A stretch of 64,000 nucleotides of DNA, taken from positions 2,046,001 through 2,110,000 of the forward strand of contig OZ287073.1 in the NCBI GenBank assembly GCA_965645245.1, in the 5' to 3' direction. Position 1 is the first letter of the stretch; each line of letters starts with the position of its first letter. Below the pieces are notes generated by a model. It was not told the origin of the DNA and searched no databases. It was given only the letters and a program-made list of their open reading frames with translations. The stretch is from Massalongia carnosa. Its lineage: Eukaryota. A program made the position numbers and the translations under genes. Below are positions 1-64,000 of this stretch, piece by piece.

Positions 1-371
1 CAGCAGAGAGCCGACCAAGCGGCCAAACAAGCAAGGGCTGAGGAGAGGAAAAACGCAGCTGCAAGAAAGGTTGCTAAGACTATGAAGCCTAGAAAGGATA
101 ATGTTTCGCAATTGAGTGATGCATTTTCAGAATTGAGATCATCGCAATGAGTGGTAGGAGTAGTAGTAATAGTAGTAGTATGAATAGATGAGGATTTTTC
201 AGAATGCGGGGCTAAGCTAAATCAGCTAGAGGAAGCTTGCGGAGAGACGGTGGACGTGCACATATTTAGTATGGGGAGGTGGCTTGTAGCTAGTCCTAAT
301 TTGCAATGATTTTCGCTGGGGGGACGGTGGGGGGGGGACTGTCCCGAGTCTTCTCGGTTTGGGGCCGCCCC
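1..371 (+). mobile_element. 3' end of a DNA transposon (probably Mutator/MULE) inserted into a gypsy pol gene
   Basis: Frame 1 reads QQRADQAAKQARAEERKNAAARK...* (stop 148-150), resembling the low-complexity MULE C-terminus at 33902-34336. Sequence ends in GC-rich CTCGGTTTGGGGCCGCCCC, after which the gypsy pol frame resumes (IELRTVLQILQ). The other end is outside the window. Confidence 0.5.
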
Positions 372-372
372 A

Positions 373-1985
373 ATAGAACTACGCACCGTTTTACAAATTC
401 TGCAAGAGCCTGATCAACTAGTGCAGAAGAAACGGCCCTCCATCGCATCGTCGATGGAAGAGGGGCGGAATTCTATAGGACGACTACATGACGCGTCGAG
501 GGATAACTCGGGGGGCAACGAAGACTCGTCAGGCTCTCAGCTCCAAGACGGGCGGGAGTCGGGGGGCGAAGTCGAAGGAGACCTAGAAAAAACCCGATGG
601 CATATGAAGGATAATATCCTATGCAGGGACAATAGGTGGTATATTCCCCCTGGTCTATTACGTGCTGAACTCTTGCGGCAGAATCATGATGATCCAAATG
701 CGGGCCACTTTGGTTATTCCAGAACGTTGGAATTGATCCAGAGGAAATATTATTGGCCCGAAATGGTCAAGGATATCAAGCATTATGTGGAAACGTGTAC
801 TCGTTGTCATCAAGTCAAATCGTCCAGACATAAGCCCTTCGGGTTATTAGAATCCCTACCCGTACCAAAAGGGCCTAGACAAAATTGGACGATGGACTTC
901 ATAGCGGATCTGCCCCCGAGTCTCCGCCGAACCGTGGCCTATGATGCGATTTTTGTCATGGTGGATCGGTATACGAAATATTCTCGATATATTCCCGCAC
1001 GAAACGACTGGAATGCTGAAATCATGGCTGACGTCCTAGTGGAAGAAATATTTACCAAATTCGGTATGCCAGTGTCTATTGTCTCGGATAGGGGTAGTTT
1101 ATTCACCTCAAAGTACTGGTCTCATTTCTGTTATCACTTGAGAACTCGACTCAGTTACAGTACAGCCTTTCATCTACAACAGATGGTCAAACCGAGAGAC
1201 AAAATCAGACACTGGAACAATATCTACGATGCTACGTCAATTATCAACAGGATGACTGGACTTACTGGTTACCCTTGGCAGAGTTCGCTTATAATAATAG
1301 CTTACATAGTGTCATAAAAATGACCCCCTTCGAAGCTATATTTGGAGAAGCGCCCAAATGGGAAGACGAAATTCTGACTGAAAAGGGGTCCGAGGTTCCT
1401 GCTGCACGCGTCATGGCCACTGACATAATGGACAAAAGAAAACACCTGGAGAAATTATTACAAACAGCTTCAAGTTCCCAGGCTAGATATTATGATCAGA
1501 AACATATTCCCAAGACGTATAATATGGGTGATACAGTCCTCCTGAACGCAAAAAATATTAAATCCACTCGTCTGTCCAAAAAACTGGACTACAAATATTA
1601 CGGGCCATACGAAATTGTCTCTCCTATAGGAAAACAGGCCTACAAACTCCAACTTTCCCCGTTATTGAAGGGCATTCATAATGTGTTCCATGTTTCCCTA
1701 TTGGAACCTTATAGATATGACCCGAACAAAATATCTGAACCACCTCTTCCCATAGAAGTAGAAGGGGAAGAACAATGGGAGGTAGAACAGGTGCTGGATA
1801 GTAGAATTCACTATGGAAAACTCCAATATCTAGTGAAATGGATAGGATTTTCTGATACGGATAATCAATGGTTATCCGTCGAAGACATGGAAGGATCACA
1901 GGAATTAATTAATTCCTATCATAATCAATATCCGGAAAAACCGTCCAGAACTCCTACGAGGAAGAAAAGAAAATCGAAGGCATGA
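373..1985 (+). pseudogene. pol: Gypsy pol C-terminus (integrase HHCC, DDE core, GPY/F, chromodomain), one frameshift near 1175
   Basis: HDDPNAGHFG...CTRC, WTMDFI, IVSDRGSLFTS; the expected AFHPQTDGQTE motif is broken; next frame gives AEFAYNN, YYGPY, HNVFHVSLL, QWEVEQVLD..YLVKWIGF. Confidence 0.92.
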
Positions 1986-2244
1986 ACCATTTCCATTGGA
2001 GTCGAATGATCCAGAATCAGACTGCTATCTACCACACCACAACCACCTTCTCACACCCCTTCACCCCCTTTTCAATCACCAAAATATCCTCCCCTGGAGG
2101 GGGTCCAACCTCTAATCCTGCCTAAAAGTGTCAAATGATTAAATTAATTCGACACTAGACCTCCCCCAAGAGATGAGCCACCGAGCAGCGGAAATTGACT
2201 GGAACGTACCCAAATTAGACCAAATTTTCCTAATAGAGCTCCAC

Positions 2245-2626
2245 CTACGGAGAACATTTATCCTTCTTCCGGCGACACTCCCCACACTTTCCCGACTCTT
2301 CGGACCACTCACAGGTGACAGGGTCGCCCCCAAGGGTCTGCTTGGCACACCGGAGGCAAACGCTTACCTCCGGGGTAGGCCCCACCCAAATGGGCGGGTG
2401 GAGGAGCGGAAAAGGGGGAGGCAGAGGGGAACCGCCACGAACCGGGGCGGAAACGGGTGGCGCGGCGGGGGGAAACCAAAACACCCAGGAAAACATGGTC
2501 CTGCGGACCAGGAGTGGTAGGGCGGCGGGGGCGAGGAGGGAGGGAAACGGCCGGGTGGGACCGCTTGGCCCGCGATGAACGGGCAGAAACCGGAACAACA
2601 CGCCGAGGTTGTTTAGACCTCGACAT
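2245..2626 (-). pseudogene. Antisense accessory ORF in the gypsy 3' region: Pro/Arg-rich N-terminus plus six-Cys Zn-cluster-like motif (frameshifted)
   Basis: ATG at 2626 (MSRSKQPRR); after a frame change CLRCAKQTLGGDPVTCEWSEESGKCGECRRKKDKC = C-x2-C-x11-C-x8-C-x2-C-x6-C. Confidence 0.5.
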
Positions 2627-3027
2627 GAGAGTTGATGATGGAGTGGTTGATGGTAAAGTGATGAAAGATTGATGAAAATATGGAGTACGGAGTTGGGTGA
2701 GGTGATGTTTAAAGAGAAAGAAACAACGAACCCTACCTGTTGTATAAAAAGAAAGAAGAGACAAAGCCCAAAAAAGTTGGCACCGCCAGCAAGGTACGCT
2801 CAACAACAACGAAGGGTTAAGACTGATGAGACGTCAACAGAACAATAAGAAAGAGTTGAGACTTGGACTCATGACAGCAAGCATGACTTCTAGACTGAAC
2901 ATGGATAACGTGTGTCTGAAGATGCTATCCCTAGTACTCGGGCAGTACCCGGAACCACATGCGATATGAAGTTATACAGAACTTTCACATCGGGCTCCTG
3001 AGGACATGAGCCCTAGAAGGAGGGTAA

Positions 3028-3247
3028 TGTCAGGTCACGCACGTCCTGACATAAGCGAATCGGTAGTTATAACCGATCTCCGATCTCTGACTAGGACACG
3101 GCTCGTGTTCGTAATCTTCTTTTCATTGTACCAATCATAATCACTGTAATTAAATCAACGGACTGGTGACCCTAAGGAGTGGGGCTATAGGATAAAGACC
3201 TGATCGCCCACTTCTTTCGAGGGGTCACTGATCAATTTATTGATTTA
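3028..3247 (+). repeat. Gypsy 3' LTR, truncated by copia
   Basis: Starts TGT right after the PPT; no terminal ACA before the copia LTR. Confidence 0.75.
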
Positions 3248-3478
3248 TGTCAACCTTTCACATGAATTCAGGAAGGATGAAAAAGGCTGTATTCTGTATG
3301 TGGGAAATGCCCACATCTAGCTACCTATATAGAAGGGAAAAGGGGTCATGGCAGCAACGATATTAACCCCGGCAAATTGAGGGGTAAAGGTGTGGAAGAA
3401 ATGGCGTAGCTTAGCGGCATCTGCCGCGACAGGGGGTCGAGGATCGGCGATGAGAATCGACCACATTCAGGTTTGACA
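3248..3478 (-). repeat. Copia 3' LTR (231 bp)
   Basis: Direct repeat of 8849-9080 with one substitution and one 1-bp indel. Confidence 0.96.
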
Positions 3479-3644
3479 CACCCCCCCAGGATGCGAAGCA
3501 TCCTGACCAAAAGAAGAAAACATGAAGCAATTCCCATTCGAGAAAAAGGTGCAATTCTTGCAAAATCAAAATGAGATGCCAGTGAAAAGAAATTTCTGCC
3601 CGCCGAGAGGAATTCCGCCCGGTTCACTCCCGCCTGCCCCATTC

Positions 3645-6600
3645 CTAAATCAGACACTTGATATCAATAAGGCCTAGCATTTCCAGAAAGGAACGATGCT
3701 TTTGCGGAGGCAAGGGCTTGGTGAGACCATCTGCCGTCATCCGGTTGGTCTGTAGATAACCCACATTGAGATGACCAAATTGAACGCTCTGTCTCAACCA
3801 CAACTGAGCGATGTCTACATGCAGAAGTTTGGTGGTAACTTTGGGCTGTTCCGACGTCAGAATGCGGATGGTCTGCATGTTATCATTGTAGATTTTGACC
3901 GAATGGTCGTAGTCGAATCCCAGCTTGCCAAAGAAATTAATCCACCAGATGCATGCCTTGCCGGCATGGAGAAGGGCAAGCAATTCTGCCTCTGTCGTCG
4001 AAGTTGAGACGGTCGCCTGCTTCCTGGCAGCCCAGTCGATCATGCCGCCATACAGCTTGAATGTGAAACCCTCGTAGCTGCGTCGCTCGGGACTATTTGC
4101 AAAGCTGGCATCGGCAGTGTTTTCGAAGACATGCTTTGCCGAGAGCTGATCATCATCCGGAGACTGCACGGTAAGCTCGCCACCTCCCGAGGGTGAGTAT
4201 TTTATCGCCAGATACTTAGTCGCGTGTAGATATTGCAGGCAGTGATTTGCCGCGTCTAGATGCTCCAGACCGGGACAGGTGAGATGCTCTGCCAATTTGG
4301 AGGCAGCTTTGGCAACGTCCGGCCGAGTGATATTCGCGGGATAGCAGATCGATCCTACCTTTTTACGATATTCCTGCCTCAGGGATTGGTCGACTGACCG
4401 AGGCGAGTCCGAGTCTGGGCTAGCTGCCGAGGCAGAGGTGAATGCGATGAAGTCTGACGGTAGCGGGGATGACGGAGATTTAGACGTGTCTATCTCGTAT
4501 TCAATTGCCAACTTGTCCATGTAGGAGTCTTGGCAAAGATAAATGTCGCCAGCATTTCGAACAATCCGTACACCGAGAAAGAAGCTCAATTGGCCCATGT
4601 CGCGTAATTCAAATCGAGCATTCAACTTCTGAATCAGCAGATCTACGTCTGCAGCTCTACTTTCCGGAAAGATGATGACTATGTCATCCACATAGAAAAA
4701 GAGGATGATGCCAGAGTAGTCGGTAAAAAGGCAGGGCTCGCCAGGGATCTGCTGCATGTCCAATGAGGTGAGTGCTTTGGAAAATTCTCGTAGCCATAGT
4801 AGAGGCGATTTTCGAAGCCCGTACAAAGCCCGGACCAGGAGCAAGCATTTCCCCTCGATGACGAAACCATCTGGCATATACACGTGGATGACCCTATCGG
4901 CTTTGGCATTTAGGAAGGCATTGATCGCGTCAAACTGCCTTGTCCTGAGTCCGAAAGCAGACGTCAGGGCCATGAGGCACCTGAAGATCTTAATTGCCAG
5001 CGTAGAGGCGTATACATCTTCTGCCGAGACTTCTTCCAAATCCCCTCGGACTACCAGGCGTGCCTTGTATTTTACTAGAAAGCCATCCGGGTCGAACTTG
5101 TATGTAAATACCCACATTAGTGGAAGCGGCTTCTGATTGGAAGTTTTGGGAATGACGACGAAGGTGTCCATTCTGAGAAGAGCCTGATATTCAAATTCGG
5201 CTGCTTTGCGAAATCCTTCTGCATGGGGATGTCGAAGCATACCTCGCCACTGCTTCGGCGGCGGCGGCAGGCTGTCCCTATGCAATCTGGTCGACCTAGT
5301 GGTCACTGCAAATGCCAAATAAACTTCCTTCATCCCGTCATCCAATCCCGAGTTTGTATTCCCTAGTGGTTCCGAAGCGATGCCGAGTGGTCTGATGCCG
5401 AGAGGTGCTGCGAGATTTGCGAATTTCTGCTTCGGTTTTCTGACTCGTTTTCCTTCGACGATATTGCTGACATCCAATTTGGCAGATCCGATATTCCTAC
5501 TGGGACCGGTGCCAAAAGATTCGGCAATGCCGAGAGGCGTCCGGCCGGTTTCTGGCAGATCAGTCGGTAGATCTATGCTACTCGGAAGACTGTCTTTTAC
5601 CACCCGTTTGTCGCGAGATGTTGACGAAGAAGATGTAGGTGCAGGTGCTGAAGTCGATGGAGGCGGAGTGCTCTCGGGAGTCGGAAGATGCTGCTGACTC
5701 GGTGAATGTCTCGGCATGATAGGGACGTCTTTCGCAGTCAACGACGCGGGCACATCCAGTGCGGACGAATTTTCAACCGACGAAGAAGGATCAGCAAATG
5801 ACCGATTGCGCACAGATGTCGCCAGCCATTGCTCCTCATTTTCTGCCAAATCAACAATGTAGGGAGCAGCATCGAAAACTTCCAGCTCTACAAACTCGGC
5901 CACCTTCTCTTCGGGAATCAGATCCTTTTTGACGTATGTGGAGAAGGTTTGATCCTCATCAAAGATAACATCTCTATATCCGCTGACCGACCAGGTCTCG
6001 GGATTCCAGACTCGATAAATGTTTGTAGAATCGTATCCGACCAGATAGCCAACAAATGCTCGAGGGGCTAGTTTCTCACTTTTTGGCGGGGCATCTTTAC
6101 CTTTCAAAAGGGGATATGCCTTGCACCCAAAGACCTTGAGATGACCAATTTCGGAATTGTATGGCTTCTTCAGGGCTCGGTGCAGGGAGATGTGAGGCGA
6201 TTTCCAATCTAGTCCTTTTGTCGGCGTCCTATTTAGCAAGTGTCCAGCAGCGAGATAGCACTCGGGATACAGATCTTCTGGCAAATCGGCGCCGATGCGA
6301 ATGCATCTAGCCTTCTGAGTCAAAAGGCTTCCTGCCCTCTCAGCCGACCCATTCTGCTCCTTAGTATGCTTTGCGGACCATTCAAACGCGATTCCCTGTT
6401 CCTTGACGAAGTCCTGAATGACGTCTCCAACCGACGTTTCCTGATCCATTCGAAAGGTCTGAACGAAAAGACCGAATTCGGCTCCGAGTCGATCGCACCG
6501 ATTTATGACATGCTTGACAATCCTAAGTAGTGTCTCCTGCTTATGATCTTGCAGGGGGAAGACCCAATGAAACGAGGTGAAATCATCCTGAAAATGAGCG

Positions 6601-8708
6601 ACGCAGGTGGTCCCATCGAAAGCAGTCCTTTTCAAAATAATGAGGTCAAAATGAAGACGCTGGAATGGTTTAGTGGCTTTAGTAGCCGAGACCCTTGATA
6701 CTAGTGTATGCATTTTTGACAATGCGCACGTCTCACATTTCACTGTCTTTGGAGCATCTTGACCACTGTTACCTCTTGAAATCTCAATCATCTTCTGATT
6801 CGACAACTGGTTAATGACTTCCGGTTGGCAATGTCCTAGGCGGAGATGAAATTTCCATGGCGTGCCTTTTGGGATGGCATCTGCCGAGACTCGGGAACCG
6901 ACGAAATTTGCGAAAGCACCAGCGTGGCCAACGGGACGATACTCGGCAGTGTAGAGACCGAAATGCTCTTCCAATTCGAAGATTGAAATACCCTTCTTCT
7001 CGACCGTGTCCGTATGCATGTTCCACAGAAATCCATCCTTTTTCAGCTTGCTGACCGAAATCAAAGTCACCGATGAGTCGGGAACGTATGCTGTGTGTCG
7101 AAAATGCAGAGGCTGATTCTTCCCTTTTAGTGTCCCATTCACCAACATTGTCCCAAAACCTTCAATAAGGAGATCTCCGTCGGGAGTCGAGACCCACTCG
7201 TATGCCGGGATGATTTCGTCAATAAAACGGGATTTGTCCCAGGTCAGATGATTGGAGCATCCCGAGTCGTAGGAGACGCTGAGATGAAGCAGATTGTCGC
7301 GATCCGAGATAGTATTTCCAAAAGAGACTGGAGCATTCTCGACAACAGGGAGCTCGGCGGGAGCATTGCCATTGCCTCGGCCACGACCTCCATCTCCGCG
7401 ACCCCCTCGACCTCCACCTCTTCCTCGATATCGAGGTTTCAAAGGTTCATCAGGCTCGGAGATGCCGTTGAGAATGTCGGATGTAGCGGCGCGTTTGACA
7501 TACCAATAAAGCTTGGAATTGGACCCGATTTTTTGTCGGATGTGGTCGCGTATCTCCTTATTGAATTTCCATCCCGAGATTCTAGACTCGACTGTCAAAT
7601 AAGGGCATCTTTTCCAGGAGTGAGTTTCGCCGCAAAGGCATTCGCTATTGCCGTACTTGCTATCGTCAGAAGTGGAATTTCCCTGATCGGAAGAAGACTG
7701 TCCTTGCAGAGAAGCGGAATTCGCCGAGAGCTGCTGACGACGACCAGTGCTGATTGCATTTTCTTCTATCTCGGTCCGATACTCATTGGCGGCCTCGAAG
7801 AATTTAAGGGGACGACCTGATACATTTCGTATCTTGATCCAGGTGTCGCAAAAGAATGGTGCCCATATCCGAGCGGCTTTCAGAAAGTGCTGAGTGTAGA
7901 TATACTCACTATAGATGGGTTCAACTTTCAAAGCAACGATTTCTTCCCTCAGCGTTTCCCATTGGCAGATCCAAGATTCGATCTTCCCTTTCACCGGGTG
8001 AGAATTTCTCAACTCGTCGTATTGGCGATCGATCTGCCTTTGAACTTCGTCCGGACTCTTTTTGAATTTATGGGCCAGGGACTGAAGAATTTCTCGAACC
8101 GAGGATGATCTGACATTCCTGGCGACATAATCTTTAGCCGACTCTAGGATGACCGTATGAACCTTCTCAATTCCCATGGCTGCGGCCCTGGCATCTGCCT
8201 GAAGCCCTCGATGTGACCGTTCATCTGCATTGTACGACTCCTTCTGTGATTCCGAGAGATCGGCATACCGAGAACATGGGTCGGGAATCAGGACCGGCGG
8301 GCCATTTAAATCGCCGAGAACTGTCCCTTGAGAAGAACCTTGAGAAGCGACAATAGCAGGCGTAGGGATATTGGTAGAGTCAGTGCCAGGCGTATTAACC
8401 GGGACGACTTTGACGTAATCACTGAATTTGGGAAATTTGGGAATGGTAGGTTCCGATTCTGATCCTTCCGGATCGACGTACTCCCATACCTGAGATCGTA
8501 CTGCGATACCCTTGATTTCCGACAACCAGGAATTGTAGGTCCTAGGCGTCAGAGCCGAGACGATGAGTTTCCGAGACGATCCCGACGAGTAGTCTTCCAT
8601 TTGGGATAACCGACCAAAGATGGAGACAGATGGGAAAAACAGGGAAACGACCAAAAAGGCAAAGGAAAACAGAAGCACGAGGAATAAATCAACTCTGCGA
8701 TGCTCCAT
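3645..8708 (-). CDS. pol: Copia Gag-Pol polyprotein (Gag, protease, integrase, RT, RNase H); true start may be the ATG at 8600
   Basis: 1687-aa open frame: CLCGETHSWKRC knuckle, YDSGCSNH protease, HLRLGH..CETC, QNGSAER, YKARLVVRG, LYGLRKSP, FYVDD, ADASFA, STTEAE, ADGLTKPL; integrase precedes RT as in copia. Confidence 0.97.
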   Translation of the reverse strand: MEHRRVDLFLVLLFSFAFLVVSLFFPSVSIFGRLSQMEDYSSGSSRKLIVSALTPRTYNSWLSEIKGIAVRSQVWEYVDPEGSESEPTIPKFPKFSDYVKVVPVNTPGTDSTNIPTPAIVASQGSSQGTVLGDLNGPPVLIPDPCSRYADLSESQKESYNADERSHRGLQADARAAAMGIEKVHTVILESAKDYVARNVRSSSVREILQSLAHKFKKSPDEVQRQIDRQYDELRNSHPVKGKIESWICQWETLREEIVALKVEPIYSEYIYTQHFLKAARIWAPFFCDTWIKIRNVSGRPLKFFEAANEYRTEIEENAISTGRRQQLSANSASLQGQSSSDQGNSTSDDSKYGNSECLCGETHSWKRCPYLTVESRISGWKFNKEIRDHIRQKIGSNSKLYWYVKRAATSDILNGISEPDEPLKPRYRGRGGGRGGRGDGGRGRGNGNAPAELPVVENAPVSFGNTISDRDNLLHLSVSYDSGCSNHLTWDKSRFIDEIIPAYEWVSTPDGDLLIEGFGTMLVNGTLKGKNQPLHFRHTAYVPDSSVTLISVSKLKKDGFLWNMHTDTVEKKGISIFELEEHFGLYTAEYRPVGHAGAFANFVGSRVSADAIPKGTPWKFHLRLGHCQPEVINQLSNQKMIEISRGNSGQDAPKTVKCETCALSKMHTLVSRVSATKATKPFQRLHFDLIILKRTAFDGTTCVAHFQDDFTSFHWVFPLQDHKQETLLRIVKHVINRCDRLGAEFGLFVQTFRMDQETSVGDVIQDFVKEQGIAFEWSAKHTKEQNGSAERAGSLLTQKARCIRIGADLPEDLYPECYLAAGHLLNRTPTKGLDWKSPHISLHRALKKPYNSEIGHLKVFGCKAYPLLKGKDAPPKSEKLAPRAFVGYLVGYDSTNIYRVWNPETWSVSGYRDVIFDEDQTFSTYVKKDLIPEEKVAEFVELEVFDAAPYIVDLAENEEQWLATSVRNRSFADPSSSVENSSALDVPASLTAKDVPIMPRHSPSQQHLPTPESTPPPSTSAPAPTSSSSTSRDKRVVKDSLPSSIDLPTDLPETGRTPLGIAESFGTGPSRNIGSAKLDVSNIVEGKRVRKPKQKFANLAAPLGIRPLGIASEPLGNTNSGLDDGMKEVYLAFAVTTRSTRLHRDSLPPPPKQWRGMLRHPHAEGFRKAAEFEYQALLRMDTFVVIPKTSNQKPLPLMWVFTYKFDPDGFLVKYKARLVVRGDLEEVSAEDVYASTLAIKIFRCLMALTSAFGLRTRQFDAINAFLNAKADRVIHVYMPDGFVIEGKCLLLVRALYGLRKSPLLWLREFSKALTSLDMQQIPGEPCLFTDYSGIILFFYVDDIVIIFPESRAADVDLLIQKLNARFELRDMGQLSFFLGVRIVRNAGDIYLCQDSYMDKLAIEYEIDTSKSPSSPLPSDFIAFTSASAASPDSDSPRSVDQSLRQEYRKKVGSICYPANITRPDVAKAASKLAEHLTCPGLEHLDAANHCLQYLHATKYLAIKYSPSGGGELTVQSPDDDQLSAKHVFENTADASFANSPERRSYEGFTFKLYGGMIDWAARKQATVSTSTTEAELLALLHAGKACIWWINFFGKLGFDYDHSVKIYNDNMQTIRILTSEQPKVTTKLLHVDIAQLWLRQSVQFGHLNVGYLQTNRMTADGLTKPLPPQKHRSFLEMLGLIDIKCLI

Positions 8709-8848
8709 GAGAGATACGATAATTCCGGCGGCGATACTCAGCCTGCCTAGGATATTTCGGGGTCGATGAAGGCAGCGATAAATCAGCTTACCAATAACTA
8801 AAGTTAAGACGGAGGCAGCGAAAAATTCAGCTAACCCGGGCTCATAAC

Positions 8849-9080
8849 TGTCAACCTTTCACATGAATTCAGGAAGGATGGAAAAAGGCTGTATTCTGTA
8901 TGTGGGAAATGCCCACATCTAGCTACCTATATAGAAGGGAAAAGGGGTCATGGCAGCAACGATATCAACCCCGGCAAATTGAGGGGTAAAGGTGTGGAAG
9001 AAATGGCGTAGCTTAGCGGCATCTGCCGCGACAGGGGGTCGAGGATCGGCGATGAGAATCGACCACATTCAGGTTTGACA
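8849..9080 (-). repeat. Copia 5' LTR (232 bp)
   Basis: Direct repeat of 3248-3478, adjacent to the PBS. Confidence 0.96.
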
Positions 9081-9510
9081 CAGAGACATCGAGAAAAGCC
9101 CTGCTCAGGCCATCAACAAAACACGTCCATAGTACTCTTCCCATCCACCCATACACTCACAAAAGCTACGTTTCGAGAGATGGTTATGGGTTTAATGAGG
9201 CTACAAAGCAGGACAACAAAAGACATAAGAAGGAACTACGTGCTCAGGGAAAATGGAGTCAGAGGGAGCTAGATTCGTTCCGCAAGGGGAGCGAATCGGA
9301 CACAGCTGGATGAATCACTTCGCAAGGGGAGTGATAAAAGCTGGATAGTTTCAATTTTGGAGGCGAAAGGGGAGCCACGCTCGAAGGGGAGTGTTGGAAT
9401 ACTCGCTTAGCCCCATTAGTTCTAGCTCTGCCCTGCAGGCTGCCATGACTGCTATAAGCAGTCACCTCCGTAGTAATTTCAACATTATGCCGTCAACTGT
9501 TTATTTAACA
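9081..9510 (+). mobile_element. 3' remnant of another LTR element with a very short (119 bp) LTR at 9392-9510, inserted in LINE ORF1
   Basis: PPT GAAGGGGAG then TGTTGGAAT...ATTTAACA; the LINE ORF1 frame (TGYKRTITWAERAA) starts immediately after 9510. Confidence 0.65.
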
Positions 9511-9511
9511 T

Positions 9512-10873
9512 ACTGGCTACAAGAGGACGATAACCTGGGCAGAACGGGCAGCCTTTGCTGCCTCGGCCCCAACGATCTCTACGCTTTCGGGGACGTCCAT
9601 CCCCGCTCCTATACTAGAAGAGAAAGCTCGTGAAATCGTCGTCAAACTGAACAACGAAGCCATAGCAAAGGATCTGGCCAAACTGGCCTCCTCAGCGCTC
9701 AAAGACAGAATCAACGCGGCAATATCTAACGCGTTAAAGGATCATAACAACACGAGAATTCCGACCAATCAAAACGCTCCCGCCCCCCCTATTTCCAATG
9801 GCACAGCCAAGGCAGCAGCCGTAGCAATAGCAGCAAGGGTCCTCCCTAGCGGAGACCTACAGGTAATAGTCAACAACGCCTCAGACACGGAACGCCTAAG
9901 AAAAGACACCCGATGGGCCATCAGGCTATCGAGCAAAGCTACTATAATACAGCCAAGCTTCGGCTTAATCGCGCACTTTGTACCGGCTAATCTAAGCATG
10001 ACAGACATCAAGGAACGCCTCTGGGAGGAAAATAAGTCACATATGCCCGTTAGGAATAGGGTAACAGGAGTAGAATGGTTGTCCCGCACGAGTAAGGCAG
10101 GAGCAACAGCTAGATCCATGGTGGTATACTTTGAGAACAAATTAGACTGCAATGCCATTTTGGCCTCGCAGCTATATTTAGATGGGAGATCTTTCGCGGT
10201 GGAAAGACATGTTCCGGAGGCCAGGCTTAGGCAATGTTTCCGGTGCGGTAAGTATGGTCACACGAGCCATGCTTGCCGACAGAAGCATCAAACATGCTTC
10301 AAATGTTCCTAAAGTCACCATATGACCGATTGCAAATCGGTCACTCTCAAATGCAATGCGTGTGGCAAGGAGGGCCACGGGGCAAGCGCAGAGTCTTGCC
10401 CGGAGCGAAAGAAGGAAAAGGCCCGAATGAAGCGGGCCAAAGAAGAAGCTCTCCCCTTCTGGCCTCTCAGGGCCTCCTCAAGGGAGACCCTAAATGGTCA
10501 GGAACAAGAACGGAGCAGTCCGCCGGCATCGACCACGCCGACGGTCACGACAAGCAGTGAGGTGACCCCAGCCTCAACCCAGGTGGAACAGGGCCCTCGA
10601 ACGGGCTCTGTACGAGAGAAAGATTGGCAAACCGTGCCAACTCTCCGCAAGGGGAAGAAGCGGGCGCATGGGGAGGTAGAGCCCCTGGCAGACAACCCCA
10701 GTTCTACCAACAGGAGCATGGCACAAGCAGCTTCTAAGAAGGGAAAGAAGAAACCCTCCTCGAAGGCTGTGGAAGTCTTGAGCGATAAGGAGAACGACGA
10801 TAGTTCTTCAATGACCACCAGATCGGCAACCCGTCGCTTGCAGCCCAGTACTCAGACAGAAGAGGAACTATGA
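9512..10873 (+). pseudogene. LINE ORF1 (Gag-like, three Cys/His knuckles), N-terminus lost, premature TAA at 10310-10312
   Basis: VLPSGDL motif, CFRCGKYGHTSHAC, CFKCS*SHHMTDC, CNACGKEGH; ORFs 9998-10312 and 10322-10873 share one frame. Confidence 0.88.
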
Positions 10874-13800
10874 GTGAATACACCCACTATCTGTCCATAC
10901 TTCAGTACAACTGCAACAAATCCAAGAACACTGTCATGGCGGACTTCCTTCGCAGGGAGGAAACCATGAAATACGGCATCCTGGCCATCCAGGATCCCTG
11001 GGCGGGGAACCCCTATCAACACACCACGCACAATCCGGTCAAAAATGTTTTCCACCTTCTCTATCCCCCCGAAACAGGAGAACAAGAGCTCCCTCCGAGA
11101 GTATGCATGTTCGTCAACAAAGACATAGCAAGCGCCTCTTGGAAGGTAACCTTCCACTCTCCCGATCTGATGACTTTGCACTTGGAATTTCCTGGCGAAA
11201 CCCAGCGAGTCATTAATATCCATAACATCTACAATCCCTCCCCCTCTCAGGGAAACTACAGCACTTTGTCAGACCTAAGCAAGGCGCTAGAGGTGGAGGG
11301 AGAACACATAGTGGTAAGGGACTTCAATCTTCACCATTCCCTATGGACTGGCGAAGACTACCGTCATCAACATCCGGAGGCAGACCAACTACTGGAGATT
11401 CTCGATCAAAGCGAGCTAGAACTTCTGCTCCCCCCTGGCACCATAACATACGATCTTAGATCAGCACAGAGCACGATAGACTTAACGTTCGCAACCCCCG
11501 CAGTGGCTTCAGCCGTACTCATGTGCGATGTGAGAAGAGAGTTGGATTATGACTCAGATCACTACCCCATTGGCACAGCATTCGATATCACCACAGTTAA
11601 GAGGGCCATAAGGTCCTCTCGCATGTGGTCTAAGACTGATAGGAAAAAACTACTAGACACGATGACAGACAAGCTCCCGGCACCTAGGAGCGTGAGCACA
11701 GTTCAAGAACTCGACAACTTGACCCATGAGTTAGTTGAAGCTATCCAGCACGCAGTGGAGACAGCAGTCCCACTTTCTAGAGGGTGCAATCATTCAAAAC
11801 TTGGCTTTACCCCGGAATGCAAAGAGGCAGTCACCCTATGCAGACGTCTCAGGCGCAAGCATAAGGAAACGCGCTCTCTGGAAGACTGGGAAGCCTACCG
11901 AGAGGCGAGAAACAGCAAAAACAAAATCGTACAAAAAGCTCTTAAGACAACACATAGAGACAGGGTAGAGGAGGCCACCAGCACTCCAGATGGTCTCTGG
12001 AAGCTTGCGAAATGGGCTAAGAACAGGTCGACCCCATTCCAAGCCTTCACCCCAACCCTAATGAAAAGCGATGGCTCCAAAGTGACGGAGGCCTCGGGCA
12101 AGGCTGAACTGCTTCGCAGACAGTTTTTTCCTATCCCGGACGCGACCAATCTTGAAGACATGGCCGATTATCACTATCCAGAGCCAATCCAATTTGCTCC
12201 CATCTCAGCTCGGGAAATAACTAAAGCCATCACAAAGGCAGCACCACTCTCGGCCCCAGGCCCCGACGGACTGCCTAATAGAATCCTCAGAGATGTGTTA
12301 CCGCTCATCATGCCCACACTTGTAGCTCTGTATAACGCCAGCTGGGAACTGGGTCATCATCCCAATGCTTTCAGAGAATCCACCACGGTGGTTCTCAGAA
12401 AACCAGCTAAGGCCGACTACAGTTTGCCGAATTCATACAGACCCATAGCCTTGCTCAACACTTTAGGTAAGACTATGGAGAAGATCATTGCAACCAGAAT
12501 CAATCACGCGGTGGAGACCGAGAGCCTACTCCCCAGACTCCATATAGGCGGCAGGCGAACTAGATCACCCGAACATGCCCTCCATCTGCTCCTAGAGGCC
12601 ATCCACGCAGCCTGGCTTAACAACGAAGTGGCCACAGTGCTCATGCTGGACATCTCGGGTGCTTACGATAACGTATCCCACGAAAGACTACTGCACAACC
12701 TACGGAAGAGAAGAATAGGCGGCAACATAGCTAAATGGATCGAAAGCTTCCTTCAGGAAAGGAAAACGACCATCGCCATGCCCGACTACACCTCGCAACC
12801 ATTCACCACGAACTTTGGAGTCCCTCAGGGATCCCCTATATCTCCTATTCTTTATCTCTTCTACAACGCCGACCTTATGGAAGAGGAAGGGTCCAAAAAG
12901 ATGAACTTAGGCTATGTCGATGACATATCCAAACTAATTATTAGAACTTCAGCAGAACAGAACTGTAGAAATCTCGAAGCCTCGTTCATGACGAGAGAGC
13001 AGAAATGGGCGGACACACACGCCTCCAAATTTGCCCCCGCCAAATTCCAGCTCTTGCACTTTATCAAAGGACCCTCAGAGACGGATTTGAACCCCCAAGA
13101 GAGAGCTATCTCCCTAGCGGGCAAAACCATCAAGCCACAGCATACCGCCACCTACCTGGGCGCCACATTCGACGACAAGCTCAAATGGCACGCCCATTTA
13201 AGGAAACTGGAAGCCAAAACCTCAAAGAGACTGGGGGCCCTAGGCAGCCTTGCGGGCTCCACATGGGGCACCAGTCTTGCGAGCCTTCGAAGGATCTATC
13301 AAGCCACCATACTACCGCAACTCACCTTTGGATGCTCTGCATGGTATGTTCCCGAGGGCGGATACGGGACTATCACGCAAGCAACCGCCGTGCTCAAAGC
13401 CGTCAGATCTATTCAGCGACGGGCGGCACTGATCATTTCAGGGGCATTTAGAACAACCTCGGGCCCGGCCTTGGATATGGAGCTTCACCTCCTGCCTGGC
13501 CGGCAACGCATGGAGCAGGCAGTGAACGAGTCAATACTGCGCATACGTTCAAGCCCCCTTTACGCCATAGTACGTGAGATCCACGCCTGGAAAAGCCTAG
13601 CGGACTCCCACTATCGATACTGGAGCCCTCTAGCTAAGCTAGAGTCCCGCTTAATGACTTCGGGGAAATGCCCTCAACCCTGGCGGTTAGAGGTCATTCT
13701 TCCATTCATAGTGGAACCATGGTGGTCTCCCCCCGAAACGCACATTGCTTCCAGTAAAGAGGAAGCAATCAAAGAGCATGACAAGATGACATCAGAGCCG

Positions 13801-14724
13801 AACCAAATAGTCATATACACGGATGGGAGTGATAACCCCTTCGGAGTTGGTGCGGCAGCAGTCATCCCCAGCGACAACACACGGGTAGGAACCCGCCTCG
13901 GAACGAACAAAGAAGCCACAGTTTACCTCGCGGAACTAGTGGGCATCGACCTGGGACTGGCGGCGGCTATTGCACGATGGCAAGGGGAGATAATAACGGT
14001 TTATGCAGATAATCAATCAGCCATCAAATCAGTAGCTGACCCCGGAACTCAATCAGGTCAGTTCATACTACGCGAGATCATTGGAAGACTCCACGCATGC
14101 CGGGAGATGCAGGCCAGAGTCAGACTCTGCTGGATACCTGGGCATATGGGAGTAGAAGGCAACGAGATAGCAGACCAAGCAGCAAAAGAAGCATCAGGCT
14201 GGTTAGAACCTGGCCAGAGTCCCTCCATCACCCACTTCGACTTCCTCGGACACACAGTGAAGTCGGCGATAAAACGCAACATGAGGACAATGATCAGCAA
14301 AGAATGGGCTGGGGATTGGGAGGCAGAAAAACGCGGACAGATGACGAAAAAGCTCCTCCCCCAGCCCACTAACAAGGTCTTGCAGCTCTACCAGGGGCTT
14401 CACAAGTCAATGAGTTCCACCCTGGTGCAGATGAGAACAGGTAAGATTGGTCTACGCAAGTATCTCTCAGATATAGGCCGCACCGAAACGGGCGAATGCC
14501 CATGCGGCTTCGGTTATCAAACAGTTCACCATGTGCTTCTGGAGTGCGTCAGGCACCATCGATTGCGCATGGAGACTATCTGGATAGGCCGGAAGGTGTT
14601 CGATCTCCAAGAAATTTTTAGCACCCGCAGACTGGCCAAGGCAGCATCCAAATTCATGCTATCCTCACGTCTCCTCGGCCAATTTGGAGACGTGAGGATA
14701 GCAACCGAACAATCCACGAGTTAA
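10870..14724 (+). CDS. LINE ORF2: AP endonuclease, reverse transcriptase, RNase H, C-terminal zinc motif
   Basis: LQYNCNKS, DFNLHH, TIDLTF, SDHYPI; YRPIALLNTLGK, GVPQGSPISP, YVDD; IYTDGS, AELVGI, WIPGH.GVEGNE.AD; CPCG..QTVHHVLLEC. Confidence 0.96.
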   Translation: MSEYTHYLSILQYNCNKSKNTVMADFLRREETMKYGILAIQDPWAGNPYQHTTHNPVKNVFHLLYPPETGEQELPPRVCMFVNKDIASASWKVTFHSPDLMTLHLEFPGETQRVINIHNIYNPSPSQGNYSTLSDLSKALEVEGEHIVVRDFNLHHSLWTGEDYRHQHPEADQLLEILDQSELELLLPPGTITYDLRSAQSTIDLTFATPAVASAVLMCDVRRELDYDSDHYPIGTAFDITTVKRAIRSSRMWSKTDRKKLLDTMTDKLPAPRSVSTVQELDNLTHELVEAIQHAVETAVPLSRGCNHSKLGFTPECKEAVTLCRRLRRKHKETRSLEDWEAYREARNSKNKIVQKALKTTHRDRVEEATSTPDGLWKLAKWAKNRSTPFQAFTPTLMKSDGSKVTEASGKAELLRRQFFPIPDATNLEDMADYHYPEPIQFAPISAREITKAITKAAPLSAPGPDGLPNRILRDVLPLIMPTLVALYNASWELGHHPNAFRESTTVVLRKPAKADYSLPNSYRPIALLNTLGKTMEKIIATRINHAVETESLLPRLHIGGRRTRSPEHALHLLLEAIHAAWLNNEVATVLMLDISGAYDNVSHERLLHNLRKRRIGGNIAKWIESFLQERKTTIAMPDYTSQPFTTNFGVPQGSPISPILYLFYNADLMEEEGSKKMNLGYVDDISKLIIRTSAEQNCRNLEASFMTREQKWADTHASKFAPAKFQLLHFIKGPSETDLNPQERAISLAGKTIKPQHTATYLGATFDDKLKWHAHLRKLEAKTSKRLGALGSLAGSTWGTSLASLRRIYQATILPQLTFGCSAWYVPEGGYGTITQATAVLKAVRSIQRRAALIISGAFRTTSGPALDMELHLLPGRQRMEQAVNESILRIRSSPLYAIVREIHAWKSLADSHYRYWSPLAKLESRLMTSGKCPQPWRLEVILPFIVEPWWSPPETHIASSKEEAIKEHDKMTSEPNQIVIYTDGSDNPFGVGAAAVIPSDNTRVGTRLGTNKEATVYLAELVGIDLGLAAAIARWQGEIITVYADNQSAIKSVADPGTQSGQFILREIIGRLHACREMQARVRLCWIPGHMGVEGNEIADQAAKEASGWLEPGQSPSITHFDFLGHTVKSAIKRNMRTMISKEWAGDWEAEKRGQMTKKLLPQPTNKVLQLYQGLHKSMSSTLVQMRTGKIGLRKYLSDIGRTETGECPCGFGYQTVHHVLLECVRHHRLRMETIWIGRKVFDLQEIFSTRRLAKAASKFMLSSRLLGQFGDVRIATEQSTS

Positions 14725-15064
14725 CGGCAGGCCGGCTCTTGTTTTATCCCGCTCACAGAATAGTCTCTACCATGGTAGGGCTTGCATGTATCAACACCAA
14801 GCACAGGGGCCCAGAAGAGTGGCGTTGGAGTTCTATTTATCGATTTGTCTCAAGCGGTTTGTCCCTCTGTTCGTGTCTTCTTTTCCCTCTTCCTTGCATT
14901 CACAACCCCTTGTACAGCTAAAAGAGTTTTTGTATTTTTTGTACTTTCAGCGCTTAGTGCAGCAATTCTGCCCTCAGCAGACTTAGATACCCATCCCCTG
15001 GGACACCCCCCGATGTAGTTTAGCACTCCCGCATAAGGGCCTTCGGCCCTTGGATCGGTGTATG

Positions 15065-15090
15065 AATCAATCAATCAATCTATCAATCAA
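15065..15090 (+). repeat. (AATC)n LINE 3' tail
   Basis: AATCAATCAATCAATCTATCAATCAA at the end of the 3' UTR. Confidence 0.85.
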
Positions 15091-15599
15091 CGTTCGCATC
15101 GTCGCCCTCACGCCTGATTTGCAAAGAGTCTCATTTTATAGCGTAACAGTCTTCCTCCACCACAGCTCTACCATTAAGCTATTATTACTTTTAAAACTCT
15201 TAAAAGGGTCTTACCCGAGCCTTCGAGTACAACTACGGTATTTGCAAGATGTTATCTATAATATCCCACACATGGCATAAAGTTTCGCCACGCAGGATAG
15301 TACCTCTGTCAGAAACGAATAACGATCCTGGTTAGCGCGAAACGCCCTCTTGAGTTTTATATCATAATTACCGTGTAACTTACTTTAATTTCGTACTTCT
15401 TATAAACCCCGCTGTGGCTGACCGCATTCTAACTTCTTCTAGGCAACACCAGAAAATCCCTGTGTGCAGAAACGAGTTGAACCACCTATTGTGCCCAGGC
15501 CTTGATCGATAGCATGAGAATGCAGGACCACTGCTGACGCTGTTGGATAATACTATTGATATCTATTTAAAAATACGCCTAATATAGTTCCACTAGATC

Positions 15600-15845
15600 T
15601 AAAAACCCTAACTTCTAACAATGGCGCAACGACCCGCACAGCCCACTACTATGTTTCAAGGGCGATCCCGGTAAGGGCAAGACTATACTGCTCTGCGGCA
15701 TCGTCAACGAGCTGAAGAAGTCGATAGCCGAGAGGGATGTTCTATCGTACTTCTTCTCCCAGGCCACTGACTCGAAATTTTAAAAATGCTACGACTGTGC
15801 TACGAGGTCTCGCGTACTTGCTTGTCGATCAGCAGTCGTCGTACT
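15600..15845 (+). pseudogene. Relic of a HET-E-type NACHT domain (P-loop region) from an NLR gene
   Basis: Reads NPNF*QWRNDPHSPLLCFKGDPGKGKTILLCGIVNELKKS...LSYFFSQATDS, then after a frameshift NATTVLRGLAYLLVDQQ, typical of fungal NACHT Walker A context. Confidence 0.8.
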
Positions 15846-15876
15846 CGCTCTTGGCCCTTTCCCTTCTCGCAAGCAT

Positions 15877-17907
15877 CTAATCAATCAGAAACTCTCGCAA
15901 TTTGTAGTCGCCCTCGAAGGCTTGCCCATCCATCATACCGTTCACGTATGCTTCCCCAACAATGCGACAGTGGCCTTCTTCCACTGGTCTCAGGATCAGG
16001 GGTGTGTTCAGCGCCAGGAGAACCACGGCGAGGTCTCCAGGAGCCAATGCTTCCGGGCCGAGTCCGATATAGCCTTTCTTGGTTATGAAGTACCGCCTCC
16101 CCAGGCTTTGAGCGTCCATGATTTCCCAGAACCGCGAAGCTAGCAACTTTTCTTCATTTGTGTGACACTTTGTAGTATCAGGTTGCATGAAGCGGTCGTG
16201 GAGAAGTGAGTAGCCGTTTTTGAATGCGTGACTAGCTCTTTTATACTCGCCTTCTGCGGTGAGCTCAATGTCACCAACCGGTACTCGCCATACAGTATCT
16301 CTGAGGTCCCATGGAGACTCCTGGGTGGTTTTGTCGAGACTGATAAGATTTTCTAGTTCCTCGAACCAGTGTCCTTGAGGTTGTGAGCGGAGAAGCTGGT
16401 CACCTCTTGGGGATCCTGTAATTTGGTCAGACTTCTCTAGGCTACTCTGAGACTCGTCTGTGCTACTATTCGAAGATTGGCTCCTTTCCCTGGTCAAAAC
16501 CTTGCTGAGTGAGAGGACTGTATCGATCTCAACCCCATAGGAGCTCATTGTTGGTACATCGCTCTCTTTCTTAGAATCTACAAAGCGAGCTGTGCACAAA
16601 CTTCTTTGACGACCGGCACGGTATTGAATCTGCACCGTTGTGAAGAACTGCGTGAAAGCACCAATAGACGAAGAAATCGGTAATCGCCAGTCTGGTACCC
16701 ATGACGGCAATTTGGAAACTGTAGACTCAATACTGGGCGGCCCCGAACCGAAAGCATTTGCCCATCCCAAGATTACAATCTCTCCCTTCTTGATTAATGC
16801 CGTTGCAGCCTCAATGAATACTTTCTCAGAGGACTGTGTGTAATCCGGGACTAATCCAAGGGATTCAACATCCGCAGCCATATTCAGAACACCAAATATG
16901 TGGTCGCGGGGATCGAAAGCTTGGAGGCCGTAGCCTACGACATGGATAATACCTAAGAGATTTACCAGGGTAAGTGAGTCGTGTGCTTCATCAGAATCGT
17001 GTGTGCGGTAGATAGTCTGGAGCACCATTTCGTACTCATGGCTTTCCATGACCAGACGTAGATCTGCAGCAATGAGGGAACTGGATACTAGGGATTGCAG
17101 TTCTTGTCGACGAAGCGTAGTGTATAGGTTTTTCAGGCCAACCATGAAAACATACACTTTTGTTAGGTTGATGATTTTTTGACCCCATTGCAGCCACTCA
17201 TTAACGAAGGGCTTAGCATAGATCTCCTGCTGAATCCACACACGTCGCCAATAGGGTTGATGAACGAACGACGCCGCACCAAGGAGATTATTAACTTCTT
17301 TATTAAGATCCCAATGATTTATGTCGACATTTTGATGCCCACGAACCCAAGTTGTGTACTTGTTGAAGGAGGCATCCATCTCGTCCATGAATTCGGCGCT
17401 ACCGTCTGTTCTGGATCCAAGAAAAACCAGAAGGTTGAGTGCGTTGCGATAGATGTACAACATTTGTTGTACCTGCCAACTCTTTTCGTATTCATCGGTC
17501 TGGTTGATGCAGATGGCGTCGATCCAGAGCAGAGCATCGTCTTCTATATTTGGCAAGAGATCTGGACGAATATGTCTTAAAGCGGCGTAGAGGTTTTGCG
17601 TAACTTGGAGTGTTGTGACCGTGCCATCCTCATTCGTGACATGGATTGGTTTCTTGTTAGTGGGGTCGCCCCAAGTATATGACAAAGCAATATACGGAGG
17701 CTTGTCGTCCAAAGACGCGTGTTCAATGGAGCATTGCATAGGAAAGTCTTTTTCGATCATTGCTCGGAAGACATCATCTCTTTCAAGTAGATCGGACGCG
17801 ATAGGATCCCGAATGAAAGCGGTGACTTCGACAAAACCCTTGATACGGACAAGCCTGATCTCCCTCTTCGTGCGATCGAGTGGATTGTACTTATAAGATT
17901 GATTCAT
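15877..17907 (-). CDS. HET-domain (heterokaryon incompatibility, HET-6-like) protein, intronless, intact
   Basis: EIRL, YIALSYTWGD, VTQNLYAALRH, LWIDAICINQ.D..EKSWQVQQM..IY, YWRRVWIQQE, DPRDHIFG, PSWVPDW, GYIGLGP...GD, GEAYVNGMMDG. First ATG is at 17907. Confidence 0.93.
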   Translation of the reverse strand: MNQSYKYNPLDRTKREIRLVRIKGFVEVTAFIRDPIASDLLERDDVFRAMIEKDFPMQCSIEHASLDDKPPYIALSYTWGDPTNKKPIHVTNEDGTVTTLQVTQNLYAALRHIRPDLLPNIEDDALLWIDAICINQTDEYEKSWQVQQMLYIYRNALNLLVFLGSRTDGSAEFMDEMDASFNKYTTWVRGHQNVDINHWDLNKEVNNLLGAASFVHQPYWRRVWIQQEIYAKPFVNEWLQWGQKIINLTKVYVFMVGLKNLYTTLRRQELQSLVSSSLIAADLRLVMESHEYEMVLQTIYRTHDSDEAHDSLTLVNLLGIIHVVGYGLQAFDPRDHIFGVLNMAADVESLGLVPDYTQSSEKVFIEAATALIKKGEIVILGWANAFGSGPPSIESTVSKLPSWVPDWRLPISSSIGAFTQFFTTVQIQYRAGRQRSLCTARFVDSKKESDVPTMSSYGVEIDTVLSLSKVLTRERSQSSNSSTDESQSSLEKSDQITGSPRGDQLLRSQPQGHWFEELENLISLDKTTQESPWDLRDTVWRVPVGDIELTAEGEYKRASHAFKNGYSLLHDRFMQPDTTKCHTNEEKLLASRFWEIMDAQSLGRRYFITKKGYIGLGPEALAPGDLAVVLLALNTPLILRPVEEGHCRIVGEAYVNGMMDGQAFEGDYKLREFLID

Positions 17908-18591
17908 CAAATCCGTATGTATCTTCTAGGGTTTTTTTAATGCAATTTTAGGAAGTCGATTTGAATCGGCTTTACGTTAACGAAGTAATAATATTGAGGT
18001 TACGAGGAGTAGGCCAGCTCTTGCGAGCGCAAGAAGCGCGATCCCCGGCCGGCGCTGGGCAACGGCGTCAAAGGACACGTTGCACTAATGGAATCTTCTG
18101 GAAACATGCGCCACACTTTAACTATATATGATATAGGGCATAACAAGTATAGCTAGTTCAGTCTGAAAATACAGTATAATGTAAGGACGCTAGATTACCC
18201 CGCTCAGACGAGTCACTTTCATGTACCCCACATTCGCCCGGCCAAACTCGGAACATTAGTTTCTGATAGCCGGGTATCGTGAAAACTTGGAGCAATATTA
18301 TTTCTTGATAGGAGCTTCGTGCTACGGTCCCGAAATTTGGAGATAGGCCAATAGTCATGATAGAGCAGGGAGGAACAGCCGAAATGACTATCAACACTAC
18401 CAACGGGACAATTGATAACATGACCATAATCATAGTATTTTCTTACTGCAGACCGAACCCTTGTAGAGAAATAGTTAAAGAACAATAGCAAACTAATTGT
18501 AACTTTGAAATATTTATTTGGTAGAGATTTGAGACTCCCAAATCATAAAGTCGTACCGGCACGTAGGGTTTTCCGCCACGCAGGGATGGAA

Positions 18592-18905
18592 GTTATATAC
18601 TTTCTCAGTGTATATACCTTCCGAGTGCTATACTTTTCAAGTGTATATACTTTCCCAGTGTATATACCTTCCCAGTACATATACTTTCAAGTGCATATAC
18701 TTTCCCAGTGCATATACCTTCCCAGTGTATCTACCTTCCCAGTGCATCTACCCAGTGCATCTACCTTCCCAGTGCATCTACCTTCCAAGTGCATCTACCT
18801 TCCAAGTGCATCTACTTTCCAAGTGCATCTACTTTCCAAGTGCATCTACTTTCCAAGTGCATCTACTTTCCGAGTGCATCTACTTTCCGAGTGTATACTT
18901 TTCAG
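18592..18905. repeat. Minisatellite, 17-bp unit (consensus AGTGCATCTACTTTCCA), about 18 copies
   Basis: Head-to-tail units; all three frames show a 17-aa period (51 nt = 3 units). Confidence 0.93.
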
Positions 18906-19486
18906 AGAACTTCCACTATCCGTGCCGCGTAGCTGGCACTCAGTCCACTGGACTGAGTGCCGAACACCCATATAACCCAGCCCAGCCCTACGGTCATGAT
19001 ATTATGGGGCCCGCCGGGGTGCATGTTTCTCCAGTTCCGCCCTCCAGATCGTCGATCACTAATGCCCTATAACGCATTTCTTTCTCCGTCATGGCTTCTT
19101 CCTCCACTTCGACTAAGTGTTTAATTGATGCTTTAGCTGCCCGTACCATCATTCAAGACTACCATGATTTCAGATATGTGATCGCTCACCAACCAAACAA
19201 CAATCGCAGACGGCAGTACTGACGCTTGCCTTCGGTGCACAGGATGGTCACAATCCCGGAAGTCTCGACACTATCAGAATCGCAGCAGACCGTAGTTCTC
19301 AATAAAGCATAGTACAGGCTGAGATATATTAAAATGGCCCTGAAGAGCCAAGCTAACGTTGCTTCTTAGACAACTGCAGGCGGCACATGCTCTCGCGTCG
19401 AGACTACAGTTCGTCCAAACATCCCTACGTTTCGTCCCTATACTAATACTGTGACAACGTAGGTCTATGACACCGCCGGTGGACGA

Positions 19487-19659
19487 TGTCAGGGTCCTAG
19501 CCTGACATAGGGCTGAGATGGAAGGGGGGAGCACGCGAGGCTAGCGCGACACTCGGTGCAGATATTTCTAGCGAGTCGCGCACAATGTTTCTTTTCTTCT
19601 TTTGTAGATAAATTTTAGTTTAATAGCGGTTGATTAGAATCGACGACAGCTTCCTTACA
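19487..19659 (+). repeat. Gypsy A 5' LTR
   Basis: TGTCAGG...CCTTACA; about 5 differences from the 3' LTR. Confidence 0.95.
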
Positions 19660-19868
19660 CAATTTATCTACCTATTAGTATTCTTTCTTCCAGAACTTCC
19701 AGTAGGAACGAGGTCCCGTTCCAGCAACTTTCTTCCAGATAGGGTGAAAACCCGTTCCAGTAACTTTCCACACTGATCGTTTGTGCGAATCCAAACCGAT
19801 CCAAATTCCAGAACTTCCAGAACTTTTAGAATCAGGGAATCAAGCTTTCCCATTGTCAGAATCCAGTC

Positions 19869-21514
19869 ATGAGCTCAAAAACGCCCATGACGGCGAGAAA
19901 GGCCGTAGCCCCTCCCGCAGAGGCCCAGACCGGCCCAGCATTTAACACCCGCGCTCGTTCCGTCTCCCATCATTCGTCTCGCTCGGATAGCAGCATGCCG
20001 GGAACGTTTGAAGACTCCGAATTACCTCAGAACGAACAGATTAAAGAAACCACGGAGGGGAGGTGGAAAAAAACCCCAAGAGCAGGACATGAAAAAGAAA
20101 AGAAGTTTTTTCAGAAGATCGATGTCTCCTATCATCCATATTACGAGAAGGAAGCCGCGGAACATCAGTCCCACGTTGCAGCACACAATTTAAAGGAATT
20201 GCAGAGCATCTTGCGAGACGAGAAAGAAGGACCCCGATGGTATGACTTCCTCGCGAGAGCGCTCGAATACGACAAGACCCTATTCAACAAATACATCTCC
20301 TTGCAGGGCGACCTGGAGAAGCTTGGCGAGGCCAAAAAGATCAACAGACGTTACAAACAATACATGAACGTCTCATCACGGAAAAAGACGATGCCGAACG
20401 AGAGGCCCTTCTTGCGCAAGAAGAACTATCGCATAGAGATATCGAATTCAAGGCAATGACTATAGCAAAAGAGAGATTACAGAAAAACATAGACTCCCTG
20501 GTCCGCCAGTTAGCGGAAACACGGGAAACACCACGTCATCAACGAGAAGATACCGTTACTACCAGAAGCACCAACACCAACCCCCAGAATTGGCGACCCC
20601 GTGGTATAAACCCTAGCAAGCCACTTAAAAGTGAGAACTCGGAGGAGTATAGTCCTTGGGCGTACTCCGTCCGCAATAAACTGAAGACAGACGCACCCCT
20701 CTACGCCGATGAGAACGAAAAGATCGGTTACGCGCTGTCTCAAATGGAAGCGCCGATCTTCGGGGCTATGCACTCTTGGATAGTGGATATGGGAGACTCA
20801 CTATCGGCCGACGCTTTATTCGAAGAGATAGAGCACTATATGGGCATTCACCTCCAGAGTTGCGACGCCAAGAAAGAACTCCTCACCGTCACCATGAAAG
20901 GGGACGAAAGCTTCAGCGAGTATTATCACCGAATCTTCAAGCTATGGCAGAAAGCCAAAACTCCCGTTGACGAGCGAATTGAGAAGTTCCTCGTGACGTT
21001 AAAGCCTAGCATCTCCAACTCTCTTATGGGTTCAGTCTTGACTGATTTCCGCCCTTTACTTGACGAAGCACGAAGAATCGAAGACCGCCGCAAAGATGTG
21101 GCGCTCCACTTTCCTCGTCCCGATAAACCAGCCGCAACGAAGAATTCCAGCCAACGAAGCAACTTCTCCAGCGGACAATCCTCAACCTAGTCCTCCGGCG
21201 GAAAGTCCGCCTCATCCTCCATCAATCAAACCAGCTCCAAGAAATCTGATGATCGGCCGAATGCGAAACTGATGCCAACGATAGTCAAACCGGCCGGTTG
21301 GGTAGGCACCTGGTATGATCCAGACCCAAACCCAAAGAAGCTGAAGGACGACGAGCGCGAGTCCCTCTCCCGTCAACGCCGATGCTGGGCATGCAGGGGA
21401 TCAGGACATCGAGGAAACGATACCATTTGTCCTCAGTACAGGGACAAGAAATTGAGCACCATGAGAACAGTAGAAACAGATTCGGGAGTGGAATCTGAGG
21501 CGGGAAAAGCCTAG
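19869..21514 (+). pseudogene. gag: Gypsy A gag (frameshift ~20360, stop at 21188-21190)
   Basis: Colinear with the intact 548-aa Gag at 47663-49309; CWACRGSGHRGNDTIC knuckle. Confidence 0.92.
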
Positions 21515-24500
21515 TCCTTGATCGAAATCGCGATCAAGGGCTTAGAAACAAGGAGGTTGTTAATGGGAACGGTGACACTGAAACGAAAATGATTAGGGTC
21601 TCTACTTGTGCTGTCCACGATACTGAAAAGAAAATCGAGGCAAGCATTTAGTTTTAAAACTAGCGTAGCTGGAATTAAAACCCGTTTACTTATCGATAAT
21701 GGAAGTGAAGCTGAACTCATTGACGAATCCTTTGTGCGTAAACACAAATTGAACACCTTCAAATTGGATAAGAAGGTGAAACTTACTTTGGGAAATGGAG
21801 AGGTAGTACAGCTCCTCTCGAAGGCCGCATTGATCGACGTGAAAATCGGAGATCACGAAGAGCAAGTCTTATGTTATTTGGCAAAACTAGAAGCGTATGC
21901 AGTCATTTTAGGGGATGGATGGCTGCAAACCCACAACCCAATGATCAATTGGAAAGAGAGAACGATGAAGTTCAACTCATCAGATTGTCTTGAAAAAGGA
22001 TGTCTTACACGAGGGATAACTTGCACCGAATTCGCTGTGGGAAGCAAGGTTAAGAATAGGATCGAGCCTAAGGAAGACATCGAAGTTCTTCCAGTCAACG
22101 CAAAACACTTCTTTCGAATGGCCAGAAAGAAGGATCACGACGGCTATCTATGGATTCCTCGAGAAACAAAGAAGGCCTTCTGCGCAACTACCACCGGAGC
22201 AGTGACATCAGGAGATTACGACAAGTTCATGAAGGGGAAACCGGAATACACCCGAGAGGAGTTGTTGGAGAGAGTCCCAGCAGCTTATCACAGCGTAATA
22301 GATGTTTTCATGAAGCACAAGGCGGATGAACTGCCTGAACACCGGAAGGAGGATCATCAGATAAATCTCGAAGCGGGAAAAGAAGCTCCGTACGTAAGGA
22401 ACTATAAACCCATGTCAGAACAAGAATTGGAAGCGGTTAAAAAATACATCGACGAGCATCTGGGAAAAGGCTTCATCCGTCCAAGTTCGTCAAGCGCAGC
22501 AGCCCCCGTTCTTTTAGTTAGAAAACCAGGGGGTGGTTTAAGATTTTGCGTAGATTATAGAGCCTTAAACTCCATCACGATCAAGAACAGGTACCCAATA
22601 CCGTTGATAAATGAAACGTTGGGAAAACTATCACAAGCCAAGAAGTTCACAAAACTGGATGTGATTACCGCTTTCAATCGTATGAGAATGAAGGAAGGCC
22701 ACGAATGGCTAACGGCTTTCAATACCAGATATGGTCAGTTCGAATATCTGGTAATGCCATTCGGTCTCTGCAACGCTCCGGGAACCTTTCAGAGCTTCAT
22801 TAACGATACAATCAGAGAATACTTAGACGTCTTCTGCACTGCGTACTTGGACGATGTCCTAATTTATAGCGAAAAGGAAGAAGAGCATTCCGAACAAGTG
22901 TTAAAAGTTCTAACTCGATTGAAGGAGAAAGGACTGCAAGTGGACATAGACAAATGCGAATTCTCTGTGACGGAAGTAAAGTATCTTGGATTAATAGTTA
23001 CCACCGATGGAATAAAGATGGACTCGGAGAAAATCGAGGCGATTCTGAAATGGGAGACCCCAGGCTCCGTAAAAGACGTGCAAGCATTTTTAGGCTTTGC
23101 GAATTTTTATCGACGATTTATATCGAGATTTTCGCAACGGACGAGATCGTTAACAGAATTAACAAAGGGCGAACAAATAACGACGAAATCAGGAAAGAAA
23201 CGAACCAAGTATAATTCGTTTGTATGGTCTGAAGATTCTCAAAAGGCCTTCGAAAATTTAAAAATTGTGTTCAATACCGCTCCCGTCTTAGCACATTACG
23301 ATCCGGCCCTGGAAACATGGATCGAGACTGACTCTTCAGATTTCGTCAGCGCCGGAGTACTCTCTCAAATGCACGATGGAGTACTGAAACCGGTAGCCTA
23401 TTTTTCCAAGAAGATGACCCCTGCCGAGTGTAACTATATGATTTATGATAAGGAATTCCTCGCTATTGTAAAGAGCTTCAAAGTCTGGCACCCCGAGGTT
23501 GCAAGTGCTGCTCCTGATAAACCTGTTAAAGTATACACCGATCACAAGAATTTAGAGCACTTCATGACCACGAAGCAGCTAAACAGAAGGCAAGCCAGAT
23601 GGGCCGAATTTCTTTCCGAATTTAATTTCAAGATTATGTATCGACCGGGAAAGCAAGGAGAGAAACCGGATACGCTTACTCGACGCTCTCAAGATATCCC
23701 GAAAGGATTCGAAGATATCAGAGAGCAACATCAGTTTCAAACGCTGCTTCAAGAGCATCAACTAGATGACGATGTACGAAAAGCGTTAGCAGTCGTGTTC
23801 TGCGCAAACACAGCGGACGACGACGACGACGACGATAACAATCAAGATAATCAAAGCGAATTCATCGAGGAAGACACAACAGGATCGGAGGAACCCAACG
23901 CAGAACCTACATCAGTGATCGACGAGACCGAGAGCTCAGTAACGAAGACTTTGGAGGAACTAATTGAAGAAGCTTACGAAAAAGACGAAACAGTTCAAGA
24001 CATAGTAGCAGCAAAGAGGAAGGAACTGAGGAAACTCCCATTGAACCTCATAAAAAGAGGAATAAAGCTAGCAATGGGGGACCTCAAACTAGAAAACGAC
24101 AAGCTGTATGTCAAAGGAAGACTATACGTACCAGATTAAGAGCCATTGCAGCTACATTTACTGAAAAAGCATCACGAACCACTATTACAGGGCCATCCGG
24201 GATACAAAAGTATGTATCAGATAATGAGAGAAAATTATTTCTGGTTTGAAATGAAGGATCACTGCAAGATATACGCAGTTAACTGCTCCGTATGCCGAAG
24301 ATCAAAAGCATACAACGACAAGAAGCAAGGCCTGCTGAATCCTCTTCCTATTCCAAATAGAAAATGGATGGACGTGTCATTGGACTTCGTCGAATTCCTT
24401 CCAGAATGCCGAAGACGAAACAGAGTCTATCAACACATATTAGTGATAGTAGATCGTTTAACGAAAAGACGATTATATGAACCACTAACCTCTCTCTCTA

Positions 24501-25520
24501 CTGATGAACTGATGGATGCGATGTCCAGGAGATTATTCTCCTCTTACGGATTTCCTATATCAACAGTCAACGATCGCGGTAGTCAACTAACCGCTCACTT
24601 ATGGAAAAGAGTTTGCGAAAGATACGGGGTTAGAATCAAATTCTCATCTGCACATCATCCCGAAACAGACGGTCAAACCGAAAACGCCAACAAGGTAATG
24701 AAAAATTATCTCCGAGCATACGTCAATTACACACAAGACAACTGGGTGGATTATCTTTCAGACACAGAGTTTGCCGCCAACAATCATGTAAATGTATCAA
24801 CGGGAATGACTCCATTCTTCGCAGACCATGGCTTTCACCCACGCTGTGGCATCGAACCACCAGGCACATACGAAGGAAAAGGAAAGTAGAGATACTACAT
24901 GCTGACAAAATCATAGAACGGCAAGAAGCCATGCGAACCTGGCTCCGAGATCAATTAGCCTGGGCTCAGGAAGAACAAACACGACACGCAAACAAAGGCC
25001 GTCAACCTCACCCGGAATACAAAATCGGGGACATGGTTTATGTAAACGCCAAGCACTTTGCTTCAGAAAGACCCAGCAGATTATTAAGCTTCAAGAACAT
25101 AGGACCATGGAAGATAATAAGAATTATTGACAATAAAGCATACGAATTAGAGATCCCGGATCAGTTAAAGAACGTCGGGCTTACCCCCATCTTTCATCCG
25201 TGGAAGCTACATCTCGCACCTTCCAACCCATTCCCAGGACAAGTCTTACCGCCTGGACCGCCCATAGCCATAACCGAAAACGACTAAGAGGAGGCCCACG
25301 AAGAATGGGAAGTCCTCGAAATAATAGACTGCCGCGAAACAAGAAAGTTCGGCGAGCAGTCCAAAGCAACCTTCATTAGAAATTGGGATGAATGGAACGC
25401 GAACCCTTACTGGCAACCGTGGACCGAATTCAAGAATTCAAAGGACAAAATCCTCCAATATCATCGAGAACATCCACAGAAACCCAAACCACCAGATGAT
25501 CTAACAAAAATAGATGATAA
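21509..25520 (+). pseudogene. pol: Gypsy A pol (PR, RT, RNase H, IN, chromodomain) with stops at 24139, 24889, 25287
   Basis: LLIDNGSE, LRFCVDYRALN, MPFGLCNAP, YLDD, ETDSS, NDRGSQ, HHPETDGQTE, EWEVLEI. Confidence 0.95.
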
Positions 25521-25594
25521 TCAAGAATCAGGCTAGCTGGCAGGGCGCCTGCCACTTAGCGCTTCGGAGACCTCGCCAATAGAAGGGGGGATAG

Positions 25595-25767
25595 TGTCAG
25601 GGTCCTAGCCTGACATAGGGCTGAGATGGAAGGGGGGAGCACGCGAGGCTAGCGCGAATCTCGGTGCAGATATTTCTAGCGAGTCGCGCACAATATTTCT
25701 TTTCTTCTTTTGTAGATAAATATTAGCTTAATAGCGGTTGATTAGAATCGACGACAGCTTCCTTACA
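25595..25767 (+). repeat. Gypsy A 3' LTR
   Basis: Direct repeat of 19487-19659, followed by TSD GACGA. Confidence 0.95.
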
Positions 25768-26904
25768 GACGAGGACGAGAAAAATGTATATTCTCGCCAA
25801 CTTGAGGCCAAGGCGCGGAAGGAACTGGAAGACCCTGGCTGTCCTCCCTGCTACCCGTCGGACCTCGACATCACTCTGCGAAATATCACCCAGATGTTCC
25901 AGGCAATCGTGCGGTATTGGCTATCGTTACTACGGAAAAACGATGTTGTTCTTTGCGCCCAAGCATCGGACTGGCGGAAATTCCGCGCGGATCAGCTGCG
26001 CCAGCGCCGTTTTCGAAACGATAGCTTCGACGAGTTTGTGGACGAGGTTCGTGAGCGTCGGCGAAGACATGGCCTGAGTGGTGATGTCCGCCTCCTGTCG
26101 GACCTAAGGCAGCAGCGTCAGCTGGAAAAATGGATTGAGTTTCAAAACTACCATCTCATACAACTTGAGCGGTTTGAAGCGGAACAGGACAAGTCGAAAC
26201 AAAGTTTATATGACACTTGGAAGCTAGCTAGCGACACGAACGCCTCAGGTTCTAAACGCGCAGCAGGGAACGTAGAAGCCCTTGAGCACATCCTGGAGTG
26301 CGGTGAACGGGACCTAGAACGGCACAAGGCTCTGCTGAACTGGATCGAGCAACAACGACAGACGATGGATCCGGGACATCCGACACCCTCTCTCTAAGAA
26401 GACAATAACGATCAGGCTATTCTTTTCAAGGCCGGCCCGAGGACCTCGGCTTGTGGCGGTCGGAAGCGAAGAGCAAAGGTTTCTGCGGTCCTCGGTCAGG
26501 CCAAGGTCATGAAGGTCAAGTCGAAGAAGCGGAACACGCTGATCCAGAAGCCCAGGCAGCCCGAATTCGCACCACCATCCAGGATTTGGATGCCATCCGG
26601 CAGGCACCGATGCGTCAAGAGACAACGCCTCGGCTGACCAAGGAGAAAGAGACGTCACTCCATCAATCTCGTCCGCAGAGGGTGTCTAAGGCAAAACGCT
26701 TCTCAAATGCCAGCGTGAAATCACTGTCAGATAGACAACGCCGCGGCACGGGGCCGCCTCGATCTCTAGACCAAGCACGGTCTAAGCGGCGGCCGGCCCC
26801 ACGGCGACAGCAGCCTGCCCATGAAATTATCAAGACACGGAGTGGACGGATATCAATGTCTCCAGTGAGATGGGCTCCAGAGCGAAAACCTTATCACATA
26901 GGTA

Positions 26905-28242
26905 CAGTACTAGGTCAAAAGTTTCCGACAGCCCCACTATCAACTTTTTACCCCCCCACTGCTTTGAATTATCAACTATCAAGTTGTTATTTTGATGTCT
27001 TGAAACTTCGTACGATGATTACATACATTATAGCAAGTACATTGGGCTGAGAAATATATTTTTAATATTTCGTATACCATCCTTTTGACTGGATGCAAGC
27101 TTCAATCCTCCTTTCCATGCTGTCTACTAAACTCTTCAGCATTTCCTCATCTATCAAGGCCCATGCTTCTTCCAAAGCTTTCCAAAGTACCTCGCGGACC
27201 CTATCATCACCACCAGTCACCGAGTCGATGTCCGGATTGACCTGGTAGACGAGCTTTTTGAGCACGTACCAAACGTGCTCGATGGGATTCAAATCAGGAG
27301 AATAAGGGGGCCAATCGATGACTGTTATACCGTTTTCATCGAACCATTTCTTCACCTTTTTGGCAGTGTGAATGGGGGCATTATCCTGCATGAAAATGAG
27401 ACCTGGTTCCCAAATTCCAAGCAGATTATCGTTCAATAATTCCAAATATGAATTCGCGGAGTACCCCATCTTCTTTGCCTCGAAATCGCGGGCCAATTTG
27501 TAAAGATCCGACCTCCCCCCGCCCCAAAAAGCCCCCCATACCATGACCTTAACCTCTTTTCCTTTGCCGTACGGTTGTATCATAGGTTTTTTCCATTTTT
27601 CGTCCGGAAACCTGAACACCCATTGACGCTGTTTTCCCGACCCCTTTTCCACCGAGCACTCGTCTGACCATATTATTTTTGACCACTGCTCAAAATTCCA
27701 CTCACGCCGAAGCAAGCACCAGTCCAGTCTCTTCTTTGCCACCTCGGGCGTCAATGAAGGTTGCTTTTTAGCCAGCCAGTTTGTTAGACCATAGTCTTTG
27801 AGCGTCCGATAGAGAGTGGATCGACTACATTGCACCTCAACCTCCGTACGCAGCTGCGCGTAGGTGATGCGTGGATTGATTCGCGCAAGTTTGATGATAC
27901 GTCTTCGATCGCGGTTCGAAAGTATTCCAGGCCGACCCGATCGCGATTTGGACTTTTCGTTGTTGCGTTCTGGGTGCTTTTGAAGAGTGTAAATGACGGT
28001 GGTTCGAGGCACATTTAATGTCTTTGCAATTTCGGCCGGTGCATGCCCCAACGCCTGGGCTCCAATAATCATACCTCTTTGACATTGATTCAATTCGGTA
28101 TTACGAGGCTTATTACCAGAAATTGAAGTCAACGGAGTGCGTGGCATGGTGAAATGACGAGGTCAAAGTTGATGGGTTGGTAGGTTAAAACGCGAAATCA
28201 CGACAATCGCGGGTAGAGTCGGAAACTTTTGACACGGGACTG
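26905..28242 (-). mobile_element. Tc1/mariner DNA transposon
   Basis: TA on both sides; 25-bp imperfect TIRs CAGTACTAGGTCAAAAGTTTCCGAC / CAGTCCCGTGTCAAAAGTTTCCGAC. Confidence 0.96.
27062..28147 (-). CDS. Tc1-family DD34E transposase, intact
   Basis: HTH with RSGRP, IIWSDE, VMVWGAF, FMQDNAPIH, WPPYSPDLNPIEHVW; 34 residues between the second D and E. Confidence 0.97.
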   Translation of the reverse strand: MPRTPLTSISGNKPRNTELNQCQRGMIIGAQALGHAPAEIAKTLNVPRTTVIYTLQKHPERNNEKSKSRSGRPGILSNRDRRRIIKLARINPRITYAQLRTEVEVQCSRSTLYRTLKDYGLTNWLAKKQPSLTPEVAKKRLDWCLLRREWNFEQWSKIIWSDECSVEKGSGKQRQWVFRFPDEKWKKPMIQPYGKGKEVKVMVWGAFWGGGRSDLYKLARDFEAKKMGYSANSYLELLNDNLLGIWEPGLIFMQDNAPIHTAKKVKKWFDENGITVIDWPPYSPDLNPIEHVWYVLKKLVYQVNPDIDSVTGGDDRVREVLWKALEEAWALIDEEMLKSLVDSMERRIEACIQSKGWYTKY

Positions 28243-28406
28243 TAGGGAGAAAGGGAGAAAGAGCACAATTGTATTTACGCTACGGCACACAAATGGAATA
28301 TAGATGAGATGGTTCTATGTCACGTGAGGCCCCTGAGTCAAAGTAAATTAAGAATCACCCTCTGAAAATTCTTTCCTCATCCACTTCTTCTCACTCGGCC
28401 TCATCC

Positions 28407-28529
28407 ATCTCACTGACTCGTCGTCGACCCCACGTTCTCTCGGTGCCCCTACCTCGCTGTCAGTGCTTGCTGCTTTTCCAATCTCACTGACTCGTCGTCG
28501 ACCTCACGTTGTCTCGGTGCCCCTACCTC
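28407..28529 (+). repeat. ~48-bp direct duplication in the YR element leader
   Basis: ATCTCACTGACTCGTCGTCGACC(C/T)CACGTT(C/G)TCTCGGTGCCCCTACCTC at ~28407 and ~28482. Confidence 0.85.
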
Positions 28530-28532
28530 CCA

Positions 28533-29546
28533 ATGACGAACACCCGTTCCCAAAGCACCTTGATGGACGACATAGTCCCCGACCCCCAGGAGATTGTCGG
28601 ATTGACGCAGGCCCAATCCAATCAAATCTTCGCCCTACAAAAGAAGAAAGCCGAGGCGGAAGCGAAGGCGGCCGAGGCTGAGGCCAGAATTGCCGAGTCC
28701 AAGGCATTGGTCGCCGAGAAGGAGGTGGAAAAAATGCAGCTAGAAATCGACTGCATGCGCCGAGAATCTGACGCCCGAATAGCGGCCGTCATTCCTGCTG
28801 GCAAGCCGAGTCGTGTCGTCGGCGATGACGACGAGGACCTAGGTGAGATCCCTCTCGAAGTAAGAAGCATAGCACCCCGTTTCGCGGGCCTACCACAGGA
28901 CCAGATCATCAAGATCTTTTCAAATAAATTCAAAGCCATCAACCTCTCCCGCCTCCGACACATGCGCGGCATGCAATACGAGTCATACAAGGATCAAGAC
29001 CGCATCGGCATCGAAGACGGCGCCTTGAGGTTGAGAAAGGCATCCGGGACCTACAAAGATTTCGGAAAGACAGTTCATGACGTCTGGACCGAGAGCTTCA
29101 TCAACTACACCTCGATCATGGTCAGTCTTTTCGGGAAATCGAGTCAACAGCTTCACGCCACCATGTCGGCATTCCACGGAAAAATCCTCACGCTGGCCAA
29201 GGTGTACGAGTGGCAGGAAGCAGTCCTCCCCCTCGCCATCGAAACCCACACCCACGTCATCGCGTCTCAGCCATCCGACGCATCCCAATGGAAAATGCCC
29301 GACGAATTCCAAGCTCGATTCTGCACCCCCCTCACAGTCCTACGCCGTCGCCGCTCACGATCCCCGCCGTCCCGACGACCGACCCCGAGAGGAGACAGGG
29401 CCGAGAGGGCCGAGAAGGCAGCGGGGGAAATCTGCGACAAGTACAACAGCGGCACCTGCACCTGGCCGTCGTGCTACCGACAGCACAAATGCAAATCGTG
29501 CGGCGCGGCTGGGCATGGCCAGAAGACATGCCCAACGAAGAAATAG
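28533..29546 (+). CDS. gag: YR retrotransposon Gag-like ORF1 (coiled coil, C-terminal CCCH plus CCHC zinc fingers)
   Basis: First ATG at 28533; AEAEAKAAEAEAR coiled coil; CDKYNSGTCTWPSCYRQH-KCKSCGAAGHGQKTC. Confidence 0.88.
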   Translation: MTNTRSQSTLMDDIVPDPQEIVGLTQAQSNQIFALQKKKAEAEAKAAEAEARIAESKALVAEKEVEKMQLEIDCMRRESDARIAAVIPAGKPSRVVGDDDEDLGEIPLEVRSIAPRFAGLPQDQIIKIFSNKFKAINLSRLRHMRGMQYESYKDQDRIGIEDGALRLRKASGTYKDFGKTVHDVWTESFINYTSIMVSLFGKSSQQLHATMSAFHGKILTLAKVYEWQEAVLPLAIETHTHVIASQPSDASQWKMPDEFQARFCTPLTVLRRRRSRSPPSRRPTPRGDRAERAEKAAGEICDKYNSGTCTWPSCYRQHKCKSCGAAGHGQKTCPTKK

Positions 29547-29591
29547 GGGGTTGGTGTAGGAGGCAGTAGAATAGCTTCAATAGCTGAATTC

Positions 29592-31295
29592 ATGACGTTC
29601 CATCCCTGCTTACCTACACCAATCAGACCAAATACAATCCCTTCGTTTCAACTCGTAGACGCATCTCGTCAGCGTTTGAAAGACAGCCCATCTCCCCTCG
29701 TAACGTCCGCATGGGCAACCCTACTTCAAGAGTATCCGGGCCCCCTCCGAGTCCATCTGCCCATGATCCTTCGTTTCGGAGTACAAATCGGATACGAAGG
29801 CCCCACAGACATCCTTCGGATCGAAAAAAATCTGACATCAGCGAATGAGGACCCGGAAACGATCGAGAATAAGCTTCAAGAGGACCTCAGGAAGGGCCGA
29901 GTCAGACGAATAGCCGCCCCGAGTCAGCCATTTGTGGCCTCCCTCCTCGGCTTGGTCCCGAAACATGACGGAGGATGGCGACGCATTCATCATCTGTCTC
30001 ATCCCAATCAAACATCAGTCAACGACAACATTCCAGAAGAGGCATCCAAATTACAATACGCCAGACTCGACGACATTATTCAATTGATTCTGTCAGAGGG
30101 CAAAGGTGCTGTCATAGTGAAAAGAGACGTCAAAGACGCCTTTCGAAACGTTCCCGTCGCACCTCATCATCAATGGCTTCTGGGTTTCGGATGGAATGAC
30201 GAATTCTACACCGAGACATGCCTTTCGTTCGGACTGTCGATGGCCCCGTTCATCTTCAATCTTTTTGCGGAAGGCTTTCATTGGATTTTGGAATCCTTTC
30301 TACAATGGAGATTACATCACTATCTAGACGACTTCGTTGCAATTTTCCCATCCGAGACATCGTCAGAACGATTGCACCAAGAAACAAAAGCCTACAACAT
30401 TCTCACCGACATTCTCGGCATCCCGAGAAACGACTCAAAAGACGCCGAGGGAACGACAGCGACAGTCTTCGGACTCGAGGTCGACACCATCAACAGTCTT
30501 ATTCGTCTGCCAGCGGACAAGCTGGAAAAAGCGAGAATCATCACTACAAAGGCACTAAACGAGACGACAATCAGCCTCGGCGACATGCAGTCAATAGCGG
30601 GCTTCCTAAGCTTCTGCGCACAGGCAGTCAAATTGGGCCGAGTCTTCTTACGATTATTCTGGAATTTTATAGCCTCATTTCCCTCGGGCAGTCATCGTCG
30701 GGTCAAAAGAAGAATTCCCACATGGGTCAGACAGGATCTCATCTGGTGGAACAAACTTTTAGTGGACTTCAACGGTATTGTCTTCTTCGAGACGTCAACA
30801 CGAGACACGATCAAGGTGCATACGGATGCATGCCTCACGGGTCTCGGAGGCTATTTTCAACAAGACAACGAGCTCGTGAATCAAAAAAACGCATGTAGGG
30901 CCCCAGTCCTAGTCCTCAATCAGGAAGAATCACCGACCATAAACGTCCGAGAAGTCGAGGCTATCCTTCTAATCCTTCAGAAATGGGCGCCGACATGGCG
31001 ACATCGACAGATCCTTGTCTTTACCGACAGCAACACAGCATACACAGGATTCACGAATCTAACCCTCAAGGGACCGGCCAACGCGCCTCTACGAGAAATA
31101 CTGTCCATAGCTGCAAAGTGGGACATCGTACTACGTTGTCAATGGATCAGTGGCACTTCCAATGGACTAGCAGATGCCCTGTCACGTTTTGATAATGAAA
31201 GATTAGCTAACTTTTGCCCTCATTGGCAGAACCCATACAATTTGATGAACCTCCCTCCACCTACCTATCCTCCACACCAGGGTCAGCCCTGGTAA
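29592..31295 (+). CDS. pol: YR retrotransposon reverse transcriptase / RNase H
   Basis: LGLVPKHDGGWRRIHHLS, KRDVKDAFRNVP, LSFGLSMAPFIF, HYLDDF, HTDACLTGLGG, INVREVEA, FTDS, NGLADALSR. Confidence 0.95.
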   Translation: MTFHPCLPTPIRPNTIPSFQLVDASRQRLKDSPSPLVTSAWATLLQEYPGPLRVHLPMILRFGVQIGYEGPTDILRIEKNLTSANEDPETIENKLQEDLRKGRVRRIAAPSQPFVASLLGLVPKHDGGWRRIHHLSHPNQTSVNDNIPEEASKLQYARLDDIIQLILSEGKGAVIVKRDVKDAFRNVPVAPHHQWLLGFGWNDEFYTETCLSFGLSMAPFIFNLFAEGFHWILESFLQWRLHHYLDDFVAIFPSETSSERLHQETKAYNILTDILGIPRNDSKDAEGTTATVFGLEVDTINSLIRLPADKLEKARIITTKALNETTISLGDMQSIAGFLSFCAQAVKLGRVFLRLFWNFIASFPSGSHRRVKRRIPTWVRQDLIWWNKLLVDFNGIVFFETSTRDTIKVHTDACLTGLGGYFQQDNELVNQKNACRAPVLVLNQEESPTINVREVEAILLILQKWAPTWRHRQILVFTDSNTAYTGFTNLTLKGPANAPLREILSIAAKWDIVLRCQWISGTSNGLADALSRFDNERLANFCPHWQNPYNLMNLPPPTYPPHQGQPW

Positions 31296-32377
31296 AACGC
31301 CTCGTCTGGCACGGACACTCGGCGGACACGAGAAAAGGGTACGGGACGGCGATCGACTCATACGAGGCAATCTGCGCGACGACGGGACGCACGTCGTGGC
31401 CTGCAACAACCGAGTCCCTCGAGGAATGGCTAGCCGGTCGACTATACGGGGGCGGCACACCCAAGCAGGGAAAGATAAAACCAGAGACGGCAGCGAGCTA
31501 CCTCGCCGGCCTCAGATCATACCATGTAGACCGAGGATACGGCCTCACCCCATTCGAGGGGCCGAGACTTCAATTGATGCTGAAAGGGGGAAAAAGGATC
31601 TTTTCTCAGACAAAAAGAAGACGCCTACCCATTTCAAAAAAATTACTGACAAAAATCACCAGTATTCCCGCTCATTCGGCCGAAGACCTCAACATCGACG
31701 CGACATTTAAAGTTGCATGGGCAGGGTTCCTCAGACTCGGGGAAATCACCTACACTGTCGCCGATCGTAAGAAGACATCTTTTCAGAGATTGAAACCTAC
31801 ACGATGTGACATCTCATTCGCCGAGAACGATCAATACGCGACATTACGTCTCAAAAGAAGCAAAACAGACACAAATCACACAGGAGTTCAGATAGTGCTT
31901 GCAGCGACCAATGAGAGCACTTGCCCCGTGACAGCACTACGGCGTCTTTTCAGAAATGATCCTCAGCCATCTACATCCCCGCTTTTTTGTCTCGGCACCG
32001 CATTCACCAGAGCCTCCGTCATAGCATCCCTGAAAAAGAGACTGATAGCCGCCGGCATCAACGACTCGGCATACTCGGGACACAGCTTCAGAAAAGGAGC
32101 AGCACAACACGCCGCCGACCACGGGATGCTGGATGAGAGTATTCAGAGACTCGGAAGATGGTCATCAAACGCGTTTCAGCTATACTTTCAGACGTCCCAG
32201 GCCTCACTATTCAATTTGAACCTCAGTTTTCAAAAAGGCATCCCTCTGGCAGTCCCACGTGCTGTCGTCGCCGAGACGAATCCTACAAACTCCTACCCCT
32301 ACTCAATTGGGCATTCCATTGGGCGTACAGGTCAACCAGGGCATCGATCCGGAGCGCCGCCGGGCACCTCCATCTAG
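31214..32377 (+). CDS. Tyrosine recombinase of the YR retrotransposon (no ATG at the 5' end)
   Basis: Catalytic set intact: FLRLGE (R), KRSKTD (K), GHSFRKGAA (HxxR), LGRWSS (W), FQLY (Y); CPVTAL motif. Confidence 0.94.
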   Translation: MPSLAEPIQFDEPPSTYLSSTPGSALVKRLVWHGHSADTRKGYGTAIDSYEAICATTGRTSWPATTESLEEWLAGRLYGGGTPKQGKIKPETAASYLAGLRSYHVDRGYGLTPFEGPRLQLMLKGGKRIFSQTKRRRLPISKKLLTKITSIPAHSAEDLNIDATFKVAWAGFLRLGEITYTVADRKKTSFQRLKPTRCDISFAENDQYATLRLKRSKTDTNHTGVQIVLAATNESTCPVTALRRLFRNDPQPSTSPLFCLGTAFTRASVIASLKKRLIAAGINDSAYSGHSFRKGAAQHAADHGMLDESIQRLGRWSSNAFQLYFQTSQASLFNLNLSFQKGIPLAVPRAVVAETNPTNSYPYSIGHSIGRTGQPGHRSGAPPGTSI

Positions 32378-33656
32378 ATCATCGCCATCGGGCACTGCCG
32401 TCGGGCATTATCTATCGGATCGTTGAGCGTCAGCAGACGCCTCGGGCCTAGAAGATGAGGTTCTCACCTCAGCACCGACCCCGAGTCACGTGCCTAGGCC
32501 TGCCCGGGCTGACCTGTGTCGTTCCCATGCCCAATCAAATTCAAGCATTCAAATCAATTCATCCAATTAAAAGCCCCCCCCAGCGCAAGCGAAGGTAACG
32601 GCACCGATAAGGGTCATAGAAAGCCAGAAAAATGTGTATATATTGACGAGTACAAAGATTCATACACGGAGTAAGAGCCTCACTATTGACTCCACATATA
32701 TTTTTGGTGTAACAATTACACGGCGGATAACGGCCAGAATGATGGACGAGGTGCGGAAAATACGCTCAACAGAGCAGGTTTGTCACTGGAATACTAGTTC
32801 TAAAGTCAGAGAAGTCAGATCTGTTCCCTAATCTATTTGCTATTCGTTCCTGAATAGCTCTTCCAGGGGCGTATCTTCAGTGGCTTGCACTATATGCTGG
32901 GTTTTGACATGGCCTCATTCATAGCCGTCGATGCAATGCCGTCTATTGGAGTCGCCCGTCGCCCGTCGCCCATCTCGTTTAGAGCATCTGATCGAAGTAA
33001 TTAGCGAATACGCATTTGCCGCTGACAGGGCTGAGCATATAATAGCTGGCCGCTGTTGCGATGTGGTGGCTAGTGACTTTAAATCTTATTATAAGTTCTT
33101 CTCTTTCGATCTTTATGGCTCCGTGGCGGAACATTCCCGCTCTGAACCCGCCTCGAGAGGTTCTCGGGTGGTTCTGTGCGAATGTATCGTCGCGCCGCGG
33201 TTCGATTCCCCGGAAGAACGTTCTTTTTTTATTGATAGTAAACATTATTACGGTTCATCTGAATATCTCTTTGTTTGAAATCTAGGCTTCAAGGCTTGAT
33301 CTATATAGCACTTTTTTAGACGACGAAAAGCGAGTTTTGATCAGCCTTTGCGCAGGATATCTCCAACCTCCATTTATGTGCTGTATGCTTCCTTTTCATG
33401 TGCGAGTCATGACAACGCTGACCATTTTCAACTCTTCCTTAGTGCCACGATTCTCGCCTCGAGTCTTTCTGTCGTTTCCCTATAATGGGCCTCTGCCATG
33501 AAGTCTGTCTCGTTCACCTCCTTAGCCATACTGTCCGCAATACCTCAAATTCGACAGTCTGATTGTGGGAAGGTTCGATGATCTTATATGCCCGTTCGAG
33601 TTCCAGGCGCAACGAGATTGGGTTTTTTACGGTTTTTCCGTACTCCTTTACTTTTA

Positions 33657-36210
33657 GGGTTCGGATACGGGGACACCGGGTAGGATGCATGTACACCGGG
33701 CACTTGATGCATGTACACCGGGCACTTGATACATATACACCCTCTTCCCAAAAAGGTAAAGGGCCGGCACATTTCGCACCACTTTACCTTTCTTGGTTAG
33801 CAGATAAAAAATCAGATTGTGATTTGAAAACTATGCGGCAATGAAGTTTTCAGCATTGATCTGTTGCATCTCATCAAGATTGATAAGATGACATCTTCTA
33901 GCTACTCGGTCGCAATTGCCTCGTCAGTCCTACCCCTTCTTCCCCTGCCCCCCCTGCCCGCCTCGCCGACCTTTTTCGCCTTGTCCGCCTTTTCCGCCCT
34001 GTCCGCCCTGTCCGCCCTGTCCGCCCTGCCCGCCCTGCCCGCCCTAGTTGCTGCTTGAGTCGCAGGCCTGGATGAGGCACGAGTGCCTGCCACCTCACCT
34101 TCATCTCGTCGTCGCTCGCGCCCGCGCCCGCGCCCGCGTCCCGCTGGTGTAGCCTCGGCTCTTGCCAGAACTCGTTCGATATCCGCTGGCAGTTCATTCT
34201 CATGTTGCTCTGCTATTTCACCTTCAACGATTTCGAATTGAGATGGATTCCGATAGGTGGAGTTGTCCAATGCTTGTCTACGATTCTCCGCCCCTGCAGG
34301 ACGTCCTCGAGGTTGGACAACTGCTGGTTCTTCCACCTGAAGTAGCGGATCGAGAGCTGGATCATTGATTGGATCAGGTAAGGAAGATCTTTCAAACCTC
34401 TAATGAGGATGGACATCCCTCAGGTCCGAATAAACGTTCCTGCATTTTGTGACTGCATGGTAATCCGGTAGTATTTGTAAGCTTCCAGTGGAACGATTGA
34501 CTGCCGTTGCTTGGTCCATCAACAGTCTGCATTGATCATCCATTCTTCTCAATGCGTATGGGGTTACGAACGCCGCGATGCGATTGAAAACTGGTTTTCG
34601 AAGATCCATAGGGTATCGCATCTTCGCTTCGTCAAAGGCTATCATGTAATTTTGTCGCTCGTTGATTAGAAGTAGGTTGATGCCATCTAAAACTATTTTC
34701 AAATCTCCTACAGCTCAGTCAGTATTGAATGTCTCTTAGGGTTCTACTCATTACCTGTTGATACTCCGAGATGACGTTTAAGGGCTGCGTGCCCCCCCTC
34801 ACCTCTAGAAGTAGTTGTGGTTCCGAAATGTAACACCTGATCGGTTTAAAATTTCACGAAGCGACGATGAAAGGACATGATGTAAGTTTCTCGCAGATAA
34901 TCCAAATATTCTCCATGCGTTAGATAGTAGGTGTCATTCATTCCCTGCCACGCCGACTCGTAATCAACTCTGGAAGCGGCGTATACAACAGAAGTCCAGG
35001 CGGATATGAAGTCATCCCATTCTTCTTTGGTATTGAAGTCCTTCTTGCAATTTACCGTCACATTCTTGTCGATATGCCAAAGACAGAGCAGATGATTCCT
35101 ATTGGGAAAGATCAATCGCACGGCATTCATCAACCCACGCTCCATGTCGGTCACAACAGCCACCGGATCTGGAAGTTGCAACTGCGCATACAACGACTTC
35201 AATTGTCCTAATGTCCACTCATAATCCACCTGCTTCTCCTTTGCCATGAAGCAAAACGCGACATAGAAATTAGTATGTAGGGCCGTTTGCCCGCTGATGA
35301 TCAGCAAGGAAAGTTTATATCTGTTGGTTTTGCAGGTGTAATCCATGACAAGAACTTCATGATTGACCTTCAGTAGAGTTTGGGATGTTCCTCTGACGAA
35401 GAATAAGTGAGTGATCTGATTGCGAATGTCTTTCTGATAGTTGTACGTCCAGTCGTTTTGATCAAGTTCCTGCATCAATGCCTGAACCGGGGTTAAAGGA
35501 CCTAGAGTATCTCGTCTCAGCTGTGCCTTGATGTTGTAGATATCTCGAGGCTATAATAACGGATTGTTGTTATCGGTGTCAATACCAAGGGTGGAGAGAA
35601 TCTTAATAGGAGCTGTTTACACGGTCAATTGTCTAGAGATGTCGTTCTTAATCTCTTCAGTCATAGCCATTTTGCGTAACGTTGGATGCGATCCAGCAAT
35701 TGTAGCTTCATGATTATGGAATGGGTTGATTACTTCCAATAATCAGGTTCCATCCACTCTGTTTCGCACCGCCGTGACCTTGAACTGACAATCGATGATT
35801 CGAGTATTGGTATGACGTCTATCTCTGCCTCGAGGTATTCGATTGCTACCTCTCCTGTCGCAGCGCAACAAGACTTTTCTCTTGATGCCAAGATCTGATT
35901 TCTTTGATCTAGCTGTGACCACCGCGTATCCTTCTGAGCCGGCGTGAGTATTGACGCTGAGAATGAGTTCTTCCAAGGTGGAAAAAACCTGGCCATCGTG
36001 AGGAGGAGCCAGAGGCATGATTTGAGAATGATTGAGAAAGATGATGCATCAATTGAAAATTTCAAGATCTCATCTGATTTTTCATCTGCTAACCAAGAAA
36101 GGTAAAGTGGTGCGAAATGTGCCGGCCCTTTACCTTTTTGGGAAGAGGGTGTATATGTATCAAGTGCCCGGTGTACATGCATCCTACCCGGTATCCACGT
36201 ATCCGAACCC
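33657..36210 (-). mobile_element. Mutator-like (MULE) DNA transposon with long TIRs, degenerate
   Basis: Inverted repeats 33657-~33817 and ~36072-36210 (GGGTTCGGATACG...); the left one has an extra 22-bp duplication; MULE transposase remnants between them. Confidence 0.93.
33902..36018 (-). pseudogene. MULE transposase (FAR1-like DNA-binding domain, DDE core) with stops and frameshifts
   Basis: HAGSEGYAVVTARSKK..LRCDR, VLVMDYTCKTNRYKL, VVTDMERGLMNAV, LLCLWHIDKN, TTTSRGEGGHAALK, PRGRP. Confidence 0.9.
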
Positions 36211-36344
36211 TAAAGAAATCCCAAATCTCAAACATTTAGAGCTTACGTGCTAGTTAGGACGAGGCGCGTCTTCGGTATCAGTTGAGATCTAATGAAAAAA
36301 CAAGGGGTTAATAAAGTAACTCTACCGGCCAATTCTGTCCGCGC

Positions 36345-36600
36345 TGCTGTTGGTTTTGCTGAGGATCTTGCCTCTAATGGCTTTGTTCGGGCAGCAGTGA
36401 GGGGAAAAGCCTCTTTCTGCCTGTGCGGCTTAGTTTGGAGTAAGGAGTGAGTGAATGAATGAGTGAATGAATGAATGAGAAAAAGGTCCTTTTGGTCCTG
36501 GATTTGGAATCCATGGTGATGATGAGGAGAAGAGTGTCAAATGTCTACTTATTTATGCCCTCTTTCTTTTCGTCAGTTATTCGCTCTAGCCGAATGTTAC
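36345..36600. repeat. Diverged repeat, inverted relative to 42865-43150
   Basis: Shared blocks CTGAGG..GCCT.TAATGGCTTT, GCAGC.GTGAGGGGAAAA, CCTTTTGGT.CTG, ATGGTGAT.ATGAGGAGAAGAGTG, TATTTATGC. Confidence 0.8.
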
Positions 36601-37878
36601 ACTGGCGGCAAGAGGTTCAGCCCCGCTATAAATATACAAAAGCCTTGCGCACTACATCTCCCAGTAGGCTTCTCTCGAGGTGTTCCCTCAATTAATATGT
36701 CGAGCTTCGGTCATCTACAAAACAAGGAGTTATATTAGCAGACCCAGAGCAAAGCGACCTCGCTACAGCATTGAAGACCAACCGTCCAATATGGCTAGCG
36801 ATTAAGTCTCGCATTGTTTGAAATCGAGAAAAAGGGAACAAAGCTTAGTAAATTATCGGATTGCCTGGTGTTACGTAGGCTGATCACTTTTTGAAACTAG
36901 ACAGACAACCTGAACGGTCGGTCATCAAGAGTCCCGGCTGCCAAAGCAACAAGAACAGCGGAAGACAGCGTTGGAGTAGCCGCTTCAACTTCAAATGCAC
37001 CGTCAGATATCTCAGGCGTACCTAGCCCACGCCGTGGCAATGTTGCATCAGCGGTTTCAAAGACATATCGAATACGAGGCATACCACCTAAGCATACGAA
37101 GAAGCGGGTACTAGAATTACTTCGAATAAGCTTAAATCTTGATTCAACAACAGGAAATATAACAGTTAGGTCGCTAGTTATGGCTCCGATCAGAACTCGA
37201 AGATGGCTACGGTCTGCTTTCAAAGACATCCCGATTCTCTTCCGCCAGATAAGAAGGAGTGGTCGATTGATATTCGTCAAGATGAGAATGACGAGAGCGA
37301 TGATGACAACGACGTCTTTCCCGCCGCACCTACAATAACTCTTGACACTCACTTCAAAGGCATTACGGTACTTCGATCCTTCAAAGAGGTTTCGAAGCAC
37401 AAGATTGAGTAAATCTCTTCAAATAACGTGTCACTATGTAGCTGACAGACGTAGTTGTATCGCAATCACAGGACTTGGAGGTTGTCCTTTTGGTTCTTTC
37501 AAAGAGCGAGATGGACAACACATGTGGTTACGTGATTCACTTCCTACTGATCTTCCGCATGCTCGTGTCATGTTATACGGCTACGATACTCAGTTGCATG
37601 GCAGTCACACATTTCAAGATCTCGAAGCACTGGCGAGTACCTTACGATCGGATTTGCGATGTCTAACATTGAAAAGCTCTTCCAATGATGTACCCCGAAC
37701 ATTCCCCTTGATATTTATTGCTCATAGTCTCGGCGGCCTTATCGTCAAGGAAGCTTTGATTTAAATGAAGCGTGACAAAAACTATCCAACATTTCTGAAA
37801 TATATATATGGTGCCCTATTTTTTTGGTGTGCCTAGTCAAGGAATGGAAATTACTTCGCTTATCCCAATGGTGAAAAG

Positions 37879-38223
37879 TGTCACGGTGCGAGGTCAGGTA
37901 GGAATTCAGGTGGTGCAAACGTGTTACTTGATTGTCTAGCTAGGTGGACAAGACGTTCGACAAGGAGAAAAGAAACAGAAAATCCAACGTGGGCGAGTAT
38001 AAGACTCTGGCGAACGGAACTAGTCCTAATCCAGCCGTTGATCCAATTTCCCCAAGTCCCTAGCATGAAACTATCGCCATGACACTATTGATAGTCGGAA
38101 CACTTACCTTTGAACCGGATTAAGCTTAGTTCCTTTCGGATCGGCTAACCGGCTAGTGCTTCGTTCAAGCAGCTAAGGTTGATTCAATGAACTAACTGGC
38201 AGGTGCCCAGTCACTCCATGACA
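37879..38223. mobile_element. Solo LTR (345 bp) in the NLR hydrolase domain
   Basis: TGTCAC...ATGACA; flanks AAAAG/AAAGG (one mismatch); removing it rejoins IPMVK|GQPNQALL. Confidence 0.85.
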
Positions 38224-40016
38224 AAAGGCCAGCCTAATCAAGCTCTGCTATATCTGATTGGAAAAGAATCTCAAATCCTGCGAAATCAATGCAGAGATTT
38301 TCCCAAGGCGTTCGATTATCAAGACTCGGAAATAGTATGCTTCTATGAAACTGTGATGTCACCGACTGCAGCGCTCGTAATTATTACACCCAAATGGCTC
38401 ATTACTTTTGCGTTTTGACTGACTTCTTCTAGCACGAAACAACGTGGAGTATGACATGCCCGCCTTGTGTCCTGGTTTAAAGCTCATCCGCAACACATGG
38501 CCGAGCCGGGGAGAACGAAGCGCATCAGGTGCAGGCGATCCAGAAAACTCATTCAGATTTGGTCAAGTTCGGTAAATATGACGATGATTATAAAAGGGTT
38601 TTAAGAGTACTTGAGCGATTTGCATTTGTTGCTATATCAGTAATCCCTAGTGGAATGTCCGTTGTTGAAGGTAAATAGAGATGATTTATCTCGTTTATAG
38701 AATGCATAAAAAATTCTCGAATATCTACCGTAACTTTGCTGATGATAAATCAAAAAGTTGAACACCTCAACAACGTACTCAATGGTATCTCCTTCAGATG
38801 TAGCGGTAAATTACGAACAAGCGCGGGGCCAGTGTGAACCAAATACTGGTTTGTGGTTCATCAACGGCGACTCGTTTTCAAAGTGGAAGAAATCGGTCGG
38901 ATCATTCTTATGGATGTATGGAATTCCTGGATGTGGAAGTGGAAAGTCAATTCTGAGTTCAACAATTATTCATCATGTCATGGACGAATGTCGATGTGAT
39001 TCAGGCATTGCCACCGTTTACTTTTATTTTGTTATTAACGACAAAGCGAAGCAGAAGACGGAAAATCTTCTGTCTTCTTTGATCGCACAGCTATCTGCCC
39101 AGAGCAGTCAGCTTCCTAAAGCGGTGAAGGAACTCTATGAAAGATCACAGAATGGAAAAGCTCGGCCGACATTGGATAGACTTCAGAAAACTCTTATCAG
39201 TTTATTTTCTTTATTCAACCAAGTTTATGTTTATCTTGATGCTTTAGATGAGTCCACTGACCGAAAACAGCTACTGGAGCTTCTTTCCTATATATGGGAA
39301 ACTTCATCCGCTCATCTACATATTCTTGTCACTAGTCGAAAGAAAGAGATTTTGAGTTAGCTCTGAAATGCATTGCTACAGAGTCTATCGAAATTGAAAG
39401 TGCAGAAGTAGATATAGATATTAAATCATATGTTGAACATCAACTCCGGGAAGATCGGATATCTGTGAACTGGCCGATTGAAGTAAAATAAGACATCACA
39501 ACAGCATTGATGAGAGATGCTAATGGAATGTATGTCAACACGCAGCCAGCGTGTAGATCAAGCTAATTCTAAAAGGTTTCGATGGGTATTTTGTCAAATG
39601 AATATTCTACGAGAATCAATTAGTCCCAATGATGTTAAAAAAGCGTTAAAGTCGTTACAAAAATCATTTGACGAAACCTATGAAAGAATTCTTCAAAGTT
39701 TTCCAGACAATCGCAGTAGTGACGCATTACGAATACTACAATGGCTGCTATTCTCAGCACGTCAATTACGAATTGAAGAGGTTGCCGAGTTACTCGTATC
39801 TAACCCCAACATGAAAAATTCCGAGTTCAATGTCGAAAGACGTCCATTCAATCCTAAGGATATCGTTACAAATTGTGGAAGCCTTGTCACAGTTCAGATC
39901 TCTTCAGACGAATTACGTCCTTGGGATACCTACAAAGTGCTCAGACTTGGCCACTTCTCGGTTCAGGAATTCTTAGTCTCAGACCGAATACTCGCAAGCA
40001 GATGTGCATATGATAG

Positions 40017-41046
40017 TGTAATACGGATGGCGCTAGAGGGATACGTGATCGTCTATGGCGGTGGCGGGATTAACTAGCGTGGACCATGCCGTAGTACGAA
40101 GTCGCATAAGCCGTCGAGGCTGACACACTGCCATCTTGCCCCGAAACTTCGGAGTTATTGTTATCACGTTCTTGACTACTTACAGATCAAACACCTGTCG
40201 AGGCCGTGGTGGTAGATTGCCATGGAGTGTAAGGCGGACTCCTGTGGAGACGCCAAGGAACTCTATATGGGATCTACTGGCCTACTCGGAGCTACTGGAT
40301 CTCTTGATGGTTCAAGAGAGGTAGCAGGAGGCACGGCTCGCTGGACGCAGCTTGAGCTAGGCTCCCCGGTGTAAACTTCAGCTTCAACCTTTATTACTAC
40401 GTTGGTAGTGATGTCGGCTGAATGAACCTACATGACCTCGTTGTCTAGACCTTGTGTCTAGAGGCAGGTCCGCAGTGTAGCGAGGTATTCAGTCGGAGGT
40501 AACCTTCCATCACTAGGTAGTGGTGACGGCGAAATGAAGCTACATAGCCTGAGGCATGTAGTGAGGGATCTAGCCGGGGGTAGAATTGTTCTACCTTGCA
40601 AGGGAAGGTCTAGAAGGCTGCTCGAGGCTGACTAGATGATCCAGCGAACGCCGAGTTCGTGGATGGATCCTGAGGGATGGTTGGATGTAATGCGATAAAG
40701 TCGGATGTGGATTGCAAGGCTGTAATGCTCGCAAGACTCCCCAGGCTTGCAAGGCTCCTAAGGTTCCAAGGCTCCCAAGGCTATAGGCTTGGGGTGAGTA
40801 GGATAAATATCAGAACGAATCTTGTAGTATTCGTTAGCAATTAGTCTTTATTCTATGAACAACCTACGTTTGGGTCTCGGACGAGATCTCTTGGTCCAAG
40901 CACTTCCACATCCATTAGTTCTTTGGATCACATATACTCTCGGAGACTAGCACGTAGTAGCTATCTTCCTCCTCTCACGCTGAGCATTTCCCCTTTCGAG
41001 ATCAGTGTCGCTCGTGATAAGCTTACTGGTCTCGTAGCCCATTACA
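40017..41046. mobile_element. Long solo LTR (1030 bp) in the NLR after the winged-helix region
   Basis: TGTAAT...ATTACA termini with exact 5-bp TSD GATAG (40012-40016, 41047-41051). Confidence 0.88.
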
Positions 41047-41404
41047 GATAGCATCGTCAGACAACCAGCCAACATTCTAATAGCGTGAGCGTGTCTTATA
41101 TACCTCACGGAGATCCATAAAAAAAGTCAGTAAAGGACACGATCCGAGAATTTTCACTGGTAGATATGCGGCAAGTTATTGGGCTGAACATATTAGAGCC
41201 GCAGAAGTCGCTGAAAACGATGATATACATAATCAGAATGTTTTTTTCCTAGATTGTGAGCGAGCACGTTATAATTGGATTCAGCTCTTCGAACCTAAAG
41301 ACAGCTAGAAAGGTCTTAATATCGATCCAGAGCCATGACAAGTATCCTCACCACTATACTATGAGTCTTTGTTTGGATTGAATGAATTTTTTTGAATTTT
41401 ATTC

Positions 41405-42270
41405 AGGAAGGAGGCGAACGTCTACGCGCAGGGCGGAGAGTACGACAACTCGCTGCAGGCGACTTCGTGTTATGGTCACGAGGCGGTGGTGCAGCTGCTG
41501 CTCGAGAAGGGAGCTGACGTCAACACGCAGGGCGGACGATAAGGCATCGCGCTGCAGGTGGCATCGGGGGAAGGTCACGAGGCGGTGATGCAGCTGCTGC
41601 TGGAGAAGGGGGCGGACGTTAACGCACAGGGCGGAGAGTACGGCAACGCGCTGCAGGAGGCATCGTGGAGATGTCACGAAGCGGTGGTGCGGCTGCTGCT
41701 GGAGAAGGGGGCGGACGTCAACGCGCAGGGAAGGTCACGAGGCGGTGATGCAGCTGCTGCTGGAGAAGGGGGCGGACGTTAACGCACAGGGCGGAGAGTA
41801 CGGCAACGCGCTGCAGGAGGCATCGTGGAGATGTCACGAAGCGGTGGTGCAGCTGCTGCTGGAGAAGGGGGCGGACGTTAACGCGCAGGGCGGAGAGTAC
41901 GGCAACGCGCTGCAGGCGGCATCGGGGAAAGGTCACGAGGTGGTGGTGCAGCTGCTGCTGAAGAAGGAGGCGGACGTCAACGCGCAGGGCGGATTTTACG
42001 GAAACGCGCTGCAGGTGGCATCGTCGAATGATCACGAGGCGGTGGTGCAGCTGCCGCTGGAGAAGAGGGCGGACGTCAACGCGCAGGGCGGATGTTACGG
42101 CAACGCGCTGCAGGCGGCATCGGGGGGAAGTCACGAGGCGGTGGTGCAGCTGCTGCTGAAGAAGGGAGCGGACGTCAACGCGCAGGGTGGAGAGTACGGC
42201 AACGCGCTGCAGGCGGCATCGTCGAATGATCACGAGGCGGTGGTGCAGCTGCTGCTGGAGAATAGGGCGA
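41405..42270 (+). repeat. Tandem 99-bp ankyrin-coding repeats, about 9 units, highly similar
   Basis: Unit GADVNAQGGEYGNALQAASxxGHEAVVQLLLEK; stop in an early unit and an internal deletion at ~41729. Confidence 0.95.
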
Positions 42271-42650
42271 AATATCAATTAAAAATCTCGAGAAAGCTCC
42301 TTCCCTTTATAGCCTAAGTAAAAAAAAAACATCCGCGCTAGCCAGCTGTCATTCACATTTTCTGCAACAATAATACGAGGGTCATGGGGTGCGGTCGTCA
42401 AAAAACCGTAGGCTCAATTGAATTTGGAGTCTCAGTAGAGGGCCGATCAAGTGGCCAAGCAAGCAAAGGGCTGATGACTGATGAAGCATCACGTGCTTTC
42501 CCTACTCGTATTGCTGAAATAGGTATATGACTATGATTATATGACTATATAATAATAAGTGTATGTATAACCGTTGTAGGGGGGTGGAGCGGTGATACTC
42601 TATGCTAGCGATTCGGGAGTTGGTTCTTTTCGGCTGATACTCGGTAAAGG

Positions 42651-42686
42651 TATTAGCGTATGCAAAATGATTTGCATACGCTAATA
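42651..42686. repeat. Perfect 16-bp inverted repeat with 4-nt loop
   Basis: TATTAGCGTATGCAAA-ATGA-TTTGCATACGCTAATA. Confidence 0.9.
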
Positions 42687-42864
42687 GCGGGGAAGTCCGG
42701 TGACAGTCTTTCTTTACGTTTAGTTGTCGATAGTTCTTTTCCTTTTAGAGCAAGCAGGCTCGTAGCAATAGCTACACAACACATAGCATCAACACATACA
42801 GTTCACAGGCACGAGGCACGAGGCACGAGGCACGAGGCATACAGTGACCAGTCTAGCTACTGTT

Positions 42865-43150
42865 TAAGTAATTCGGCTTGGGCGAAAGGTAATGCCGGGA
42901 TCGAGTGGAGGCAGGCCGCGGATAGCCGACGAAGGCCGAAGGTCGAATGTTGGACGGGAGAAAAAAGCATAAATAGGTGGCCTTTTGGCACTCTTCTCCT
43001 CATTATCACCATTGATTCGGAGTTCAGCACCAAAAGGTCTTTTGCCCACCCACCCACTCCTTGATTCAGCCGCATAGGTAGATGGAGTTTTCCCCTCACC
43101 GCTGCCATAATAAAGCCATTATAGGCGGGGCCCTCAGAAAAACTGAGCGC
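42865..43150. repeat. Diverged repeat, inverted relative to 36345-36600
   Basis: Reverse complement aligns blockwise with 36345-36600. Confidence 0.8.
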
Positions 43151-43368
43151 CAGCATGGCAGCAGCGAGGGGGAGTTGCCCAAATATAGATAGTAATTATA
43201 TTATGTTCTGACGACACGATAGAGCCCGCGAATTACTATTCTATTGTTCTATTCTTCTCTTATCTGTTTGTTCTCTCGCACTCCTAGAAGTAGTGGACCA
43301 GACCTTGACCTTTCTCCTTCCGTAGGTGGCACCCAGGTCAGAGCCAATACACCAGTGGAGGAACCTAC

Positions 43369-43602
43369 TGTAAGGTAGCTGTCGTCGATTCTTTTCAACC
43401 GCTATTAAACTAAAATTTATCTACAAAGAAAGAAAAGAATTATTGTGCGCGACTCGCTAGAAATATCTGCGTCGAGTGTCGCGCTAGCCTCGCGCGATCC
43501 CGTGATCCCTCTTTCTATCTCGGCTGGCGCTAAGCCTAACCGGTTACCTCGAACACCTCTAAGGTCAACCTTCTATCTCTATGTCAGGCTAGGACCCTGA
43601 CA
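43369..43602 (-). repeat. Gypsy B 3' LTR
   Basis: Direct repeat of 49523-49756, adjacent to the PPT. Confidence 0.96.
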
Positions 43603-43661
43603 CTATCCCCCCCTTCTATGGGCGAGGTCTCCGAAGCGCTAAGTGGCAGGCGCCCTGTCAG

Positions 43662-46600
43662 CTAGCCTGTTTCTGTCAGGTCTTCTGGTGGTTTCGGCTT
43701 ATGTGGGTGTTCGCGATGATATTGAAGGATTTTATCCTTGGAGTTCTTGAAGTCGGTCCATGATTGCCAGTAAGGGTTCGCATTCCATTCGTCCCAGTTG
43801 CCGACGAAAGTTGCTTTGTACTGCACTCCGAATTTCCTTGTTTCGCGGCAGTCTACTATTTCAAGGACTTCCCACTCTTCGTGAGCCTCCTCTTCGTCGT
43901 TCTCGACAATGGCTATGGGCGGTCCGGGCGGTAAGACTTGACCTGGGAATGGATTGGAAGGTGCTAGATGTAGCTTCCATGGATGAAAGATGGAAGTAAG
44001 ATCAACGTTCTTTAACTGATCCGGGATCTCTAGTTCGTAGGCTTTATTGTCGATAATTCTTATTATCTTCCACGGGCCTGCGTTCTTGAAACTTAACGAT
44101 CTGCTGGGTCTTTCGAAAGCGAAATGTTTGGCGTTAACATAAACCATGTCCCCGACCTTGTATTCGGGATGAGGTTGGCGGCCTTTGTTTGCATGCCTTG
44201 TTTGTTCTTCCTGAGCCCAGGCTAATTGATCTCGAAGCCAGGTTCGCATGGCTTCCTGTCGTTCTATGATCTTGTCAGCGTGCAGTATCTCCGCTCTTCC
44301 TTTTCCTTCATATGTGCCTGGTGGTTCGATGCCACAGCGCGGATGAAAGCCATGATCTGCGAAGAATGGGGTCATTCCCGTAGATACATTTACATGATTG
44401 TTGGCGGCAAACTCTGCGTCCGAGAGATAATCCACCCAGTTGTCTTGTGTGTAACTGACGTACGCTCGGAGGTAGTTCTTCATCACCTTGTTGGCGTTCT
44501 CGGTTTGACCGTCTGTTTCGGGGTGATGTGCGGAAGAGAATTTTATTCTCACCCCGTATCTTTCGCAAACTCTTTTCCATAAGTGAGCGGTTAGTTGACT
44601 ACCGCGATCGTTGACTGTTGATATAGGGAATCCGTAAGAGGAGAATAATCTTCTGGACATCGCGTCCATCAGTTCGTCAGTAGAGAGAGATGTTAGTGGT
44701 TCGTATAATCGTCTTTTCGTTAAACGATCTACTATCACCAATATGTGCTGATAGACTCTGTTCCGTCTTCGGCATTCTGGAAGAAATTCAACGAAGTCCA
44801 ATGATACGTCCATCCATTTTCTATTCGGGATGGGGAGAGGATTCAACAGTCCCTGCTTCTTGTCGTTGTATGCTTTTGATCTACGACATACTGAGCAGTT
44901 CACGGCGTATCTCTTGCAGTGCTCCTTCATGTCGAACCAGAAGTAATTTTCTCTCATTATTTGATACATACTTTTGTATCCCGGATGGCCCTGTAATGGT
45001 GGTTCGTGATGCTTTTGCAGTAAATGCAATTGCAATGACTCGTGATCTGGTACGTATAATCTTCCTTTGACATACAGCTTGTCGTTTTCTAATTTGAGGT
45101 CCCCCATGGCTAGCTTTATCCCTCTTTTTATGAGGTTCAGTGGGAGTTTTCTCAGTTCCTTCTTCTTTGCTGCTATTATGTCTTGAACCGTTTCGTCCTT
45201 TTCGTAAGCCTCTTCTATTAGTTCTTCCAAGGTCTTCGTTATCGAGCTCTCGGTCACGTCGGTCACTGGTGTATGTTCTGCGTTAGGTTCCTCTGATTCT
45301 GTTGCGTCTTCCTCAGTGGCTACGCTTCGATCATCTTGATCGTTATCGTTATCGTCGTCTATCGTGTTTGCGCAGAACACGACCGCTAACGCTTTTCGTA
45401 TATCGTCATCTAGTTGATGCTCCTGCAACAACGTTTGAAATTGATGTTGCTCTCTGATATCTTCGAATCCCTTCGGGAGATCTTGAGAGCGTCGGGTCAG
45501 CGTGTCCGGTTTTTCTCCTTGCTTCCCCGGTCGATACATTATCTTGAAATTAAACTCGGAAAGAAATTCAGCCCATCTGGCTTGTCTTCTGTTTAGCTGC
45601 TTTGTCGTCATAAAATGCTCCAAATTCTTGTGATCGGTGTATACTTTAACGGGTTTGTCAGGAGCAGCACTTGCAACTTCGGGACGCCAGACTTCGAAGC
45701 TCTTTACAATTGCGAGGAGCTCCTTATCGTAAATCATATAGTTACACTCGGCAGGGGTCATCTTTTTGGAGAAATAAGCCACTGGTTTCAGTACTCCGTC
45801 GTGCATTTGAGAGAGTACTCCGGCGCTAACGAAATCTGAAGAGTCAGTCTCGACCCACGTTTCCAGGGCCGGGTCGTAATGTGCTAAAACGGGAGCGGTG
45901 GTGAATGCATTCTTTAAATCTTCGAAGGCTTTCTGACAATCTTCGGACCAAACGAACGAGTTATACTTGGTTCGTTTCTTTCCTGATTTAGTTGTTATTT
46001 GTTCACCCTTCGTTAACTCTGTTAATGGTCTCGTTCGTTGCGAAAACCTCGATATAAATCGTCGATAAAAATTCGCAAAGCCTAAGAATGCTTGCACGTC
46101 TTTGACGGATCCTGGGGTCTCCCATTTTAGAATCGCCTCGATTTTCTCCGGGTCCATTTTTATCCCCTCGGTGGTGACTATCAGTCCAAGATACTTTACC
46201 TTCGTTACGGAGAATTCGCATTTGTCTATATCCACTTGCAGTCCTTTCTCTTTCAATCGAGTTAGGACTATTAACACTTGTTCGGAATGCTCTTCTTCGT
46301 TTTCGCTGTAAATCAAGACATCGTCTAAATACGCCGTGCAGAAAACGTCTAAATATTCTCTGACTGTGTCGTTGATGAAGCTTTGAAAAGTCCCTGGAGC
46401 GTTGCAGAGACCGAATGGCATCACCAGATATTCGAACTGACCATATCTGGTATTGAAAGCTGTGAGCCACTCATGGCCTTCTTTCATTCTCATACGATTG
46501 AACGCGCTAATCACATCCAGTTTCGTGAACTTCTTGGCTTGCGACAGTTTTCCCAATGTCTCATTTATCAACGGTATTGGATACCTGTTCTTGATGGTGA

Positions 46601-47594
46601 TGGAGTTCAAGGCTCTATAATCTACGCAGAATCTTAGGCCACCCCCTGGTTTCCTAACTAGAAGAACGGGGGCTGCTGCGCTTGAAGAGCTAGGACGGAT
46701 GAAACCTTTTTCCAGATGTTCATCGATGTATTTTTTAACTGCTTCCAGTTCTTGTTCTGACATGGGCTTGTAGTTCCTCACGTACGGAGCCTCTTTTCCT
46801 GCTTCGAGGATTATCTGGTGATCCTCCTTTCGATGTTCGGGCAGTTCGTCTGCCTTGTGCTTCATGAAGACATCTATTACGCTGTGATAAGCTGCTGGGA
46901 CTCTCTTCAACAACTCCTCTCGGGTGTATTCCGGTTTTCCCTTCATGAACTTGTCGTAATCTCCCGATGTCACTGCTCCGGTGATAGTTGCGCATAAGGC
47001 CTTCTTTGTTTCTCGAGGAACCCATAGGTAACCCTCGTGATCCTTCTTTCTGACCATTCGAAAGAAGTGTTTTGCGTTGACTGGGAGAACTTCGATATCT
47101 TCTTTAGGCTCGGTCCTATTCTTAACCCTGCCTCCCACAGCGAATTCGGTGCAACTTATCCCTCGTGTAAGACATCCCTTTTCGAGGCAATCAGATGAGT
47201 TGAACTTCATCGTTCTCTCTTTCCAATTGATCATTGGGTTGTGCGTTTGCAGCCATCCATCCCCTAGAATGACTGCGTACGCTTCTAGTTTTGCTAAATA
47301 ACATAAGACTTGCTCTTCGTGATCTCCAATTTTCACGTCGATCAAGGCGGTCTTCGAGAGGAGCTGTACTACCTCTCCATTTCCCAAAGTAAGTTTCACC
47401 TTCTTATCCAGTTTGAAGGTGTTCAATTTGTGTTTACGCACAAAGGATTCGTCAATGAGTTCAGCTTCACTTCCATTATCGATCAGTAAACGGGTTTTAA
47501 TTCCAGCTATGCTAGTTTTAAAAACTAAATGCTTGCCCTCGATTTTCTTTTCAGTATCGCGGACAGCACAAGTAGAGACCCTAATCATCTTCAT
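43662..47594 (-). CDS. pol: Gypsy B Pol (PR, RT, RNase H, integrase, chromodomain); probably entered by -1 frameshift near 47670
   Basis: 1310-aa ORF with LLIDNGSE, YLDD, DKELLAIV, HHEP..GHPG..CSVC, NDRGSQ, GPWKI, EWEVLEIVD; frame is open back to the gag slippery site. Confidence 0.97.
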   Translation of the reverse strand: MKMIRVSTCAVRDTEKKIEGKHLVFKTSIAGIKTRLLIDNGSEAELIDESFVRKHKLNTFKLDKKVKLTLGNGEVVQLLSKTALIDVKIGDHEEQVLCYLAKLEAYAVILGDGWLQTHNPMINWKERTMKFNSSDCLEKGCLTRGISCTEFAVGGRVKNRTEPKEDIEVLPVNAKHFFRMVRKKDHEGYLWVPRETKKALCATITGAVTSGDYDKFMKGKPEYTREELLKRVPAAYHSVIDVFMKHKADELPEHRKEDHQIILEAGKEAPYVRNYKPMSEQELEAVKKYIDEHLEKGFIRPSSSSAAAPVLLVRKPGGGLRFCVDYRALNSITIKNRYPIPLINETLGKLSQAKKFTKLDVISAFNRMRMKEGHEWLTAFNTRYGQFEYLVMPFGLCNAPGTFQSFINDTVREYLDVFCTAYLDDVLIYSENEEEHSEQVLIVLTRLKEKGLQVDIDKCEFSVTKVKYLGLIVTTEGIKMDPEKIEAILKWETPGSVKDVQAFLGFANFYRRFISRFSQRTRPLTELTKGEQITTKSGKKRTKYNSFVWSEDCQKAFEDLKNAFTTAPVLAHYDPALETWVETDSSDFVSAGVLSQMHDGVLKPVAYFSKKMTPAECNYMIYDKELLAIVKSFEVWRPEVASAAPDKPVKVYTDHKNLEHFMTTKQLNRRQARWAEFLSEFNFKIMYRPGKQGEKPDTLTRRSQDLPKGFEDIREQHQFQTLLQEHQLDDDIRKALAVVFCANTIDDDNDNDQDDRSVATEEDATESEEPNAEHTPVTDVTESSITKTLEELIEEAYEKDETVQDIIAAKKKELRKLPLNLIKRGIKLAMGDLKLENDKLYVKGRLYVPDHESLQLHLLQKHHEPPLQGHPGYKSMYQIMRENYFWFDMKEHCKRYAVNCSVCRRSKAYNDKKQGLLNPLPIPNRKWMDVSLDFVEFLPECRRRNRVYQHILVIVDRLTKRRLYEPLTSLSTDELMDAMSRRLFSSYGFPISTVNDRGSQLTAHLWKRVCERYGVRIKFSSAHHPETDGQTENANKVMKNYLRAYVSYTQDNWVDYLSDAEFAANNHVNVSTGMTPFFADHGFHPRCGIEPPGTYEGKGRAEILHADKIIERQEAMRTWLRDQLAWAQEEQTRHANKGRQPHPEYKVGDMVYVNAKHFAFERPSRSLSFKNAGPWKIIRIIDNKAYELEIPDQLKNVDLTSIFHPWKLHLAPSNPFPGQVLPPGPPIAIVENDEEEAHEEWEVLEIVDCRETRKFGVQYKATFVGNWDEWNANPYWQSWTDFKNSKDKILQYHREHPHKPKPPEDLTETG

Positions 47595-47662
47595 TTCAGT
47601 GTCACTGTTCTCACTAACAACCTCCTTATTTGTACGCCCTTGATCGCGATTTTGATCAAGGA

Positions 47663-49309
47663 CTAGACTTTTCCCGTATCAGATTCCGTTCCTGAATCTG
47701 TTTCTACAGTTCCCATGGTGCTCAGATTCTTGTCCTTGTATTGAGGACAGATGGTATCGTGTCCTCGATGTCCCGATCCCCTACATGCCCAGCATCGGCG
47801 TTGGCGGGAGAGGGACTCACGATCGTCATCCTTCAGCTTCTTTGGGTTCGGGTCTGGATCGTACCACGTGCCTACCCAACCGGCCGGCTTGACTATTGTT
47901 GGCGTCAGCTTCGCGTTTGGCCGATCGTCCGATTTTCTGGAGTTGATCTGGTTGGTGGAGGCTGAGACGGACTTTCCACCGGAGGATTGGTTTGAGGACT
48001 GTCCACCGGAGAAGTTGCTTCGTTGGCCGGAGTTCTTCGTTGCAGCTGGTTTATCGGGGCGGGGAAAGTGATGTGCCACATCTTTGCGGCGGTCTTCGAT
48101 TCTTCGTGCTTCGTCAAGTAGAGGGCGGAAATCGGTAAAGACGGAACCCATAAGAGAGCTGGAGATGCTAGGCTTTAACGTCACGAGGAACTTTTCAATT
48201 CGCTCGTCAACGGGAGTTTTGGCTTTCTGCCATAGCTTGAAGATTCGGTGGTAATACTCGCTGACGCTTTCGCCCCCTTTCATGGTGACGGTGAGGAGTT
48301 CTTTCTTGGCGTCGCGGCTCTGGAGGTGGATGCCCATGTAGTGTTCTATCTCTTCGAACAAAGCATCGGCCGATAGTGAGTCTCCCATATCCGCTACCCA
48401 AGAATGCATAGCCCCGAAGATCGGCGCTTCCATTTGAGACAGCGCGTAACCGACCTTTTCACTCTCGTCGGCGTAGAGGGGTGCGTCTGTCTTCAGTTTG
48501 TTGCGGACGGAGTACGCCCAAGGGCTATACTCCTCCGAGTCTTCACCTTTTAGTGGCTTGCTAGGGTTTATACCACGAGGTCGCCAATTCTGAGGATTGT
48601 AGTTAGTGCTTGAGGTAGCAACGGTGTCTTCCCGTTGCTGACGTGGTGTTTCCTGTGTTTCCGCAAACTGGCGGATCAAGGAGTCTCTGTCTTTCTGTAA
48701 TCTCTCTTTTGCTAGAGTCGTTGTCTCCAATTCGATATCTCTATGCGAGAGTTCTTCTTGCGCGAGAAGGGCCTCTCGTTCGGCATCATCCTTTTCTGCG
48801 ATGAGACGTTCATTTACTTGCTTGTAACGTCTGTTGATCTTTTTTGCTTCGGCAAGCTTCTCCTGATCGTTCTGCATAGAGATGTATTTTTCGAATAGGG
48901 TCTTATCGTATTCGAGCGCTCTCGCGAAAAAATCGTACCATCGGGGTCCTTCTTTCTCATCTCGCAAGATGCTCTGCAATTCTTTCAAGTTGTGTGCCAC
49001 GACGAGAGACGGATGCTCCGCTGCATCCTGTTCGTAGTATGGGTGGTTGGAGACGTCTATTGTTTGGAAAATTTCCTTTTCTTTTCCGCGCCCTGCTCTT
49101 GAGGTTTTTTCCCACGTCCCCTCCGTGGTTTCTCTCATTTGCTCGTTCTGCAGTAGCTCGGAGTCTTCGAACGTTCCTGGCATACTGCTATCCGAACGAC
49201 ACGAATGGCGGGAGGCGGAACGAGCGCGGGTGTTAAATGCTGGACCAGTCTGAGCCTCCGTGGGAGGGGCTCCGACTTTTCTTGCTGTCATGGGCGTTTT
49301 TGAGCTCAT
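47663..49309 (-). CDS. gag: Gypsy B Gag
   Basis: 548-aa ORF after the 5' LTR; MKGGESVSEYY capsid-like motif; CWACRGSGHRGHDTIC. Confidence 0.95.
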   Translation of the reverse strand: MSSKTPMTARKVGAPPTEAQTGPAFNTRARSASRHSCRSDSSMPGTFEDSELLQNEQMRETTEGTWEKTSRAGRGKEKEIFQTIDVSNHPYYEQDAAEHPSLVVAHNLKELQSILRDEKEGPRWYDFFARALEYDKTLFEKYISMQNDQEKLAEAKKINRRYKQVNERLIAEKDDAEREALLAQEELSHRDIELETTTLAKERLQKDRDSLIRQFAETQETPRQQREDTVATSSTNYNPQNWRPRGINPSKPLKGEDSEEYSPWAYSVRNKLKTDAPLYADESEKVGYALSQMEAPIFGAMHSWVADMGDSLSADALFEEIEHYMGIHLQSRDAKKELLTVTMKGGESVSEYYHRIFKLWQKAKTPVDERIEKFLVTLKPSISSSLMGSVFTDFRPLLDEARRIEDRRKDVAHHFPRPDKPAATKNSGQRSNFSGGQSSNQSSGGKSVSASTNQINSRKSDDRPNAKLTPTIVKPAGWVGTWYDPDPNPKKLKDDDRESLSRQRRCWACRGSGHRGHDTICPQYKDKNLSTMGTVETDSGTESDTGKV

Positions 49310-49522
49310 GACTGGATACTGGAAGTGGGAAAGCTTGATTCCCTGGCTCTGAAAATTCTGGAAGTTCTGGAATTTGGATCGGTTTGGATTCGCACAAACG
49401 ATCAGTCTGGAAGGTTACTGGAACGGGTCTTCACCCTAACTGGAAGGAAGTTGCTGGAACGGGACCTCGTCCCTACTGGAAGTTCTGGAAGAAAGAATAC
49501 TGATAGGTAGGTAGATAAATTG

Positions 49523-49756
49523 TGTAAGGTAGCTGTCGTCGATTCTTTTCAACCGCTATTAAACTAAAATTTATCTACAAAGAAAGAAAAGAATTATTGT
49601 GCGCGACTCGCTAGAAATATCTGCGTCGAGTGTCGCGCTAGCCTCGCGCGATCCCGTGATCCCTCTTTCTATCTCGGCTGGCGCTAAGCCTAACCGGTTA
49701 CCTCGAACACCTCTAAGGTCAACCTTCTATCTCTATGTCAGGCTAGGACCCTGACA
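49523..49756 (-). repeat. Gypsy B 5' LTR
   Basis: Direct repeat of 43369-43602; followed by TSD CCTAC. Confidence 0.96.
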
Positions 49757-49828
49757 CCTACCCCGGAAATCTGAGATCATCTACTTGGTCTTCTCACTGC
49801 CCCAAACACAAGACAGACCTCGGCCGAC

Positions 49829-50301
49829 ATGGAGTTCGGAAGACCTGAAAGTTTCAGAAGTCATATCAATCAGCCCACCGTTATCATAGATAACGCTGCC
49901 CTCCAAGCTATGATAGCCGCTGCCGTAGCAGATTACTACCGGCAAAACCCACCAGTGCGTGGACCGCCTGGTCCACCTGGTCCCCAAGGCCCCCAGCCAG
50001 AGGTCGATGGACCTGCACCAGGGCAACCAAGGTGGAATACAGCAGACGCAGGTTTCTTTGACCCCATGTACGATGATAAGTCTTCCACTACTGGGAGTTC
50101 CATTGAGCATGTGGGAAAAGACACATAATTTAGGGATGTTCATCTATTCATAGAAAGGGTAAAAGATATTTCCGCCATCAAGGGTGCCCAGTTGATCAGA
50201 GAAAACCTGTTCACATGCCTTAGAGGCGTAGCTCTACAATAGTACACAGCCGAGCTATCTGACGAAGCTAAGCTTTTGGTAAGATATGGTCCTGGGGTTG
50301 A
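49829..50301 (+). pseudogene. Probable retrotransposon gag-like ORF, first part (hosts later insertions)
   Basis: ..WNTADAGFFDPMYDDKS..HVGKDT*FRDVHLFIERVKD..CLRGVALQ*YTAELS..GPGVD; continues inverted at 51795. Confidence 0.6.
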
Positions 50302-50315
50302 TATGACGAAGCGAG

Positions 50316-51183
50316 TGTCACGGAATCGCTTCGCACCCTCCCGCTTGTCCTGATCGGGTTAGTATTTAACAGGGCCCATTGCTGTCATCCATCGTGCTCA
50401 GGCGTTCTTCTGCCGCCCTCAGCGCACTATTAATCTCCTACAATCCGCATCCAATCTCAACGTCTCCACTATCCAGGCTTATGACTGAGAGTGCTTCAGC
50501 ACAGATAAAGGCGGGATAGGTCAAAGCAATCATGTTAAGGAAATTAGTACAGGAACAGAGACGGGGCAAGTCGAGAATAGGAGAGTTGAAAGCCATGGCT
50601 ATAAAGTCTATGTGGTTTCCCAGGTGTTTAGAGCTCTTCATCGGACGTCTTGTGTATTATTCTCAACTTCTAGTTTTAGCATATCTAGGTATCCGTTCTG
50701 CAAGATAGAGTCTTGTATCTCTCTAGCCCTCCCCTGACATTACGTCCGATCTATATTTTTTTGTGTTTTTCAAAGCACTATTCTTCCTTTCTCTTTTTCG
50801 TTTTTTGCCTATAGATAATCAGTCATGTCAAACCAAGATCAAGGACAACCTATGCCCGAGCAGCCCATTGAAAGCACAGATGCACAGCTTGCTTACGTGC
50901 AGGCCAACCCCCTTCCATTCCTTCAAGAAATGGAGAGATTGCAAAACCAAATAGCAAAATTGGAACAAGAAGCCCAAGCACGACAAGCCTCCACCATCGT
51001 TACACCACCTTCCACGTCTTCCCCTTCTTCCTCTCTCAGTCCCGAGTTCCTTACTTCGATCGTGGCCGCCGTAACAGCTGCTATGTCCAAGAACCTCTCC
51101 ACAGACAAACCGGCCAAGTCAGAAAAGCTGCCGGACATTGCCGAATACGACGGCAACATGGACAATCTCGATTCATAGGAAGC
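50316..51183 (+). mobile_element. Gypsy element Y: 5' LTR (50316-50739, 424 bp) and start of gag (50825-51178)
   Basis: TGTCACGG...CCCCTGACA; left TSD GCGAG; KSEKLPDIAEYDG gag-type motif. Confidence 0.85.
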
Positions 51184-51795
51184 TGATGCGTTTGACGCGT
51201 TGGGTGTAGCCGTTATGGCGAGAGGGGTTCGACCGGTGACTTGTAAGGCAGGACCTTGCTGGAACTGCTGATGATTGTTAGGACCATTCCATTGTTTGTA
51301 GGAGGGACTATTCTGCCAGTTGGCGGATCGGGGCTGGTAGTTCCAACTTTCTGATGAACTACTAAAGAAAGGCCTTTATTGACCGATGTTGAACTTACTA
51401 GCTGACTTTTTCATTCGGTTGTTAGGCCAGATGTCGTAAGTACGATCAGGTTTGGAGAATCCAGGCGTCTTCTGCTGGCGAGAGGCTAGTTGCCACCAGA
51501 TGTGTTTATGATCATCTAGGGAGCGAAGGAAAATATCTAGGTCAGTGGCTACGTTAGGTAATAGAAGATCTCTCTGGAATTCCACATCCAAGCCGTTGTA
51601 GATGAGGAAGATGTGATTAGCGGTGGAGCCAAGTTCGGCCGATTTAGCTGCACGAAGCATGGTGGCAGCGTACTCTCTGGGCTCTCGATGTTGACGAGAA
51701 TCTTCCATAGTATACTTACCTTTGATTACAGCCGCCATGGCGACGTTGGGTGCCTCTTTGAACCGCTTGTGAAGCAGGGTTGCCCAATAATCAAC
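51184..51795 (-). pseudogene. Inverted continuation of the gag-like ORF from 49829-50301
   Basis: VDYWATLLHKRFKEAPNVAM..YTMEDSRQHREPREYA..IYNGLDVEFQRDL continues GPGVD across TSD GTTGA. Confidence 0.7.
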
Positions 51796-51951
51796 TGTAA
51801 TGATTCGACCAAGCGTGGTGCGGACGGCACGACCTACAGCGAACATAGCAGGAGTCCCAGTTATAGTAGAATAGAGCTTGGCTGCGGACTAAGTATTGTG
51901 CCTTTTGGTCGGGAAGGACAGGTGGCGCAATGGTAGAAATCTATTCACTAT
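51796..51951 (-). mobile_element. Small solo LTR X (remainder; its first 14 bp are at 50302-50315)
   Basis: Ends ATTACA followed by GTTGA on the minus strand, matching GTTGA at 50297-50301. Confidence 0.7.
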
Positions 51952-51956
51952 CTCGC

Positions 51957-53183
51957 TGTCAGGGGAGGGCTAGAGAGATACAAGACTCTATCTTGCAGAA
52001 CGGATATCTAGATATGCTAAAACTAGAAGTTGAGAATAATACACAAGACGTCCGATGAAGAGCTCTAAACACCTGGGAAACCACATAGACTTTATAGCCA
52101 TGGCTTTCAACTCTCCTATTCTCGACTTGCCCCGTCTCTGTTCCTGTACTAATTTCCTTAACATGATTGCTTTGACCTATCCCGCCTTTATCTGTGCTGA
52201 AGCACTCTCAGTCATAAGCCTGGATAGTGGAGACGTTGAGATTGGATGCGGATTGTAGGAGATTGATAGTGCGCTGAGGGCGGCAGAAGAACGCCTGAGC
52301 ACGATGGATGACAGCAATGGGCCCTGTTAAATACTAACCCGATCAGGACAAGCGGGAGGGTGCGAAGCGATTCCGTGACAGTAGCTCCCCTCTTCAAGAA
52401 CGAGCTCCTGCGAGTTGACTAAATTTCTTGGCAACGACAGCGGGGAGTTGTACATGGGGTGATGTGTTGTCCGGCGGCGGCAGGGTAAGCAGAATGAAAG
52501 TCGTCTAAGGCTTGCTGACAATTAGTTAGGAAGTTGAATGGTTCTCAAGTAGGGGTATGTCCTTCCCAAATGACGAAATACTGCAACAGAGGCGGCTGAT
52601 AACGGCGATCGTATTTTGAGTTCAGAATGCTGTTTACATACCATTCCCGTTGCCCGTCTTCTGCGATAACAGGATCACGCGGTGCTGGGTGTTGACCGGG
52701 CAAAGGGTCGGCAGGGTCGTGTTGCAAGAGATTGACATGGAAAACAGGATGAATCTTGACAGTCTCTGGGAGTTCCAACTGTACGATTAAAGGATTGTTC
52801 GGGAAGACACGATTCACCCGATATGGTCCTATATTTCTGTCGTCCAATTTCACCGTAGGTCTGGCAGTCTGGATATTCTTTGTGTTTAACCAGACCATAT
52901 CTCCGACAGAATAACGAGGGCAGGGACGACAATTTGCGTTAGCGTTGGATTCATATATGGCTTGGGCAATGAGCATTTCGTCACGCAGGTGAGAATCTAA
53001 TTTCTGCATCCTGTCAGCGAATTTATTAGCAGCAATCAGATTTGCCCGGGCCTGGGTCGATATATTTTCCGGTAGAGGTTCTGCAGGTTCAAAGCCCATG
53101 CGGGGGTGTTGCCCTGAATTTGCTAAAAATGGCGATGCAAGAGTGCTAGATGAATCAGTGTTATTGGCAGCGAATTCAGCGCC
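51957..53183 (-). mobile_element. Gypsy element Y: integrase C-terminus/chromodomain, PPT and 3' LTR (51957-52380), inverted relative to its 5' LTR
   Basis: AEFAANN, IGPYRV, IHPVFHVNLL, EWYVNSIL; PPT GAAGAGGGGAG; LTR is the reverse complement of 50316-50739, followed by TSD GCGAG. Confidence 0.9.
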
Positions 53184-54790
53184 ATTGTTACCAGAGACCC
53201 CGGTGGCTCCTTTGCGAATGGTCTGATTTTCGATAATTGAATTTTCGTTCAATTTAACAAAAGGTTTTTGGATTTTTGGACCATTCTGTAGTGGAGTCGT
53301 TTGTTGTTGTGACGTTTTTGAGGAAAGATGACTAGTTTGATCAAGTACTATGCCCATTTTATAGTTAATCATATCTAAGGATGTTTGTAAATTGATTGAT
53401 TTTTTCGAAATCAACGAATTAACGTTGTCAATTACGATAGCCCGTTTGTGGATTTTGGTCCAGTACAAATGATTGCAATAATGCTTTTTTGGCCGACTTT
53501 AGAAGCTCAATTGAATTTGCCCGATTGATCGCTTCTTGGCTATCTCTCGAATGTTCGTCAAATGTGCGTCTTTTATTTCGTTTGATTGGTGGGCTTGATC
53601 CAATGTTTAAGTTCAATGAAGGCATCGGCAAGATAGTGGAAAATGGACCCGATGGGAATTTCGTTTCCTTTGGTGTCGGTGTTGACGGGGCTGATGCATA
53701 TTCGCGAGTTTGATCCATAGGTTCAAGACGGGGAGAGCTCCCTATCAACGCCACCGGAGATGGTCCCGGGGAGTGTCGGGGGGGGGCCGGGTAAGGGGTC
53801 GATAGGGGGGCGGGACCGGCTGGGGGTGGTGTCCTTGGTATATTCCGGCGGTTCATTACCGCGTTAAACATGGATTTATAAATAAATCGATGTTGCCTTT
53901 GCTATATCCCCTTTATCGCCACCAAATAATTTATTCTGACGTTCCCCGGACGTAATAGTCAGAATAGAGAGTTTTTACACCGATTTACTGGTCTAAAGAC
54001 TCTTGCTTTCCAAACCCTATTTATTTGACAATAACAAGTCAAATAAATCCTAGTCGAGTTAAAATAGACCGTTCCTCGCTTAGGCAATAGATCTTATTTA
54101 ACTCTTTACCTCGACACTACGATATATGGAATATAATAAGAATTTTACGATCGAACAGAAAAATTTTTTTATTTTTAAAAAATGTTTTTGATCCAGAAAT
54201 AAAAATCAAGTACAATGAGAGAGAGGAGACTTCCTATTCTGGTTAGCCTGAAACAGGGCCTTTGGTTTAACCCTATTTCAGACGTTTTTCCCCTTCGTTT
54301 CAGCAGATTGTTGGTCGGCAGTTCAACGAAAATCGAAAAAACCCAAAATGGAATAGTGTATACGGTACCGGTAACCTTAAATTTCAAATGAACACCAAGA
54401 AGTTTTGTTGTCTCGAGAACAGGTTGTACAGTTACGCGACAGTGATGATATTTTGTAGATAATTTTTGTGATAATAGATGAGATCTATGCGACAATTAAA
54501 CCGAAGAAATATCGAAAATCGAGCGATTTTTGACGTTGTTGTTGGTGTTTTTGTGTTTTGTAGATTTTTCGGACGCGCTTTTTGGTTAAGGGGCGGACAG
54601 ACCGCGAGGAAAACTCTGCAGGAGCAGTGGAAGAGCTCTCCTGTACCCAAATCTGATGGGTTTAAGCTTCTGGTAGGCTCAAATGAATGAGAAGAATGAA
54701 GAGAATAAGTTGGGAAAGTTTCAGTATATCAAAATATAGGGTACCGATATTTTGGGGGTTGGCTTATTGCTGCTGGCGTTTGACGAATGC
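53184..54790 (-). mobile_element. 5' fragment of the AT-rich LINE: long leader plus ORF1 N-terminus (ATG 53871, +1 frameshift ~53443)
   Basis: 53184-53697 is nearly identical to 63489-64000; 53966-54775 is an inverted copy of 57552-58347. Confidence 0.88.
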
Positions 54791-54794
54791 TTCA

Positions 54795-57424
54795 AAATGG
54801 TTGAAATAAAAAGGTGTAGTTTGATAAACACACCTGACTTATGTACATACTACGCCCATTCTGGAAGTTCTTTATCTGTTATTGATTTAACATTTGCAAA
54901 TTCTAAAATCGAAAATGCAATTACAAATTGGTCAATCGATGAAAACGCAGTCACAGGTTCTGATCATGAAGTCATCCGATTTGAACTAATCGCATCTTTC
55001 AAAAATTTGACGTCACATGCAACCGTATTATCGAATAAATACAATTGCAATAAAGCCTATATGAATAAATTCGCGAGGTATATAGACGAAAATTCAACCA
55101 TCTACGAATCGCAAGTTCAAAGTTTATTGAATAATCATCAATTCGACGAATCAGCGACATATTTGCAAAACATTATCAAAAACGCGGCTGAAATGTTTAT
55201 TCCGAAAACGAAAATTTTCGCAAAATCGAAAAATTGGTGGTCGCAAGCTTTAACTGAACTTCTAAAAACCATGTGCGGATATCGTCGAGAATGGAAGAAT
55301 TATCTGTCCTATTTTAGTCATCGGACGTTTAAACATAGTCGAATCGAGTATTTTCGTGCAATTCGAAAAGCAAAACAACAAACATTGTTGACTTATCTAG
55401 AAAATGCAGCGAATAAAGATGTATTTACCGCGTATAAATATACTAAACCGCGCATGTTCGAAAAAATAACCCCGATTCTACATGAAAACAAGCTAAATGT
55501 TCAGTTTGATGACAAATGTGATGCATTTGTGTCAGCATTGTACTCAAAAAACCCATTTATTGACGATAATGTGGAAGATTTATCAAATCAGGACAGGGAA
55601 AATGATGATAATTGGCCAGATTTGACCGAAAACGAGTTGAAAAATGCAATTAGTTTATTTAATCCGAAGAAAGTATGTGGACCTGATGCAATCAATTTTA
55701 CAATTGTTCAAAAAGTTTCAATCGTTGAAAAAGGTGTTTTTCATGATTTATTAGAAGTTTATTAGAATCGGTTATCACCCGTTATGCTGGTGGACAGGAC
55801 TCGATGCGTTTCTGAAAAAACCTAATATATCAGACTATTCGTTTCCAAAATCATATCGAATTATCACATTACTAAATTGTCTTGGTAAAATTGCTGAGAA
55901 AATCGTTGCAAATCGACTAGCCTACTTCGGCGAAAATTGAATTTACTCGATATCGAACAGATGGGCGGACGCCAAAATCATTCTGCAATTGACGCAGTAA
56001 TGAACGTTGTTCATGATAATGAATTGCAAATAGAAATAAAAACGTCTTATCATGTTTATTACTCGATGTCAAAGGCGCATTTGACTTTGTCTGGATTAAT
56101 CAACTGATAAATTTTATTAAAAAGCTGAAATTATCTCGCATAATAATTCAATGGGTCAAGCATTTCATGACAAAACGATCGATCAATTTGATATTTGCTG
56201 AAAATAAAAGCAAAACATATTATGTCGAATCGGGAATTCCACAAGGCTCACCAATCTCGCCTATTCTATTTCTGATTTACATTCGTCACTTCTTCCGAAA
56301 ATACGAATGAAATTCAATGCATATTCTCCCAGTTTTATTGTCGATGTTGCAATATATGTCGAAAATAAAACTGCAAAACAGAATTGCAAAGAAATCGAAA
56401 TCATAGTCAAAACGGCCTATGATTGGGCCGCATCGAATAATGTCAAATTTGATGACGATAAATCCGAGCTGATTCACTTCGAAAAGACAAGAACGAAAAG
56501 ACAAGAAAAGTATCGAAAGACACATTAGAATTGCCAAACGGGACAGTACTAGAACCGAAAATCAAGTCAAATGGTTGGGCGTCTGGTTAGACCGAAAACT
56601 AAATTTCAAAAAACACGTCGAAACGCGGATCTCTTCTGGGAATCGATCGTTTTTTGCAATTCAGAATTTGATGAAATCCGAATGGGGTCTGAAACCTACC
56701 GCATGCAGGCAGCTCTATTTGTCATGCATTGTTCCTATTTCGGACTACGGCTCAGAAATTTGGTATAATTGTCAAAAGAAATATGAAAAACTATTTCAGA
56801 ACCTACAAAATCAAATGATTCGAAAGATTTTAGGAACTTGCAAAACCACACCTATTCAGGAGATTGAAATTTAATCACATGTTTTACAAGTTAAACTTCG
56901 ATTATTAATGAAAAATCAAAAATACGCAATTCGATTATTGAAGATTGCCGAAAATAACCCTATTTGTCAAAGAATTCCAAACACATATACGACAAAATTC
57001 GAAAAAATCGGTTTTGACACTAGTTAAGGGAACAACAAATATGCCGATTGGAACGAAGACGAAAACAAACAAATAAACGACATCCTAGTCAGTCAGCTTA
57101 TTCGCGTTCTTCATTCTGTTTCCGACATAGTTCACAAAACTGACGAATTTGAACAATCAAATCATTTTATTAAACCTTGGAAATCGCAGTGCAAAATCGA
57201 ATTTCAAATCGAAAATACAAAGGAATCTGCTAAATCAAGTTGTTATTCGACCTTATCCAAAATTAAATCAATGAACTCCGATAAATCCCGAGTTTTACTT
57301 TATACAGATGGATTAAAAATCGAATTTGCAACTTCTGCAGTCACATTTGCGCCAATTATGAGGAATTGGAGTAATATTATCAATAATTTTGATCAATTTA
57401 TCGAAAAAGATTGTCTGATCAAGT
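54795..57424 (+). pseudogene. Degenerate ORF2 fragment (APE to RNase H) of a diverged copy of the AT-rich LINE
   Basis: SVIDLTF, GSDHEVI, GPDAI, GIPQGSPISP, LYTDG colinear with 58579-62592; many stops and frameshifts. Confidence 0.92.
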
Positions 57425-57917
57425 TGTCACGATTCTACACGGCACGACCTCGGCACTCGGCACCGCCTAGGGCAATCGTAGATGGAACACACAGGCGCTT
57501 TCGATTTCGTTCCCGCAGCTGCTATAAGGTTCCACCACCAACATTCCGACTATCAGCAAAAAGCCAACCCCCAAAACATCGGTACCCTATGTTTTGATAT
57601 ACTGAAACTTTCCCAACTTATTCTCCTCATTCTTCTCATTCATTTGAGCCTACCAGAAGCTAAAACCCATCAGAATTGGGTACAGGAGAGCTCTTCCACT
57701 GCTCCTGCAGAGTTTTCCTCGCGGTCTGTCCGCCCCTTCACCAAAAAGCGCGTCCAAAAAATCTACAAAACACAAAAACACCAACAACAACGTCAAAAAT
57801 CGCTCGATTTTCGATATTTCTTCGGTTTAATTGTCGCATAGATCTCATCTATTATCACAAAAATTATCTACAAAATATCATTACTGTCGCGTAACTGTAC
57901 AACCTGTTCTCGAGACA
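57425..57917 (+). repeat. LTR-like sequence Z (493 bp) followed by a ~430-bp leader
   Basis: TGTCACGA...TCGAGACA termini; TATAAG at ~57523; begins exactly where the LINE ORF2 relic stops; no TSD (CAAGT vs ACAAA). Confidence 0.6.
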
Positions 57918-58578
57918 ACAAAACTTCTGGGTGTTCATTTGAAATTTAAGGTTACCGGTACCGTATACACTATTCCATTTTGGGTTTTTTCGATTTTCGT
58001 TGAAATGCCGACCAACAATCTGCAGGGGAAAAACGTCTGAAATAGGGTTAAACCAAAGGCCCTGTTTCAGGCTAACCAGAATAGGAAGTCTCCTCTCTCT
58101 CATTGTACTTGATTTTATTTCTGGATCAAAAACATTTTTAAAAAAAAAAATTTTCTGTTCTATCGTAAAATTCTTATTATATTCCATATATCTTAGTGTC
58201 AAGGTAAAGAGTTAAATAAGATCTATTGCCTAAGCGAGGAACGGTCTATTTTAACTCTACTAGGATTTATTTGACTTGTTATTGTCAAATAAATAGGGTT
58301 TGGAAAGCAAGAGTCTTTAGACCAGTAAATCGGCGTAAAAACTCTCTTTTTTTTTTATTTATTCATTAAGTGTATTCAACCTAAGGTTATGACACTAAAC
58401 TATTTTAAGATAGGGTTTTATTTTACAAATAAATCAACCCTTTATAACCCAACTATGTATAGTCAATATTGCCCCGTTTTTACTCCGTGTTAGTAACAAC
58501 CTTTAGTAATCGAAATATCGATTTTAAAATTTCTTTTTGTAAAGCTCGTAAATATTCCAGCATAAATCATTTCTAATT

Positions 58579-61500
58579 TTACTGTTCGATCTCTCCCCAA
58601 CCTCCCGTTTCGATATTTTCGTCATCGAGCTGACCTAGCATCCATTTTCTAGTCGCGATTTTGTTATCAACAATAAATTTAATCAAAATATTATTTCCGA
58701 TCCTAGTATTAAACAACATTTTTAAAGTAATTGTGGTATCGATATTTTGTTTCATGTTTAGGATTTCATTTGAATAATGTATGCAATTCATCAATAAGTG
58801 TTCTGGTGTTTGACGTTCGTTGCAGCGCCCTGTGCATTTTGACGAATTATAATCTTTCAATCGGTGCAGATATGATCGAAAATAACCGTGTCCGAATTTC
58901 ATTTGCATAATAGTTGCAAATATTAATTTAGAACAATTATTCGACAGATAATAAAAACTCGATTTGCCCGGCTGCATTTCGAATTTCTCATAGTATTTGC
59001 CTTTTGACTTGCATTGTTGCCATTGATTCGCCCATGTGGCTAACATATTTCGATTTATTTGACCCTTCACATAATCAAATGTTATTATCGAAGACTCGAC
59101 TAGGATTCGACTATGTCCCGCTTTAGCTGCTTTATCTGCAATTTCATTTTCTACGATTTTCGAATGACTAGGAATCCATTGTAGAACCACCTGATAATTA
59201 TTTCCGAATAAGCATTTCGAGAATTTTCGAATTTGTTTTGCGTAAGTATGATTTGTCAAGTTCTGAATTTCGTTTATCGCGTTTATGCTATCGGAAAAAA
59301 TCCAAATCGTTTTTTCCAAATTGAAGAGAATATTCGCAATTGTCAATTTGTATGCCCATGTTATTGCTTGTAGTATCGCATACAGTTCAGCGTTTTTAAC
59401 GCTTGACTGTTTGTTTAATTTCCAGCTTTTCGAAATCGTATGATGTTTGAGGAGACAATCTTTTTCGATAAAACGATAGAAGTTATCGGTGAAATTGTTC
59501 CAATTTCGCGTAATTGGTGCAAATGTGACAGCGGAAGTTGAAAACTCGGTTTTTGATCCATCGGTATAGAGTAAAATTTGCGATTTATCAGCGTTTATTG
59601 ATTGAATTTTTGATAAAGTCGAATAATAACTTGACTTTGCTGTTTCTTTTGATCTTTCGATTTGGAACTTGATTTTACAAGACGGCTTCCATGGTTTGAT
59701 GAAATTATTTACTGATTCGAATTCATCAGTTTTGTGAACTATATCCGAAACGGAATGAAGAATACGGATAAGCTGACTAGGATGAGGTTTACTCGATTTT
59801 TTCTCGTCTTCGTTCCATTCAGCATATCTGTTGTTCCATAAACTAGTGTCAAAACCAATGTTTTCAAATTTCACCGTATAGGTACTGGGAATTCTTTGAC
59901 AAATAGGATTATTTTCGGCAATCTTCAATAATCTAATTGCGTATTTTTGATTTTTCATCAACAATCGTAGCTTGGCTGGTAAAATATGCGATTCAATTTC
60001 CATCGCCTGAACAGGCGTCGTTTTGAATGTGCCTAAAATCTTTCGAATCATTCGATTTTGCAGATTCTGAAATAGCTTTTCATATTTCTTTTGACCGTTA
60101 TACCAGATTTCTGAGCCATAGTCCAAAATAGGAATAATGCATGACAAATAGAGCTGTCTGCATGCAGTTGGCTTTAGTCCCCATTCAGACTTCATCAAAT
60201 TTTGAATTGCGAAAAACGATCGATTTGCAGAAGCAATTCGCGTTTCGACGTGTTTTTTGTAATTTAGTTTTCGGTCTAACCAGACTCCTAACCATTTGAC
60301 AGAATTTTTCGGTTCTAGTATTGTCCCGTTTGGTAATTGCACTTTGTCTTTTGATGCATTTCTTGACTTTTCGAAGTGAATCAACTCAGATTTGTCGTCA
60401 TCAAATTTGACATTATTCGTTGCGGCCCAATCAAAAGCTGTTTTGACGATAATTTCGATTTCTTTGCAATTCTGTGTGGCAGTTTTATTTTCGACATATA
60501 TTGCAACATCGTCTATAAAGCTAGGTGAATGAGCATTGAATTTTATTCGTATTTTCGGAAATAAGTAACGAATATAAATCAGAAATAGAATTGGCGAAAT
60601 TGGTGAACCTTGTGGAATTCCAGATTCGATATAGTACGTTTTGCTTTTGTGTTCATCGAATATCAAATTGATCGATCGTTTTGTCATAAAATGCTTGACC
60701 CATTGAATAACTATGCGAGATAAATGCAGCTTTTTCATGACATTTATCAATTGATTAATCGAAACAAAGTCAAATGCTCCTTTGACATCGAGTAATAGAC
60801 ATGATAAAACGTTTTTGTTTCGGTTTGCGATTTCGATATCATGAACGACGTTCATTACCGCATCGATTGCAGAATGATTTTTCCGTCCGCCCATTTGTTC
60901 GGTATCTAACAAGCTCGAATTTTCGCCGAGGTAGGCTAGTCGATTAGCAACTATTTTCTCCGCAATTTTACCAAGACAATTCAGTAAGGTAACAATTCGA
61001 TATGATTTTGGCAGCGAGTAGTCTGGTTTATTAGGTTTTTTTAAAACAGCACCGAGTCCTGTTCGCCAACATAACGGGTGATAACCGATTTGTATAAATT
61101 TAGAATAAATAGTAAAAAACACGTTTTTCAATGGTTGAAACGATTTTTGAATTATTGTGAAATTGATTGCATCAGGCCCACATGATTTCTTTGGATTAAA
61201 CAAACTAATCGCATTTTGCAATTCATTTTCTGTTAAATTCGGCCAATTGTTGTCATTTTCGCTGTCTTGATTCGTTAAATCTTCAATATTATCGTCAGTG
61301 AACGGGTTTTTTGTGTACATTGCTGATACAAACGCATCGCATTTGTGATCGAATTGAACATTTAACTTATTTTCATATTGAATAGGTGGTATTTTTTCGA
61401 ACATGCGCGGTTTAGTGTATTTATAAGCTGTAAATACGTCTTTATTCGCTGCGTTTTCGAGGAAAGCCAACCAAGTTTGCTGTTTCGCTTTTCGAATTGC

Positions 61501-62592
61501 ATGAAAGTACTCGATTCGACTATGTCTAAATGTTTGATGACTAAAATAGGACGGATTATTCTTCCATTCTCGACGATGTCTACACATGATTTTTCGAAGT
61601 CCGGATAAATCTTGCGACCACCAATTTTTCGATTTTGCGCATATTTTTGTCTTCGGAATAAACATTTCAGCCGCGTTTTTGATAACGTTTTGCAAATATA
61701 ACGCTGATTCATCAAATTGATAATTGTTCAATAGACTTTGTATATGGGACTCGTAGTTTATTGCATTTTCGTCTAGAAACTTCGCGAATTTATCCCAATC
61801 GGCTTTATTGCAGTTGTATTTATTCGATAATGCGGTTGCGTGTGACGTCAAGTTCTTGAAAGACGCGATAAGTTCAAATCGAATAACTTCATGATCTGAA
61901 CCCGTGACTGCGTTTTCATCGATTGACCAATTTGTAATTGCGTTTTCGATTTTAGAATTTGCAAATGTTAAATCAATAATAGATGAAGAATTTCCTGAAT
62001 GAGCAAAAAATGTATATAGATCAGGCGTATTTATCAAACTACATTTGTTTAATTTTAACCATTTGACTAGATTTTCTGATCGAATTGCATTTTGAATCTT
62101 CGAATTCCACCAGCTATGATGTGCATTGAAATCTCCACATATGACAAATTGATCAGTTGATATAGGTTGATATTTAACTAAAAGTCGATCGATTGTATAT
62201 GTTTCTCGATCGTTTAGACTTTTTTCATTGTAAAGGTTAAAGATCTGCACTTTTCGAACTTCATCAATTGTAATTTCGATAATTTGCAGATCAGTATCGT
62301 TTATAAGATCCGTTCTAGGCGTGCATTGTAATTTTAGATTGCATTTTGTAACGAATATAGCTACTCTCGGCCGATAAGTCGCTATTTTCGGCATAATACA
62401 TGTGAATGACGGATGGGAAATTGTTTTTTGATCTCGCGTCCATGGTTCCTGAAATAAAACAATATCAACACGATTTAATACTGCATATTCCAGACACGAA
62501 ATCATTGCATTCGTTGACTTTGCACAATTATGTTGAATAAATTTGACATTTTGTGTATTTTCGATATTTGTCAACGAATGTTGTCCCGCCAT
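58579..62592 (-). CDS. LINE ORF2: AP endonuclease, RT, RNase H, zinc motif
   Basis: IQHNCAKS, FQEPW, GDFNAHH, GSDHE; YRIVTLLNCLGK, GIPQGSPISP, FIDD; LYTDGS, AELYAI, WIPSH..NE.AD; QTPEHLLMNC. Confidence 0.96.
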   Translation of the reverse strand: MAGQHSLTNIENTQNVKFIQHNCAKSTNAMISCLEYAVLNRVDIVLFQEPWTRDQKTISHPSFTCIMPKIATYRPRVAIFVTKCNLKLQCTPRTDLINDTDLQIIEITIDEVRKVQIFNLYNEKSLNDRETYTIDRLLVKYQPISTDQFVICGDFNAHHSWWNSKIQNAIRSENLVKWLKLNKCSLINTPDLYTFFAHSGNSSSIIDLTFANSKIENAITNWSIDENAVTGSDHEVIRFELIASFKNLTSHATALSNKYNCNKADWDKFAKFLDENAINYESHIQSLLNNYQFDESALYLQNVIKNAAEMFIPKTKICAKSKNWWSQDLSGLRKIMCRHRREWKNNPSYFSHQTFRHSRIEYFHAIRKAKQQTWLAFLENAANKDVFTAYKYTKPRMFEKIPPIQYENKLNVQFDHKCDAFVSAMYTKNPFTDDNIEDLTNQDSENDNNWPNLTENELQNAISLFNPKKSCGPDAINFTIIQKSFQPLKNVFFTIYSKFIQIGYHPLCWRTGLGAVLKKPNKPDYSLPKSYRIVTLLNCLGKIAEKIVANRLAYLGENSSLLDTEQMGGRKNHSAIDAVMNVVHDIEIANRNKNVLSCLLLDVKGAFDFVSINQLINVMKKLHLSRIVIQWVKHFMTKRSINLIFDEHKSKTYYIESGIPQGSPISPILFLIYIRYLFPKIRIKFNAHSPSFIDDVAIYVENKTATQNCKEIEIIVKTAFDWAATNNVKFDDDKSELIHFEKSRNASKDKVQLPNGTILEPKNSVKWLGVWLDRKLNYKKHVETRIASANRSFFAIQNLMKSEWGLKPTACRQLYLSCIIPILDYGSEIWYNGQKKYEKLFQNLQNRMIRKILGTFKTTPVQAMEIESHILPAKLRLLMKNQKYAIRLLKIAENNPICQRIPSTYTVKFENIGFDTSLWNNRYAEWNEDEKKSSKPHPSQLIRILHSVSDIVHKTDEFESVNNFIKPWKPSCKIKFQIERSKETAKSSYYSTLSKIQSINADKSQILLYTDGSKTEFSTSAVTFAPITRNWNNFTDNFYRFIEKDCLLKHHTISKSWKLNKQSSVKNAELYAILQAITWAYKLTIANILFNLEKTIWIFSDSINAINEIQNLTNHTYAKQIRKFSKCLFGNNYQVVLQWIPSHSKIVENEIADKAAKAGHSRILVESSIITFDYVKGQINRNMLATWANQWQQCKSKGKYYEKFEMQPGKSSFYYLSNNCSKLIFATIMQMKFGHGYFRSYLHRLKDYNSSKCTGRCNERQTPEHLLMNCIHYSNEILNMKQNIDTTITLKMLFNTRIGNNILIKFIVDNKIATRKWMLGQLDDENIETGGWGEIEQ

Positions 62593-64000
62593 TAACCAAG
62601 CATTAATTCATCATTCGATTTTCTAGGATTTAGCGAGATAAACATTTCGCAACCTATATCGTTCGATTGATGATTTTTGTTGCAATTGACGCATTTCAGA
62701 ATTGCATGTGCGCATGCGATTTTAGACTTGCAGCTTGTGCATTCATGATTATGCGTTTCATGACTTTGTGCGCATATATTGCATTTTGCCGGACTTTTGC
62801 ATTGATAATGCTTATGTCCAAATTTCTGACAATTAATACATTGCGTGTTTGGACGAACGGATGCAAATATTTCCGTGTCACAATGTCTACCCGCGATATT
62901 CACGCCTCTTAACGCGTTTGACGCTTGATTTTGATTATTGAAAGTCAAAACTACCGACGACGTGACTTTGTTTTGACGATCCCGAGCAAGCCATCTTGGT
63001 AAATCGCATAGTTGCATATTCGAATTGTATTTTTCGATTTCGGTTTGCAAATATTGCATGTTATTATCGAATAACGAGATATTTACTCCGTGTGCTATGA
63101 CTTTAAACCAGGATTCGTCTTTTCGAATTCTTTGTGATTCGAAAATGTGTTCCCATGAAGATTTATTTTTCAACAATTCTTCGGCATTGTTGTCAGGGCT
63201 AGTGGTGAGAACGATATTCTGACCAGTTTTGGACTTTTCAACAGTATTGACGATGATGTTTAAATTTGCGTGTTTTAATAGCTCGTTAATTTGATCACGC
63301 AGCTTCATAGAGTCGATTTGAGCGTCAGGATTTTTCGGTGAAATTACGAGTCGTCTGGCCTTGATTGCATCATATCGATCGACTTTGTTCGAATTATGAT
63401 TCGAACTTTTCCTTTGAATAGTAGTCCAACTTTCGGAGTTTTCGGTTGCTTTTCCAAGCATTTGACTCCATGTACCGGTTGTGCTAACATTGTTACCAGA
63501 GACCCCGGTGGCTCCTTTGCGAATGGTCTGATTTTCGATAATTGAATTTTCGTTCAATTTAACAACAGGTTTTTGGATTTTTGGACCATTCTGTAGTGGA
63601 GTCGTTTGTTGTTGTGACGTTTTTGAGGAAAGATGACTAGTTTGATCAAGTACTATGCCCATTTTATAGTTAATTATATCTAAGGATGTTTGTAAATTGA
63701 TTGATTTTTTCGAAATCAACGAATTAACGTTGTCAATTACGATAGCCGTTTGTGGATTTTGGTCCAGTACAAATGATTGCAATAATGCTTTTTTGGCCGA
63801 CTTTAGAAGCTCAATTGAATTTGCCCGATTGATCGCTTCTTGGCTATCTCTCGAATGTTCGTCAAATGTGCGTCTTTTATTTCGTTTGATTGGTGGGCTT
63901 GATCCAATATTTAAGTTCAATGAAGGCATCGGCAAGATAGTGGAAAATGGACCCGATGGGAATTTCGTTGCCTTTGGTGTCGGTGTGGACGGGGCTGATG
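62592..64000 (-). CDS. LINE ORF1 (Gag-like, zinc knuckles); N-terminus runs off the window
   Basis: CINCQKFGHKHYQC, CNICAQSHETHNH, CVNCNKNH; the copy at 53871 shows about 58 more N-terminal codons. Confidence 0.93.
   Translation of the reverse strand, partial: SAPSTPTPKATKFPSGPFSTILPMPSLNLNIGSSPPIKRNKRRTFDEHSRDSQEAINRANSIELLKSAKKALLQSFVLDQNPQTAIVIDNVNSLISKKSINLQTSLDIINYKMGIVLDQTSHLSSKTSQQQTTPLQNGPKIQKPVVKLNENSIIENQTIRKGATGVSGNNVSTTGTWSQMLGKATENSESWTTIQRKSSNHNSNKVDRYDAIKARRLVISPKNPDAQIDSMKLRDQINELLKHANLNIIVNTVEKSKTGQNIVLTTSPDNNAEELLKNKSSWEHIFESQRIRKDESWFKVIAHGVNISLFDNNMQYLQTEIEKYNSNMQLCDLPRWLARDRQNKVTSSVVLTFNNQNQASNALRGVNIAGRHCDTEIFASVRPNTQCINCQKFGHKHYQCKSPAKCNICAQSHETHNHECTSCKSKIACAHAILKCVNCNKNHQSNDIGCEMFISLNPRKSNDELMLG

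Follow-up and report, generated by a model that had tools for sequence, protein, structure and literature searches.

How is a recombinase gene expressed when its reading frame has no start codon? A retrotransposon in the window (the whole stretch of 64,000 nucleotides of Massalongia carnosa DNA that was analysed) raises this question. Its tyrosine recombinase (YR) frame is open from 31211 to 32377, in the -1 frame relative to that of reverse transcriptase/RNase H (RT/RH; 29547-31295). The first methionine is residue 123 (nt 31577), in agreement with the original prediction of a frame that opens at 31211 and lacks an ATG for more than 100 codons. That prediction also held that the RT/YR overlap has no canonical slippery heptamer; we likewise saw by eye no X_XXY_YYZ heptamer in 31211-31295, and on this basis a canonical -1 frameshift into YR is rejected. 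The answer that we favor, with a probability of roughly 0.78, is that an intact, mobile Ngaro-like element would make three products from one transcript: Gag, Gag-RT/RH by readthrough, and a spliced 485-aa fusion of the Gag N-terminus to YR (GagN-YR).

An intact, recently mobile element

28299..32614, + strand: whole retrotransposon, 4316 bp, with gag, RT/RNase H and YR; no long terminal repeats found
28407..28529, + strand: 49-nt direct repeat of the 5' leader, present twice (28407-28455 and 28481-28529)
28533..29546, + strand: gag ORF, 337 aa plus TAG (ORF list; alignment A2 with 12 homologs)
29544..29546, + strand: TAG that ends gag, in the frame of RT/RH and probably read through
29547..31295, + strand: RT/RNase H ORF, 582 codons, in the frame of gag

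The locus is an intact, recently mobile tyrosine recombinase retrotransposon with Ngaro-like gene order. It is the only copy in the window, and its three ORFs, laid out as gag, RT/RNase H and YR, are all intact in the ORF list. The empty-site joint 28298->32615 is present in contigs from public runs X1 and X3, alignments to other copies in public-run contigs span 28300 to about 32620, and the YR cluster P0001 comprises 54 member sequences of at least 90% identity. Other copies vary in the 5'-leader repeat region, either in repeat number or by insertions. Relatives of the element are sequences from metagenomes and, where the source is named, from the fungi Elaphomyces granulatus and Collybiopsis confluens.

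The RT ORF matches Pfam RVT_1 (1.1e-12, 48.5 bits against a cut-off of 29.6) and, below the cut-off of 24.8, RT_RNaseH (3.1e-4, 21.3 bits). YR has 331 homologs at E<=1e-3. Its match to Phage_integrase is weak (19.2 bits against a cut-off of 27.1), and R198, K218, H291-x-x-R294, W317 and Y325 are invariant in an alignment of 24 sequences (A1); these we take to be the R..K..HxxR..[HW]..Y catalytic residues. Gag matches no Pfam family at E<=0.01. At the same threshold no aspartic protease or DDE integrase family is matched by the gag, RT and YR products, and no methyltransferase domain of Pfam is found in the element products. The element therefore shares with YR retrotransposons (the DIRS order) RT and RNase H, the YR catalytic motif and the absence of aspartic protease and DDE integrase.

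Ngaro retrotransposons of fungi and animals, within the DIRS order, were reportedly described by Goodwin and Poulter in 2004. One overview defines Ngaro elements by the gene order gag, RT/RH, YR and by the lack of a methyltransferase domain (PMC3266345), which is the arrangement found here, and the YR frame is offset from that of RT, as in fungal Ngaro (PMC3783388). However, the split direct repeats of Ngaro (A1 ... B1 A2 B2) are absent, and we therefore call the element Ngaro-like rather than a member. Comparison of its ends gave no terminal repeats above shuffles (the best local alignment of 5' leader to 3' tail scores 17, against 16.8 +/- 2.2 in 200 shuffles) and no direct repeat of 20 nt or more linking them, and the inverted repeats in the element amount to two weak internal pairs. 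DIRS1-like elements, according to the same overview (PMC3266345), place YR before pol, encode a methyltransferase domain and carry both inverted terminal repeats and internal complementary regions; none of these features was seen in the window element. It does resemble DIRS-1 of Dictyostelium and DIRS1-like elements, as described in PMC7192593 and PMC3266345, in three respects: integration is mediated by YR and lacks the usual duplication of the target, the ORFs overlap or are shifted in frame with their route of translation unexplained, and a short sequence is shared by element ends and target (a 3-bp circular junction in DIRS-1, ATAGA here).

The TAG at 29544-29546 is probably a readthrough site for Gag-RT/RH. 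Gag-Pol is made by stop-codon readthrough in viruses of the murine leukaemia virus type, and CAA-YYA is the context known from tobacco mosaic virus. As in the former, 9 of the 13 elements examined have gag and RT in one frame, with just one stop codon in between. CAA follows the gag stop directly in 7 of the 13, and the window copy differs, with TAG GGG GTT. The originally predicted readthrough is to this extent supported in part: the shared frame and single stop hold for most elements, and the context of the window copy is not that of tobacco mosaic virus.

A conserved putative 3' splice site at the start of YR

31206..31211, + strand: putative branch-point motif GCTAAC; the YR frame opens at the stop codon TAA within it
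31227..31229, + strand: putative 3' splice site CAG; TGG CAG is invariant, and a joint in run X3 ends here
31230..32377, + strand: proposed exon 2, which encodes the tyrosine recombinase and ends with its TAG stop

The GCTAAC and CAG of the predicted acceptor are present, and the motif in itself is not above chance: CTAAC-N8-25-YAG occurs 28 times in the window and 36.6 +/- 6.0 times in shuffles. It is conservation in homologs, together with intronless copies (below), that takes the finding beyond chance. A branch-point motif and YAG, in the same phase, lie just upstream of the YR conservation in 20/20 related lineages, in the form CTRAY..YAG. Conservation of these signals at the RNase H/YR boundary had been named as a check on the prediction, and homologs that lack them and start YR at an ATG as its refutation; an ATG near the opening of the YR frame is found in only 5 of the 20 lineages, as a by-product of RT-frame Ile/Leu and Cys codons. 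A conserved methionine start of YR in homologs was rejected, since in the DNA most of these "M" residues are GTG or TTG codons that gene callers had called as starts.

In one group of loci, clade 1, the YR frame opens within xCTRAY-N13/14-TGGCAG in 30/30 loci. All 19 clade-1 lineage representatives, which are less than 80% identical to each other in nucleotide sequence, agree in the T of xCT, the A of RAY and the whole of TGG CAG, and RT-frame third positions near the acceptor take 2-4 states across the representatives. Part of this conservation is at the level of protein, because the motif also encodes the end of a conserved C-terminal RT-frame peptide, ADALSRFD..IANxCPHWQ. However, xCT and RAY are kept while the encoded residues vary between Ala, Thr and Ser (GCT/ACT/TCT) and between Asn and Asp (AAC/AAT/GAC), and in one locus (L053) CPH is replaced by TVK and the acceptor motif is retained. 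In pooled codon use GCT makes up 0.23 of Ala and CAG 0.46 of Gln codons; the lineages are related by a tree, and products of such frequencies therefore overstate significance. Conservation switches frames at the acceptor: that of the RT frame ends at the CAG (31229), beyond which homologs have unconserved tails of 0-215 aa, and that of the YR frame begins immediately after it. In clade 2 (five loci) and clade 3 (L006 and L011) the site, CTAAC-N8-15-YAG in the same phase, lies in a non-coding spacer past the RT stop.

The homolog loci surveyed exclude L060-L078 and L080. The acceptor table omits loci whose YR match begins after about residue 30 or has N-terminal stops; the omitted loci are L019, L020, L022, L023, L025, L027, L033, L035-L037, L045, L046, L051, L054, L059 and L079.

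A conserved putative 5' splice site in gag

28533..28842, + strand: coding part of the proposed exon 1, which comprises Gag residues 1-103 and the first base of codon 104
28843..28848, + strand: proposed 5' splice site GTGAGA (TAG/GTGAGA), phase 1, supported by homolog conservation
28843..31229, + strand: proposed intron, 2387 nt, containing the gag core and RT/RNase H

Gag consists of a long N-terminal helix, a linker, a folded core and a C-terminal zinc knuckle. In an AlphaFold2 model (mean pLDDT 75) residues 26-86 are helical, residues 87-102 are disordered and the core starts at 108, and the proposed end of exon 1 falls at the border of linker and core. Three copies of Gag residues 1-103 modeled together scored 0.32 (best control, 0.02), with contact agreement of at least 53% and partner pLDDT of at least 59 across runs. 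A mark of 0.32 is reached by 21/30 proteins solved as pairs of one chain and 0/23 solved as single chains (for eukaryotes, 17/29 and 0/30), calibration counts that are only rough when applied to three copies.

GTRAG occurs four times within the element, and AG/GTGAGA at 28842/28843 had originally been put forward as a best candidate only. The site proves to be conserved: a phase-1 GT is present at the matching gag column in 22/22 homolog sequences, representing 10/10 gag-bearing lineages. At the border of coiled coil and core, a strong phase-1 donor (GTGAG or GTAAG after the exon base) stands in 15 of 16 gag-bearing sequences, and the sixteenth (L014) has CAG/GTACGC; an in-frame GGTRAG is found at this place in six further loci. 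L047 and L048, in which the upstream frame is broken, were left out of the donor count. Residue replacements at the donor retain the splice consensus, as in AGT GAG (Gly to Ser), GGT AAG (Glu to Lys) and GGT ACG (Glu to Thr). Codon 104 is GGT in 7/7 aligned lineage representatives, although GGT accounts for only 0.167 of Gly codons; of the other invariant Gag residues with degenerate codons, 11/12 vary in codon. This conservation is seen across lineages whose gag products are only 23-30% identical.

Donor and acceptor match in phase, as predicted. The last exon base is the first base of gag codon 104, and joining 28842 to 31230 gives G+AA (Glu) and an open frame of 485 aa. Expression from a spliced subgenomic RNA calls for conserved donor, branch-point and acceptor signals that are compatible in phase, and the element has all of these. 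By fungal standards, 2.4 kb is a very long intron.

Joints and intronless copies

30895..30900, + strand: alternative, probably cryptic, donor GTAGGG, used with acceptor 31230 in one X3 contig

Four public runs, consisting of contigs of unrecorded kind, were compared with the window. In one contig of run X3 (depth 1962.5, side 29) the joint 30894->31230 skips 335 nt with GT..AG ends. In the RT frame its junction codon, T+AA, would be a stop, and for this reason the joint looks like a defective by-product. The 28842->31230 joint is not among the 15 of 38 joints listed, which neither supports nor refutes it.

Exact junctions come from related families, at the level of protein. The database protein P0167 is a precise donor-to-acceptor join of gag and YR: residues 1-62 resemble residues 73-134 of the Gag protein P0306 (86%), residues 62-319 resemble residues 6-274 of the YR protein P0081 (90%), and the junction codon is a Gly common to both matches. 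Its contig of 2222 nt, 972 nt of which are coding sequence, is too short to hold an intron of about 2.4 kb, and indels relative to P0081 indicate a decaying DNA copy rather than an mRNA. A second protein, P0234, has a coiled coil ending in ..EDDL followed by one residue and the start of YR, and is probably, judging from the protein sequence, an exact intronless join of the same kind. In P0021 the same point in gag is joined to a downstream, in-phase site of YR. The predicted route from gag to YR is in this way supported by both the conserved, phase-matched sites and intronless joins in relatives; the window family contributes the alternative-donor joint only.

Gag residues 1-103 of the window family, used as a query, retrieved two proteins, both gag-like (P0121 and P0122), and no fusion. 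Among the remaining hits with an extended N-terminus, four (P0262 and P0174; P0181 and P0198, of 1222-1252 aa) are RT/RNase H-YR in a single ORF. P0245 and P0197 carry N-terminal extensions of other kinds on YR.

A model for expression of the recombinase, and its alternatives

We suggest that unspliced RNA would serve for translation of Gag and that readthrough of the single in-frame TAG would give Gag-RT/RH. In a fraction of transcripts the spliceosome would cleave gag between the first and second bases of codon 104 (28842/GTGAGA), use GCTAAC as the branch point and join the exon to 31230 behind the CAG, removing the 2387 nt that encode the Gag core and all of RT/RH. This spliced subgenomic RNA would encode the 485-aa fusion: Gag from its start codon through the long N-terminal helix and the linker, and then the recombinase in full. 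The YR frame would need no ATG of its own because the fusion supplies that of Gag. From the conserved signals we infer that the window copy is spliced in vivo, and we expect the fusion to be the active recombinase. The N-terminal helix common to Gag and the fusion probably lets the recombinase travel with Gag assemblies.

Alternatively, YR could be translated from unspliced RNA, by initiation at a non-AUG codon (TTG at 31214, GTG in most homologs), by an unconventional -1 shift or by reinitiation at the RT/YR overlap. The motifs would then reflect constraint on the RT and Gag proteins, and the intronless copies would be chance deletions. We consider this improbable. An NTG is indeed the second YR-frame codon in most clade-1 lineages (ATG in 5/20), but it is forced by the RT-frame Cys codon TGY, its first base being set by the preceding RT codon, and clades 2 and 3, with neither RT/YR overlap nor NTG there, keep CTAAC..YAG in phase. 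The acceptor motif does overlap the conserved RT peptide CPHWQ; however, xCT, CAG and GGT are constant at their synonymous positions, unlike other synonymous sites, and residue changes retain GTRAG and CTRAY. Other deletion derivatives exist, such as L028, in which RT residue 315 abuts YR residue 30, whereas the junction in P0167 is exactly that of donor and acceptor. Overviews of DIRS-order elements, in their available parts, note only frameshifted or overlapping YR ORFs (PMC3783388, PMC3266345), but the overlap lacks a slippery heptamer, and internal initiation about 2.7 kb into the mRNA would presumably need an IRES-like device.

We give still less credence to splicing that is real but accidental or imposed by the host at cryptic sites. 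Its products would be dead-end RNAs and, now and then, defective retro-copies, and YR would be made in some other way. The sole joint seen in the window family has a weak donor (GTAGGG) and a stop at its junction, P0021 uses a different acceptor, and P0167 is decaying. Yet cryptic sites would be expected neither to keep position and phase over 10 to 20 lineages with such divergent gag genes nor to reappear in the non-coding spacers of other clades, and their conservation is most simply explained by selection acting on the element itself. Finally, it is hardly credible that the window copy is a dead relic whose signals are now irrelevant: dozens of differences separate it from the consensus of the other copies, but its three ORFs are intact, two runs carry the empty-site form of the same insertion, and its YR cluster is large and closely similar.

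Relation to known splicing strategies

Spliced subgenomic mRNAs are known for retroviral env, foamy-virus pol and Drosophila copia gag. In retroviruses and some LTR elements one primary transcript is both genome and mRNA; a suboptimal 5' donor is combined with an acceptor before the downstream gene, and most of the RNA remains unspliced. The splicing that we favor for the window element would share the single transcript, the suboptimal early donor, the acceptor before the downstream gene and the large unspliced fraction. It would differ in its product, in which the N-terminal helix of Gag is fused in frame to a tyrosine recombinase, and in its setting, an element that is not of the LTR type and whose acceptor is embedded in the last RT/RH codons. 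It would thus place a retrovirus-like subgenomic splicing strategy outside the LTR elements.

The available text of PMC3783388 and PMC3266345 has no hits for "intron" or "splic" and does not mention gag-to-YR splice sites or a GagN-YR fusion. We found no report that DIRS or Ngaro elements are naturally spliced in the literature searched, including the available parts of PMC7192593, PMC3783388, PMC6681497, PMC4157794, PMC8547959 and PMC3266345, and an earlier description is possible.

We lean, with modest confidence, toward a broader proposal: that the whole fungal Ngaro-like clade (at least 20 lineages, with named relatives in Ascomycota and Basidiomycota) makes its integrase only as a spliced GagN-YR protein, by means of the conserved intron of about 2.4 kb. 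The helix common to Gag and the fusion would hold the recombinase to Gag particles and cDNA, short non-autonomous gagN-YR copies would arise from spliced RNAs that are reverse-transcribed, and this would be the first splicing-based expression strategy described in YR retrotransposons. If true, the proposal answers how the start-less recombinase ORFs of YR retrotransposons are translated, and the conserved gag-to-YR intron would make the answer concrete and testable for one fungal clade. The predicted Gag-tagged recombinase offers a possible mechanism of packaging, and the intron would account for the short gagN-YR copies in genomes.

For annotation of these elements, a rule can be drawn: a GTRAG at about gag codon 100-200 is to be joined to CTAAC..YAG before YR. 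In current fungal genome annotation such YR ORFs are called with spurious GTG or TTG starts.

Structure, limits and mobility of the element

The retrotransposon and its genes lie as follows.

28299-32614, forward strand: whole retrotransposon, a single element with gag, RT/RNase H and tyrosine recombinase (YR)
28407-28455 and 28481-28529: pair of 49-nt direct repeats (96% identity) within the 5' leader
28533-29546, forward strand: gag, 337 aa
29547-31295, forward strand: RT/RNase H, in the gag frame, with one TAG between the two
31211-32377, forward strand: YR open frame, in the -1 frame of RT

The limits were set from public contigs, in which the alignment of other copies begins at 28300 and ends near 32620. 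Contigs of two runs contain the empty site (28298 joined directly to 32615). Thus, the insertion is polymorphic and the family has been mobile in the recent past. ATAGA is present at both ends (28300-28304 and 32616-32620); it is either a short duplication or a crossover core that the target has in common with the circular form of the element. Pfam matches in the products were RVT_1 (1.1e-12), RT_RNaseH (3.1e-4) and, weakly, Phage_integrase (1.1e-3); protease, DDE integrase and methyltransferase domains were not found in this search. Searches of the window element for terminal repeats and for split direct repeats found neither; the name Ngaro-like is therefore used here on the basis of gene content, and membership of Ngaro is not taken as proven.

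The 5' leader varies among copies; the variants include a joint from 28475 to 28548 and 17 nt inserted after 28527. The commonest difference between the window copy and others is T in the window and C elsewhere (16-18 places; runs X1 and X3), followed by A in the window and G elsewhere (9-11 places).

Predicted splice signals in the window copy and its homologs

The original prediction was that splicing fuses the N-terminal part of Gag (GagN, residues 1-103) to YR, and all of its coordinates were correct on re-reading. The branch-point motif GCTAAC occupies 31206-31211, followed by CAG at 31227-31229. The donor TAG/GTGAGA is at 28842/28843, and joining it to 31230 gives G+AA, a Glu codon, in phase. 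The YR frame lacks ATG for more than 100 codons, its first Met being residue 123. Splicing would create an open frame of 485 aa and remove a predicted intron of 2387 nt. In the window sequence by itself, the splice motif is not above chance: CTAAC-N8-25-YAG occurs 28 times, with 36.6 expected. Inside the RT gene, the YR frame is also open at 30200-30898 and 30899-31192 (forward strand; 232 and 97 codons), and the sole interruption of 30200-31192 is a TAG (30896-30898) within an alternative donor, GTAGGG.

The donor had been proposed as a best candidate only, and it proved to be conserved. At the position homologous to 28842/28843, a strong phase-1 donor (x/GTGAG or x/GTAAG) is found in 15 of the 16 sequences that include gag; the remaining one, metagenome locus L014, has CAG/GTACGC, and six further loci have GGTRAG. 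This position is the border between an unalignable N-terminal coiled-coil and acidic part and the conserved gag core, whose alignment has G104 as its first invariant column. The G104 codon is GGT in 7/7 lineage representatives, although GGT makes up only 0.167 of Gly codons, and 11 of 12 other invariant degenerate gag residues use two or more codons. The consensus outlasts protein change (AGT GAG, Ser; GGT AAG, Lys; GGT ACG, Thr), and in homologs with gag the junction codon never forms a stop.

YR has 331 relatives at E<=1e-3. In the protein alignment, most homologs appeared to start YR at a conserved Met in the column of window codon 31214, but this was refuted at the DNA level, in 80 related loci from metagenomes. 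Only 5 of 20 lineages have ATG there, and the codon is mostly GTG or TTG, annotated as a start by gene callers; the RT-frame Cys codon forces NTG. Thus, homologs that start YR at ATG and lack the acceptor, the outcome that would have counted against splicing, are not what was found. In all 30 loci of the clade in which the acceptor lies inside RT-frame coding, the motif xCTRAY-N13/14-TGGCAG is kept.

This motif partly encodes a conserved RT-frame tail, IANxCPHWQ, yet a constraint at the RNA level can still be seen. Among 19 lineage representatives, the third bases of xCT and CAG are invariant (expected codon shares, GCT 0.23 and CAG 0.46), whereas other third positions have 2-4 states. CTRAY and TGGCAG also survive residue changes (Ala/Thr/Ser, Asn/Asp, and CPH to TVK). 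RT-frame conservation stops at CAG, beyond which the RT tails (0-215 aa) are unrelated, and YR-frame conservation starts directly after it. In two other clades, the acceptor (CTAAC-N8-15-YAG/) lies in a non-coding spacer past the RT stop, with phase unchanged. RT and YR do not overlap in these clades, so frameshifting is no option there.

Copies carrying a joint

A full-library search found YR relatives with N-terminal extensions. Residues 1-62 of one database protein, P0167, match residues 73-134 of its family's gag protein P0306 (named from Elaphomyces granulatus; 86% identity), up to ..DEDDE-G, and residues 62-319 match residues 6-274 of the family's genomic YR ORF, P0081 (90%). The Gly common to both matches is the predicted junction codon. 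The P0167 contig (2222 nt) is too short for the intron, so the join is present in nucleic acid. With its indels relative to P0081, the sequence suggests a decaying genomic retro-copy of spliced RNA. P0234 has the same design (coiled coil to ..EDDL, one residue, YR start), and in P0021 the gag sequence breaks off at the same point and continues in phase at a site deeper in YR.

The window family has a joint of its own in one contig of run X3, where 30894 is linked to 31230 across GT..AG ends; the acceptor is the predicted one, the donor a different one. This joint removes 335 nt, including most of RNase H. Because its donor, GTAGGG within RNase H, is weak and the RT-frame junction would read TAA, we take it as a by-product, probably a retro-copied mis-spliced RNA. 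Its depth (1962.5; single-copy flank contigs, 1767 and 1794) fits one genomic copy, depth being a poor guide to copy number in a run of unrecorded kind.

A model for expression

The most likely reading is that one RNA yields Gag, Gag-RT/RH and GagN-YR by readthrough and splicing. From RNA left unspliced, translation would produce Gag and, when the single stop is read through, Gag-RT/RH. Splicing between gag codon 104 and 31230, expected in a minority of transcripts, would yield GagN-YR and so equip YR with the start codon missing from its own frame.

Two main alternatives, both less likely, are that YR is made from unspliced RNA, by non-AUG initiation or an odd frameshift, and that splicing is mere noise or host processing. 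Against both stand the acceptors located in spacers, the fixed synonymous positions, the residue changes that preserve the splice consensus, and the exact junction of P0167.

Readthrough, also part of the original prediction, is supported in part. Gag and RT/RH share one frame with one stop between in 9 of 13 elements. CAA after a stop is a known leaky context; it follows the gag stop in 7/13, but the window has TAG GGG GTT. An in-frame ATG lies 15 codons past the window's gag TAG (29544-29546).

In the predicted structure of Gag (mean pLDDT 75), one long helix (26-86) is followed by a disordered linker (87-102) and a core folded from 108, so exon 1 would carry exactly the helix and linker. 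Three copies of Gag 1-103 gave a predicted complex scoring 0.32 (best control, 0.02), a mark met by 21/30 proteins solved as one-chain pairs and 0/23 solved single chains and, for eukaryotes, by 17/29 pairs and 0/30 single chains, counts that apply only roughly to three copies. Contacts agreed by at least 53% between runs, with partner pLDDT at least 59. The modelling supports a possible self-association of Gag 1-103, and we infer that the helix would carry the recombinase into Gag assemblies.

As an element, the window copy is ordinary; what appears not to have been described before is the conserved strategy of splicing GagN to YR. In the literature searched, no account was found of DIRS-order elements being naturally spliced, though an earlier mention may exist, and two overviews (PMC3783388, PMC3266345) go no further than calling YR possibly frameshifted or overlapping.

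Neighbouring transposons and other loci

The window is rich in transposons.

27062-28162, reverse strand: Tc1/mariner-type transposase ORF (DDE_3, 3.9e-17; HTH_Tnp_Tc3_2, 3.4e-15)
22274-23107, forward strand, and 46760-46068, reverse strand: distant RT-like stretches, 24-26% identical to the element RT

The Tc1/mariner-type ORF is directly upstream of the retrotransposon and multi-copy in public runs; its copies part from the window sequence at 28244, the repeat end being near there. Metagenome loci L024 and L029 carry RT-YR and, about 0.6-0.95 kb further on in the same orientation, gag-RT belonging to a second unit; these are either copies arranged head to tail or an assembly that is circularly permuted.
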